Assembly (NCBI GenBank): GCA_021108335.1
Contig: JAIORC010000146.1
Span: 1-52,593 of the forward strand
Direction of reading: 5' to 3'
From: Phycisphaerae bacterium
Lineage (GTDB): Bacteria; Planctomycetota; Phycisphaerae; SM23-33
Length of the DNA: 52,593 nt
Position numbers and translations under genes: made by a program
The notes under the pieces: model-generated
The model's database searches: none
What the model saw: the letters and a program-made list of their open reading frames with translations, nothing else
Told to the model about the DNA's origin: nothing
In this document: positions 1 through 52,593 of the stretch, piece by piece
How the letters are laid out: every line of letters starts with the position of its first letter
Numbering within the stretch: position 1 is the first letter of the stretch

Positions 1-285
1 CTTTGGCCGGCTCTTCTTTAGCGGGTTCGTCTTTGGCAGGTTCGTCTTTAGCCGGCTCTTCTTTGGCTGGCTCTTCCTTGGCTGGTTCTTCTTTAGCCGG
101 CTCTTCTTTGGCGGGTTCTTCTTTGGCGGGTTCTTCTTTGGCTGGTTCTTCCTTGGCAGGTTCTTCCCTGGCAGGTTCTTCTTTGGCAGGCTCTGTCTTG
201 ATAGGTTGTTCCTTGGCCGGTTCCATCACAGGTTCTTCCCCGGCGGGTTCTTCCTTGGCCGGTTCTTCCTTGGCCGGTTCTTCTA
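1..285 (-). repeat. 15-nt coding tandem repeat encoding about 19 EEPAK-like pentapeptides
   Basis: Plus-strand unit of the type ggcnggttcttcttt, with synonymous variation between units; in frame with the secretin. Confidence 0.95.
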
Positions 286-2245
286 TTTTTGGCTTCGGGG
301 TTTTGGTTTCCGAAATCACGGCGGGGGTTGGTTTGGAGACCTTTTCGACCTTTTCGGCGGGTTTTTGCTCTTTCTCGGCAGGTTTCATTCCCCGCAGGCC
401 GTATGGCGTACCTGTTTCATCGAGAAGGAACTGCTGTATGAGGTTGTTGGCGGTCAAATAGTCCGGCAAGGCTCCCCATGATGTACAAGGCTGAAGCTTT
501 TCCTTAAGGAACAGGGCGTCGTTTTTCACTGGTACTGTCGCCAAGGCCAGGTCAATGTTCCACATGGCTTTGTCCATTTCTCCGTTAGCCATCGCCCGAC
601 GGGCCTCCAGCACGAAGGCATCGCTCAGGCGAGTTCTGTTCCACCACATCAGTCCGCGTCGAGCACCGAGGCGGAACAGGTCTGTCTCTTTTTTGATTTT
701 CGCACCGATTTCCTCATCCGAGTCATACCGGACAAGGTGCGGCGTTATCAGGATAATCAGTTCTCGCTTTTCCAGGTTGTCATTCGTATTACGGAAGAGG
801 CTGCCGGCCCAGGGAATATTTCCAAGCACGGGAATCTGCGACCGGTGGCGGATGTTCCGTTCCTGGAACAACCCACCGATAACAATCGTCTTGCCGTCAC
901 GGACTATGACATTGGTCGTGATTTCGGTAGTAGTTTTGTTTGGCAAGGCTACGGTAGCACCGGCAGGAACAGTTACGTTACCATCGGAAATTTCCGGGTG
1001 GATTTCCATCCGAATATAGTCATTCTTTCCGACAAACGGACGAATATGCAGCTTCGTGCCTGTCTCAAGAAACTCAACCGTACTGGTCGTAGAAGTGTCG
1101 GTAGTCTCCGATGAAGCAATATAGCCCATACTGTCGCCGATCAAAACTTCGCCATACTGCTTATTGACGATCATCAGCTTGGGGTTGGCCAGCATCGTCG
1201 TGTCCCGCGTCTCCTCCAATACGCGAACGAACATAGCGAGATTACTGCTGACAATCCCGAGCGAAAGCCCGCCAAGCGTATCCGTTTGCAAGTCGGAGAA
1301 ACCTGTACCCATTCGCCCCTGAATTTTATTAAAGTTACGTACGCCAGGCGCAGCGGGAATTGCGGGGTTCGCACCGAGGTTACTGGTAGCTCCGTACTGG
1401 TTAAAGTTCGCATTTCCGGCAAGGATACTCAGATCGACGCCCATATCATCGTCGTCGTCCAACAGAACGCTGAGAATGGTAGCCTCCACCAGAACCTGCG
1501 GCGGGCGAACATCGATTTCAGCGACAACCCTCGTGATTTTCTTGAGGTTCTCTTTGGTGTCGAAAACAACTATTGTTTCCTTCGCCGCGTTGCTGGGGCG
1601 CTTCTCACTTTCACATTTCCTCAGACCGGTATCATCCGCCGGGGTAATCGTAATTTTGCCCTGGGCCGTAAGCATGGCTTCGAGCAATGCCTTGGCATCG
1701 GTGGCAGTCAGGTAGTACAGATGGAATACCTTCGTCTCCATTACCATCTGCAGGGCAGCAAATTCCGCAGCGGAATAGACGTAGATAATTCCATCCTCTT
1801 CCTTGTGAACCAATCCCGCGGAGCGAAGAATCGCCGCGAGGGCCTGGTCAAACGTAACGCCGTACAGGTCGACGGTAACGTTGCCTTGCACACCTTGGGA
1901 AGTAACGATATTTCGGCGGATCTGCTTGCTGAGCTGCACCAGCAACAACTTGACATCCGTATCGACAGCCGTCAGATCGAATGTGTTGTTAACCGGATTC
2001 ATTCGAATGCCTCCGGCAGCGCTTGCCGCGGTGGTGGCATCGACGCCGGAGGCCTTGGTTGCCTCAGTCGTTTCGGTTGTTCCGCTCGGCGTTGTCTCAG
2101 TCGTTTCGGTCGGCTCGCTGGTATCGGCTTCGTCCTGGGCTTCAGCCAGACCGGCAAAGGCAAACAAGGCCACCAGGCAAACCCAAAGCGTCAATCGGGA
2201 CGTCCACCATATGAAGAATGGTGAAAGCTTCGCTGTTGTTTTCAT
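1..2245 (-). CDS. Type II secretion/type IV pilus secretin (GspD/PilQ family) with C-terminal EEPAK repeat tail; 3' end runs off the window
   Basis: Not in ORF track because there is no stop in the window. Manual translation from ATG 2245: signal peptide MKTTAKLSPFFIWW...LFAFAGLAEAQ, then secretin motifs IDVRPPQVLVEATIL, LANPKLMIVNKQYGEVLIG, VEFLETGTKLHIRPFV, VIVRDGKTIVIGGLF, IPVLGNIPWAGSLFR, KRELIILITPHLV. Confidence 0.92.
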   Translation of the reverse strand, partial: MKTTAKLSPFFIWWTSRLTLWVCLVALFAFAGLAEAQDEADTSEPTETTETTPSGTTETTEATKASGVDATTAASAAGGIRMNPVNNTFDLTAVDTDVKLLLVQLSKQIRRNIVTSQGVQGNVTVDLYGVTFDQALAAILRSAGLVHKEEDGIIYVYSAAEFAALQMVMETKVFHLYYLTATDAKALLEAMLTAQGKITITPADDTGLRKCESEKRPSNAAKETIVVFDTKENLKKITRVVAEIDVRPPQVLVEATILSVLLDDDDDMGVDLSILAGNANFNQYGATSNLGANPAIPAAPGVRNFNKIQGRMGTGFSDLQTDTLGGLSLGIVSSNLAMFVRVLEETRDTTMLANPKLMIVNKQYGEVLIGDSMGYIASSETTDTSTTSTVEFLETGTKLHIRPFVGKNDYIRMEIHPEISDGNVTVPAGATVALPNKTTTEITTNVIVRDGKTIVIGGLFQERNIRHRSQIPVLGNIPWAGSLFRNTNDNLEKRELIILITPHLVRYDSDEEIGAKIKKETDLFRLGARRGLMWWNRTRLSDAFVLEARRAMANGEMDKAMWNIDLALATVPVKNDALFLKEKLQPCTSWGALPDYLTANNLIQQFLLDETGTPYGLRGMKPAEKEQKPAEKVEKVSKPTPAVISETKTPKPKIEEPAKEEPAKEEPAGEEPVMEPAKEQPIKTEPAKEEPAREEPAKEEPAKEEPAKEEPAKEEPAKEEPAKEEPAKEEPAKDEPAKDEPAKEEPAK

Positions 2246-2311
2246 ATTACTTTACTTCCTTGTAAATCAGCATGTCCCAGATCACGCTATTTATTTTTTT
2301 TATCCGCCGGA

Positions 2312-2851
2312 TTATTCGGATACGGTAGTCACAAGTCCGGTTATCGGTTTAACTTTGACTCTATACTGTGAATCACCACATTTTATTACCACGCCATCGG
2401 TCCCCACTGGAATTGCGCTTCCAGTCTGAACGGGCTCGCCAATCGACGTAAATGTTATGCTGTTCGATGTCGTTCCACCAAAATCCGCCGAAAGTATCTG
2501 CAAAGAGTCTTTGCCCATCTCGTCAGGCAGATTCACTATGTAATCCTGTCCGGTACCAGGGTTCGTCAGCGCTACCCCGGCGGCATCGGAAAGCGTAAAC
2601 GTTCCTGCACCCGTGTTGAATGTAACCGTAATCGACGCCTGTCGCCGGGTGGCCTCGCTTCGGGCGTATTCCAGGTTGGAACTCACCATCAAGGCTGCTC
2701 CTCGCGCAGCAGAGTCGTCGGTTCCCATCATGGGAATCACCAGCGTCGCCAGAATCGCTATCAGGATCACAACAACAATGACCTCGATCAGCGAAAAGCC
2801 GCCTCGCCTACTTTGGCGCAGCTCTCTTGATTTTAATTTTCGTCTTTCCAT
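2312..2851 (-). CDS. Pseudopilin/minor pilin (GspH/FimT-like)
   Basis: Prepilin cleavage/methylation motif RRGG^FSLIEVIVVVILIAIL, FimT-like LEYARSEA helix, AAGGAG RBS; directly upstream of the secretin. Confidence 0.9.
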   Translation of the reverse strand: MERRKLKSRELRQSRRGGFSLIEVIVVVILIAILATLVIPMMGTDDSAARGAALMVSSNLEYARSEATRRQASITVTFNTGAGTFTLSDAAGVALTNPGTGQDYIVNLPDEMGKDSLQILSADFGGTTSNSITFTSIGEPVQTGSAIPVGTDGVVIKCGDSQYRVKVKPITGLVTTVSE

Positions 2852-3155
2852 GGGAATCTCCTTCGGGCTTGGGCTTTGCCTGCCTTTGCACCTTAACTGT
2901 GATACTGCCGCTCTTGAGTAAACGAATTATTTCATCAAGTTTTACATTCGTTTTGTTCTGGGCTTCCAACAGTTGCTTGCGCTGCGCGCCTGCGTCCAGC
3001 CTGGGCCGAACTTGAGCCTCGGCTGAAGGCACCTGGTGGAAAAAACATTCCCATAAACCCACAGAGACCACAGATGTCAAGACAACCCACAATAGCAATG
3101 CCAAACGGCTGTCTTTACGCCCGAAATTTCTATTTTCGCTTGTCGTGCTCAACAT
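2808..3155 (-). CDS. Hypothetical single-TM/secreted small protein, first gene of the pilin-secretin unit
   Basis: N-terminal hydrophobic segment, AEA^Q-like site, coiled-coil segment DAGAQRKQLLEAQNKTNVKLDEIIRLLKSG; GAGGTG RBS upstream; overlaps the pilin start. Confidence 0.65.
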   Translation of the reverse strand: MLSTTSENRNFGRKDSRLALLLWVVLTSVVSVGLWECFFHQVPSAEAQVRPRLDAGAQRKQLLEAQNKTNVKLDEIIRLLKSGSITVKVQRQAKPKPEGDSHGKTKIKIKRAAPK

Positions 3156-3586
3156 ACACCTCGTATATTTTCCAGTACGAAGACCTGCGCATAAAATCAG
3201 GCCTCATGGGTTTTTCGTCATTATTAGGTTTTTTTCTGAACAAAAAATGGGTGAAACTTCGCAAATTTATCCGTAACCACCGTCAAACCAGTTTGCCGAC
3301 ACTCCAAAAAAAGAAATACTCCCCCTATTTAAACAATAGCTTTCATAACCGGGTGATGCAAAAACAACTTAGCTTGCGAAGAGGCTATCTGGATAAGACA
3401 AAGTCTCTGAATTCTCGATATGGCAACAGTTAAATTAAATATTCCAATTTCAGAGAATACACCTTCCCCGATGGCTCAAATATGGAGGATATCGGCATTA
3501 GACTCTTGGGATTTAGGAATTGCCCTCGAAGAAATTATCTCGGAAAGTGCAGCCCTCGGCGTATCACTGGGGCAAAGCCCGGGCTG

Positions 3587-4474
3587 TTATTGCATCAATT
3601 TGCTGTACAGGTCTACCGCCAGCATAATAACCGCCATGAACACGATGATGGCGAAGTATCGGCGGAGCTTTTTCGCGTGGAGACGCTCACAGATAGCCGC
3701 GCCGATCTGCACGCCGATGGAACTGCTTACCAGCAATGACATTACGAGCCAAATATTGACGTGCCCATCCAAGCCGTACTTGATCGTACCGACAACCGAA
3801 CTGAACAGCACCACGCCCAGGCTCGTGCCGACCGCCTGATGGGCTGTCATGCCGACCACCAGCAGCAGCAGCGGCATAAACAATACCCCGCCGCCTATCC
3901 CCAACAGCCCCTTGGCCACACCGATAGCCAGGCCTATTACCAGCAAGCCGGGCAGACTGACGCCAGGCAAGCCAGCGTGTTTGAGGTTCACGTGCGGCGG
4001 GATGGGCAGACGTTGAAGCAGGCTTTTGCCGCTGTCGTGCCGCTTGGGTTCGCGAATTATCAGCCACGCGGTCGGCAATAACAGAACCATATACAATGCC
4101 CGAACCACCATCTCGAAAACGTTAACGTCGAGCGTCATTTTGAGCCAGTCAAACAGATAACTGCCGGAAAGCACTCCGACAATCGCCCCCAGCCCGATAA
4201 TCACCATGGAGTAGATATCCACGTTTCGGTTTCGCATATGGCGGGCCATCCCCGTCGCCCCTGTGCCGATGGTAAAACTCAGGCTGCTGCCGACTACCAT
4301 CGACTCGGAAACCCCCAGGCCGACAATCAATATCGGATTCAGCAGAAACGCCCCGCCCACACCGAACAGCCCCGTCAATACGCCCACGCACAACCCCAAA
4401 CCCAGCAACACGCAAACAAGCCAAGGCCCGGAAAGATAAGCACTGATATCGTTAAAATGCTCCCAGAAGGTCAT
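3587..4474 (-). CDS. TSUP family (TauE/SafE sulfite exporter-like) membrane transporter
   Basis: Two repeats of the GLFGVGGAFLLNPIL / GLLGIGGGVLFMPLL motif and AVGTSL; start set at ATG 4474 (MTFWEHF). Confidence 0.9.
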   Translation of the reverse strand: MTFWEHFNDISAYLSGPWLVCVLLGLGLCVGVLTGLFGVGGAFLLNPILIVGLGVSESMVVGSSLSFTIGTGATGMARHMRNRNVDIYSMVIIGLGAIVGVLSGSYLFDWLKMTLDVNVFEMVVRALYMVLLLPTAWLIIREPKRHDSGKSLLQRLPIPPHVNLKHAGLPGVSLPGLLVIGLAIGVAKGLLGIGGGVLFMPLLLLVVGMTAHQAVGTSLGVVLFSSVVGTIKYGLDGHVNIWLVMSLLVSSSIGVQIGAAICERLHAKKLRRYFAIIVFMAVIMLAVDLYSKLMQ

Positions 4475-4605
4475 TCTTCGGCTCCCCCGCCGGATTCGCT
4501 GCCGGACCGCCTGCCGCGATGAAACCGCGAAAACACAAACGCCACCCCCAGCCCCCACGCCATCGGTAACACTATGTACATCGCTATTTCAAAAAATTTC
4601 GCCAT
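4471..4605 (-). CDS. 44-aa single-TM small protein translationally coupled to the TSUP gene
   Basis: MAKFFEIAMYIVLPMAWGLGVAFVFSRFHRGRRSGSESGGGAEE*: hydrophobic helix followed by a basic stretch; stop overlaps the TSUP ATG (ATGA). Below the ORF track length cut-off. Confidence 0.6.
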   Translation of the reverse strand: MAKFFEIAMYIVLPMAWGLGVAFVFSRFHRGRRSGSESGGGAEE

Positions 4606-4773
4606 ATTCCGCTCAAAAATACGTGTTTATTGCTCCCAACCGGCAGCAGTATAGTGAATATGAACTTATTCAACAAGACGCCACGGGAAATTTCTTGCCG
4701 CGGCGAAGTGAGGCAAAAAAACCTCCACCCAGAATATGTCGCAAATGTATTGCGAATAGCCCGGACAAATCGG

Positions 4774-4802
4774 TTGCAAATCGACAGTATCTTCCGTACA
4801 GT
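4774..4802 (+). promoter_or_regulatory. Putative sigma70 promoter for the 4894/5180 unit
   Basis: TTGCAA-N17-TACAGT. Confidence 0.45.
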
Positions 4803-4893
4803 TAAGGAGTTCTAAAGTAGGATGTAGCGTACGCTCGTGTCGTTACCGGGTGATTCGTCGAGTAATGAAACATTGCTGGCATGAGGTAATTGC

Positions 4894-5169
4894 GTGGTAC
4901 CCCGTCCGGATGAATCCCGGCAAGGAATCAAAGAGTTTGTCGCCAGGATGACCGGCGAAGAACGCATGCTGGTAATCCTTAAAAGCGAACTTTACGAAGG
5001 CAACTGGGACGAAATGGAAGCGGATCTGCAAGCCCGCCTGGCCGGGGGCCCATATATTTTCAAGCTGGCCCATCGTATCGAGGACGATTTGGAACGGATT
5101 AGTCGGCTGCGTGCTTTCGAAAAAGCCGAGGCGGCGAATCTGTGTGATTATGTAACGCTGGAGCCTTGA
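4894..5169 (+). CDS. Hypothetical helical protein
   Basis: GAGGT RBS before the GTG start, natural helical composition, 10 nt upstream of the next gene. Confidence 0.7.
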   Translation: MVPRPDESRQGIKEFVARMTGEERMLVILKSELYEGNWDEMEADLQARLAGGPYIFKLAHRIEDDLERISRLRAFEKAEAANLCDYVTLEP

Positions 5170-5179
5170 GGAGTGTTTT

Positions 5180-6436
5180 ATGCAAATTATGCGAAAAAAT
5201 CGTGAATTGGTGAATGTTATGTTGGCCTGCCTGGTTGGAGCCTCTCTCCTGGTCGGGTGCGGCGACGGCGGTTCAGACCTGGTCCGCTCCGCTGCCGTTT
5301 CCAATCCCATCGCTTCCCCGAAATCTCTGGGTAAAGCCAACCTGCAATATTACTGGAAATCGCAAGTCGTCCTGAGCGACGGAGAACAAATAACCCGGAT
5401 GTACAATCTGGGCGACAAACTGTACTTCCTTACCAATCGTCGAAACCTCGTAGCAATGGACGCGATGGTCGGCATTCCCGAGTGGGTCGTCAATATAACC
5501 CGCAGAAACGAAAAAATCTTCCCGCCCATCATCAAGAACAACGTTCGCCTGTCAGAGAAAGTAGGCACTGTAGAGGATATCAAAGACCCGCCGGCAAAGG
5601 GCAGTCTGCCGAAAATCAAGGCATTGATGATCAATACTTCCACCCGCCTGCTGGTAATAGATCGGGATACCGGCAAGATTTATCGCGATTTCACGTTCAA
5701 GAAGTTTTCCGCGACAAACCGGGGAAGCACCGACGGGGAACGCTATTATGTAGCCTCCAGTTCAAAAATGTACTATGCGGTCACGCTGCTCCCGGCAGTC
5801 GCCAGGTGGTGGGAAGAAATCAATGACGAAATCATCAAAGCCCCGATGGCCTGCTACGGCAGACGGCTATATATGGGAACGATGAGCGGGACGTTTCGGG
5901 TTGACTTTGCCGGTGATATTCGCGAACGATTCTGGGAAAAACCGTTGGACGGGCCAATCAGTACCGAATTCCACGTAGATTCACGTGGTGCGTTTATCGG
6001 CTGTGGTGATGGAAACATCTACGCCCTGAACCTGAATGATGGGCGGAATCTCTGGGACCCCGTGCAGGTCAAGGGCGACATCAAAGACCCCATCCGTGTG
6101 GGCGAATTGACGATCTTCCAGCATGTCCACGGCGATGGACTGTATGCGATTAACCTGGCCAACGGTACGAAACGCTGGAGACTCCCGCAAGGCCGAAAGG
6201 TACTGGCCACGGTAAACGGCGACGTCTATGTCCTCGGCAAAGACAACAAATTGGTGATCGTCAACGAAATCACCGGAGACCCCAAGGCGTCGGTGTTGCT
6301 CAGCGGGTTTGACTTCTTCGCCGAGAACCTCGCCGCCCCAGCAGTGTACACCGCGACCCGCGACGGCAGGGTCTTCTGCATACGCAGCAAAGACGCCGGC
6401 CGACTGACCGTCGAAGATATCAAGGCCCGGCAATAA
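5180..6436 (+). CDS. PQQ-like beta-propeller lipoprotein (BamB-like)
   Basis: Lipobox LLVG^C; repeated blades IYALNLNDGRNLW, LYAINLANGTKRW, LVAMDAMVGIPEW; GAGGAG RBS. Confidence 0.85.
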   Translation: MQIMRKNRELVNVMLACLVGASLLVGCGDGGSDLVRSAAVSNPIASPKSLGKANLQYYWKSQVVLSDGEQITRMYNLGDKLYFLTNRRNLVAMDAMVGIPEWVVNITRRNEKIFPPIIKNNVRLSEKVGTVEDIKDPPAKGSLPKIKALMINTSTRLLVIDRDTGKIYRDFTFKKFSATNRGSTDGERYYVASSSKMYYAVTLLPAVARWWEEINDEIIKAPMACYGRRLYMGTMSGTFRVDFAGDIRERFWEKPLDGPISTEFHVDSRGAFIGCGDGNIYALNLNDGRNLWDPVQVKGDIKDPIRVGELTIFQHVHGDGLYAINLANGTKRWRLPQGRKVLATVNGDVYVLGKDNKLVIVNEITGDPKASVLLSGFDFFAENLAAPAVYTATRDGRVFCIRSKDAGRLTVEDIKARQ

Positions 6437-6457
6437 AAGCCGACCTATCAGGAACAC

Positions 6458-6489
6458 AAAAAAGGGTTCGCTCAGTCGAACCCTTTTTT
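6458..6489. terminator. Rho-independent terminator (bidirectional form)
   Basis: AAAAAAGGGTTCG-ctcagt-CGAACCCTTTTTT, 21 nt after the 6436 stop. Confidence 0.85.
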
Positions 6490-6515
6490 ATTTCACAAGC
6501 AGTATTCAATAGTAT

Positions 6516-6540
6516 GGTGGCACAGGTTTGTAACCTGTGC
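6516..6540 (+). repeat. REP-like palindrome family A, GGTGGCACAGGTTTGTAACCTGTGC
   Basis: Copies at 6516, 19953, 27247 (reverse), 34510, 34753, 49616 and a half copy at 9726; all intergenic. Confidence 0.85.
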
Positions 6541-6617
6541 TGCTACGGCCACGGATTGAAAATCCATGCTATCAACATATTAAAAAAAATCAGAATAGAA
6601 AACAGGAGAGTAGTATC

Positions 6618-8249
6618 GTGACGGACGCCGTGAAAATAAAACGGGCATTGCTGAGCGTGTTTGACAAAACGGGAATTGAAGATTTCGCCAGGCAACTGGT
6701 TGATATAGGAGTGGAGATTATTTCCTCCGGCGGCACTGCCCGGGCGCTCGAAGCCGCGGGCATCCCGGTGCGATACGTCCAGGAGTGGACAGGCTTTCCC
6801 GAAATGCTGGGCCATCGCGTCGTAACGCTGCATCCGAAGGTTCACGGCGGCATTCTCGCCCTGCGGGACGACCCCGACCACCAGGCCGACATCGAAAAGT
6901 ACGACCTGGAACTGGTCGATCTCGTCTGCGTGTCGCTGTATCCGTTCACCGACGCCATCGCCAGAGACGGCTGCACGCAGACCCAGGCCGTGGAGATGAT
7001 CGACATCGGCGGGCCCACCATGGTGCGGGCAGCCGCCAAGAATCACAAATTCGTAACCGTAATAACCGAACCCCGCCAGTACGACGAACTACTAGCCGAA
7101 ATGAGCGCCGCCGACGGCGAAGTAAGCCTCACCCTCCGCCAACGATTCGCCCGCCAGGCGTTCAGCCTGACCGCCCAGTACGACACCGCCATCAGCACCT
7201 ATCTCGCCAGAGAACTCGACGAGGAATTCCCCGAGCGGATCAGCTTCAGCTACAACAAAGCCGGCGAACTTCGATACGGGGAAAACCCGCACCAACAGGC
7301 AGCCTTCTACGCCTCCGCCGAAGTCGGCTCCGAGCCGTGCGTCGCCGGAGCGAAACTGCTCGGCGGCAAGGCGATTTCGTACAACAATTACTTCGACGCC
7401 AACGGCGCGCTGGAGCTGGTGAAGGAATTCGACGCCCCTGCCGTCGCGATTATCAAGCACGCCAACCCCGCCGGCGTCGCCATCGACGAGAACCTCGTGG
7501 AGGCATACCGCAAAGCCTACTTCGGCGACGTCAACGCCGCGATGGGCGGTATTATCGCGGTCAATCGCCCGGTTACGGCGGAACTAGCCGAGGCTATCAC
7601 CGAAACGTATCCCCGCTGGGGCAAAGCCGCCGGGGCAGGCGGATTCTTCGCGGAAATCATCCTCGCGCCGGAATTTGAGGAAGGTGCGATTGAGATTATC
7701 CAGCAGCGCAAGGGCTGGGGGCCTAACGTCAGGCTGCTGGCTACGGGCCAACTGACTGACAACCGCAACCGCGAAATGTACCAGAAGTACATCGTCGGCG
7801 GAATGCTTGTGCAGCAGCGAGACCTGCTGGGCCTGAACACCGACGACTGGAAAGTGGTTACCAAACGCCAACCCACCGATGCCGAATTAGCTGACATGAA
7901 ATTCAGTTGGCTCATCTGCAAACACGTCAAAAGCAACGCCATCGTGCTGGCCAAGGACTTAGCCCTACTCGGTGCCGGGGCTGGACAGATGAGCCGCGTG
8001 AACTCCGCGCGGCTCGCCTCGCAAATCGCCCGCGACTACGGCGGGGGCGACGTGGTGGACACCACCGGGTCAAGCCTGGCCAGCGACGCGTTCTTCCCGT
8101 TCCCGGACAGCCTCGACTGGGCACGCGACGCCGGAGCGACAGCCGTCATAGAACCCGGCGGCGCGAAAAAAGACGAAGAAGTAATCGCCCGCGCCGACGA
8201 ACTGAACCTAGCAATGATCTTCACAGGCACGCGACACTTCAACCATTAG
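6618..8249 (+). CDS. purH: Bifunctional AICAR formyltransferase/IMP cyclohydrolase
   Basis: RALLSVFDKTG, VTLHPKVHGGIL, IDIGGPTMVRAAAKNH, LRYGENPHQ, KHVKSNAIV, ASDAFFPFPD, FTGTRHFNH; GTG start 6618 after AGGAG. Confidence 0.97.
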   Translation: MTDAVKIKRALLSVFDKTGIEDFARQLVDIGVEIISSGGTARALEAAGIPVRYVQEWTGFPEMLGHRVVTLHPKVHGGILALRDDPDHQADIEKYDLELVDLVCVSLYPFTDAIARDGCTQTQAVEMIDIGGPTMVRAAAKNHKFVTVITEPRQYDELLAEMSAADGEVSLTLRQRFARQAFSLTAQYDTAISTYLARELDEEFPERISFSYNKAGELRYGENPHQQAAFYASAEVGSEPCVAGAKLLGGKAISYNNYFDANGALELVKEFDAPAVAIIKHANPAGVAIDENLVEAYRKAYFGDVNAAMGGIIAVNRPVTAELAEAITETYPRWGKAAGAGGFFAEIILAPEFEEGAIEIIQQRKGWGPNVRLLATGQLTDNRNREMYQKYIVGGMLVQQRDLLGLNTDDWKVVTKRQPTDAELADMKFSWLICKHVKSNAIVLAKDLALLGAGAGQMSRVNSARLASQIARDYGGGDVVDTTGSSLASDAFFPFPDSLDWARDAGATAVIEPGGAKKDEEVIARADELNLAMIFTGTRHFNH

Positions 8250-8255
8250 CACAAC

Positions 8256-8332
8256 GCCGGGCCAAGACCCGGCCTACAAAAACACTGTACGAGAAAATTG
8301 TCGGGTGCCATGCTTCTGCTTGCAGAAGCATG
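8256..8332. repeat. REP-like cluster: GTAG-footed hairpin plus CATGCTTCTGCTTGCAGAAGCATG palindrome
   Basis: Minus strand reads GTAG-GCCGGG-tcttgg-CCCGGC (8256-8277); the palindrome at 8309-8332 is identical to 39422-39445. Confidence 0.7.
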
Positions 8333-8364
8333 TGAAAACTGACTAACAAGAAAGATGCAGAAAC

Positions 8365-9645
8365 ATGAACCGAATGAAAACCGTCATTGTTAAACTCGTT
8401 GCCATAAGCCTGATCGCAACATGTAGCCTAAACTGCTCGCAAGACAAACAAACCAATAACGGCACAAACCATGCCAAGGACGTTGAAAACTTTATTCTCG
8501 CTGCTAAAGATGGAGACTTGGAAAAAGTAAAGAGTCTTCTTCAAAACGGGATTAATGTGAACGCCCAAAACCTATACGATGTAACGGCCTTGATAATGGC
8601 GTCGCGATACGGCCATACCAAGACCGTCAAACTCTTGCTGGACAAAAGTGCTGACGTAAACGCCAAAGACAAATTCGGTTCAACGGCCTTGATAATGGCG
8701 TCGCTGGGCGGCCACGCGGAGATCGTCAAACAACTACTGGGCAAAGATGCCGACGTGAACGCCAAAGACGTATATGGTGCAACAGCCCTGATGGCGGCAT
8801 CGTCTGGCGGCCATACGAAGATCGTCAAGCTATTGCTGGGTAAAAACGCGGACGTCAACATCAAACAGGAAACAGCCGGAACGGCTTTGTGGATGGCTTC
8901 GTCTGACGGCCATACGGAAATCGTCAGGCTGTTGCTGGAAAAGAACGCGGATGTAAATACCAAAGGCTTGAGAGAGACAACGGCTTTGTGGATGGCTTCG
9001 GTTGATGGTCATACAGAGATCGTCAAACTGTTATTGGACAAGGGTGCCGAGATAAACACCAAAGATACAGAAGGCAACACCGCCCTGGCGATGGCAGTAG
9101 TGAAAAACCATACGAAAACCGTCAAACTCTTGCTGGACAAAGGCGCAAATGTGAATGCCAAAGACGGTATAAGCGTCTTGTCTTTGGCAGCAGTGAAAAA
9201 CCATATAAAAACCGTCAAACTCTTGCTGGACAGAGGCGCGGATGTGAATGCCAAAGACAAAAACGGTGTAACAGCCTTGTCTTTGGCAGTAGTGGCAAAC
9301 CATATAAAAACCGTCAAGCTCTTGCTGGACAGAGGCGCAAATATAAATGCTAAAAACAAAGACGGTATAACCACCTTGTCTTTGGCAATAGCGGAAAACC
9401 ATACGAAAATCATCAAACTCTTGCTGGACAGAGGCGCTGATGTGAATGCCAAAAGCACAGATGGCGTAACCGCCTTGTTGATGGCTGTGCTAGACAGCAA
9501 TACAGAAAATGTAAAACTGTTGCTGAACAGAGGCGCTGATGTGAATGCCAAACACAAAAACGGTGTAACCGCCTTGAAAATAGCCGAGAGAGAAGGCCAT
9601 ACGGAAATCATCAAGCTGCTTGAGAAAGCCGGGGCCAAACGGTAG
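8365..9645 (+). CDS. Secreted/lipoprotein ankyrin-repeat protein (12 repeats)
   Basis: Twelve approx. 33-aa units TALxxAxxxGHxxxVKLLLDKGADVNAKD; N-terminal signal with Cys; A-rich composition relative to flanks. Confidence 0.95.
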   Translation: MNRMKTVIVKLVAISLIATCSLNCSQDKQTNNGTNHAKDVENFILAAKDGDLEKVKSLLQNGINVNAQNLYDVTALIMASRYGHTKTVKLLLDKSADVNAKDKFGSTALIMASLGGHAEIVKQLLGKDADVNAKDVYGATALMAASSGGHTKIVKLLLGKNADVNIKQETAGTALWMASSDGHTEIVRLLLEKNADVNTKGLRETTALWMASVDGHTEIVKLLLDKGAEINTKDTEGNTALAMAVVKNHTKTVKLLLDKGANVNAKDGISVLSLAAVKNHIKTVKLLLDRGADVNAKDKNGVTALSLAVVANHIKTVKLLLDRGANINAKNKDGITTLSLAIAENHTKIIKLLLDRGADVNAKSTDGVTALLMAVLDSNTENVKLLLNRGADVNAKHKNGVTALKIAEREGHTEIIKLLEKAGAKR

Positions 9646-9653
9646 GTTTTTCC

Positions 9654-9745
9654 GCGTGGGTGCAAGCACCCACCCTGCGCGTGGTGGCCTTCCCAGGCCA
9701 CCACGACACAGGCTTGCCCCATGAGGGTTACAAACTTGTGCCACC
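9654..9745. repeat. Composite REP mosaic (families B + C + hybrid A)
   Basis: 9654-9736 matches the reverse complement of 32391-32473 at 78/83 nt; lies between convergent genes. Confidence 0.85.
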
Positions 9746-9767
9746 TGCACCGATTTCGCAATGGTCT

Positions 9768-10892
9768 CTATTTCATGCCGAACATTTTTTCCTTGAGGTC
9801 GAGGTAATAGAAATAATTTTCCTGCGAGACGTCCGGTGGGCAGCGGTGGTCGCAGAAGGGGATGTACCCGCCACGCTCGACGTACGGCACGAGCGACTCC
9901 ATGTATTTCTTTATCGCCTCCGGCCCCCTAGCCATCTGCATCTTGTCGAATCCGCCCATAATCCGCAGGTCTTTGCCGTATTCGTCCAGCAGTTCGCCGG
10001 GATGACTGCAGCCGTTGACCTCGAACGGGAAAAGACAATTAATGCCGCCCTCGAGAAGATACGGCAGAATCGGCCTGACGTCGCCGTCGCAGTCGGTGTA
10101 CCACAGGTCTATACCGTGGGCCTTGAGTTTGGCGTTGATCCGCTTGTACCGCGGCATAACCACGTTCTTGAAAAAATCCACCGAAACAATCGGGCCGTTC
10201 TTAAAACAGATGTCCTCCCAGCCGCTGGCGTAATCGAAATCGATCTCGCCGAGAACCTGATCGAGAAAATTCTCCACCAGCACGCAGCTTGTCTCCACCA
10301 TGTCCTCAACCATATCGGGATAGTCGAAACACGCATAAGCCAGCCCCTCGAAAGTCAGCATGTCGCGTACCCTGCCGATCATCGAGCCGCAATCCACGCC
10401 CACCGGATAATCACGCTCCGGCGGATGGGCCTTCCTGATAGCCTCGACGTCCAGCTTGCGGTCAGGATGATTAACGTCGAATCGCTCCTCCTTGACCCGT
10501 TTCCAATCGTCCGCGGTAACGACCGAAGATTTCAGGTAATGCGGAATGCTGCTACCCTGACCGTCTTTGGGCACCTCCGCGAGCAGACCGTCCCGGTTGC
10601 GGATAATTTTGTGATTTTCGGTCTCGTCAATTACTTCCTCCTGAAAAGGCGGACATAGCTCGACGCAACCGCTGACGACACAAATCTTGTCCATACCGAA
10701 AAGTTCATGCGCCTCGTCATGAGTCGTAATGCCGTTTTCGATAAAAATCGGCCATTGCTTGAAATTTTCTTCCCAAAAGCCGAACTCCATGTTGAAGCAG
10801 CGGTCAACCGGTTTGTAGTGCATCTGGTTATTGAACCGCTGGCGGCTGGTCATGGTAGCTTTCCACGGTTCCCTGCATGTCTGAATGGCCAT
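9768..10892 (-). CDS. Uroporphyrinogen decarboxylase/MtaA-CmuA-like family protein
   Basis: WEDICFKNGPIVS, YTDCDGDVRPILP, LRIMGGFDKM, GGYIPFCDHRCPPDVS motifs; AGGAG RBS. Confidence 0.88.
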   Translation of the reverse strand: MAIQTCREPWKATMTSRQRFNNQMHYKPVDRCFNMEFGFWEENFKQWPIFIENGITTHDEAHELFGMDKICVVSGCVELCPPFQEEVIDETENHKIIRNRDGLLAEVPKDGQGSSIPHYLKSSVVTADDWKRVKEERFDVNHPDRKLDVEAIRKAHPPERDYPVGVDCGSMIGRVRDMLTFEGLAYACFDYPDMVEDMVETSCVLVENFLDQVLGEIDFDYASGWEDICFKNGPIVSVDFFKNVVMPRYKRINAKLKAHGIDLWYTDCDGDVRPILPYLLEGGINCLFPFEVNGCSHPGELLDEYGKDLRIMGGFDKMQMARGPEAIKKYMESLVPYVERGGYIPFCDHRCPPDVSQENYFYYLDLKEKMFGMK

Positions 10893-11008
10893 AATTCTCT
10901 CCTGAACAATAATGTGCTATCGTAAACCCAAATACGTTAAAAACAGTAACCTTACGAATATTTATCACTGTTACACCACTAAGCATAAGCCATTTCAGGA
11001 TATTTTGG

Positions 11009-11048
11009 AATAGACGAGAATAACACGTCCATGTACAATAATAAGACG
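11009..11048. promoter_or_regulatory. Candidate AraC-family direct-repeat operator in the divergent promoter region
   Basis: AATAGACG (11009), AATAACACG (11019), AATAAGACG (11040); the last two are 21 bp apart. Confidence 0.35.
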
Positions 11049-11070
11049 CTTTTGCGAAACGGGCAGATAA

Positions 11071-11880
11071 ATGAAAGAAATTACCCCCGACAAAATTCAG
11101 CCGGTCGTCCGGGTTGCCAATTACTTTGGCGTCCCGGTCGGCCGCTATTGGGGCCCGCGGAAAATCCCTGACCCGGAATTAATCCTGATTGTCCGCGGCC
11201 GTTTTGAATATATCGACGCCGCCGGCCAAACCGAGACGCTCCATTCGGGCCAGGTGCTTCTGATAGAACCCAACGTGATTCACACCTTCCGTCGCGCCCA
11301 TGGCGGGGGACGGGCAAGCATTAGTTGCCTGCATTGCGAGTTGGTTCCGTGGGGCCAATGGGCAACGAATGACTACCGTCTGAATCCGTCGCCCCGGCGG
11401 ATCACTTCGACAGGCCGAGACGTTACGCTGGGCAGCCTGTTTGAAACCACCGCCAAAGCATTCACCGGTATCGGCAAATATCAGCAGGAACTGGTCTCGA
11501 CGCTGGCCCGGAGTATCTGGATTCGCCTGGCGGAATACTGGACTGACAAACCGGCTGACAAAAAACGGTTATCCGCCCGAATGGAGCAAATGACGGAATT
11601 CCTCCGCAAGCGATTTCGTGATCCGGTAACCCGGCAAGACCTGGCTGTGCGTTTCGGCCTGACGCCGGAATACGTAAATGCGCTTTTCAAAAAAGAACTC
11701 GGCATGGCCCCGGCGGAATTCATTAATCGCCAACGGGTTAATCACGCAACACTTCTCCTGTCGCAAAAGAGCATGACGGTGAAGCAGGTTTCCGAGGCTG
11801 TGGGATTTCCCGACCCGTTCTACTTCTCCAAAATCTTCAAGCGTTACACAGGCCTGCCGCCCAGCAAAAAACTCCCTTAG
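11071..11880 (+). CDS. AraC family transcriptional regulator
   Basis: N-terminal cupin-like sensor; C-terminal double HTH DLAVRFGLTPEYVNALFKKELG ... VKQVSEAVGFPDPFYFSKIFKRYTGLPPS. Confidence 0.95.
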   Translation: MKEITPDKIQPVVRVANYFGVPVGRYWGPRKIPDPELILIVRGRFEYIDAAGQTETLHSGQVLLIEPNVIHTFRRAHGGGRASISCLHCELVPWGQWATNDYRLNPSPRRITSTGRDVTLGSLFETTAKAFTGIGKYQQELVSTLARSIWIRLAEYWTDKPADKKRLSARMEQMTEFLRKRFRDPVTRQDLAVRFGLTPEYVNALFKKELGMAPAEFINRQRVNHATLLLSQKSMTVKQVSEAVGFPDPFYFSKIFKRYTGLPPSKKLP

Positions 11881-11962
11881 AGCAGTTTTCAGAAACGCTG
11901 TCGTAATTTGTGTGGATTTACCGGCGGATACCGGTGTTTCTTGGCAACTAACCCAGATGTTT

Positions 11963-12050
11963 GGGTGGTATGGCTTGCAAGCAAGCCATGCCACCCAGGT
12001 TTGTGTTTTTCTCGCGTGGTGGCCTTGGCAGGCCACTACGGCACAGGTTG
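11963..12050. repeat. REP mosaic (family D + family C + partial A)
   Basis: GGGTGGTATGGCTTGCAAGCAAGCCATGCCACCC (11963-11996), GTGGTGGCCTTGGCAGGCCACTAC (12016-12039), GGCACAGGTT. Confidence 0.8.
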
Positions 12051-12057
12051 CATTTTT

Positions 12058-14388
12058 TTACGTGATGGTTTTCCCCGGTCTGTCGACTTTTTGTTTCCTG
12101 ACGGTTTTTTTGCCGTGAGCGGTTAAATGTTCGCTGAGAGTCTGAAAATTCTTTTCCGCCTGCCGTTGCGTTTCGGCGGCTGGAGCCTGATCGCCCCACC
12201 GCCATTGGTATTGCAGCTCCGCCATTTGCTCCAAAAGCCCCGCCGGCAACGAGAACTGCTCCCCGGCCGCGCAAACCCGCTCCCGCAACGTATCGCCGGG
12301 CGTGGCGGCAAACCCGCGACGTTCGAGCATCGCCAGGAATTTGAACAGTAACGCAAATTTCCGGCCGTCGTCGGCAGGAGCCCGACGAACGCGTTTAATC
12401 CGCCACCGAACCCGGCGAAGAGACACAACCGCCAGAACCACGGCAACCGCGCCTGCAAACCACATCAGGAAATTCACCAGTATTCGATCCACGGTTCCAT
12501 GAGTAAATATCCTACCGACGCTTCTGCCCAACGCCTTGATCCATTCCCAGAATCGCCTCAGGCCGCCAAAGAGCCAATCGATCATGTCAGTACGCATCTC
12601 ATCCTGCGTCGAGGTGTCATAGCCGACGACTTTCTGATACCAGAAAAACCGGATATCCTGCCAGAAATCGCCCAGCCATGCCCAGAATCCCTGTTCGTCT
12701 CTTTGCTGCGCCAAAGCAGGCGTAGCGTCTAGAATTCGCCAGTCAGTCTCTTGAGAATACACCTCGCACCATGCGTGAGCATCACGTTCCCGGACGGTGT
12801 ATTGTTTACCGGCCTCGTCGTATTCGTTAAGCGTAAACCCCATGGCGACGCGGGCCGGCACGTCCAACAGGTTACACATCACCGCCAAGGCCGAGGCGAA
12901 GTATTCGCAGTGGCCTTTCTGGAGATAAAACAGGAAATCCTCCACGCCGTCGCGAGACATGTCGCTGTCGGAAATATCCAGCGTATAGTCATACTCGTCC
13001 CGTAGTTTCTGCTGGATTCTAGCGGCGATGGCCATGTTCCATTTGTTACGATTCGCCGGGTCGGATTGGCGTTTGTCCAGCAGATCCTGGCACCATTGCT
13101 TCGCCAGTGTGAGAATTCTCTGGTGGGTATCTGAAGGCAAAAATACCCTCGGGGTGACAAAATTGTCGTATCCTTCCATCCTCGGCTGCCTTAACCAGGC
13201 CAGTTGGGAAGCATTCAGTGGATGTGTAAATGAATACGTCGTGTATTGAATTTTGTTATTGTACCCATAATTTCTGCGTGCTTTGTACGCCAGGTCGAGC
13301 GTTGCGTCAGCCGAGCCTGCGTGCAATCGCAATTTGACCGTCGGATAGGGAACAGCCAGATTCGACATGCCAAGCGAAACCATGCTGACCTCATGCCGCA
13401 CCGTCGAAGCCATCAGGGACTCGCTTACCCTGGGCAATACGGTGCGAGGTTCGAATTGATCTCTGGAGTGTTTTTCGAACGTACTTTCGAAAGGGGCGAT
13501 TTTTCTCCATGTCGAATGGCTGTAAGTGTCCAGCACACCGGCTCGGAGATATCGTTCGGAATCACCGGACGCCTGGCCCGGCGTCTGGCCGCGATATATC
13601 CTTACACGCATAATCACGCGGTCGGAGAGATAGATATCTTTCCGCCCGCCAAGGCGTACAATCGGATCAAACCCCACATCCAACAGTTGCTGCCCGACAT
13701 AACCCATCAGTCGATCAGCCGCCCTGGGAGCAAGTATAAACGCCAGCAGCGAACCAACCAAAGCCGGCAGAAGAATAAACAACATGGTGCGACGGAGTGC
13801 CCGGCCAGGCCAGTCCCGCACGACATTCCAGGCAACCTTGCGAGGCTCCAGCGGCCCCACCTCGCCCGGAAGAGTTACCGCCGCCGCCGCGTCCAACCCG
13901 CGCTTCAACGTGAGCACCATCCCCACGTACAACGCCAGCATCAGGTATATCACCGTAACAAATGAAAACCACAATGCCGAGCAGATCAACGCCGTGGTTA
14001 CAAGCAACAGAATATTCAAAGTGAGCAGTTGCACATAATCCCGTATTCGCTTTCTCTCGAACAACTTGCACAACTGGATGAGAATCATGAAATGCCCAAT
14101 TGTTACGATAGCCATCTGGTCGGTGTGGATGTACTCCAACAGGGCGACACAAGTAGCCGTTATCACGCCCAGATTCACCAGCTTTCGCTCGACATATATT
14201 TCCATGTTCTGACGCATGGCTATAAAATTCACCACAATAGCCAGGGTTGAACTAAGAACATAAAACCAGTTCCCCTCCGCAATACTGAAAGTTACCGTCC
14301 CTATCAGCATCAGCAGCAGCAAAGGCTGCTCCAGCCGTCGCCGCTCGGTCAGCAGTATTTCTGCCTGTGTAAAACTGGCCAGAGGCAT
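12058..14388 (-). CDS. Transglutaminase-like membrane protein (TgpA/DUF3488 family)
   Basis: N-terminal multi-TM region; catalytic motifs KGHCEYFASAL, DAHAWCEVY, WRILDATP. Confidence 0.92.
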   Translation of the reverse strand: MPLASFTQAEILLTERRRLEQPLLLLMLIGTVTFSIAEGNWFYVLSSTLAIVVNFIAMRQNMEIYVERKLVNLGVITATCVALLEYIHTDQMAIVTIGHFMILIQLCKLFERKRIRDYVQLLTLNILLLVTTALICSALWFSFVTVIYLMLALYVGMVLTLKRGLDAAAAVTLPGEVGPLEPRKVAWNVVRDWPGRALRRTMLFILLPALVGSLLAFILAPRAADRLMGYVGQQLLDVGFDPIVRLGGRKDIYLSDRVIMRVRIYRGQTPGQASGDSERYLRAGVLDTYSHSTWRKIAPFESTFEKHSRDQFEPRTVLPRVSESLMASTVRHEVSMVSLGMSNLAVPYPTVKLRLHAGSADATLDLAYKARRNYGYNNKIQYTTYSFTHPLNASQLAWLRQPRMEGYDNFVTPRVFLPSDTHQRILTLAKQWCQDLLDKRQSDPANRNKWNMAIAARIQQKLRDEYDYTLDISDSDMSRDGVEDFLFYLQKGHCEYFASALAVMCNLLDVPARVAMGFTLNEYDEAGKQYTVRERDAHAWCEVYSQETDWRILDATPALAQQRDEQGFWAWLGDFWQDIRFFWYQKVVGYDTSTQDEMRTDMIDWLFGGLRRFWEWIKALGRSVGRIFTHGTVDRILVNFLMWFAGAVAVVLAVVSLRRVRWRIKRVRRAPADDGRKFALLFKFLAMLERRGFAATPGDTLRERVCAAGEQFSLPAGLLEQMAELQYQWRWGDQAPAAETQRQAEKNFQTLSEHLTAHGKKTVRKQKVDRPGKTIT

Positions 14389-15560
14389 CAGGCTTCCTCC
14401 TTTTGGCCAGTCTCGATCAACGGGTTTTCCTGGAACACGGCGTCTAACTGTTCTGGGTTCAACACTTCCATATGCCGTGCGGTACGGGCCAATTCCTTAA
14501 GCTGCGGCGAATCGATTTCCTCGAAGCGATCCGACACCAGGATCACTTGGGCGCTGCGGATATCAGAAGCGTCAACGACTTTGAGAATCATCTGGAAATC
14601 CACGCCGGGTTCCTGGACATCGGCAAGGCAATCCAGCAGATCGACCCGGACGCCAACGGAAGTTCCCGGCAAAACGACTTGGGCTTTATCCTCTCCCGCC
14701 AAAGCCAAGGCCACCTGGTATCCTCGCCGCAAGGCCTGCTCGATAAGCGTCGCGGCGAAGCGCAGCATCTTTTCCCGCCACAGAAAAGCAGAAGAATCGT
14801 CGCCGACCACGGGAATATCCAATATCACGAACAGCGAGTCCGGCACGGGATGGGCCATCTCTCGAACTACCGGCGTCTGCCGCCCGGCACTTCGCCGCCA
14901 GTGTATCCACCGCGGGTTGTCACCCTGGCGATAGTCCCGCAGGCCGAAAAACTCGTCCTGCCCACCCTGCATTCGCCCAGGCTGGGCCGTCGAAATAACC
15001 ATCGCGCCATGCATCAGCAGGTCGCTGGTGATATGCCCCTTGGCCGGCCAAACCACCATCGAAGTAGGCCGGAACATATCCCGCCGCACCACCACCAGCC
15101 CAAAAGGAAAATTCGTGGAAATTCGCACGCCCTGCAATTCAATTCGCCCCCGCCGGGCCGCGGCAAGACGACTTCCGGCACGAAACACCGACCGGGCGGC
15201 AAGATGAACGCAATAGCCGCGGGCATCATCGATGCCGCGGGGCACGATTTCGCTCAACTCGATTCCCAGGCAACTGAACCATCGCTGGGTGTTCCGGAGA
15301 AAATAACCGAAGTAGACAGACTCATACTGCCAAGCGCGATCGGGCAAATCGCGATGCACCGCTACCCCGGAAATCATGCCCCTGGCCAGTATCGACGAAA
15401 TGGCAAGACTGCCCAACATCGCCCCGAAAATCACGAACAGCATCGGCATGTGACTGCGGACAGCGGCTAGGCCAACCATCAGGCTGAGCGACAGGAACAC
15501 CCAGCCGGGACCTGTAACCCGCAGAGAATTCGATCTGGTTTTCTTTTTACGCCTCGCCAT
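14388..15560 (-). CDS. DUF58 domain protein
   Basis: STNFPFGL, EFFGLRDYRQGDNPRWIHWRRSA, VVREM; start set at ATG 15560; lies between MoxR and the transglutaminase. Confidence 0.9.
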   Translation of the reverse strand: MARRKKKTRSNSLRVTGPGWVFLSLSLMVGLAAVRSHMPMLFVIFGAMLGSLAISSILARGMISGVAVHRDLPDRAWQYESVYFGYFLRNTQRWFSCLGIELSEIVPRGIDDARGYCVHLAARSVFRAGSRLAAARRGRIELQGVRISTNFPFGLVVVRRDMFRPTSMVVWPAKGHITSDLLMHGAMVISTAQPGRMQGGQDEFFGLRDYRQGDNPRWIHWRRSAGRQTPVVREMAHPVPDSLFVILDIPVVGDDSSAFLWREKMLRFAATLIEQALRRGYQVALALAGEDKAQVVLPGTSVGVRVDLLDCLADVQEPGVDFQMILKVVDASDIRSAQVILVSDRFEEIDSPQLKELARTARHMEVLNPEQLDAVFQENPLIETGQKEEA

Positions 15561-15570
15561 TGTCAGGCCG

Positions 15571-16506
15571 CTATTGCGGTACGGGAATCGTCTCGAGAAT
15601 CTTCTGGAAAACCGCCTCGCCTGCCGAAGTTGCCCCGTCGCGGGCAAACGCCTTGGCCATGAGACGATGGGCACAAACCGCGGTAGCCAGAGACTTTATG
15701 TCATCGGGAATCACGTAGTCCCGCCCAGCCAGCAGGGCCGAAGCACGTGCAGCCTGCATCAACGCCAGCGACCCGCGCGGCGAAAGACCTATCGTCAGCT
15801 CATCGCTCCGCCTTGTCGCCTCGGCAATGTTCAGGATGTAGTCCACCAGCGCATCTTCCACCCGCACCTCCAGCACTGCATCCTGCAATTCCGCCAGCTC
15901 CACGCCGGTCATGACCGGCTGGAGTTCGGCGAGTCTTGTCCGGGCCGGCTGGGTGCGAAGAATCTCCCGTTCGGTATCCTTGTCGGGATGTCCCAGACGC
16001 ACGCGAAGCATGAACCGGTCAAGCTGGTTCTCCGGTAAAAAGTAGGTCCCCTCGAATTCGTAGGGGTTTTGCGTGGCGATTACCATAAACGGCGGCTCCA
16101 GCGGATAAGTAGTTCCGTCGGCGGTTATCTGCGTCTCGTTCATCGCCTCGAGCAACGCGCTTTGCGTACGGGGCGTAGTGCGGTTGATCTCATCGGCCAG
16201 TATGATATTGGCGAAGATAGGCCCCTTCTTGAAGGAAAACCGCCCTTCCCGGGAATCGTATACACTGACGCCGAGAATGTCACTGGGCAGCAAATCGGGC
16301 GTCATCTGTATCCGGCTGAATTCGCTGTCGATCGAGGCGGCGATGGTACGGCTGAGAATCGTCTTGCCCACACCGGGCACGTCCTCCAGCAAAACATGCC
16401 CCCTGGCCAGCAGGGCAACCACCACCTGCCGAACAGCGGAAGCCTTGCCGAATAAAACCGTTTGTATCTGCTCGAATAACGCGTAAACCTTTTTTTCGTC
16501 TACCAT
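15571..16506 (-). CDS. moxR: MoxR family AAA+ ATPase
   Basis: GHVLLEDVPGVGKT, RIQMTPDLLPSD, LADEINRTTPRTQSALLEAM, ATQNPYEFEGTYFLPENQLDRF. Confidence 0.96.
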   Translation of the reverse strand: MVDEKKVYALFEQIQTVLFGKASAVRQVVVALLARGHVLLEDVPGVGKTILSRTIAASIDSEFSRIQMTPDLLPSDILGVSVYDSREGRFSFKKGPIFANIILADEINRTTPRTQSALLEAMNETQITADGTTYPLEPPFMVIATQNPYEFEGTYFLPENQLDRFMLRVRLGHPDKDTEREILRTQPARTRLAELQPVMTGVELAELQDAVLEVRVEDALVDYILNIAEATRRSDELTIGLSPRGSLALMQAARASALLAGRDYVIPDDIKSLATAVCAHRLMAKAFARDGATSAGEAVFQKILETIPVPQ

Positions 16507-16659
16507 AATTTTATCTCAATTCGAATTATTGCGAAAATACATGGGTTTCGATTATAACATGGTTGCAGGTAGCCGGACAAGGCTGCAAAATCAACATTGA
16601 CGGGATCGCGAAAAACATATTAAAAAAAATTACAGAATCGCGAAAAAATTATTTAAAAA

Positions 16660-17319
16660 ATGTTTACGGGAATTATTCAACATGTCGGGGCGATTACCGA
16701 TGTCCGCTCCACCGGAGACGGCAGGCGGCTGACGATAGACATCGGCCCACTGGCCGACGGGCTGAGCCTCGGCGATAGCGTCGCCGTCAACGGCGTGTGC
16801 CTCACCGCCTCCACCATCGACGGCCCGCGAGGCCAATTCGACGTCGTCGCCGAATCGCTGACCCGCTCGACGCTGGGCGACCTACGGGCAGGAGCAAAGG
16901 TGAATCTCGAACGCGCGCTTCGCGCCGACGCCGGGCTGGACGGGCACATCGTCCAAGGCCATGTCGACGAAACCGCCACCGTCAAAGCTATCCGGCGAGG
17001 CCAGGCATGGACGGTGGAATTCGCCGCGGACAAGTCGCTGATCGACCTGATGGTGCCCAAAGGCTCCGTCGCCATCGACGGCGTGTCGCTAACGCTGGCC
17101 GGCGTCGACGCGACCGCCAACACCTTCGCCGTAGCCCTGATCCCCACGACCCTGGCTGAGACAACCCTGACCGACCTCGCAGCGGGCGGTACGGTCAATA
17201 TCGAAACCGACATCCTGGGCAAATATGTCCGGCGATACCTCCAGCAGATGCTCACCGGCGATTCAAACAGCCCCGGCAGTTTGACCATCGAAAAACTCCG
17301 CAATGCAGGTTTCGCGTAA
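16660..17319 (+). CDS. ribE: Riboflavin synthase (alpha chain)
   Basis: MFTGII N-terminus, GDSVAVNGVCLT, VNLERAL, GHIVQGHVD, KGSVAIDGVSLT, VNIETDILGKY. Confidence 0.96.
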   Translation: MFTGIIQHVGAITDVRSTGDGRRLTIDIGPLADGLSLGDSVAVNGVCLTASTIDGPRGQFDVVAESLTRSTLGDLRAGAKVNLERALRADAGLDGHIVQGHVDETATVKAIRRGQAWTVEFAADKSLIDLMVPKGSVAIDGVSLTLAGVDATANTFAVALIPTTLAETTLTDLAAGGTVNIETDILGKYVRRYLQQMLTGDSNSPGSLTIEKLRNAGFA

Positions 17320-17335
17320 CCGCCAATCGGCATAA

Positions 17336-17364
17336 AAAAAACCTCCCGTTACGGGAGGTTTTTT
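17336..17364. terminator. Bidirectional Rho-independent terminator between riboflavin synthase and fabF
   Basis: AAAAAACCTCCCG-tta-CGGGAGGTTTTTT between convergent genes. Confidence 0.9.
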
Positions 17365-17393
17365 CAGATTTTCTATTTATCAGCCGGGGAGCA

Positions 17394-18647
17394 TTATCCT
17401 TCGTATCGTTTCAGCAGCAGGCAGCCGTTGTGGCCGCCGAAACCGAAACTGTTGGACAGAATGACATCCACCTTCTTTTCTCGCGGCGTGTTCGGGATGT
17501 AATCCAAGTCGCAGCCTTCGTCCGGCTCGTCGTGGTTGAGAGTCGCCGGCAGCACACCGGTTTCAATCGCCTTTGCACAGGCGATCAACTCCACCCCGCC
17601 GGAAGCTCCCAGCATGTGTCCGGTGGAACTCTTGGTCGAAGACACCAGCAGGCCATTTTTGGCGTAATCTCCAAAGACCTGCTTGATCGCGTTGGTCTCC
17701 GCGATATCGCCAAGGTTCGTGCTCGTGCCGTGGGCGTTGATGTAGTCCACGTCTTCAGGCGAGACTTCGCCGTCGGCAAGACAACGGGCTATTGCCGATG
17801 CGGCACCGGAGCCGTCGGGGGCGGGAGCGGTAATGTGATAGGCGTCGGCACTTGCGCCGTAGCCGATCAACTCACCGTAGATTCTCGCGCCACGGGCCTT
17901 GGCGTGTTCGAGTTCTTCGATAACCACGCAACCGGCTCCTTCGGCAAGAAGGAATCCGTCGCGGCCTTTGTCCCACGGACGGGACGCATGGAGCGGATCG
18001 TCGTTACGGGTGCTGAGGCCCTTGAGGGAACAGAAACTCGCCAGGCCGATTCTGGTCAAAGCCGCCTCGGAACCGCCGGTAAGCATGACGTCGGCTGCGT
18101 TGTCCCGGATCAGCCGCATGGCTTCGCCGATGGAATGGGCAGCCGATGCGCAAGCTGTAACGATCGCGAAATTAGGCCCCTTCATGCCGAACATAATCGA
18201 CAGGTGCCCGCTGGCGGCATTGATCATCAGCCGGGGAATCGTAAACGGGCTGATCTTGGCTGGGCCTTTTTCTATCATCCGCAGGTGCTGGGTTTCCAGC
18301 GTACCAAGCCCGCCAATACCACTACCGACCAACACCGCACAACGCTCGGGAACTTCCCGCGAGAAGTCGATACCGCTATCGCGGACAGCCTCGGCTCCGG
18401 CCTGGACGGCGAACTGACTGAACCGGTCCATCCGCTTGGCTTCCTTGGCGGGTACGATATCCGCCGCCGGGCCTGTCCAGTCCTTGACCTCGCCGCCGAT
18501 TTTGCTGGCAAAATCCGTAGTATCGAAGAATGTAATCGGGGCAATGCCGCTCTTACACTCCATCAGGGCAGACCAAAGCCCGGCAACATCATGGGCCAGG
18601 GGATTGACCGTACCCAAGCCGGTCAATGCTATACGTCGTTCAGACAT
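17394..18647 (-). CDS. fabF: 3-oxoacyl-ACP synthase II
   Basis: VTACASAAHSIG, YINAHGTST, STKSSTGHMLGASG, SNSFGFGGHN; start 18647 (alternative 18656). Confidence 0.96.
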   Translation of the reverse strand: MSERRIALTGLGTVNPLAHDVAGLWSALMECKSGIAPITFFDTTDFASKIGGEVKDWTGPAADIVPAKEAKRMDRFSQFAVQAGAEAVRDSGIDFSREVPERCAVLVGSGIGGLGTLETQHLRMIEKGPAKISPFTIPRLMINAASGHLSIMFGMKGPNFAIVTACASAAHSIGEAMRLIRDNAADVMLTGGSEAALTRIGLASFCSLKGLSTRNDDPLHASRPWDKGRDGFLLAEGAGCVVIEELEHAKARGARIYGELIGYGASADAYHITAPAPDGSGAASAIARCLADGEVSPEDVDYINAHGTSTNLGDIAETNAIKQVFGDYAKNGLLVSSTKSSTGHMLGASGGVELIACAKAIETGVLPATLNHDEPDEGCDLDYIPNTPREKKVDVILSNSFGFGGHNGCLLLKRYEG

Positions 18648-18743
18648 CGCATACATTTCCTTCCGCGCGCCGCACCTCCAGAGCACATTGATTTCTCAAA
18701 GTGCACTGGTACGCCACACGTTTTTTCCTCGGCAATGGGAAAA

Positions 18744-18986
18744 CTATGCCTTGGAGTTTTCTTTGATGTAGTCGATGGCCTGGCCGACCGTCTGAATCTT
18801 TTCCGCTTCTTCGTCGGGAATACTCAGCTCGAACTCGTCTTCAAATTCCATAACGAGTTCAACGGTATCCAGCGAATCCGCGTTCAGGTCGTTGACAAAC
18901 GAAGTCTCGCGAGTAATCTCGCTCTTGTCTACACCCATCTGATCCGAAACGATGTCAATTACTTTTTCTTCAATTGCGTCGGGCAC
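18744..18986 (-). CDS. acpP: Acyl carrier protein
   Basis: [20 protein letters not shown] with the phosphopantetheine Ser; GAGGAGG RBS. Confidence 0.97.
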
Positions 18987-19042
18987 GTAAGTGTCCTCCT
19001 CTGAAAAACGGTTCCTAAACTAGTTATACATAACGGCGGAGT

Positions 19043-19071
19043 AATATAGCGTGGCTTGGGGCAAGTTGCAA
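19043..19071 (-). promoter_or_regulatory. Putative internal sigma70 promoter for acpP-fabF
   Basis: Minus strand TTGCAA-N17-TATATT. Confidence 0.55.
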
Positions 19072-19157
19072 TAGTCCATTTCCGGTTTTTTGCTCGCTGC
19101 CGGCACCACAGCCGTTCCGTCGCTAATCCTTTACGTATCTTCTTTCGTTCACAACGG

Positions 19158-19913
19158 TTATGTATGCATCCCGCCGTCAACGCTCAAAACCTGTCCGGTG
19201 ATATATCCTGAATCGTTCGAGGCAAGGAAGCCAACCGCCTTGGCGATATCGCTGGGCTGGCCCAATTTTTTCATCGGTATCTGCACCATGGCCATCTCTT
19301 TAGCGGCGTCGCCGAGGATGTCCGTCATGTCCGTCTGGATGAAGCCCGGCGCGATGGCGTTGCTGCGGACTCCGCGTTTGGCAAGCTCCTTGGCCATGGT
19401 CTTGGTCAGACCGATCATGCCCGCCTTGGAGGCGGCGTAGTTGGCCTGGCCGGGGTTGCCCTCAATACCAGAGTAGCTGGCCATGTTGACAATCGACCCG
19501 CAACGCTGCCGCATCATGACCTTCGCAGCCGCACGCGAACCGATAAATGCACTCTTGAGATTCACGTTCAACACCAGATCCCAATCCTCGTCGCTGATGA
19601 GCATGACAAGATTGTCGCGGGTAATGCCCGCGTTGTTCACCAGCACGTCGAGCCGGCCGAACTTCTCGGCAGTATCATCGACCACAGCCGTAAAGCCTTC
19701 GCTGTCGGAAACGTCACACGCAGCCGTCGAAAATTTTTCCGGATTGCCCAGCTTGTTCGCCGCCTCGGTAAGGGCGTCTTCCTTCAAATCGACCGCCACG
19801 ACGGTCATGCCCTTACTCAGCAGCTCCTCGGCAATCGCCAAGCCAATGCCGCGGGCAGCCCCGGTAACAATCGCCACTTTTTCATTATCTGGTACGCTTT
19901 TCGTCTTCGCCAT
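19158..19913 (-). CDS. fabG: 3-oxoacyl-ACP reductase
   Basis: VTGAARGIG, LVNNAGITRD, NYAASKAG, NAIAPGFIQTDMT, YITGQVLSVDGG. Confidence 0.96.
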   Translation of the reverse strand: MAKTKSVPDNEKVAIVTGAARGIGLAIAEELLSKGMTVVAVDLKEDALTEAANKLGNPEKFSTAACDVSDSEGFTAVVDDTAEKFGRLDVLVNNAGITRDNLVMLISDEDWDLVLNVNLKSAFIGSRAAAKVMMRQRCGSIVNMASYSGIEGNPGQANYAASKAGMIGLTKTMAKELAKRGVRSNAIAPGFIQTDMTDILGDAAKEMAMVQIPMKKLGQPSDIAKAVGFLASNDSGYITGQVLSVDGGMHT

Positions 19914-19952
19914 TTTGCTTTCCTTCGCTGTTACCATAATACAAATCTATAT

Positions 19953-19980
19953 GTGGCACAGGTTTGTAACCTGTGCCACC
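19953..19980. repeat. REP-like palindrome family A between fabD and fabG
   Basis: GTGGCACAGGTT-tgt-AACCTGTGCCAC, perfect 12-bp stem. Confidence 0.85.
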
Positions 19981-20004
19981 AAACTATCCAAATTTGACAT
20001 ACCG

Positions 20005-20955
20005 CTATTGGCCGGCGTCAATTCCGGCGAGTTTTTCGGCTGTCTCCCTGGAATTCACCAGGTTGACCTTCGTTTTTCTGTCAATCCGTCGCATCAGGCC
20101 CATGAGAACCTTGCCCGGCCCAATTTCATAATATGTATCCACGCCGTCGGCAAGTATTTTTTCCACCGATTGCTGCCAGCGAACCGCTCCGGTCAACTGG
20201 GCGAGCAATTTCGCGGGAATCTCTGCCGCAGAAGCATACTCCGCGGCATCGACATTGGCAACAACGGAATGTTTCGGGTCGGCAAAATTCACGTCCGCCA
20301 GCACGCCGGCGAATTCTTCCGCCGCGGGAGTCATTATTTCGCTATGGAACGCACCGGCGACTTTCAGCACAGTTGCCCCGCGGGCTCCGTACTGTTCGGC
20401 GATGTCCGCTGCCCGCTGGCAGGCTTCATTTTCGCCGGAGAGGACGATTTGACCGGGGCAGTTGAAATTGGCCGGCGTGAGGATTTGACCCTCGGCAGCG
20501 GCGTTGCAAAGCTCCACCGCCTGCTTTTCGTCCAGGGCGATAACCGCCACCATGCCGCTGGGTCTAGCGAGGGCGGCAGCCTGCATCAGTTCGCCACGCT
20601 TGGCGACCAGCTTCACGCCGGTCTCGAAGTCCATCGCGCCGGCGGCGTACAGGGCTGTGTATTCGCCAAGGGAAAGCCCGCAGCAAACGTCCGGTGTCGG
20701 CATGGAATCGCCCATCAGGCTATCCATCACAGCCAGCATAGCCGCTGAGACGGTGAAAATGCAGGGCTGGGCGTTATCGGTGCGGTTGAGGTCTTCTTCC
20801 GGGCCTTCAAAGCAGAGCTTCTTTATCGGCAGACCTGTGGCAGCCTCGGCACGGTCGAAAATATCCCTTGCCGGGGCGAAAGCCTCGTAGATGTCCTTGC
20901 CCATACCGACATATTGCGCGCCCTGGCCCGGAAACATAAATGCTGTTTTTGCCAT
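20005..20955 (-). CDS. fabD: Malonyl-CoA:ACP transacylase
   Basis: FMFPGQGAQYVGMG, GLSLGEY, ANFNCPGQIVLSG, VAGAFHS, EIGPGKVL. Confidence 0.96.
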   Translation of the reverse strand: MAKTAFMFPGQGAQYVGMGKDIYEAFAPARDIFDRAEAATGLPIKKLCFEGPEEDLNRTDNAQPCIFTVSAAMLAVMDSLMGDSMPTPDVCCGLSLGEYTALYAAGAMDFETGVKLVAKRGELMQAAALARPSGMVAVIALDEKQAVELCNAAAEGQILTPANFNCPGQIVLSGENEACQRAADIAEQYGARGATVLKVAGAFHSEIMTPAAEEFAGVLADVNFADPKHSVVANVDAAEYASAAEIPAKLLAQLTGAVRWQQSVEKILADGVDTYYEIGPGKVLMGLMRRIDRKTKVNLVNSRETAEKLAGIDAGQ

Positions 20956-21077
20956 GATTTCCTGAACTCCTTCCGCGAACAATAAGGCCCACGGCAGCTA
21001 CACCCCTGTTATGGAGGCATCTCAAGCGTCCCGATTATGGGGACGGTATCATTTTAATCTTATCCAATCAAGAGTCG

Positions 21078-22070
21078 CTACATTTTGACGACTGCGCCGG
21101 CCCAGGTCAGGCCCGCGCCGAAGGCGACGAACATGACCGTCGATCCCGGGCCGATCTTCCCTTGGCGGACGGCTTCGTCCAACGCCAGCGGAATCGACGC
21201 GCCGGACGTGTTGCCCATGCGGTCGATATTGAGGAAAACCTTTTCCATCGGGAAGTTGTATTTCTCGGTAGCCGACTCGATAATGCGGATATTGACCTGG
21301 TGAGGCACGACCATATCCACGTCGTCGACGGTGATGTTGCATTTTTCCATGCAGTCGCCCAGCAGCCATTGCATTTTTTCCACGGCGAACTTGTAGACGT
21401 CGCGACCTCGCATTTTCACGAAGTGCTGCTTCTGATCGATGGTTTCCAACGTGGTGGGTGCCCGCGAGCCACCGGCGGGAACGTGGATGTAATCCCAGCC
21501 GCCACCGTTGGCGTGCATGACGGAATACAATACGCCCTTATCCGGTTCGCTGGTCGGCTCCAGCACGACCGCCCCGGCACCATCACCGAAGAGGATGCAA
21601 CTGCCGCGATCGGTAAAGTCGGCCACCTGGCTGAGGCAGTCCGCTCCGATCATAAGAATTCTTTTGTATTTGCCGGTTTCGATAAACTGGCTGGCAACGG
21701 AAAGTCCGTAAACAAACCCGCTGCAGGCAGCCGAAATGTCAAACGCCGGTACGTCAGTCGCGCCGAGAATCTCCTGGATGAAGCAGGCCGTCGAGGGCAT
21801 GGGCATTTCCGGGCTGACCGTCGCACAGATAATCAAATCCAGGTCGCCGGCGGTAATGCCCGCGTTTTCCATCGCTTTTCGACCAGCCTCCGCCGCCAGC
21901 GTAGCCGTTGTCTCACCCTCCGAAACCAGGCGACGCTCCTTAATGCCTGTTCGCTTGGTAATCCATTCGTCGGAAGTGTCGAGAGTCTTTTCAAATTCGG
22001 CGTTGGGCACGACCCGTTTGGGAACCGCCGACCCGACACCAGTAATTGCAGCACGCAGGGAACCAGTCAT
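21078..22070 (-). CDS. fabH: 3-oxoacyl-ACP synthase III
   Basis: DTSDEWITKRTGI, AACSGF, LFGDGAGA, PHQVNIRII, GNTSGASIP, FGAGLTW. Confidence 0.96.
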   Translation of the reverse strand: MTGSLRAAITGVGSAVPKRVVPNAEFEKTLDTSDEWITKRTGIKERRLVSEGETTATLAAEAGRKAMENAGITAGDLDLIICATVSPEMPMPSTACFIQEILGATDVPAFDISAACSGFVYGLSVASQFIETGKYKRILMIGADCLSQVADFTDRGSCILFGDGAGAVVLEPTSEPDKGVLYSVMHANGGGWDYIHVPAGGSRAPTTLETIDQKQHFVKMRGRDVYKFAVEKMQWLLGDCMEKCNITVDDVDMVVPHQVNIRIIESATEKYNFPMEKVFLNIDRMGNTSGASIPLALDEAVRQGKIGPGSTVMFVAFGAGLTWAGAVVKM

Positions 22071-22072
22071 TG

Positions 22073-23071
22073 TTAATCTCTACTTTCGCTGAGCTGTTCG
22101 ATAATATGTTGGTTGACTTTGTGGGCCGAAAACGCCTTGGCCTCGCGTATGGCGTTTGCAATTCCGACGGAACTGCTGGCCCCGTGGCAGATAATCCAAA
22201 TACCAGCCACCCCCAACAACGGTGCGCCGCCGTACATGTTAAAATCGTACTGCTCCCGCATGCCGGCGGCAATCTGCATTATCCGTTCCATCTGATCCGG
22301 CATGGCTGCGGCGAATTTCTTCATCAGCCCTCGCATAAGCCCCTCGCCGATGCCCTCGACCAGCTTCAGTACCACATTTCCGACAAATCCCTCACAGACC
22401 ATCACGTCGCAAGCACCGCTGACCAAGTCCCGCCCCTCGACATTGCCGATAAAATTAAGGAAAGAATCAGCCTTCATCAGCTCGGCAGTCTTCCTTACAA
22501 GCTCGTTGCCTTTGCCCTCTTCCTCGCCGACACTCAACAGAGCGACTCGCGGGGTTTCGATATCCGTAACCGCCTTGATGTACAGCGAGGTCATCACGCC
22601 GTATTGGTACAGGTGCAGCGGGCGACAGTTGACGTTGGCTCCCACATCGCAGATAGCCACTGGGCCTGCGGTGGTCGGGGCGACTATCGCGATACCGGGC
22701 CGATGCACGCCAGCCAATCTGCCCAGACGCATCTGGGCAGCCGCGACGCACGCGCCAGTATTGCCCGCCGATATGCAGGCGTTCAACTCGCCGGATTTGT
22801 GCAGCGAAGCCAGCAGGGCAATGGAGCTTTTCGGCTTGGTACGCAACGCGTCAACCGGCGACTCAGCCATGCCGATCACATCCGGGGCATGGTGGATTTC
22901 AATCTTTCGGTTTTCGCCGCCAGCCTGGCTGAGCTTGTCCTCGATGACCGCCTGGTCTCCGACCAGTACGACGCGGTCGTCGGCTTCCAGCAGCGCGCAC
23001 GCTTCAAGTGCCCCGGCGATAACCTCCTCGGGGCCTCGGTCTCCACCCATCACATCCAGGCCGATTCGCAC
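22073..23071 (-). CDS. plsX: Phosphate acyltransferase
   Basis: IGLDVMGGD, SAGNTGA, DVGANVNC, EGFVGNVVLK, GGAPLLGV, CHGASS. Confidence 0.96.
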   Translation of the reverse strand: MRIGLDVMGGDRGPEEVIAGALEACALLEADDRVVLVGDQAVIEDKLSQAGGENRKIEIHHAPDVIGMAESPVDALRTKPKSSIALLASLHKSGELNACISAGNTGACVAAAQMRLGRLAGVHRPGIAIVAPTTAGPVAICDVGANVNCRPLHLYQYGVMTSLYIKAVTDIETPRVALLSVGEEEGKGNELVRKTAELMKADSFLNFIGNVEGRDLVSGACDVMVCEGFVGNVVLKLVEGIGEGLMRGLMKKFAAAMPDQMERIMQIAAGMREQYDFNMYGGAPLLGVAGIWIICHGASSSVGIANAIREAKAFSAHKVNQHIIEQLSESRD

Positions 23072-23074
23072 GGA

Positions 23075-23257
23075 TTAGCTCTCCTTGCTGACTTCCAGCC
23101 TCAATCCGGGCCGAACATAACCGCAATTACCGCAGGCTGCATGGGGCAACTTGGGCGAATTGCAACGAGGGCAATCCGAATAGTTGACCGGACTCATCGC
23201 ATGATGGCTCCGGCGTGTCCGTGTTCGGCAACGACTGATTTTCTTTTTCGGTAACAT
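23075..23257 (-). CDS. rpmF: 50S ribosomal protein L32 (Zn-binding form)
   Basis: PKKKISRCRTRTRRSH, CPRC...PHAACGNCGY; canonical position before plsX. Confidence 0.95.
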   Translation of the reverse strand: MLPKKKISRCRTRTRRSHHAMSPVNYSDCPRCNSPKLPHAACGNCGYVRPGLRLEVSKES

Positions 23258-23425
23258 CTTTCAATTCCTCATACTTATCTGTCTGCGATGCCCCCAAAGG
23301 GCACGCAGATTCCCGAGTTATCCATATCGGAGTATCCGCGGGAAAGTTTTCATACCACACCCGCGAATACAAACACACGCCGGCGGCAAACCATCCAAAC
23401 CATGCTACCGACGGCAAAGAGGGGG

Positions 23426-23454
23426 AAGTTACGTTCTTATCACCGTTTTGTCAA
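23426..23454 (-). promoter_or_regulatory. Putative sigma70 promoter of the rpmF-plsX-fab operon
   Basis: Minus strand TTGACA-N17-TAACTT. Confidence 0.55.
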
Positions 23455-23497
23455 GTGAAAATGCCTGCTCCACTAGGCCGAAAAAATCAAGGGAACC

Positions 23498-26188
23498 TCA
23501 ACCCAGTTGCTGCCTGGCGAATTCCTCGGCGGCTTTGAGTGCTTCCGGCAGTTTTTCGGGCTGTTTCCCGCCCGCCTGGGCGAGACTGGGCTTGCCGCCA
23601 CCACCGCCACCGACAATCGGGGCTGTCGCTTTTACCCAGTCGCCTGCATGAAACTTGCCCGCACCGGACAATTCGTCGCTAACCATCGCCACCAGCATGA
23701 CTTTCGAATCGTCGGCGGCTCCCAGCAGAATCGCCACTGCGCCTTTTTGGCGCTGCTGGTCGCAGATATTCCGCATAATACCGGCATCGGCGACGCCTGC
23801 CCGGGCGACAAGCACCTTGCCGGCTGGCGTCTCCAGCGTAACCGCATCGGCGATATCCGACGCGCCGCCGGCGGGGCGTTTTTTCAACTTTTTGATTTCC
23901 GCCTGCATCGCACCAACCCGCTCGGGGATGTCTGACGGGGATATCTTCAACGCCGTCGCTGCCGTCTTGAGAGTCGCGTCGGCATGGGTTATCCAGTCCG
24001 CCACGTGAGCACCGGTAATAGCGGTAATCCGCCGGATACCCTTGGCGACCGATTCCTCGGAGATAATCTTGAATAGCCCGATCTGCGAAGTCAGAGCGAC
24101 GTGAGTCCCGCCGCAGAATTCCACTGCGCAATCCTCCTGGCAGTCTCCTATTGTTACAACGCGAACCGGATCGGGGTATTTTTCGCCGAAAATTGCCCGG
24201 ACGCCGGATATGTTTTTCGCTTTGCTTAGCGGCATAACCCGTGGGGTTATGGGTGTGTCTTCCAGGATAAATTGATTAACCCGCCGCTCGACCTCCGCAA
24301 GCTCCTGGGGCGTAACGGCGGTGTTACAGGTAAAATCAAACCGCAGCCGGCTTGCATCGACCACGCTGCCGGCCTGGTTGACACCATCGCCCAGAACGTC
24401 CCGCAATGCCCAGTTCAACAGGTGCGTAGCGGTATGATTCCGCATTATATCCATCCGGGAAGGGCTTACTTCCGCCCGGACGGTCTGCCCGACCCGCAAC
24501 GTACCTTTTAGCAGCCGGCCAAAATGCAGCACGCATTGCCCGGCCAATTGAGTGGTTTCAACACGAAACTCGACCCCTTTTCCATTGTTGCCAATCAGCC
24601 AGCCTTCATCGCCGATCTGCCCGCCGGATTCGCCGTACAAACAGGTCATGTCCAGCACCACCGCTGCCTCGGAACCCTCCGTCAACTCGCCCTCGTCGAT
24701 GAATCCGCCATCCACGACCCAGCCAAGCACAATCCCGTCGGCAAACCACAGGTCAAATTTCGCCGAGTCGTCCGTTTTGGGCAGGCCCACAATCGCCTCG
24801 GCCTTGAACTTTCGGCCGCCCCCGCTGGCGGCGCGGTGCTCTTCCATCAATTCGATGTGCGAATCCTCGTCAACAGCCAGACCGACTTTCTCAGCCATCA
24901 GCTTGGTCAGACTGAAGGGGAACCCGTACGTCGCATGCAACTGGAAGGAAATCTCACCGGTAATTTGATTGTCGCCGACAGCCTTGATCCGCTCCGCCTG
25001 GCGGTTGAACAAGTCCAACCCGCGGCTGAGCGTTTTGCCGAACGCGTCCTCTTCGTTCCGAATGATATCGATAATGTCATATTTGCGGCTGGCCAACTCA
25101 TCAAAGGTGCCGCGGAACATATCGACGATGGTCGGCACGAACTTGTACAGGAATGTATCTTCGATGCCGAGGTGTTGCCTGCCAAAGCCGGCTGCCCTGC
25201 GGAGAATGGCCCGCAACACACTGCCCCTGCCGTCGTTGCTCGGCAGAATGCCGTCGGCAATAGCGAAGGTCAACGCCCGGGCATGATCCGCGATAACGCG
25301 CATGGCTACGTCACCGAGATTCGACTCGTCCATTACGTCGAAACGGTCGAAGCCCTCAGGCATATCGTCCCGCCAGCCGTACTTGTGAGGCGTCATCGTT
25401 TCGATGTGCTCGATAATCGGTATGAACAGGTCGGTGGCGTAGTTGGATTTTTTGCCCTGAATCACAGCCGTTATGCGCTCGAAACCCATACCGGTATCCA
25501 CGTGCCTCGCAGGCAGGGGCGTAAGCACACCCGTTTTATCCCGGTTGAACTGAATAAACACCAGGTTCCAGATTTCGATAACACTGGGATGCCCCGCGTT
25601 TACCAACGGCCCGCCGGATTTGTCTTCCGTCAGGTCATAATGAACCTCGCTGCACGGGCCGCATGGGCCAGTCTCGCCCATTTCCCAGAAATTGTCCTTC
25701 TCGTTACCGGGCAAAACACGATTGGCCGGCAGATACTGCAACCACAGCTCGCGGGCCTCGATGTCCGCAGCCAGGCCGTCTTTGGGGCAACCCTCAAAAT
25801 ACGTCGCGTAAAGACGCTCTTCATCCAACCCCCACACATCGGTCAACAACGTCCAGGCCCAATCGATGGCGTCCCGCTTGAAATAGTCGCCGAAACTCCA
25901 ATTGCCGAGCATCTCGAAAAACGTGTGGTGATAACAATCCCGGCCGACGTCTTCGAGGTCATTGTGCTTGCCGCCGGCACGAATGCATTTCTGCGTATTG
26001 ACTGCCCGGGTGTAATCCCGCGTCTCCGTACCCAGAAAAATAGGCTTGAACTGATTCATGCCCGCGTTGGTAAACAACAGCGTCGGATCGTCAGCCGGCA
26101 AAAGCGAACTGCCCGGAACAGCTCTGTGCCCGCGATCCTCAAAGAATTTTATGAACTCACTCCGAATGTCCCTGCCGCTCTTACTCAT
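23498..26188 (-). CDS. alaS: Alanine--tRNA ligase
   Basis: DPTLLFTNAGMNQFK, HHTFFEMLGNWSFGDYFK, EIWNLVFIQF, editing motifs NHTATHLL and EFCGGTH, GGGGGKPSLAQAGG; start 26188 after GGAGG. Confidence 0.97.
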   Translation of the reverse strand: MSKSGRDIRSEFIKFFEDRGHRAVPGSSLLPADDPTLLFTNAGMNQFKPIFLGTETRDYTRAVNTQKCIRAGGKHNDLEDVGRDCYHHTFFEMLGNWSFGDYFKRDAIDWAWTLLTDVWGLDEERLYATYFEGCPKDGLAADIEARELWLQYLPANRVLPGNEKDNFWEMGETGPCGPCSEVHYDLTEDKSGGPLVNAGHPSVIEIWNLVFIQFNRDKTGVLTPLPARHVDTGMGFERITAVIQGKKSNYATDLFIPIIEHIETMTPHKYGWRDDMPEGFDRFDVMDESNLGDVAMRVIADHARALTFAIADGILPSNDGRGSVLRAILRRAAGFGRQHLGIEDTFLYKFVPTIVDMFRGTFDELASRKYDIIDIIRNEEDAFGKTLSRGLDLFNRQAERIKAVGDNQITGEISFQLHATYGFPFSLTKLMAEKVGLAVDEDSHIELMEEHRAASGGGRKFKAEAIVGLPKTDDSAKFDLWFADGIVLGWVVDGGFIDEGELTEGSEAAVVLDMTCLYGESGGQIGDEGWLIGNNGKGVEFRVETTQLAGQCVLHFGRLLKGTLRVGQTVRAEVSPSRMDIMRNHTATHLLNWALRDVLGDGVNQAGSVVDASRLRFDFTCNTAVTPQELAEVERRVNQFILEDTPITPRVMPLSKAKNISGVRAIFGEKYPDPVRVVTIGDCQEDCAVEFCGGTHVALTSQIGLFKIISEESVAKGIRRITAITGAHVADWITHADATLKTAATALKISPSDIPERVGAMQAEIKKLKKRPAGGASDIADAVTLETPAGKVLVARAGVADAGIMRNICDQQRQKGAVAILLGAADDSKVMLVAMVSDELSGAGKFHAGDWVKATAPIVGGGGGGKPSLAQAGGKQPEKLPEALKAAEEFARQQLG

Positions 26189-26388
26189 AACCCTTCCCTC
26201 CATAACATAACAAATTAAACCAATTAACAGAATTGTAACGCCATTGGGCCGAAACGGCAAGCATACTATCACCACAACGCAACTGTGTTTGGGAAGATTT
26301 CCCAACCCCGCCACCAAACTGCCGGCGGGTGGCGGAATCAGCCCCTGAAAGGGGATGGCCATGAGGAAAAATGGCCCAGAAAAAAGTC

Positions 26389-26540
26389 GGGTGGCCCCTT
26401 GGGGGATGAGTGGCGCATAAATTGCAAATGTATTCGATCATGGCTACCCCGCAAAAAACGCGATTTTTCCATGTCACCCTGGATTTTTTCGTTTATGCAA
26501 AGAAAAGACCTGGGTGGCATGGCCCCTTGGGGCCGTGTAG
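26389..26540. repeat. REP-like family E copies (GGGTGGCCCCTTGGGGGATG and a degenerate variant)
   Basis: 26389-26408 matches the reverse complements at 34716-34735 and 39455-39474; variant GGGTGGCATGGCCCCTTGGGGCCGTG near 26512. Confidence 0.7.
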
Positions 26541-26590
26541 TTTTTGCGCCCCCACGTGGCGGGAGCGTCAGCAACAGCTACGATGCTACT

Positions 26591-27193
26591 TTATCCCAAT
26601 TTCTTCAGAATTTCGTCGATGGCGTCGTACTCGGTCTGCATTTCCGCCAGTTGTTTCCGGTATCGCTGGACGACGTCGGGCGGATTGTCAGTCTGGAATT
26701 CTTCCTTGGCGAGTACCGCGGTCAGCGCGTTGATCTGGTCGGCAAGGGCGTTTTGTCGTTGCCGGAGCAGTTCCAGTCGGTCGGCCCGGCTGGTCGGTTC
26801 GCTGATTGCCCCGGCGAAGACGTGCTCGGCTACGAAAATCGGCGTGTGCTCGGCTATTCCCAGGGCAATCGCGTCGGACGGCCTGGCGTCGACCTTGATG
26901 AGTTTCGTCCCGCTGCGGATGTGGAGCATGGCGAAAAATGTATGCTCCTTCAGGTCGTTGATCACGACTTTTTCCAGCTTGCCGCCCATCGCCGCGATAA
27001 CCCCAGCCAGCAGATCGTGCGTCATCGGACGCGGAACCTGAATTCCCTTCAGGCGGCGGTCGATAGCCAGGGCCTCGGTTATGCCGATGATGATGGGGAA
27101 TGTCCGTTCGCCGTTGATTTCCTTGAGGAAAATCACCTGCTGCTCGCCCAACTCGGTAATCAGAATTCGCGATAACTCAACGGGTACATCCAC
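26591..27193 (-). CDS. Bifunctional nuclease (DUF151/DNase-RNase family) with a C-terminal ValRS-like coiled-coil arm
   Basis: RTFPIIIGITEALAI, PRPMTHDLL, VDARPSDAIALG (DUF151); final 66 aa align without gaps to the ValRS C-terminal arm; GTG start after AGGAAGG. Confidence 0.9.
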   Translation of the reverse strand: MDVPVELSRILITELGEQQVIFLKEINGERTFPIIIGITEALAIDRRLKGIQVPRPMTHDLLAGVIAAMGGKLEKVVINDLKEHTFFAMLHIRSGTKLIKVDARPSDAIALGIAEHTPIFVAEHVFAGAISEPTSRADRLELLRQRQNALADQINALTAVLAKEEFQTDNPPDVVQRYRKQLAEMQTEYDAIDEILKKLG

Positions 27194-27220
27194 AATAACA
27201 CCTTCCTGCCCTATCATCGC

Positions 27221-27360
27221 GTGGTGGCCTTCCCAGGCCCACCCACGGCACAGGTTACAAACCTGTGCCACCTATCTTTCCCCCCAGGGGCCACTCGACA
27301 TTTTTTTCTGGTTTCTGTTTTTCCCAGTTCCTGGTTCCCGTTTTTCCCGGTTCCCGCTTT
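27221..27360. repeat. REP mosaic (C + A + partial E) plus heptamer tract
   Basis: GTGGTGGCCTTCCCAGGCC (27221), family A reverse (27247-27272), TTTTCCC/GGTTCCC-type tract 27301-27360. Confidence 0.8.
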
Positions 27361-27361
27361 A

Positions 27362-30274
27362 CTATAACGCTTCGAGCGATTTATTGACAGCATCGAGATT
27401 GCGTTGCATTTCTTCGAGGCGTTTTTGTTCCTGCCCAACGACATTGGCTGGGGCGTTGGCGAGGAATTTTTCGTTGCCGAGTTTGCCTTCCACGCCTTTG
27501 ACTCCCTTGACGAGGACAGCCTGCTGTTTTTCCAGCCGGGCGCGTTCGGCAGCCTTGTCGACAACCCCAAGCACATAAACTTTAATCGCTCCGACAACCA
27601 GTGCAGCCGCGTTGGCCGGTGGGATAACTTCCTCATACGAAACGCTGCACTGGCCCAGATTTGTCAGCGATTTGAGAATATCGAGATTCGCGGTAACAAT
27701 CTCCGTCTCGTGCAGGCCTTCGATAGCCTCTATCAACACATCCACTTTCTGCTTCGGAGGAATATTGTTCTGCTTTCGCACGTTGCGGATATGCCGGACG
27801 ATATTTTGCAGCGTCGCGAATGTCGCCTCGGCCGGCGGGTTGATAGTTTCGCCGTCAGCCAGCGGCCATTGCGCGAGGATCAACTGTTCCTCAGCCTGGG
27901 TGTCGCCGGGGCCTCGCCGGGGGACAGCCTTGTTGAGCTGCGCCCAGATTGCCTCGGTAATAAACGGCATAACCGGGTGCAGCAGGCGGAGCGTAACGTC
28001 GAGGCAGTGTGCGAGGATAGCCTTGGGCGCCCGCTCGCCGCCGGCGATGCGTATCTTGGCGATTTCCAGGTACCAGTCACACAGATCGTCCCAGAGGAAA
28101 TGGTAGAATTTCTCGGCCAGGTCGTTGAAACGGTATGATTCGATAGCCGCCGTCGCGTCGCGGACGGTGGCGTTGAGGCGGCTGAGTATCCACGCGTCGG
28201 CGATGTTGTCGCAGGGGCGGATAGCACCCCACGCGGGCGTCCGCAGCAGATTGCCCAGCACAAATCGGCTGGCGTTCCACAGCTTGTTGCACAGGTTTCT
28301 GCCGATGTCGAATTTCGGCGACGAATTCACCTCCCGCCCGTCGGGCAGCGTCATTTTCGCCAGCGGCATGCGGACGTCCTGCGTCTGCGTGGTCATGCTC
28401 ACAAGCGTATATCGCATCGCGTCGGCGCCGTGGGTGTCTATGACCTCCAGCGGGTCAACGCCATTACCGAGGCTTTTGCTCATCTTCCGCCCCTGACCGT
28501 CCTGGATCATCGCGTGGATGAACACCTCGCGAAAGGGAATGTCGCCCACGCAGTACTGGCCCATCATGACCATACGGCTGACCCACAGCGTGATAATCTC
28601 GCGGGCGGTGGACAGCACGTCGCCGGGGTAGAATTTTTTCATCTCCGGCGTCTCGTCCGGCCAGCCCAGCGTACTGAACGGCCAGAGAGCACTGCTGAAC
28701 CACGTATCCAGCACGTCGGGGTCGCGCTGATAGCCGTCGGCTTCGAGTTGCTGTTGGATGTCATCGTTGCCGGGGGCGACACAAACATAAGTAATCGGCC
28801 CGTCGTCGGAATCCATTACCGTCGATTGCACCTTCTCGACTTCTGTCGCCAGCTTGCCGTCCTGCTCCCCGCCGGATTTCGACCAGATGGGAATCTGATG
28901 TCCCCACCACAGTTGTCGGCTGATTGGCCAATCGCGGAGATTTTCCAGCCAGGTCTGGTATGTTTGGGCGTAGCGTTCCGGGGTGAATTTCAGCCGCTCG
29001 TCCAGCAGCGGCGTCAACGCCAGGCCGGCCAATGAATTTACCGGTACGTCCGTGCCGTCGATGAGTCCTTCGTCGGACCGGGCCGGAATCTGCTTTTTCA
29101 CTGCGACGTACCACTGGTCGGACAGGTACGGCTCGATCGGCACATGGCTGCGATAACTGTGCCCGACGGGGTGCGTATAATCTCGCACGTCTTCCAGCAG
29201 TTTCTCGTTCTTGAACCATTCAACAATAGCGGCACGGGCCTCGAAGCGATCCAGGCCGACGAGGTTCTGCGCTTCGGGGGTGTTGCAATCCTCCCAGCCG
29301 TGCGCCTCGGAAATGGTGCCGTCCGGGGCCATGATGTTTATCATGGGCAGGTCGTGTCGCTGGCCAATCTGGTAGTCGTCCGGGTCGTGGGCAGGGGTAA
29401 CCTTCAAAAAGCCGGTGGAAAATTTCGCCTTGTCGTCGTCGGATTCCGGATCAGCCGGCACCACGTGTTCGTCGGCAATGATAGCAATCTTCCGCCCGAC
29501 AATCGGCAGCCGCACCATTTTGCCGACGAGCGCCCCGGCCCGCGGGTCGCGCGGATTCATCGCCACGGCGGTATCGCCCAACATGGTCTCCGGGCGGGTG
29601 GTAGCCACGGTTACATGATCTATAATCTTGCCGTCACACTCCACCGGCTCGACCAGCGGATATTTGAGATACCAGAAATGCCCGTGAACGTCCTGATGTT
29701 CCACTTCGTCGTCGGCGAGGACGGTCTGCGTGGCTGGGTCCCAGTTCACCAGGCGTTTGCCACGATAAATCAGCCCGTCGGCGAACAGTTGAAAGAACGT
29801 CGCGCGGACGGCTTTGGCGCAGGTTTCGTCCATGGTGAACCGCTGACGCCGCCAGTCGCAACTGCAACCCATCTTCTTGAGCTGATCGGTAATGCGGATT
29901 TCGTACTGGTCTTTCCATTCCTGGATTCGCTCGACGAACTCGGCCCGGGGGAAGTCGGTGCGGCGTTTGCCTTCTTCGGCGAGGATGCGTTTTTCCACGA
30001 CGGTTTGCGTGGCGATACCGGCATGGTCGCAGCCGGGCATCCAGAGCGTGGCGTATTGGCACATCCGCCGGTAGCGGATCAGCACGTCCTGGAGCGTATT
30101 GTTCAGCGCATGGCCGAGGTGGAGGGCAGCCGTAACGTTGGGCGGCGGAATCACCATGCAAAACGCAGCCCGCTCGTCGGCAGGTTCCGCGTTGAACGCC
30201 CCGGAGGCCGTCCACGCTTCATATACGTCGGCTTCCACCTGCCGCGGGTTATACACTGTCGCCAATTCCGTCAT
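27362..30274 (-). CDS. valS: Valine--tRNA ligase
   Basis: PPPNVTAALHLGHA, DHAGIATQ, VATTRPETMLGD, DWPISRQLWWGH, DVLDTWFSSALWPF, KMSKSLGN, C-terminal KLGNEKFLANAPANVV arm. Confidence 0.98.
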   Translation of the reverse strand: MTELATVYNPRQVEADVYEAWTASGAFNAEPADERAAFCMVIPPPNVTAALHLGHALNNTLQDVLIRYRRMCQYATLWMPGCDHAGIATQTVVEKRILAEEGKRRTDFPRAEFVERIQEWKDQYEIRITDQLKKMGCSCDWRRQRFTMDETCAKAVRATFFQLFADGLIYRGKRLVNWDPATQTVLADDEVEHQDVHGHFWYLKYPLVEPVECDGKIIDHVTVATTRPETMLGDTAVAMNPRDPRAGALVGKMVRLPIVGRKIAIIADEHVVPADPESDDDKAKFSTGFLKVTPAHDPDDYQIGQRHDLPMINIMAPDGTISEAHGWEDCNTPEAQNLVGLDRFEARAAIVEWFKNEKLLEDVRDYTHPVGHSYRSHVPIEPYLSDQWYVAVKKQIPARSDEGLIDGTDVPVNSLAGLALTPLLDERLKFTPERYAQTYQTWLENLRDWPISRQLWWGHQIPIWSKSGGEQDGKLATEVEKVQSTVMDSDDGPITYVCVAPGNDDIQQQLEADGYQRDPDVLDTWFSSALWPFSTLGWPDETPEMKKFYPGDVLSTAREIITLWVSRMVMMGQYCVGDIPFREVFIHAMIQDGQGRKMSKSLGNGVDPLEVIDTHGADAMRYTLVSMTTQTQDVRMPLAKMTLPDGREVNSSPKFDIGRNLCNKLWNASRFVLGNLLRTPAWGAIRPCDNIADAWILSRLNATVRDATAAIESYRFNDLAEKFYHFLWDDLCDWYLEIAKIRIAGGERAPKAILAHCLDVTLRLLHPVMPFITEAIWAQLNKAVPRRGPGDTQAEEQLILAQWPLADGETINPPAEATFATLQNIVRHIRNVRKQNNIPPKQKVDVLIEAIEGLHETEIVTANLDILKSLTNLGQCSVSYEEVIPPANAAALVVGAIKVYVLGVVDKAAERARLEKQQAVLVKGVKGVEGKLGNEKFLANAPANVVGQEQKRLEEMQRNLDAVNKSLEAL

Positions 30275-30281
30275 ACGATTA

Positions 30282-31919
30282 TTACCCTTCCGTGCTTTTT
30301 TCTTTTTCGATGAGCAGTTTGTATTCGATGGCGTCGGCCAGCGCCAGCCAGGACGCGTCTACTATGTTTTCGTCCGTGCCGACCGAGCCGAAACAGGCAC
30401 CGGTATTCGCGTCGCGCCACTCGATTACCACGCGAACCCGTGCGGCGGTCTCGGCCTGCGTGTTGACCACTCGCACGCGATAATCCATCAGGTGCAGGTC
30501 GTCCACGTGCGAATATTCATCCCGCAACGCCGCTTTAAGAGCCTTGGTCAGCGAGTCCACCGGCCCGTCGCCCTCGGCAACGGTGTGCACGGGCTTGCCG
30601 TCTCTCACGATTTTTACGGTGGCCTCGGTAAGGGCCTCTTCGCTGCCGCGTTTGAGAATGACGCACCGATAGTGGTCAAGCTCCCACAGCGACTGATACC
30701 ACTTGCCGCCCAGCGTTTTGCGGACGAGCATTTCCAGGGAGGCCTCGGCGGCTTCGAACTCGTAGCCTTCGCCTTCCATATCCATGACCCGCTGGAGTAC
30801 CTTTCGCTGCGAGTCCTTGTCGTCGGCGATGTTGAATTTTTTCGGCACAGCCGCGGCGATGTTGCTCACACCGGACAATTCGCTGACCAGCACGCGGCGG
30901 GCATTGCCCACGACGGCGGGGTCGATGTGCTCGTAGGTGGAGACGTTCCGCTGGACGGCGTGGACGTGCATGCCGCCCTTGTGCGCGAAGGCTGCCGAGC
31001 CGACGAACGGCTGATGCTCCCGCAGGTTCAGGTTCGCCAGTTCGTATATCAGCCGGCTGATCTCGGAAAGTTTCGCAATCGCGCCCGGTTGGAGTACATC
31101 GCAGCCGTATTTCAAGGCAAGGTTCGCCGCGACGCAGACCAGGTCGGCATTGCCGCACCGCTCGCCGATGCCGTTGATCGTACCCTGCACGTGGACGGCG
31201 CCGCTGCGGACGGCTATCAGCGAATTTGCCACCGCCAGGCCGCTGTCGTTATGACAATGGATGCCGATTTTCACGTCGCCGAAAGTCTCAGCCACGGTGC
31301 GGGTTACCTCGGCGATGTAATCCGAGGTTGAGCCGCCGTTCGTATCGCACAACGCCAGGCAAACCGCCCCGGCATCGCAGGCGGACTGCAGCGTCGCGAT
31401 GGCGTATTCGGGATTGGCCCGATAGCCGTCGTAAAAATGCTCGGCGTCGTAAATCGCCTCCCTGCCGGCTTTTGCCATGATCTGCACCGAATCGAAGATC
31501 ATCTCGCGATTTTCGTCTTCACTTACCCGCAACACGTCGCGGACGTGCAAGTCCCAGGTTTTGCCCACGATGGTAACCGCCGGCGCGCCGCTGTTCAGCA
31601 GCGCCTGCATGCCGACGTCCTGCTCGGCGGTGATATTCTTGCGGCGCGTCATGCCGAAGGCGGCGATCCGGGCGGTCTTGAGATTCAGCTTGGCAACCTC
31701 CTGGAAAAACTGCTCGTCCTTCGGATTGCTCAGCGGATAGCCGCCCTCGATGTAATCCACGCCCAAAGCGTCGAGATGCTCGGCAATTTCCAATTTATCC
31801 TTCAAAGAGAAATTCACCCCCTGGGCCTGCGTACCGTCCCGGAGAGTCGTATCGTATAATTCCACCCGTTTCGATTTCATTGTTTCCGCATTTTTCGCAT
31901 TTTTTACTTTCGCATTCAT
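30282..31919 (-). CDS. cimA: Citramalate synthase (LeuA family)
   Basis: YDTTLRDGTQ, YIEGGYPLSNPKD, VGKTWDLHV, DAEHFYDGY, HCHNDSG, AFAHKGGMHV, EGDGPV; GGAG RBS before 31919. Confidence 0.92.
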   Translation of the reverse strand: MNAKVKNAKNAETMKSKRVELYDTTLRDGTQAQGVNFSLKDKLEIAEHLDALGVDYIEGGYPLSNPKDEQFFQEVAKLNLKTARIAAFGMTRRKNITAEQDVGMQALLNSGAPAVTIVGKTWDLHVRDVLRVSEDENREMIFDSVQIMAKAGREAIYDAEHFYDGYRANPEYAIATLQSACDAGAVCLALCDTNGGSTSDYIAEVTRTVAETFGDVKIGIHCHNDSGLAVANSLIAVRSGAVHVQGTINGIGERCGNADLVCVAANLALKYGCDVLQPGAIAKLSEISRLIYELANLNLREHQPFVGSAAFAHKGGMHVHAVQRNVSTYEHIDPAVVGNARRVLVSELSGVSNIAAAVPKKFNIADDKDSQRKVLQRVMDMEGEGYEFEAAEASLEMLVRKTLGGKWYQSLWELDHYRCVILKRGSEEALTEATVKIVRDGKPVHTVAEGDGPVDSLTKALKAALRDEYSHVDDLHLMDYRVRVVNTQAETAARVRVVIEWRDANTGACFGSVGTDENIVDASWLALADAIEYKLLIEKEKSTEG

Positions 31920-32016
31920 TTTATCTCCAATTCATCCGCTGGCGGATGTTTGCGAGTCTGTTCTGCTATATGTTGCATCTTAGCGCCGCGGCCAGGGATG
32001 CCCGCCGCGAAATGTG

Positions 32017-32044
32017 ATTATAGACTTTGGCCCGGAATCGTCAA
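32017..32044 (-). promoter_or_regulatory. Sigma70 promoter of cimA-valS
   Basis: Minus strand TTGACG-N16-TATAAT. Confidence 0.65.
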
Positions 32045-32047
32045 CCA

Positions 32048-32640
32048 CGGGGAAAAGCGGGAACCGGGAAAAACAACAACCGGAAAAACGGGAACTGGGA
32101 ACCGGGGAGAAACAAAAACAGGGAAAAACGACAACGAAAAGCAGGAACCAGGAACCGGGAGCAAATACATTTCAGCGCGGCGGCCTTCCCAGGCCGCCGC
32201 AACACCGGCGCCGGTGGGCTGAAAACCTGAAAATGGAAAATTGTAAATTGGGTGGCATGGCTTGCTTGCAAGCCATGTGTTTTTCGTGGGAGATTCCAGA
32301 CATCGTGGCTGTCGCTTCGCTCCCGCCACGGCACCCCTCAATGTAAATCGCGCGACGACGACACCGGTGGGCACAGGCTTGCCCCAAAGGAGTTTGTAAC
32401 CCCCTTGGGGCAAGCCTGTATCGTGGTGGCCTGGGAAGACCACCACGCGTAGGGTGGGTGCTTGCACCCACGCAGTGGGCCGAGAACCGGGCATGGAAAA
32501 TGGAACATTGCAAATTGGGTGGTACGGTTCCTGTTGTTTTGTTTCCCCGTTCCAGCGTGGGTGCAAGCACCCACCCTACAGTTTTCCCGTTTTTCCCGGT
32601 TCCTGGTTCCCTGTTTTCCCTGTTTTCCCCGGTTCCCGTT
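32048..32640. repeat. Large composite REP mosaic bracketed by oppositely oriented heptamer tracts
   Basis: GGGAACC/GGAAAAA tract 32048-32160; C-variant 32177-32200; D 32250-32277; hybrid A 32370-32419; C 32423-32446; inverted B pair 32449-32473 and 32555-32579; TTTTCCC/GGTTCCC tract 32581-32640. Confidence 0.85.
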
Positions 32641-32641
32641 G

Positions 32642-33796
32642 TTACACAGTCAGTGGCGGGGCCGAGGCGCAGGTTATTACTACGTTGTCCCAGACGGTTT
32701 TGGCGTTGACGTTTCGCCAGAGTAGTTGTTCGTAGCGGCTGAGTTGTTCGAGAATCTCCGCCAGTTGGATTGGGCTGAATTTCGCGGCGATGGCGGCGAC
32801 CGCCTGTTGCTGATCCGCATTTACCAACGGCCGCGACGTGCCGGTAGCCAACGTCATCGCGTCGCGGAACGCCCCGGCGACAAGCTGCAACATCGTACCG
32901 ATAATCTGCCGCGTGGCGAGATTTTTCGACAAAGTCGCGTCGTCCTGCTTCTTTACGCGTTTGACTTCATTCTCAGCCAGCGTGTCGGAAGTCTTAGCCA
33001 GGTATTCGCTCAGCTTGGCGTCGCCGGCAGCCGACAGTTGGGCGATTTTGTCGATAACGTCCCGCTTGATTCCGTACATCCCAGCCTCGGCCAATTGCAG
33101 CGCCCGCCCGACTGAACCAGCCGTAAACTGCGCCCAGAATTCCGCCTCCGCCGCGTCCGTGTCAGCCTCGGTCAGCCGTGCCGCTACGAAATCCGTCGGC
33201 AGCGGGCCAAAGCGGATCAGCGAACAGCGGCTTCGTGTCGTCGGCAGGAGGGTTTCGGGGCGTTGGGCCAGCAGGATAATCGTTACGCCCTTGGGCGGCT
33301 CTTCCAGGGTCTTCAGCAGGGAGTTCTGGGCCTCGGCGGTCATCAGCTCGGCCTCTTTGACGATGTAGACCTTGCCGCGGCCGTACATCGGTGCCCGCCC
33401 GACGGGGTCGATGATGAACTGGCGGATTACCGGAATGCCCAGCGACTGCATGACACGGCTGCGGACGGACGCGTCGTCGTGGTAACGGGCCAGTTCCTTG
33501 CTGACCAGTTGGAAGTCGCCGTGCGTGTCGGCTTCGATCATTCTGCAACTGTCGCAGGCGTCGCACGGCAAGCGGACCGGTTCGTCGTCGCCCAGTCCCA
33601 CGAGTCGGCCGTTGTTCGGGCCTGTGTCCGGCTGCTCGCACAACAGCAGCTTGGCCAGTGCGGTGGCGGTGGTTCGCCGGCCCACGCCCCTCGGCCCAGC
33701 GAAAAGAAACGCGTGCGGCATACGCTGGGCGGCAAGATTCCTCTGCAGCCGGGCGACGGCAGCGTCCTGGCCGATTATGTCAGCGAAGTTAATCAT
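32642..33796 (-). CDS. holB: DNA polymerase III delta' subunit
   Basis: FADIIGQ, PHAFLFAGPRGVGR, Zn-binding C...CDACDSC, AQNSLLKTLEEPP, LLPTTRSRC; TGATG-coupled to tmk. Confidence 0.92.
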   Translation of the reverse strand: MINFADIIGQDAAVARLQRNLAAQRMPHAFLFAGPRGVGRRTTATALAKLLLCEQPDTGPNNGRLVGLGDDEPVRLPCDACDSCRMIEADTHGDFQLVSKELARYHDDASVRSRVMQSLGIPVIRQFIIDPVGRAPMYGRGKVYIVKEAELMTAEAQNSLLKTLEEPPKGVTIILLAQRPETLLPTTRSRCSLIRFGPLPTDFVAARLTEADTDAAEAEFWAQFTAGSVGRALQLAEAGMYGIKRDVIDKIAQLSAAGDAKLSEYLAKTSDTLAENEVKRVKKQDDATLSKNLATRQIIGTMLQLVAGAFRDAMTLATGTSRPLVNADQQQAVAAIAAKFSPIQLAEILEQLSRYEQLLWRNVNAKTVWDNVVITCASAPPLTV

Positions 33797-34449
33797 CAGA
33801 AGCAACTCTCCAGCAATTCGAGAATACGCACAGCCACATCTTCCGGCGAGGCCGCCGCGTCGACGTTGACGACCGGGCCTGGGTAGTCATCCGCCAATTC
33901 GCTGAATGCCTGGCGAACCTTATCGTGATACTCGTCGCTGCGGGATTCCAGTCGGTCGCGGGTTTTGCCCACGCGGGCCATCCCGACTTCCACCGGCACG
34001 TCGAGAATGATGGTCAAGTCCGGCCAGAGATGCCCGGTGGCCAGCTCACCCAGTTCGACGATCATTTTTTTATCGACGCCCAGTGCGCCCTGGTAGGCCA
34101 GCGTCGCCGAGATGAACCGATCGCAGAGCACCACCTGCCCCGCTGCCATCGCCGGCCGCACCACCTCGTCAACCAACTGGGCGCGGCTGGCCATGAACAG
34201 CATGGTCTCGCACATCGGGCTTAGGGACAATTCCTTGGCATGCAGCAGAATATCGCGGATCCGCTGGCCGGTGTCCGTACCGCCGGGGTCGACAGCCCGG
34301 CAAACCGCAAGGCCCGCCGACTCCAGAGACTTTTGCAGCATATTCAACTGCGTAGTCTTGCCGCCGCCGTCCGGGCCGTCCACGACCAGAAACTTCCCGG
34401 GCAATTTTTTCAGTAATTCGCCCTTCAACCTCTCAGCCAAATCATTCAT
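33796..34449 (-). CDS. tmk: Thymidylate kinase
   Basis: VDGPDGGGKTTQ, LFMASRAQL, VLCDRFISATLAYQG, PDLTIILDV, DRLES. Confidence 0.95.
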   Translation of the reverse strand: MNDLAERLKGELLKKLPGKFLVVDGPDGGGKTTQLNMLQKSLESAGLAVCRAVDPGGTDTGQRIRDILLHAKELSLSPMCETMLFMASRAQLVDEVVRPAMAAGQVVLCDRFISATLAYQGALGVDKKMIVELGELATGHLWPDLTIILDVPVEVGMARVGKTRDRLESRSDEYHDKVRQAFSELADDYPGPVVNVDAAASPEDVAVRILELLESCF

Positions 34450-34509
34450 GCAAACAGTATCGCCGGGCAAGGCTACGTTGACAAGAGTTCATTGCATATA
34501 TCACGGCGG

Positions 34510-34802
34510 GGTGGCACAGGTTTGTAACCTGTGCCTGTAAACGCACACAGCGCGGCGGCCTTCCCAGGCCGCCGCGAATACGGGTCCGAATACGGGCAAA
34601 ACCGTGGTGGCCTGGGAAGGCCACCACGCGTAGGGTACGCCCACGCGGGACGAAAAACACATGGCTTGCAAGCAAGCCATGCCACCCAAACCAAATAAGA
34701 AAATCACGGGCCATTCATCCCCCAGGGGGCCACCCAACTTTCGCGCGGCGAAGGTGGCACAGGTTTGTAACCTGTGCCGTGGTGGCATGGGAAGGCCACC
34801 AC
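34510..34802. repeat. REP mosaic (A, C-variant, C, D, E, A, C)
   Basis: Copies at 34510, 34552, 34604, 34660, 34716, 34753, 34779; 34650-34689 is identical to the reverse complement of about 32248-32287. Confidence 0.85.
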
Positions 34803-34813
34803 GCAATGCGGGA

Positions 34814-35191
34814 TCAATTTGCCCGAGGCGTGAACCGGACGCCGGCGAGCTTTTCGAAGTGGGCGTCCTGGGTCCAGACGGTGGCGTCGTGGCGTCTGGC
34901 GGTGGCGTAGATGATGCTGTCCGCCAGCGGCAGTGCGTAACGCCGGCCGAGGCGGGCAGCCTCGATGGCCAGGCTGGCGTCGAAATCGACGACCTGCCCA
35001 GTTTGGATATGTGCAACCGCCTCAAGGGCGACAGTCTCGTCGCGCTGTTGCAGCAGCCGTTTGAATACTTCCGTAATCACGATAGTCGGCACGAGCAATT
35101 CATCGGCGTTCTCGATCGCCAGGGCAAAGGCCTCGGCATTGACGCCGTCGGCGAAATATTCCAGCCAGCCGCAGGAATCGACGAGATTCAT
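34814..35191 (-). CDS. vapC: PIN-domain toxin
   Basis: MNLVDSCGWLEYF, VPTIVITEV, LPLADSIIYATA, VWTQDAHF; ATGA overlap with the antitoxin. Confidence 0.93.
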   Translation of the reverse strand: MNLVDSCGWLEYFADGVNAEAFALAIENADELLVPTIVITEVFKRLLQQRDETVALEAVAHIQTGQVVDFDASLAIEAARLGRRYALPLADSIIYATARRHDATVWTQDAHFEKLAGVRFTPRAN

Positions 35192-35394
35192 ACCCGATCC
35201 TCGTCCCGAGCGACATCGGTATCAATGCCCCTCGCGATACCACGCAGCGACTTCATCGGCCGAAGCGGAATAAATTCGATGCGATTGTTGTACTCAATAA
35301 CCTGCACCTTTTCGCCCGGCTTAAGATGCAGCCGCTCGCGAACCGCCCGCGGAATCACGACCTGAAATTTGGGAGATATGGTAACCGCTGTCAT
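35188..35394 (-). CDS. vapB: AbrB/MazE/SpoVT-family antitoxin
   Basis: VTISPKFQVVIPRAVRERLHLKPGEKV; GGAG RBS. Confidence 0.92.
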   Translation of the reverse strand: MTAVTISPKFQVVIPRAVRERLHLKPGEKVQVIEYNNRIEFIPLRPMKSLRGIARGIDTDVARDEDRV

Positions 35395-35404
35395 GCAAAT
35401 ACTC

Positions 35405-35444
35405 CATCGATAAGACTACTGTAATACTACGATGCTATCGATAG
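35405..35444. promoter_or_regulatory. Candidate vapBC autoregulatory operator
   Basis: ATCGATA (35406-35412) ... TATCGAT (35436-35442) inverted pair; CTATCGATAG is a perfect palindrome. Confidence 0.45.
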
Positions 35445-35460
35445 AAAATCAAGGTGTTTT

Positions 35461-35611
35461 TGTAAAAACAGGAACCAGGAAAAACAAAAACTGGGTGGCA
35501 CGACCTCTGGGGAGCTGTGTATTTTTCGGTTTCCGCGTGGGTGCAAGCACCCACCCTACAATCGTGGGTGTCGCTGCGAACCCTCCGGCCTCAAGCCTCC
35601 GGCCTCCAGCC
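35461..35611. repeat. Heptamer tract, degenerate REP, family B copy and GCCTCCG-type heptamers
   Basis: AAAAACAGGAACCAGGAAAAAC; B copy 35535-35559; CCTCCGG-CCTCAAG-CCTCCGG-CCTCCAG just after the topA stop. Confidence 0.7.
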
Positions 35612-35618
35612 TGAAGTT

Positions 35619-38225
35619 TTACTCGATAATCTGCGGGGTGTATTCGTCGCCTACGTCCTGGCCTTGGAGGTTTTTGATTCTCGGCTGGGGGTTGGCGTTT
35701 TCGTGATTCATCAGGTCGAGTTCGAGCTTTTTCTGGGTTTCCTCGTCGAGGCCTTTCCAGGCAGCCCTTCCGCGACACTTGGGGTAACGGCTGCAGCTTA
35801 ACCACGGGCCACGCTTCGAACGCCGGAGGTTCATCGTTTTGGAGTCGCACTTGTTGCAGTCCATCTCTATTCCCAGCGGCGGGGCGGACGGATGCTTCAC
35901 GAAGCCCTTGTTGTCGATATTCACCACGCCCTTGCAATCCGGGTAGTCGGCACAACTGAGGAAAGGCCCGAATCGCCCCTTTCGCAGATTCATCGCCTTG
36001 CCGCACAGCGGGCAGGCGATGTCGGTGTGCTGCTCAGCCATCGGCTTGCCGTCGCGGTCGATGGGCATCGCCTTCTTGCATTCGGGATACTTCGTGCAGC
36101 TGAGGAACTTGCCGTTCTTGCCGAAGCGATATTCCATCGGCGCCCCGCAGTCCGGGCATTCGTACTCGCTGGGCCGAGTCTCTGCCTTGGCGTGAACCAT
36201 GTTTTCGCCAGCCTGTTCGAGCTGCGTCTTGAAAGGCCCGTAGAAATCCCGCAGCACGGCAATCCAGTCGTGTTTCGCTTCCTCGACCAGGTCCAGCTCG
36301 TCTTCCATGTGCGCGGTAAAGCGAATCTCGAAGAGTTTCGGGAAACCCTCCAGCAGTTTCTGGGTAACGACAGTTCCCAGGTCGGTCGGCCTGAAGTTGC
36401 GCTGCTGCCGCTCGACGTATTTGCGATCCTGGATGGTCTGGATGATTGCGGCGTAGGTACTGGGGCGCCCGATGTTGTCGGCTTCGAGGGCCTTGACCAG
36501 CGACGCTTCGGTGAATCGCGGCGGCGGCTGGGTGAAGTGCTGTCTCGGGTCGATGCTGACCGGGCCGACGGGCTTGCCTTCCTGAAGTTCCGGGAGAAGC
36601 TGGTCGCCCTCGTGATGGCTGATGCCCATCACCCGCAGATAGCCGTCGAAGCCCAGCGTCCTGCCGATCGCGCGGAATGTCGCCTTGCCGGCGGTGGTCT
36701 CGGCGACGATATCGGCTTCGGTTACTTTCCAGACAGCCGGCGACATCTGGCAGGAAACGAACCGCTGCCATATCAACGTATAAAGTTTATGCTGCTCCGG
36801 CGTGAGGCAGTTTTGCAGGTCGTCCGGGTGTCGGCGGCAATCGGTGGGACGGATAGCCTCGTGGGCTTCCTGCGCCCGGTCGCTGGAGGAGTAGATATTG
36901 GGCTTTTCCGGCACATACGCCGGGCCGTAATCTTTACCGATCATTTCACGGACGCTAGCCACCGCCTCCCGCGAAAGGTTACGGCTGTCGGTACGCATGT
37001 AAGTAATCAACCCGACCTGCTCCTCGCCGGGAATATTAATGCCCTCGTAAAGCTGCTGGGCGATCCGCATGATATTGCGGGCGGTAAACCGCAACTGGGA
37101 GCTGGCGGTCTGCTGCAGCGTGGCGGTGGTAAATGGAGCGTATGGCTTGCGCTTGGTATCGCGGTGGTTCAGGCTGTCCACGACCAGCTCCGGGCCTTCG
37201 TCGCCGACGTGCGAGACGACGGTCAGCCGATTGGCAGCGGGGCCTTTGGCCTTGACGGTTTCGCGGACTTCGTCGTCCACCACCACACCCAGCGCCTTGG
37301 CTACCGCCAGGGCTGCGTCGGCGTCGCCGACTTTGAATCGCTTGCCGTCTACCTTGGCTAGCTCGGCGATAAACGCGCCGTGCTCAGCCAGCCATGCGTG
37401 TTGCCGGGCCTTGGTCGGGCCGTGGTCTTTTTCGTCCCGCTGTGCGAGGAATTCCCGCCACTTCGCCGACAGGTCGGCAGTGCGGGACACGTCGGCTGTG
37501 AATACGCCGTCGATCCGCCAGAATTCTTCGGGCATGAATGCGTCGATCTCGGCTTCCCTGTCGACGATCAGTCGAACCGCCACGGATTGGACGCGACCGG
37601 CTGAAAGCCCGCCGGCGACCTTCTTCCACAACAGCGGGCTCACCTGGTAGCCGACGATGCGGTCGAGAATCCGCCGGGCCTGCTGGGCATTAACCATATC
37701 CATGTCGATCTTACGCGGATTGTCGAAGGCTGCCTTGATTGCGCTCTTGGTAATCTCGTTGAAAATCACCCGCTGCGTTCTTTCGGGGTCCAGCTTCAGC
37801 CCCTCGGCCAGGTGCCACGCGATAGCCTCGCCCTCGCGGTCAAGGTCGGTCGCCAGGAACACCAGCGGGGCGTCCTTGGCGTACTTGCGAAGCTCGGTGA
37901 GGGTCTTTTTGCCGCGGGGCAGCGGCTCGTAGGTGGGGGCAAAGTTGTGTTCGATATCCACGCCAGGCACGGGAGCCTTGACGCCCTTTGGGTTGCGGCT
38001 GGGCAGGTCGCGAACGTGGCCCATTGAGGCCTTGACGATAAAATCCGGCCCGAGATACTTGTTGATGGTCTTGGCCTTGGCGGGGGATTCGACGATGACG
38101 AGCATTTTGCCCGCACCGGCGGCGGCTGGGGACTTTTTACCCGCACCAGCAGCGGCCGGGGACTTTGCCCTGGAAGTTTTCTTCTTCGCCGTCTTCTTCA
38201 CCGTCTTTTTCGCTGCCTTTGCCAT
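35619..38225 (-). CDS. topA: DNA topoisomerase I
   Basis: LVIVESPAKAKTI, ATDLDREGEAI, SAGRVQS, LITYMRTDS, AHEAIRPT, IGRPSTYA, three C-terminal Zn ribbons. Confidence 0.97.
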   Translation of the reverse strand: MAKAAKKTVKKTAKKKTSRAKSPAAAGAGKKSPAAAGAGKMLVIVESPAKAKTINKYLGPDFIVKASMGHVRDLPSRNPKGVKAPVPGVDIEHNFAPTYEPLPRGKKTLTELRKYAKDAPLVFLATDLDREGEAIAWHLAEGLKLDPERTQRVIFNEITKSAIKAAFDNPRKIDMDMVNAQQARRILDRIVGYQVSPLLWKKVAGGLSAGRVQSVAVRLIVDREAEIDAFMPEEFWRIDGVFTADVSRTADLSAKWREFLAQRDEKDHGPTKARQHAWLAEHGAFIAELAKVDGKRFKVGDADAALAVAKALGVVVDDEVRETVKAKGPAANRLTVVSHVGDEGPELVVDSLNHRDTKRKPYAPFTTATLQQTASSQLRFTARNIMRIAQQLYEGINIPGEEQVGLITYMRTDSRNLSREAVASVREMIGKDYGPAYVPEKPNIYSSSDRAQEAHEAIRPTDCRRHPDDLQNCLTPEQHKLYTLIWQRFVSCQMSPAVWKVTEADIVAETTAGKATFRAIGRTLGFDGYLRVMGISHHEGDQLLPELQEGKPVGPVSIDPRQHFTQPPPRFTEASLVKALEADNIGRPSTYAAIIQTIQDRKYVERQQRNFRPTDLGTVVTQKLLEGFPKLFEIRFTAHMEDELDLVEEAKHDWIAVLRDFYGPFKTQLEQAGENMVHAKAETRPSEYECPDCGAPMEYRFGKNGKFLSCTKYPECKKAMPIDRDGKPMAEQHTDIACPLCGKAMNLRKGRFGPFLSCADYPDCKGVVNIDNKGFVKHPSAPPLGIEMDCNKCDSKTMNLRRSKRGPWLSCSRYPKCRGRAAWKGLDEETQKKLELDLMNHENANPQPRIKNLQGQDVGDEYTPQIIE

Positions 38226-38520
38226 CGGGCTCCTTCAAAACAAGTTACATAATATGCCGTATCGGAGACATGGGGGCTTCATTCTTGCTATTTTTTCAAT
38301 ATGTCAAGGAGAAAGTATTTTGCGGGGGCAATTAGGCGGCACATAAGTACTGGCCTATAAAGGAGATATAAAAATATCGATTTTTTTATTTTTTCGCGGA
38401 GAAAACCGCGCGTTGGGGACAAGCTTATGTTCGCAGAGCGTTAGTGATTGCCTACAAAGGAGTTATGTTAATATTGGCCTTGGGGAGAGTTTGGGGAAAT
38501 GTCGGCGATTTTTGGGGCGA

Positions 38521-39396
38521 TTACCGTTTTTCAGCCTTTATTTCCCGGTTTTTTGGCACTGGCGACTGTTTAGGGGGAGCGGCTTTTTTTTGCGACTCGA
38601 TGACCTTGTTCATCATTTTTCGGGAGATGACGATTTTCTTGACGTAGATTGCATCTTTGAGCGTCTGGCCGACCTTGCCTTTGACGCGTTCGTGGAGTAC
38701 GAAAGGCCCGTGGGTTTTGGCGGTGGTTTCGACCCAGACGGGCTGGCCTTTGATAACTCCGGTGATATACGAACCGTCGATGAGGTGGAGCTTCCAGCGG
38801 AACCGGCGGAAGGGATACTTTTTGCCGGTGTAGACCTTTTCCGGTTCGCCCATTGCCTTCCACCGCCACGCCAATTCCATTTTTTCCTCATCGACCACGG
38901 CGGTGATGCTCAGGACAGCCAGCGGCTTAATGCGTCGCCAGCGTTTTTCGCCCGCGACCCAGACGATCCAGGGTTTGTCGGGCGTGGTGTAAACCCCGCC
39001 GGGCAGTTGTTTTCCGTCGGAAAGCTCGATAACGCCGGGCAAAGCGTCGTCTCGCAGGAAACCAGATGGACTTTTGAACGGGGACGTGCCGGCCTGGGGC
39101 TTTTCGGAGGATTTTTGGGAGGATTTTTGGGAGGATTCGGATTCCGTCTTCTCCGCCTGCTTCAGCCAGTAATCCAAGTCGCTTGGGGGGGCAGCCTTGG
39201 GGGGCTTGTCCGCCTTCTCCGTGGATTCAGCGGCGGGTTTTGCCTTCCGGGCTGATTCGTCGGTGGATTTTTGGGTGGATTCAGCGGCGGCGGAGTTCGG
39301 GGCGGCGGAATCAGCAGGCCTGTCCGCAGCCATAGCCAAGCCGGCGACGACCAGGATTAAAACCAAAATGCCGTCGATTCTTTTCATCACTCTCAC
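38521..39396 (-). CDS. Hypothetical secreted protein
   Basis: Signal peptide (LILVVAGLAMA^AD), low-complexity linker, Trp-rich beta domain; start may be ATG 39387. Confidence 0.75.
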   Translation of the reverse strand: MRVMKRIDGILVLILVVAGLAMAADRPADSAAPNSAAAESTQKSTDESARKAKPAAESTEKADKPPKAAPPSDLDYWLKQAEKTESESSQKSSQKSSEKPQAGTSPFKSPSGFLRDDALPGVIELSDGKQLPGGVYTTPDKPWIVWVAGEKRWRRIKPLAVLSITAVVDEEKMELAWRWKAMGEPEKVYTGKKYPFRRFRWKLHLIDGSYITGVIKGQPVWVETTAKTHGPFVLHERVKGKVGQTLKDAIYVKKIVISRKMMNKVIESQKKAAPPKQSPVPKNREIKAEKR

Positions 39397-39421
39397 CTAT
39401 CCGAGAACAAACGCCAAGCGT

Positions 39422-39474
39422 CATGCTTCTGCTTGCAGAAGCATGTACGGACTCCATCCCCCATGGGGCCACCC
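39422..39474. repeat. REP-like cluster (D-variant + E)
   Basis: CATGCTTCTGCTTGCAGAAGCATG identical to 8309-8332; CATCCCCCATGGGGCCACCC. Confidence 0.75.
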
Positions 39475-39527
39475 ACGGCGGCAATCATGCTATAAACCCA
39501 GCCCGGCAATATTGTTCGGACTGACTG

Positions 39528-39809
39528 CTAGCTATGGGTTTCCGGGTGCTTTTTTGTACCGATCGCAACCGCCAGGCCAAGCGACGCTATGCCCGGGAAG
39601 AAGCTGTTGACGCACTTGAGCAGGGTTTCCAGTTGGAGATCGGCTTTTTTCTTGCCGATTTCATCCTCCGGCGTCTCGCTGTCTTCCAGTGTTTGGGCGG
39701 CAGTTTTATATTCCGCGATGTTTTGGTTTATGCCGAATCCACCGCCAATCAAGGCTGCCAGGGAAAAAAGCAGGAGAACGATCATCAAAAGACCACCTAT
39801 TAATTGCAT
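39528..39809 (-). CDS. Hypothetical small membrane protein (2 hydrophobic segments)
   Basis: [10 protein letters not shown] before the ATG; N-terminal TM, charged loop, C-terminal hydrophobic segment. Confidence 0.6.
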   Translation of the reverse strand: MQLIGGLLMIVLLLFSLAALIGGGFGINQNIAEYKTAAQTLEDSETPEDEIGKKKADLQLETLLKCVNSFFPGIASLGLAVAIGTKKHPETHS

Positions 39810-39907
39810 TTCAAAACTCCTTTCAGAAATAAAGGCATCAATACTTTTTCAGACTTCTTTATGATATCGAATGACAGGCGAAATGGAATTGTTTACTATG
39901 GGGAATT

Positions 39908-42010
39908 ATGGGATTTCTTTACGGTGCAATTTTGTGGGCATGCGCGGCGGCGGCTGGCCCTGTGATTATTCATCTGCTGATGAAGCCACGCCCTCGGAAA
40001 ATCACACTGCCGACGCTGCGATTCGTAAAGAAGTCTCACAAGGCGAACGTTTCCCGATTGAAGCTCAAGCACATTATCCTGCTGGCGATGCGGATGGCGG
40101 CGATTGTGCTGTTGGCGATACTGCTGGCTGAGCCGTTGGGCCGCGGTTTCCGTTCGTCCTTCATGCCTTCCGAGCCGGTGGCGATGGTGGTCGTCGTGGA
40201 CGACAGCGCGTCGATGAACTATCGCCTGCAGGGCAGAACGGTGGGGCAGCACGGGCGGCGGGTCGCCGCGGAAATCATACGGCAACTGCCTGCCGGCTCG
40301 CGAGTTGCGGTTATCGGTACGCAAAACCCCGCCGAGAGTGCCGGCTTTATGACTGAACCCGACTTGGCCGGACGGACGATTGTCGACGTTCCGACGACCT
40401 ATGGCGCCAAGCCGCTTGGCCAGGCGATGAGACGGGCGGCGGAGATGCTCCAGAAGATAAACCTGCCGCGAAAGGAAATCCTCGTCGTTACCGACATGAC
40501 GGCGGTCGGCTGGCAGGATGCCTCCGCCGTTGACGAGGCGGTGAGCTATACAGCCATAGACTGCAACCCGCAGCCCGGCGGCAACGTGGCAATCGGCGAA
40601 GTGCTGCCGGACTCGCCAGCCGTGCCGCTGGGGACAGAGGCTATCCTGCAAACCACGCTGAGTTGCACCGGTGCCGGCGGCGAGGTGAATCTCCGGGTCG
40701 ATCTCGACGGTGCAGCCACGGACAATCTGAACCTGAAACTTCAGCCAGGCGAGGTACGCTCGCTCCGCATTCCCGTCAGGCCCGGCAGGGAGGGGATAGT
40801 ATGCGGCAAAATCCAACTGCTCCACACCGACGGGCTGGCTGACGACAACGTGCGATATTTCACCCTGCACGTAGGCCCGCCGGCGGAGATACTGTTCGTA
40901 GCCGGGCCTGGCGCGAAAGACGACCTGACCAGCTTCCTGATGGCCAGTGCCATCGTGCCGCCCGGCCCGGCCTCGTCCGGCGGGCTGAAGGGTAAAACCA
41001 TCGAGCCGCAGCACCTTTGTGCCGAGACCCTGGCGAAAACGCCGCTGGTCGTGCTTGGCAGCATCGCCGCGCTGCGAGAGAACCAGTGGAAACAGTTGGA
41101 CTCCTACGTCCGCAAAGGCGGGCGGCTGTGGGTGGTTGCCGGGGCGGGAATGTCCGCCGAGGCGTACAACACCGCCGCCGCCCAGCAAATTTTCCCCGTG
41201 AAACTTCGAGGCCAGCAGCAACTGCCCAAGCCGCTGGGCTTTGGGAGCATTGATACGTCAAGGCCGTTGTTTGCGCCGTTCAAGACCGACAAGAACCCGC
41301 CGCTGTCTGATATCCGTTTCTACCGGCGGATGGGAGTCGAGTCGGTCGCCCCCGACGCAGAGATAACCGTCCGGTTTGCCGATAAGGTTCCTGCAATTGT
41401 TACCCGCAAGGCCGACGCGGGCGAGGTGGTGTTCTGGAATTTTTCGCCGACGCGGAGCTGGTCAAACCTGGGGCGGCTGGCTGGGCAGTTTGTGGTTCTG
41501 GCTGGGCAAACGTGCGAATTGCTGCTGCTCAGCGACCGGGCGCCAACACAGTTTATCTGCGGCCACGAGGTGGAGTTGGCGTTTCCGCCGGGGCAAAACA
41601 ACCCATCGGTGCGTATTGCCCGCCCGGGCGACGGGGAGTATCAGCCGTTGCCGACCCGCGGTTATCTGCCCGGAAAAATGCGGCTGGTCGCCGACCGCCT
41701 GGGACATTATTCCGTTGCCTTTGCCATCGGCAACAGCACGCGGCGGCGGGGTTTCAGCGTGAACGTCTCGACTACCGAGAGCGATTTTCGGCCTGTCGGG
41801 AAGGATCGACTGGCGGCGATTTTCCCGCGAGAGGGCCTGAGGATTGTTACCGATACCGCCGATTGGCAAAGGGCGTCCGCGATGGCATCCCAGCCGCTCG
41901 ACCTCCTGCCGGCAGCGCTGCTGGTTCTGCTGGCGATGCTGATCGGCGAGTCGTTCTTCGCCAACCGGTTCTATAAAACACAAAATAAAACTACCACGGA
42001 TATTTCATGA
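39908..42010 (+). CDS. BatA N-terminal + vWA domain membrane protein
   Basis: GPVIIHLLMKPRPRKITLPTLRFV...LLAMRM (BatA), MIDAS-like VVVDDSASM, TDM, DNVRYF, C-terminal ESD...TM with IGESFFANRFY. Confidence 0.88.
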   Translation: MGFLYGAILWACAAAAGPVIIHLLMKPRPRKITLPTLRFVKKSHKANVSRLKLKHIILLAMRMAAIVLLAILLAEPLGRGFRSSFMPSEPVAMVVVVDDSASMNYRLQGRTVGQHGRRVAAEIIRQLPAGSRVAVIGTQNPAESAGFMTEPDLAGRTIVDVPTTYGAKPLGQAMRRAAEMLQKINLPRKEILVVTDMTAVGWQDASAVDEAVSYTAIDCNPQPGGNVAIGEVLPDSPAVPLGTEAILQTTLSCTGAGGEVNLRVDLDGAATDNLNLKLQPGEVRSLRIPVRPGREGIVCGKIQLLHTDGLADDNVRYFTLHVGPPAEILFVAGPGAKDDLTSFLMASAIVPPGPASSGGLKGKTIEPQHLCAETLAKTPLVVLGSIAALRENQWKQLDSYVRKGGRLWVVAGAGMSAEAYNTAAAQQIFPVKLRGQQQLPKPLGFGSIDTSRPLFAPFKTDKNPPLSDIRFYRRMGVESVAPDAEITVRFADKVPAIVTRKADAGEVVFWNFSPTRSWSNLGRLAGQFVVLAGQTCELLLLSDRAPTQFICGHEVELAFPPGQNNPSVRIARPGDGEYQPLPTRGYLPGKMRLVADRLGHYSVAFAIGNSTRRRGFSVNVSTTESDFRPVGKDRLAAIFPREGLRIVTDTADWQRASAMASQPLDLLPAALLVLLAMLIGESFFANRFYKTQNKTTTDIS

Positions 42011-42085
42011 CACCAGAATGTAGGGCCGGTGGTTCTGTCGAAGACTGGTTCACCCGCGTGTGAGCTACAGCCTGAAATTCTTAAA

Positions 42086-43411
42086 TTACCGCCGTCGCCG
42101 CCGAAGGGCAAACGGCAGCCCAAGCAGCAACAGGCTCATCGTCGCCGGCTCGGGAATGATCGACAGGTTGTCCATTAAAGAAGCAGCGTAGGTGGTGTCG
42201 GTTATATTGTTAGTGAACACAAGCGTATCCAGGTCGCCTGCTGCACCGTAGAAGCTGTAATCATCGGCTTCCAGTACATAACCGCTTCCGCTATCAATAT
42301 AGAGGTCATACGTACTCATAGAGTTATCCACTACTATCTTGACTCCATACACCGTATCTGAGGAGAAAGAATCCATTACAGTAACACTAGTTGCACCATC
42401 CCATGCTCGAACACGTGGAGCAGGACTAGTGCCACCGTCGAAAAGTACTCTCACACCCTCGGTGCCATCTCTGCCACCATCGAGCAACTGAATATAGGAG
42501 TCCCCGGCAGCACTCGCTGTCTTGACATCACACGTAACCAAGACATCGGTCGTCTCGACAAACCTCAGTTCGGCCCTGCCCGTATCTGCAGGGCTGCCAC
42601 CTCTCGCTACACTAAGCGACATACCGTCAATGCCGCTTGCCACGGTGGTGCAGCTTCCACTATAGACATTCCAGCCGCCTTTGTCCTGAATCGAACCGGC
42701 GGCGGTGAAACCATCGATGGTTCCAAACCCGGTCTCGCGAACAGTGTTCCATATTCTCATGTCATCCACAACGCCCCGGTCGGCAGTATCGTTACAGAAC
42801 AGCCGGAGGCGGTTTATCTGGCCGGTGTTATACCGGAAGCTAAAGTTAGTGGCTACCCGCTCGCCGTCGAGGTAGACATTGTACTTATCCGTTGCGTAGT
42901 TCGCCTCCACCCTGATAGTGTACACAGTATCGGCAAGAAGACCGGTCTTGATATCCGTGCTACTGCTGCCGTTGTACGCCGTGAGTTTGCAGCCGTCTCC
43001 AGCTGCGTTTTCTGTGAGGCTCACGGTCGTCCCCCTGTCGCCGCTACCGCCGCCATCCATGAAGTAGGAAGCGAGGGACGAGTTAGGATCGGTGCTACTG
43101 CAAAGCTTCTTGGCTTTGTACTCGACGGTAACAACACCATAGCTGGCGGTGGTGAAGCCCTGATAGCAACTGCCGTCGCCGCCGGCCTGCATCATCTCAA
43201 GCGACAGCGTGCCGCTGATGACATTGGTGTCTTCAGTTTCGCAGCTTCCACTCTCCAGCGTCCAGCCATCTATACCGTTAACCGAGGTATTGTCACTGAA
43301 GCCGTCGGAGGGTTCAAATCCGGTATCATAGATGAGGGATGCACTCGCCGATGTGACAACCAGGCCTACAAAAGCCGCCAACGTTAAAATTGTCATTAAC
43401 CGTTTCATCAT
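42086..43411 (-). CDS. PEP-CTERM surface protein with two tandem beta-sandwich domains
   Basis: Signal peptide ending SASA^S; C-terminus IPEPATMSLLLLGLPFALRRRRR; AAGGAG RBS. Confidence 0.93.
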   Translation of the reverse strand: MMKRLMTILTLAAFVGLVVTSASASLIYDTGFEPSDGFSDNTSVNGIDGWTLESGSCETEDTNVISGTLSLEMMQAGGDGSCYQGFTTASYGVVTVEYKAKKLCSSTDPNSSLASYFMDGGGSGDRGTTVSLTENAAGDGCKLTAYNGSSSTDIKTGLLADTVYTIRVEANYATDKYNVYLDGERVATNFSFRYNTGQINRLRLFCNDTADRGVVDDMRIWNTVRETGFGTIDGFTAAGSIQDKGGWNVYSGSCTTVASGIDGMSLSVARGGSPADTGRAELRFVETTDVLVTCDVKTASAAGDSYIQLLDGGRDGTEGVRVLFDGGTSPAPRVRAWDGATSVTVMDSFSSDTVYGVKIVVDNSMSTYDLYIDSGSGYVLEADDYSFYGAAGDLDTLVFTNNITDTTYAASLMDNLSIIPEPATMSLLLLGLPFALRRRRR

Positions 43412-43890
43412 TTTTCTCCTTTTGTTTTCAATTTGCCGTTTTCGCCCTGCCGGTCAACTCCTCAGGTCGCAGCGGAATTCCCCATCGGCAACGATATCGA
43501 TCATGTTTGAGAAGCTGCTGGAACAGCGGGCTGCTGCCAATCAATCCGGCCTTGCTGTCACCTTGTGTGGCAACTTGCGGCCTGTTATCCTTACATACGG
43601 ACATATATCCTCCCGCATACACCAACTGCGCAACACTCTGTTGAGCAAAGAGCAATATTGCACGACTATGTTTGACCTGACAGACAAACATCTGCTGCCT
43701 CCAGTCGTCGTTATTTGAGCACAGAAATGGGATTCCCGAGCAAGGAACCACACAACAATATGATAAACCGATTTCGGGAATTCGACAAGTGAAAAATCAC
43801 TTCAAAACCATTGATAATGTCCCTAAAACATGGAAATTACGCAGCTTGTTGCATAATGGGGAATTACGGAAAAATTCGCCGTAGAATTGC

Positions 43891-43930
43891 TATGAGGCTG
43901 CCGGACTTAGTACAGTCCGACAGCCTCATA
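43891..43930 (-). terminator. Long hairpin downstream of pnp (terminator or stabilizer)
   Basis: TATGAGGCTG-c-CGGACT / AGTCCG-a-CAGCCTCATA; the U-tract is weak. Confidence 0.55.
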
Positions 43931-43965
43931 ATCTTACTTTTCAGCCTACTTTTCAGCGGTTGGTT

Positions 43966-46137
43966 TTATCTTCTGCCGCCTCGGCTGCCGCCACCTCTTC
44001 GGTCGTTGCCACGGCTGCCGCCTCTACCGCCACTGCTGGGCGGCTGGGGCTTCCAGTCGGGGTCAAGCACCGCTTTGCGGGATACCTTGATCCTGCCGGT
44101 GTCGTCAACGTTGATGACCTTGACATCCATCTCGTCGCCAACCTTGCAGACGTCGTTGGGGTCTTTGACGTAGTCCATCGCCAATTCGCTGACGTGGCAG
44201 AGGCCTTCCTGGCCGGGCAGAATCTCGATAAACGCACCAAAATCGCGAATCGAGACGATCGTGCCGTTGTAGACCTTGCCGACTTCGGCGTCCTCGGTAA
44301 TGCCGCGGATCATTTCGCGGGCAGCCTCGGCACCGTTGTCTTTGCAGGCGATGTAAATCGTACCGTCTTCGTCGATGTCGATGGAAGCGCCGGTCTCGTC
44401 CTGAATCTTGTTGATCATCTTGCCGCCCGGGCCGATCACCTTGCCGATTTTACTCGGATTGATCTTGATGGTAACCATTCTCGGGGCGAACTCGCTCAAC
44501 TCATTCGGCTTGCCGATCGCTTCGTTCATGACGTCGAGAATCTGCATGCGGGCGGTTTTCGCCTGGGCCAGCGTCTCGACGATCCGATCCTGCGGGATAC
44601 CACGGGCCTTCATGTCCAACTGGATGCCGGTGATACCGTTGACGCTGCCGGCTACCTTGAAGTCCATGTCGCCATGGAAATCTTCTTCACCGACGATGTC
44701 AGTCAGCAGGACGTATCGGCCGCTTTCGTCCGAAACCATGCCGACGCTGATACCGGCTACCGGGGCCTTGAGGGGCACGCCGGCGTCCAGCAGTGCAAGC
44801 GTTCCGCCACAGGTGGCAGCCTGGCTGGTCGAGCCGTTGGACTCCATGATGTCGGCGACGATGCGGACGGTGTAAGGCCAATCTTCCGGCGAGGGCATGA
44901 CGGCCTGGAGGCTTTTCTCTGCCAGCACGCCGTGGCCGATTTCGCGGCGGCCCGGGCCTCGCAGCGGACGAATTTCACCGACGCTGAACGGCGGGAAATT
45001 GTAGTGCAGGAAGAAGGGCTTCTTGTATTCGTCATTAAGCCCGTCGATAATAGGCTGATCTCTGGGAGTACCCAGTGTCGCGGTTACCAATGCGGTGGTT
45101 TCGCCGCGGGTGAACAGCGCCGAGCCGTGCGTTCGCGGCAGAACGCCGACCTCGCCGGCGAGCGGGCGAATTTCCTCAGGGCCTCGGCCGTCAAGCCTCG
45201 TGCCGCTGAGAATCAATTCCCGCTGGATAGCACCTTCGAGCTTGTAGAACACTTCCTTGACCTGTGCGGGAGTGTACTGGGGTTCTTCAACGCCTTCGGG
45301 GCAAAGCTCTTCCAACAGCCCGGCGCGGAGTTCCGACAGGGCTTCGTTTCGCTCGACCTTGCCGGGAATCTGCTTAAGCTCACGGATTTTGTCGCCGCAT
45401 TTGTCCTTGACGATCGTCTTAAGCTCTTCCGGCATGACGGTCGGCTCGTAGTTTTTCTTGATATCGCACTGGCTGGCCATTTCGTTGATCAGCTCGACGA
45501 CCTCGGCGGAGGTCTTCTGGGCCAGGGCGACACCTTCGGCGACCACATCTTCGGATACTTCCGAACCAGCCAGTTCGATCATGTTCAGCGCTTCGGCCGG
45601 GCCTGCCACCAGCAAATCCATGCTGCTGTGATTGAGGTCCTCGTGGGTGGGGTTGACGACGTATTCGCCATCGACATAGCCCACGCGGGCAGTGCCGATC
45701 GGCCCATCAAACGGGGCCGGGCTGATTGTCAACGCCGCCGAGGCTCCGATCATCGCCAGGAGATCCGGGTCGTTCTGGTTGTCGGTGCTGAGCACCATGC
45801 ACTGAATCTGCACTTCGTTGCGGAAATCGTACGGAAACAACGGCCTGATCGGCCTGTCGATCATCCGCATGGTCAGAATTTCCTTGGTCGAGGGGCGTCC
45901 CTCGCGTTTGAAAAACCCGCCCGGGATTTTGCCTGCGGAGTACTGTGCCTCCCGGTAATCCACGTACAGCGGGAAGAAATCAATTTCCCTGGTCGGCGGG
46001 GCGGTCAGCACCGTGGTTAGCACGACTGTGTCGCCATACTGCACCAGCACTGCACCGTGGGCCTGCTTGGCCAACTTGCCGGTTTCCAGGATCAGTTTTC
46101 GTCCGTTAATCTCTTTTTCTACTCTTACTACAGTCAT
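43966..46137 (-). CDS. pnp: Polyribonucleotide nucleotidyltransferase
   Basis: GKIPGGFFKREGRP, DRPIRPLF, HGSALFTRGET, HYNFPPFSVGE, MESNGS, GDMDFKVAG, KH and S1 domains. Confidence 0.98.
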   Translation of the reverse strand: MTVVRVEKEINGRKLILETGKLAKQAHGAVLVQYGDTVVLTTVLTAPPTREIDFFPLYVDYREAQYSAGKIPGGFFKREGRPSTKEILTMRMIDRPIRPLFPYDFRNEVQIQCMVLSTDNQNDPDLLAMIGASAALTISPAPFDGPIGTARVGYVDGEYVVNPTHEDLNHSSMDLLVAGPAEALNMIELAGSEVSEDVVAEGVALAQKTSAEVVELINEMASQCDIKKNYEPTVMPEELKTIVKDKCGDKIRELKQIPGKVERNEALSELRAGLLEELCPEGVEEPQYTPAQVKEVFYKLEGAIQRELILSGTRLDGRGPEEIRPLAGEVGVLPRTHGSALFTRGETTALVTATLGTPRDQPIIDGLNDEYKKPFFLHYNFPPFSVGEIRPLRGPGRREIGHGVLAEKSLQAVMPSPEDWPYTVRIVADIMESNGSTSQAATCGGTLALLDAGVPLKAPVAGISVGMVSDESGRYVLLTDIVGEEDFHGDMDFKVAGSVNGITGIQLDMKARGIPQDRIVETLAQAKTARMQILDVMNEAIGKPNELSEFAPRMVTIKINPSKIGKVIGPGGKMINKIQDETGASIDIDEDGTIYIACKDNGAEAAREMIRGITEDAEVGKVYNGTIVSIRDFGAFIEILPGQEGLCHVSELAMDYVKDPNDVCKVGDEMDVKVINVDDTGRIKVSRKAVLDPDWKPQPPSSGGRGGSRGNDRRGGGSRGGRR

Positions 46138-46454
46138 TTTCTTTTCCTCTTTCCTCTTTGCGAGTTCCCTTTGAACTCTACTTTTTGGCGAGTTCCCATG
46201 AACTCCACCATTACGTTTACCTCTAGTCTTACTTCACTATGGTTCTAACTATTGTTCTATGCGTTTACGTCCTACGTCGTTATTTTTATCAAAGATTATC
46301 TGCGATTAAACACTCGGCTGCGAATTTGCCTGAGGCAATGCTCGTGGGCATACCGGCAGCGCATCCAACAGCGATAAACCCACAACAGGCATACGCTGAG
46401 ACTCCAAGCCGACAATATTCGCGGTAATTCATCGCCGTTTTCCGTTACCGGGCG

Positions 46455-46724
46455 CTACTTACGCAGACCCAGTTTGGCGATCAAGCTGCGGTATCGTTCC
46501 GGGGCGGTGCGGGAGAGGTATTTCAGCAGGCTGTTTCGCTTGCCGACCATTTTCAGCAGTCCCCGGCGAGAGGCGTGATCTTTTTTGTGCGTCCTGAGGT
46601 GCTCGGCAAGGTGGTTGATCCGGGCAGTCAAAATCGCAACCTGAACCTCCGCCGAGCCTGTGTCGCCCTCGTGAATCTGGTGTTCCGTGATAATCGTTTT
46701 CTTCGTGTCGTCAGTAATCGTCAT
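46455..46724 (-). CDS. rpsO: 30S ribosomal protein S15
   Basis: [40 protein letters not shown]; 89 aa from ATG 46724. Confidence 0.97.
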
Positions 46725-46737
46725 AACTCTTTCACCT

Positions 46738-46780
46738 GTCGCCGCAGCCGCCGACATCCTGCCGGTAAAGCCGCCGCAAC
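46738..46780 (-). ncRNA. Candidate S15 autoregulatory leader hairpin
   Basis: GUUGCGGCGGC/GCUGCGGCGAC outer stem and CCGGCA/UGUCGG inner stem with G-U pairs, abutting the AGGUG SD. Confidence 0.4.
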
Positions 46781-46829
46781 CGTGTTCCTTTCTCTTAGTT
46801 TTGTTCTCTTCTATATTTACAGGCGTCGC

Positions 46830-46857
46830 AGTATACGAGATTCCCCGCAAAATGCAA
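46830..46857 (-). promoter_or_regulatory. Putative sigma70 promoter of rpsO-pnp
   Basis: Minus strand TTGCAT-N16-TATACT. Confidence 0.55.
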
Positions 46858-46931
46858 CCCCGTATTGAAGATAAATCGCAGCCGCTGCAATTATCGGAAG
46901 CAATTTCGAAAGGGATGGCTTAACGCGTAGG

Positions 46932-47255
46932 TTATGCGGATTGCTGCGCCCGGTCGTCAAATTGCGTAAGGTGAATATCGCTCTCTGGTAAGTGCGCGAT
47001 CAATTCCAGTTTCCCACCCAATGCCTCGATAATACGCCGAAGCGTGCTGATCTGCATGTCGTTCCGGGACTCCAGCTTCGACAGGCTCGGCTGTTTGATT
47101 CCCAGGGAAACAGCCATGTCTTCTTGCGTCAGGCCGACTTCCTTACGAATTTCCGCCAGAAGCATCTCGGCCATCATCTCCTTCGCACGGGTCTTGGCGC
47201 GTACAACCCGCGACGGCTCCATTTTCGCTTCAAGTTCTCGAAAGTTGCGTGCCAT
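46932..47255 (-). CDS. XRE-family HTH protein (HigA-like antitoxin), orphan
   Basis: MARNFRELEAKM...LAEIRKEVGLTQEDMAVSLGIKQPSLSKLESRNDMQISTLRRIIEALGGKLEL. Confidence 0.9.
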   Translation of the reverse strand: MARNFRELEAKMEPSRVVRAKTRAKEMMAEMLLAEIRKEVGLTQEDMAVSLGIKQPSLSKLESRNDMQISTLRRIIEALGGKLELIAHLPESDIHLTQFDDRAQQSA

Positions 47256-47269
47256 TAGATTTCCCACAT
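47255..47269 (-). pseudogene. Four-codon minigene MWEI*, putative remnant of a HigB/RelE-like toxin gene
   Basis: ATG TGG GAA ATC TAA, with the stop overlapping the HTH start (TAATG); starts 6 nt after the -10 box. Confidence 0.5.
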
Positions 47270-47275
47270 ACCCGC

Positions 47276-47303
47276 AATATAGCCTATCGGCTATATTTGT
47301 CAA
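47276..47303 (-). promoter_or_regulatory. Sigma70 promoter with an overlapping perfect palindromic operator
   Basis: TTGACA-N16-TATATT; inverted repeat AATATAGCC-tatc-GGCTATATT (47276-47297). Confidence 0.8.
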
Positions 47304-47385
47304 GTGCTGAAAGAAAAAATCCCGCCTGCCCCCTCCAAAAACTGCGTAAAAATTGCTGGAATAGACGTGTACAGGAAATTTTATC

Positions 47386-47420
47386 CTTGCAAATTGAACA
47401 TTGAATGTTCAAATTGCAAG
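47386..47420. promoter_or_regulatory. 17-bp inverted repeat over the promoter of the AAA_14/DUF4143 gene
   Basis: CTTGCAAATTGAACATT-g-AATGTTCAAATTGCAAG (1 mismatch), 19 nt before the ATG. Confidence 0.7.
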
Positions 47421-47439
47421 GACGGAAGGAGTTGGAACC

Positions 47440-48642
47440 ATGATTACCAGGCATCTCGAAGCGACGTTGAAGAAGGCCGCCCGGCAGTATCCCGTGGTTT
47501 CGCTTACCGGCCCACGGCAGTCGGGAAAGACCACGCTTGTCCGCATGGCCTTCGGCAAGCATGAATATGTCTCGCTGGAGAACCCCGAGCAGCGGGCCTT
47601 TGCCCACGAGGATCCGAAGGGATTTCTCGGACAGTTTTCCGGTAAAGTTATTCTTGATGAAGCCCAGCGGGCACCTGATCTATTTTCGTATATCCAGGGA
47701 ATTGTGGACGAACACCAGTCGGCTGGGCAGTTTATCCTGACCGGTTCGCAAAATTTTCTTCTGCTTCATCAGATCAGCCAGACCCTCGCCGGCCGATGTT
47801 CCATGCTGCACCTCCTACCTTTCTCCAGAACGGAATTGGCCGGCAAAAGCATGATGGATGTATCAAAGATCGGATCATCCGTTCCCGGTAAACCCTCAAA
47901 AGCCGGGAGGGAAGACCTCTTCGACATGCTTTTCAAGGGAGGCTATCCTCGCATCCACGACAAGCATCTGGCACCGCAGGACTGGCTGCGTAACTACTAC
48001 CAGGCTTATATCGAGCGGGATGTGCGGGAACTGCTCAACGTGGGGGACATCGAAACTTTCGGAAGATTCGTCCGATTGTGTGCCGGACGCTGCAGCCAGC
48101 TTTTGAACCTGTCATCACTGGCCGGAGACTGCGGTATTTCTCACCGTACCGCCCAACGCTGGCTGGGCGTTCTGGAGGCCAGCTTCCTAATCACGCTTCT
48201 GCGACCGCACCACGGGAACTTCAACAAGCGTCTGGTCAAATCGCCCAAGCTATATTTTCTCGATACCGGCCTGCTGTGCTATCTCTTGCGAATTCGCAGC
48301 CCGGAAGACCTCCGGCTGCACGCTTCACGCGGTGCGGTGTTCGAGTCCTGGGCCATCTCGGAGATTATCAAGAATTATTACCATCGCGGCCTGGAGCCGG
48401 ACGTGTATTTCTGGCGGGATTCCGCCGGGCACGAAGTTGACCTCGTTATCGAGCAGGGCAAGACGCTGATTCCCGTGGAGATCAAGTCGGGCGAAACTTT
48501 CGCTTCCGATTTTCTCAAAGGGTTGGATTATTGGCGAGGATTAGCCGGGCAGGAGAACGCTCCGGCGGCGGTGGTCTACGGCGGCGACACTTCGTATTTT
48601 CGCAAGGACGTCGCGGTAATGTCATGGCGAAACTGGGAGTAG
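47440..48642 (+). CDS. AAA_14 ATPase with DUF4143 (PD-(D/E)xK-like C-terminus)
   Basis: LTGPRQSGKTTL, ILDEAQRAP, FILTGS, GGYP, YIERDVR, KSPKLYFLDTGL, YFWRDSAGHEVDLVI, PVEIKSG. Confidence 0.93.
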   Translation: MITRHLEATLKKAARQYPVVSLTGPRQSGKTTLVRMAFGKHEYVSLENPEQRAFAHEDPKGFLGQFSGKVILDEAQRAPDLFSYIQGIVDEHQSAGQFILTGSQNFLLLHQISQTLAGRCSMLHLLPFSRTELAGKSMMDVSKIGSSVPGKPSKAGREDLFDMLFKGGYPRIHDKHLAPQDWLRNYYQAYIERDVRELLNVGDIETFGRFVRLCAGRCSQLLNLSSLAGDCGISHRTAQRWLGVLEASFLITLLRPHHGNFNKRLVKSPKLYFLDTGLLCYLLRIRSPEDLRLHASRGAVFESWAISEIIKNYYHRGLEPDVYFWRDSAGHEVDLVIEQGKTLIPVEIKSGETFASDFLKGLDYWRGLAGQENAPAAVVYGGDTSYFRKDVAVMSWRNWE

Positions 48643-48715
48643 AGTGTATCGCTTGCCACAGGCGGCATCACCCGGCCCCAAAATCCCAAAACTCGCGTAA
48701 ATTGCCGTAATGGGC

Positions 48716-48744
48716 TTGACCGCCGGGCCGGCGGAGCCTACATT
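48716..48744 (+). promoter_or_regulatory. Putative sigma70 promoter of ndk-cupin-ligA
   Basis: TTGACC-N17-TACATT. Confidence 0.55.
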
Positions 48745-48786
48745 GTCACTGGAAACACACTGGGCCAACATTGGGAGTCGGAAAGC

Positions 48787-49248
48787 ATGCAAAGAACGTT
48801 GGTTGTACTCAAGCCCGATGCCGTACAGCGGCAACTGGTCGGGCGGATTATTCAGCGATTTGAAACCAAGGGGCTGAAGCTGGTCGGCCTGCGGATGGTT
48901 CAGGTTACACCGGCCCAGGCGGGCGAAATGTATCTGCCGCACAAGGACAAGGATTTCTACCAGCCGCTGGTGAAATTCATCACCGCCTCGCCCGTGGTGG
49001 TGATGGTGCTGGAAGGCGTCGGGGCGATCGGCGTCGCCCGCGACATGATGGGCCCGACGTTCGGCCCGGACGCTCCGCCGGGAACCATTCGCGGGGACTT
49101 CGGCATGAGCAGGCGATACAATCTCATCCACGGCTCAGACAGCCCGGAAGCCGCCGCCCGCGAAATCTCGCTGTTCTTCGAAGAAAAAGACCTGCTCGAA
49201 TACGACCTGGTAATCGAGCAGTGGGAATATTCCGAAATCGACCAGTAA
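48787..49248 (+). CDS. ndk: Nucleoside diphosphate kinase
   Basis: RTLVVLKPDAVQR, PGTIRGDF, NLIHGSDS. Confidence 0.97.
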   Translation: MQRTLVVLKPDAVQRQLVGRIIQRFETKGLKLVGLRMVQVTPAQAGEMYLPHKDKDFYQPLVKFITASPVVVMVLEGVGAIGVARDMMGPTFGPDAPPGTIRGDFGMSRRYNLIHGSDSPEAAAREISLFFEEKDLLEYDLVIEQWEYSEIDQ

Positions 49249-49260
49249 AGGAACGCAGTA

Positions 49261-49602
49261 ATGAAGATTGAAGTCGCCGATGCGATAGAGGCGAAAAATG
49301 TGGAGTTGGAAGGTGCCGCCGGGCTGACTATGCGGATGCTGATCGGGCCGGATGAAGGCGCTCCGACTTTTCACATGCGGCAGTTCAGCGTTGTTCCGGG
49401 CGGCCATACTCCGCGACATACGCACGCCTGGGAACACGAGTGCTACATCCTGGCTGGGGCGGGCACGGTTATCACGCCGGACGGCCCAAAGCCCATAAAG
49501 GCTGGCGACTGCATCTACGTCGGGCCGAACGACGACCACCAGTTTCAGAACACCGGCGACGAAGAACTGAAATTCCTCTGCCTCGTGCCGAAACCGTCTT
49601 GA
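49261..49602 (+). CDS. Cupin domain protein
   Basis: PGGHTPRHTHAWEHECYILAG and AGDCIYVGPNDDHQFQNTG cupin motifs. Confidence 0.92.
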   Translation: MKIEVADAIEAKNVELEGAAGLTMRMLIGPDEGAPTFHMRQFSVVPGGHTPRHTHAWEHECYILAGAGTVITPDGPKPIKAGDCIYVGPNDDHQFQNTGDEELKFLCLVPKPS

Positions 49603-49615
49603 GATTCAAAAAGAT

Positions 49616-49641
49616 GGTGGCACAGGTTTGTAACCTGTGCC
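49616..49641 (+). repeat. REP-like palindrome family A
   Basis: GGTGGCACAGGTTTGTAACCTGTGCC. Confidence 0.85.
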
Positions 49642-49679
49642 CCGTGCCAGGCCAAATTGTTTCGCGACATTCGGAATAA

Positions 49680-51836
<2,157 letters not shown>

Positions 51837-52046
51837 AACTTGCCACCTGTTATGGTATTGGTCGAAAATAGAAAGGGTGAAACCTTTGGCTGGCTATGAT
51901 TCAGGTTCTTAACAAAACCAGACTCTTGCCCGATTTACGCAGAAGCAGTACATTGGTTCAGTAGAGTAAAATTATTTGTGCTCGTGCGAGAAGTTTGGCA
52001 TATAAAAGCAAGCGAAGGATGTCTTGGCCCGAATAGGAAAAATAGA

Positions 52047-52593
52047 ATGAATTTATCTGCGGCAAACTCAAACCATTTATCTCGCCGTTTCGGTATTGGT
52101 GAATGGTATGGTAAATCCTTTGTGCGGCTGACACCGGAAGAGCGAAAAACCTTAGCGGAAATTGCACTTGGGTGCGATACGAACATTGTGCCGCCTTGCC
52201 CTTTCAAAGACTTGAACAGTAATGAGCCGTGTACAAAAAAAGGGGGTGTTTGCTCTCTACGGCTCTATGAAGATGCCGGCGATGGTTCTGCTGTTGCTGT
52301 TACGGGGGACAATGGTGATTTGCGAACAGTGTGTCCCCATCGATTCAAGCAGGGAAACACTATCTACAAAACGGTTGGGGAATATATTCTTGGCGCTATT
52401 GACCCTCGTATAGTAAGCGAGGTGCGTTTTCTGCAACGCTATCGAGTTGCTTCTTCCGAAAATGCAGGCCGGGAGGACGTCGGCAATATTGACAACGTAC
52501 TTGTCCATCCAACAGAAACAAATCCAATGAGGTGGTGCGCTTTAGAGATTCAGGCAGTATATTTCTCCGGCAAAGCCATGTCTGCATTGTTCC
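52047..52593 (+). CDS. NotI-family restriction endonuclease (partial; runs off the window)
   Basis: Not in ORF track. From ATG 52047: FGIGEWYG, PCPF, CTKKGGVCS, VCPHRF (Cys4 cluster), SEVRFL, VGNIDNVL, ALEIQAVYFSG; AT-richer than ligA. Confidence 0.85.
   Translation, partial: MNLSAANSNHLSRRFGIGEWYGKSFVRLTPEERKTLAEIALGCDTNIVPPCPFKDLNSNEPCTKKGGVCSLRLYEDAGDGSAVAVTGDNGDLRTVCPHRFKQGNTIYKTVGEYILGAIDPRIVSEVRFLQRYRVASSENAGREDVGNIDNVLVHPTETNPMRWCALEIQAVYFSGKAMSALF

Follow-up and report, generated by a model that had tools for sequence, protein, structure and literature searches.

Directly downstream of valS in the window (the whole 52,593-nucleotide stretch of DNA analysed here) lies a gene for a BFN (DUF151) protein whose C-terminal tail resembles the tRNA-binding arm of the neighbouring valyl-tRNA synthetase (ValRS). 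The locus raises the questions of whether tail and arm share an ancestor, when and from which gene the tail was acquired, and what it does on a BFN protein.

The valS-BFN locus

The features of the locus are collected in Table 1; the positions given for the BFN gene, valS and alaS in a preliminary description agree with the ORF list. The ValRS of the window has the Pfam domains tRNA-synt_1, Anticodon_1 and Val_tRNA-synt_C. We suggest that the BFN gene probably starts at the ATG at 27217 and that the GTG at 27271 is probably unused. In support of this ATG, alignments of BFN homologues begin at query residue 2-11, or about residue 8; the database entry P0001, which is identical to the window's BFN protein, has a length of 208 aa. 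The stem-loop in the 144-nt spacer between valS and the BFN gene is located 30 nt upstream of the ATG and falls within the alternative, GTG-started ORF.

Table 1. Positions of the features of the valS-BFN locus in the window
Feature	Position	Strand	Size or basis
BFN/DUF151 gene with ValRS-arm-like tail	26591..27217, stop codon included	(-)	208 aa
BFN ORF, longer form from GTG at 27271	26591..27271	(-)	ORF list
BFN (DUF151) domain, residues 29-137 of the 208-aa protein	26807..27133	(-)	Pfam BFN_dom
C-terminal 66-aa antiparallel helical hairpin, residues 143-208	26594..26791	(-)	diverged ValRS-arm copy
ValRS C-terminal coiled-coil arm, last 65 aa, paralogous segment	27365..27559	(-)	Pfam Val_tRNA-synt_C
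valS, directly upstream of the BFN gene, same strand	27362..30274	(-)	970 aa; Pfam
alaS	23498..26362	(-)	ORF list
10-bp inverted repeat (stem-loop), valS-BFN spacer	27247..27269	(-)	pattern scan and sequence read

The BFN domain of the window protein scores 118 bits against Pfam BFN_dom (cut-off 27), and Foldseek aligns it to TM0160 (1vjl/1sj5; E=7.7e-13, TMt 0.81, 128 columns, 34% identity). T66, H67 and D115 are invariant across 120 homologues and align to T57, H58 and D115 of TM0160; this Thr/His/Asp set is the putative active site of the BFN fold and is intact in the window protein. The preliminary description took the protein to be a nuclease, for which the precedents are divided: plant BFN proteins have RNase and DNase activity in vitro according to passages in PMC7249048, but passages in PMC3870250 report neither DNase nor RNase activity for Cor of M. 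tuberculosis, a pure DUF151 protein. The latter casts doubt on whether bacterial BFN proteins act as nucleases.

The tail is homologous to the C-terminal arm of ValRS

The last 66 residues of the BFN protein align without gaps to the last 65 residues of the adjacent ValRS with 19/65 identities. We reproduced this alignment from the preliminary description, and none of 100,000 composition-preserving shuffles (best of seven offsets each) reached 19 identities, the maximum being 18. BLASTP of the two proteins gave 18/57 identities without gaps at E=1e-9, a value that applies to a single pairwise comparison. Taken alone, the window tail matches Pfam Val_tRNA-synt_C (PF10458) just above the cut-off of 25.9 (E=1.1e-5, 26.0 bits), while the whole BFN protein falls below it (22.1-22.3 bits); the ValRS arm scores 54.8 bits alone and 48.2 bits within ValRS. 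Snapin_Pallidin is a near-tie for the window tail (2.1e-5, 25.3 bits) and falls short of the 29.6 bits set as cut-off for that family. When the whole genome was scanned in six frames with PF10458, the ValRS arm ranked first (54 bits) and the BFN tail second (24.5 bits), followed by a third match at 13.8 bits.

The evidence at the level of the family is stronger than that from the single pair. PF10458 matches 105 of 120 BFN homologues at E<=0.01 (best, 1.1e-11) and stands beside PF02577 in the precomputed Pfam annotation of 76 of the 120. Using hhalign, 20 tails aligned to 19 ValRS C-termini over 62 columns without gaps (97.9% probability, E=4e-13). An HMM of ValRS arms scored all 20 tails at 13.0-49.4 bits, with maxima of 9.8 bits in 1000 shuffled tails and 8.1 bits in 20 reversed tails, and separates real from reversed tails. 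Reciprocally, a profile of the 20 tails had 164 matches at E<=1e-3 among 1.84 billion proteins; of the best 150 of these, 125 carry PF10458 at E<=1e-5, and from rank 16 onward the matches are mostly ValRS C-termini. Among NCBIfam models, only the ValRS equivalog matches the tail, through its C-terminus.

The AF2 model of the isolated tail (pLDDT 97.6) has helices at 2-28, 30-35 and 38-65; the model of the full-length BFN protein has a pTM of 0.60. Both Foldseek and VIA-align returned the T. thermophilus ValRS arm (1gax_A, residues 797-862) as the top PDB match of the tail model, which superposes on it with an rmsd of 1.0 Å over 66 residues and a Z of 10.5, a score that exceeds that of unrelated hairpins by only 1.0, Z values of ~10 being common among helical hairpins.

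Could the tail be a generic antiparallel coiled coil that resembles the ValRS arm by chance or convergence? The small margin in Z would fit this reading, as would the approximately 11 long generic coiled coils among the best 150 library matches and a search of PDB sequences with the tail profile, in which designed coiled-coil hairpins and a MerR protein came out on top and no ValRS was found at E<=10. It is nevertheless hard to reconcile with the gap between real and shuffled or reversed tails, the gapless end-to-end hhalign alignment, the prevalence of PF10458 among the reciprocal matches and the rank of the tail in the genome scan. Moreover, tails and arms share their position: in the window pair both end at most one residue from the protein C-terminus, and among 39 aligned tails and arms the domain ends within a few residues of it. 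We therefore regard a lack of common ancestry as very improbable, and homology of the tail to the ValRS arm as secure on the family-level evidence.

A C-terminal UVR domain, the other identity considered for the tail, was rejected. UVR gave no Pfam match for the window tail, was not among the 25 of 30 matched Pfam families listed for the 120 BFN homologues, and in hhalign reached a probability of 2.6% with six UVR domains from the same genome versus 97.9% for ValRS, so that the profile comparison bears out the preliminary assignment to Val_tRNA-synt_C.

In both settings, the domain is an antiparallel two-helix hairpin of ~65 aa at the extreme C-terminus, with a common hydrophobic core and an L-x-[ND]-E-x-F turn; the arm sits on a synthetase, whereas the tail sits on a BFN domain. 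The ValRS arm is said, from work of Fukai et al. in 2000/2003, to act at the tRNA elbow. The C-terminal coiled coil of Uup/ABC-F proteins (ABC_tran_CTD; 2lw1) is a hairpin of the same kind (Foldseek rank 5, TMq 0.83), and we take its family to belong to the same Pfam clan as the ValRS arm. However, its scores for the BFN tail are much lower than those of the ValRS arm (window tail, E=0.018 and 15.7 bits versus a cut-off of 32; E<=0.01 for 14 of the 120 homologues).

The tail was gained once in a single Phycisphaerae family

The tail is present in all 20 BFN genes of one Phycisphaerae family (Planctomycetota), to which the window belongs. Matches to the window protein extend to query residue 206-208, its C-terminal end, in the window genome and in 19/19 BFN-bearing genomes of this family, and stop at residue 134-154 in 14/14 BFN-bearing genomes of other Phycisphaerae families. 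In a sample of 400 genomes of the phylum, all 149 listed matches from outside the family cover the 200-position model no further than position 127-163. The tail is absent from all 50 BFN genes sampled outside the family within the phylum: 49 of these ORFs read through, with 131-180 aa and no hairpin, and in the remaining one (L036), which is interrupted by an internal TGA, the match stops at residue 136. The tails form one clade in the tree (SH-aLRT 97). Thus, the fusion of a BFN domain to a ValRS arm is found in one Phycisphaerae family only, and judging from the sequences the tail goes back to a single gain in that family's ancestor.

The previously described DUF151 proteins TM0160 and Cor/Rv1829 of M. 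tuberculosis consist of the DUF151 domain alone, to which the window protein adds the hairpin. In the plant proteins BBD1/BBD2, an N-terminal HCR and a C-terminal UVR are added to BFN, as passages in PMC7249048 describe. None of these proteins is reported with a ValRS-type arm, and our literature searches found no reuse of the ValRS coiled-coil arm, nor of any aminoacyl-tRNA synthetase (aaRS) piece in a BFN protein.

Reuse of synthetase pieces in other proteins has parallels, for example in free-standing editing domains and tRNA-binding modules derived from an aaRS. The present case is a tidy domain capture, in which a widespread small protein gained a diverged copy of the ValRS arm, with valS as the neighbouring gene.

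Adjacency to valS and the origin of the copy

In 14 of 20 loci of the family, the BFN gene is directly preceded by valS, and the two share a strand; in the other six the tail is kept and no valS is found within the upstream flank of at most ~1.5 kb. The same arrangement occurs in 11/30 tail-less loci of other Phycisphaerae families and 3/20 tail-less loci of other classes, i.e., in 28/70 loci across the phylum and 14/50 among the tail-less ones. Because valS also precedes tail-less BFN genes in other lineages, the adjacency predates the fusion, and a local duplication is therefore plausible. Of the two neighbours named in the preliminary description, only valS is conserved; alaS is a peculiarity of this genome, seen in 1/20 loci of the family, with flanks of ~1.5 kb or less.

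A tail HMM scored the ValRS arms of the family at 35.0-49.7 bits (mean 40.4, n=13), a level that matches the top-scoring ValRS arms listed from the 1.84-billion-protein library (46.0 bits at most among the matches listed); arms of other Phycisphaerae families had a mean of 30.6 bits (n=6). In the tree, ten ValRS arms of other lineages adjoin the tails, but those of the family itself do not. The two named arms nearest the tails are from Phycisphaerae MAGs, and five of the ten tail-adjoining ValRS proteins are long enough to compare and are 30-45% identical to the ValRS of the family over their C-terminal parts. The alignment behind this tree has 66 columns, and its 'global' arms were picked for their likeness to the tails; as it stands, the tree does not identify the donor. 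Hence, an old duplication of the valS 3' end, as the preliminary description proposed, is plausible given the single origin, the restriction to one family and the older adjacency, while the tree, which does not group the tails with the ValRS arms of the family, does not show the neighbouring valS to be the donor. Overall, we infer that the donor most likely was the valS immediately upstream. The copy would have been taken from a Phycisphaerae-type valS: a tandem duplication spanning the arm-coding part of valS and the DNA up to the 3' end of BFN could have joined BFN in frame to a copy of the arm, and the second BFN copy would then have been lost.

Possible functions of the tail

In keeping with the preliminary description, the copy is more acidic than the arm (net charge in the window pair, -2 versus +2) and its K-L-x-N motif is replaced. 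Across the family the mean net charge is -3.55 for the tails versus +0.95 for the ValRS arms. K27, K38, R46, R50 and N30 of the ValRS arm are not conserved in the tails, which have D at position 30; of five basic positions that ValRS arms conserve near the hairpin tip, the tails have lost four, and the conserved arginine R48 is kept. The assignment of the ValRS-arm residues that touch tRNA is general background knowledge. At the hairpin base, the tails conserve two motifs not shared with the arms, L-L-R-x-R and E-M-x2-E-Y-E-A-I-E. Of the F-x4-P-x2-VV turn, F is mostly kept (16/20 tails), but P is present in only 7/20.

We favour a role as a docking or oligomerisation hairpin, the protein-binding alternative of the preliminary description, as more likely than tRNA binding, because the basic residues of the tip are mostly lost and the tail is acidic. 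The copy has kept the core of the hairpin, lost most tip basic residues, turned acidic and gained a conserved surface at its base; it probably no longer works as a binder of the tRNA elbow and more likely mediates protein-protein docking or oligomerisation on a dimeric BFN core. The DUF151 domain mediates dimerisation of TM0160 and Rv1829, as described in parts of PMC7249048. BFN proteins with a UVR domain (plant UVR2-4/BBD and some bacterial proteins) likewise carry a short C-terminal helical hairpin, which the same source describes in part as a protein-protein (or protein-DNA) interaction module, and a passage in PMC8889267 reports that a CLPC1 trap was enriched for plant DUF151-UVR proteins. 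The tail, which differs from the UVR hairpin in origin and is about twice as long, could do the same job. Acidic C-terminal appendages recur among BFN proteins: short acidic low-complexity stretches close 8/36 tail-less proteins of other Planctomycetota. For the explanation as a whole, i.e., a BFN protein with a once-captured, diverged arm from the upstream valS that serves as a docking or oligomerisation hairpin, we see an even chance.

The tRNA-directed nuclease of the preliminary description has lost weight and is rather unlikely. Here, the arm would dock on the tRNA elbow (D/T loops) and bring BFN to tRNA-Val or other tRNAs for cleavage, quality control or translational shut-off. The homology to a tRNA-binding arm and the predicted superposition on the arm of the 1gax ValRS-tRNA(Val) complex speak for it, as do the in vitro activity of plant BFN proteins (reported in part in PMC7249048) and a link to translation hinted at by the valS-BFN adjacency in the phylum. 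Several orthologues keep A-P-x2-V-V after F; because R48 and, in some of them, a near-canonical F-L-A-x-A-P-x2-V-V turn are kept, residual nucleic-acid binding is possible. The losses at the tip, the change of N30 to D, the negative charge and the weakly conserved turn argue against such a function, as does the inactivity described for Cor in parts of PMC3870250.

Two further readings are quite improbable. The tail might pair with the arm or another part of ValRS and anchor the BFN dimer on the synthetase. UvrB offers a precedent, since its UVR hairpin pairs with a homologous one in UvrC, as described in passages of PMC8889267 and PMC7249048. The co-directional adjacency in most members of the family fits this reading, and the charges of tail and ValRS arm are complementary since the former is acidic and the latter slightly basic; however, six members keep the tail without valS in the upstream flank, and the tail-specific conserved residues are at the hairpin base rather than along its whole length. 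Alternatively, and with similarly poor prospects, the tail could be an acidic auto-regulatory appendage, a nucleic-acid-mimicking hairpin that would shield the conserved cleft of the BFN dimer or compete for it, and its ValRS origin would be incidental. Although a confidently modelled 66-aa hairpin with conserved non-acidic positions exceeds a mere charged tail, the captured arm did shift towards negative charge, and the short D/E runs that terminate the 8/36 tail-less BFN proteins mentioned above fit this reading too.

Relationship of the tail to the ValRS arm

The 208-aa BFN protein, the product of the BFN/DUF151 gene downstream of valS, ends in a 66-aa hairpin (residues 143-208; the tail) that is almost certainly homologous to the C-terminal coiled-coil arm of ValRS. 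As far as our literature searches show, this is the first case in which this arm has been reused outside a synthetase: in the literature on DUF151/bifunctional nuclease, PF10458 and the ValRS coiled coil, we found neither a description of the architecture nor any reuse of the arm outside synthetases. In databases the architecture is already visible, since automatic Pfam annotation assigns both domains to many metagenomic proteins.

The case for homology is decided by family-level evidence; the window tail on its own is borderline in Pfam. The preliminary description had aligned the C-terminal 66 aa of the BFN protein with the C-terminal 65 aa of the adjacent ValRS without gaps and with 19/65 identities, and we found this alignment to be exact. 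None of 100,000 shuffled sequences reached 19 identities with seven offsets permitted, and BLASTP of the tail-ValRS pair gave E=1e-9. Val_tRNA-synt_C (PF10458) matched the window tail with 26.0 bits when searched alone and with 22.1-22.3 bits in the whole protein, at a cut-off of 25.9, and Snapin_Pallidin came close to a tie with it on this sequence. In a six-frame scan of the genome with PF10458, ValRS scored 54 bits, the tail came second at 24.5 bits, and the next match reached 13.8 bits; the sole NCBIfam match is to the C-terminal end of the ValRS equivalog. Val_tRNA-synt_C is present at E≤0.01 in 105 of 120 homologues (best 1.1e-11), and the precomputed Pfam column holds both PF10458 and PF02577 for 76. 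In hhalign, 20 aligned tails of the Phycisphaerae family of the window organism (own family) matched 19 aligned ValRS C-termini with a probability of 97.9-98.1% (E=4e-13) over 62 ungapped columns.

A profile of the tail searched against 1.84 billion proteins returned 164 matches at E≤1e-3, of which the first ∼15 are BFN-tail proteins or their fragments, while those from rank 16 are nearly all ValRS C-termini, often with Anticodon_1. PF10458 is present at E≤1e-5 in 125 of the best 150 of the 164 matches; the other 25 of these 150 are six BFN proteins with the tail below threshold, six proteins without a family (five of them tail fragments), one ValRS without an arm match, one PDDEXK fragment, one crAss-like protein, and 10 long coiled-coil/repeat proteins.

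When the full-length model was searched with Foldseek, TM0160 was the sole match and the tail had none, so the tail was folded alone. The resulting AF2 model (pLDDT 97.6) has as its top PDB match the arm of Thermus thermophilus ValRS in complex with tRNA(Val) (1gax_A), in Foldseek (TMq 0.86, rmsd 1.0 Å) as well as in VIA-align (residues 797-862, Z 10.5, rmsd 1.0 Å, 66/66 residues). The superposition on the ValRS arm proposed in the preliminary description was thus obtained, with a Z score just 1 unit above that of unrelated or generic hairpins, which counts against homology. Also against it, a search of PDB sequences with the tail profile at E≤10 did not recover ValRS and had designed hairpins as its best matches.

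A generic coiled coil and UVR were considered as other identities of the tail and rejected. The former is at odds with the ValRS-arm HMM, which scored 20/20 tails at 13.0-49.4 bits and the controls at most at 9.8 bits (1000 shuffled tails) and 8.1 bits (20 reversed tails), arguing that composition and heptad periodicity do not account for the match. For UVR (PF02151), neither the protein nor the tail gave a match at E≤10, and the profile comparison of arm and UVR came out clearly for the arm (hhalign 97.9% for the ValRS C-termini, 2.6% for the six UVR domains of the genome). UVR is absent among the 25 listed of the 30 Pfam families that match the 120 homologues, and the genome's six UVR matches all lie elsewhere than in the tail. 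ABC_tran_CTD (PF16326), the fold of which resembles the tail (structure 2lw1, Foldseek rank 5) and which matches 14/120 homologues at E≤0.01, reached 15.7 bits against a cut-off of 32.

The BFN domain

BFN/DUF151 is an old, widespread domain of bacteria, archaea, and plants, and we found it in 384 of 401 Planctomycetota genomes (an even sample of 400 plus the window organism's own). The BFN protein is a bona fide member of this family. Pfam BFN_dom/DUF151 (PF02577) matches residues 29-137 with 117.6-118 bits (cut-off 27), as well as 120/120 homologues. In the AlphaFold (AF2) model of the full protein, built from these homologues (pLDDT 83.1), a long hairpin comes after the BFN domain and is made up of helices 144-170, 172-177, and 180-207 (pLDDT 87-92). 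Foldseek matched the BFN part to Thermotoga maritima TM0160 (1vjl_A; E=7.7e-13, TMt 0.81, rmsd 2.2 Å, 128 columns). T66, H67, and D115, which are invariant across the 120 homologues, pair with Thr57, His58, and Asp115 of TM0160 once the 12 tag residues in the crystal structure are taken into account; these three TM0160 residues are given as the proposed active site in PMC7249048. According to the same paper, plant BBDs have reported DNase/RNase activity, TM0160 and Cor dimerise via the DUF151 domain, and other DUF151 proteins bear a C-terminal UVR hairpin that is seen as an interaction module. In two further papers, nuclease activity was not detected for Cor (PMC3870250), and CLPC1 trapped plant DUF151-UVR proteins (PMC8889267). 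The window BFN protein differs from these UVR-type proteins and is not one of them.

Distribution and single gain of the tail

Among 24 other genomes of the own family, 19 have the BFN gene, and 19/19 match through to the last residues; the relatives with names are Phycisphaerae MAGs. We did not find the tail in other families of the class, in which 14/16 genomes have BFN and the matches end at residue 134-154. Similarly, in the phylum sample, all 149 non-own matches among those listed, with a further 386 in existence, stop between positions 127 and 163 of the 200-position model. Of 50 non-family BFN ORFs (14 + 36), 49 were read directly; they are 131-180 aa long and have little beyond the BFN domain, at most a brief acidic stretch. 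The remaining one (L036) has a TGA within it and is known through its match alone. In a tree of the 20 tails, 19 ValRS arms from the same loci, and 94 library arms, the tails are monophyletic (SH-aLRT 97). Because the tails form one clade, we infer a single gain of the tail, at or close to the origin of the own family. Of the two features for which a survey of Planctomycetota had been suggested, the BFN-arm architecture was found in the own family alone among the genomes sampled, whereas valS synteny extends beyond it.

valS adjacency and the source of the arm

The preliminary description had placed the BFN gene between valS and alaS. The valS half of this setting recurs, with valS directly upstream on the same strand at 14/20 own-family loci; the alaS half is not conserved (1/20). 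valS is also directly upstream on the same strand at 11/30 tail-less loci of other Phycisphaerae families (5/14 and 6/16) and at 3/20 tail-less loci of other classes; together these tail-less loci are L055, L056, L061, L066, L067, L075, L076, L079, L080, L032, L035, L036, L039, and L042. They argue that the adjacency is older than the fusion, and a functional link may lie behind the adjacency. In one family of six loci, the gap from valS to the tail-less BFN gene is 0-30 nt based on tblastn ends, with 117 nt at the sixth locus.

We suggest that a tandem duplication that began in the part of valS encoding the arm and reached the 3' end of BFN would have fused BFN to a copy of the arm in one step; no intermediate was encountered. 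The fusion would be a clear case in nature of a new C-terminal domain taken up from the 3' end of the gene upstream, and the sister lineages preserve the tail-less, still-adjacent state.

Two lines of evidence on the donor point in opposite directions. In the tree, the arms nearest the tails are 10 library sequences, and the neighbour is not confirmed as the donor; two of the 10 are named as Phycisphaerae ValRS, and the five that are long enough for comparison have 30-45% identity to own-family ValRS. The tail HMM, on the other hand, gave own-family arms 40.4 bits on average, which equals the best library arms (46.0 at most), and other Phycisphaerae arms 30.6 bits. Judging from these comparisons, the donor was probably a valS of the Phycisphaerae type, and the neighbouring valS would be the most likely source, albeit by a modest preference. 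An AU test of the tails and own-family arms as one exclusive clade (p=0.027) was set aside because library arms, probably of the same family, fall among the own-family arms, making the constraint unnatural. At one own-family locus (L014 in genome G009), the valS match ends at residue 946/970 and the frame continues without the arm, while the BFN-tail gene beside it is intact; a frameshift or an assembly error is possible at this valS 3' end.

Surface change and possible function of the tail

The ValRS arm binds the tRNA elbow. Around their tip, ValRS arms conserve K27, N30, K38, R46, R48, and R50 in the signature K-L-x-N-E-x-F-x2-K-A-P-x2-V-V-x-R-E-R-x-R-L. The hydrophobic core and the L-x-[ND]-E-x-F turn are common to tails and arms; however, the tail consensus departs from the basic tip signature, with L, E, F, and R48 kept, K27, K38, R46, and R50 lost, and N replaced by D at position 30. 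The mean net charge is −3.55 in tails and +0.95 in arms. The F-x4-P turn noted earlier holds across the 20 own-family tails for its phenylalanine (16/20) but not for its proline (7/20). The tails have gained conserved polar residues of their own where the hairpin has its base, with L-L-R-x-R in the first helix strand and E-M-x2-E-Y-E-A-I-E and K-L-G close to the C-terminus. As read from the alignment, this residue pattern is that of a domain with changed function, and because the basic tip residues are lost, we regard the tail as a diverged derivative of Val_tRNA-synt_C and not as its functional equivalent. Short acidic low-complexity D/E runs end 8/36 tail-less Planctomycetota BFN proteins (L047, L048, L049, L061, L062, L064, L071, and L078), suggesting that an acidic C-terminal appendage may be recurrent in the BFN family.

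Based on the surface change, the literature, and the acidic runs elsewhere, protein docking or oligomerisation, or an acidic regulatory appendage, is favoured over retained binding of the tRNA elbow. In our assessment, docking or oligomerisation has roughly an even chance of being what the tail does. That the tail still binds tRNA, as the arm from which it derives would suggest, is unlikely given the lost tip residues. Association of the tail with ValRS and a role as an acidic auto-regulatory appendage, for which the charge and the D/E runs would speak, both appear unlikely. We also consider a broader scenario, in which the BFN domain acts on tRNA or the ValRS-tRNA complex, as mirrored by the recurrent valS adjacency, and the own family hard-wired this link by capturing the arm, giving a BFN enzyme that tRNA or ValRS would guide and that would survey tRNA(Val) or shut off translation; we hold this to be quite improbable. 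BFN/DUF151 lacks a settled biochemical role, and the fusion together with the older valS adjacency is a tangible pointer to translation or tRNA.

Gene starts and additional features of the locus

Positions of genes and sequence elements around the BFN gene
Feature	Position	Strand	Remark
valS	27362-30274	minus	970 aa
BFN small ORF	26591-27271	minus	between valS and alaS
alaS ORF	23498-26362	minus	next after BFN ORF
10-bp perfect stem-loop	within 27221-27269	minus	3' of the alternative GTG, just 5' of the BFN start codon (ATG)
GGGAAAAACNGGAAC sites	27311-27348, 32050-32135, 32583-32620, 35461-35475		motif count, ≤2 mismatches

The BFN start codon is most likely the ATG at 27217, giving the 208-aa product, because an identical 208-aa database representative (P0001) exists and homologues align from residues 2-11. 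By eye, a second inverted repeat, GC-rich and imperfect, follows the 10-bp stem-loop. Rfam over 26000-27450 gave a lncRNA at chance level (E=0.19) as its sole match and none at the leader stem-loop. The purine-rich motif GGGAAAAACNGGAAC occurs nine times in the window with ≤2 mismatches (0.63 expected), and its copies are concentrated in intergenic stretches, among them the 144-nt valS-BFN spacer. PADLOC gave zero matches and ESM Atlas no usable match.

The alaS ORF as listed encodes 954 aa from 26362, with ∼58 surplus N-terminal residues (26188-26362) ahead of the usual AlaRS M-S-K-S-G-R... sequence. Its true start probably lies near 26188, so that the BFN-alaS intergenic stretch would measure ∼400 nt.

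Among the database proteins, P0271 (cluster of P0176) is a 1363-aa ValRS with a large insertion in the catalytic domain and a weak Pfam match to IS200-like Y1_Tnp at residues 486-544; its cluster also contains a ValRS fragment named by NCBI as a Phycisphaerae MAG. In six short proteins (P0181, P0182, P0230, P0266, P0169, and P0126), a ValRS-type arm comes after part of an unrelated domain, namely HD_4, Response_reg, GTP_cyclohydroI, Se-cys_synth_N, adh_short, or ABC2_membrane. P0126, P0181, P0182, and P0230 come from contigs of ∼700-1000 bp, and such proteins are probably chimeric assemblies or gene calls.
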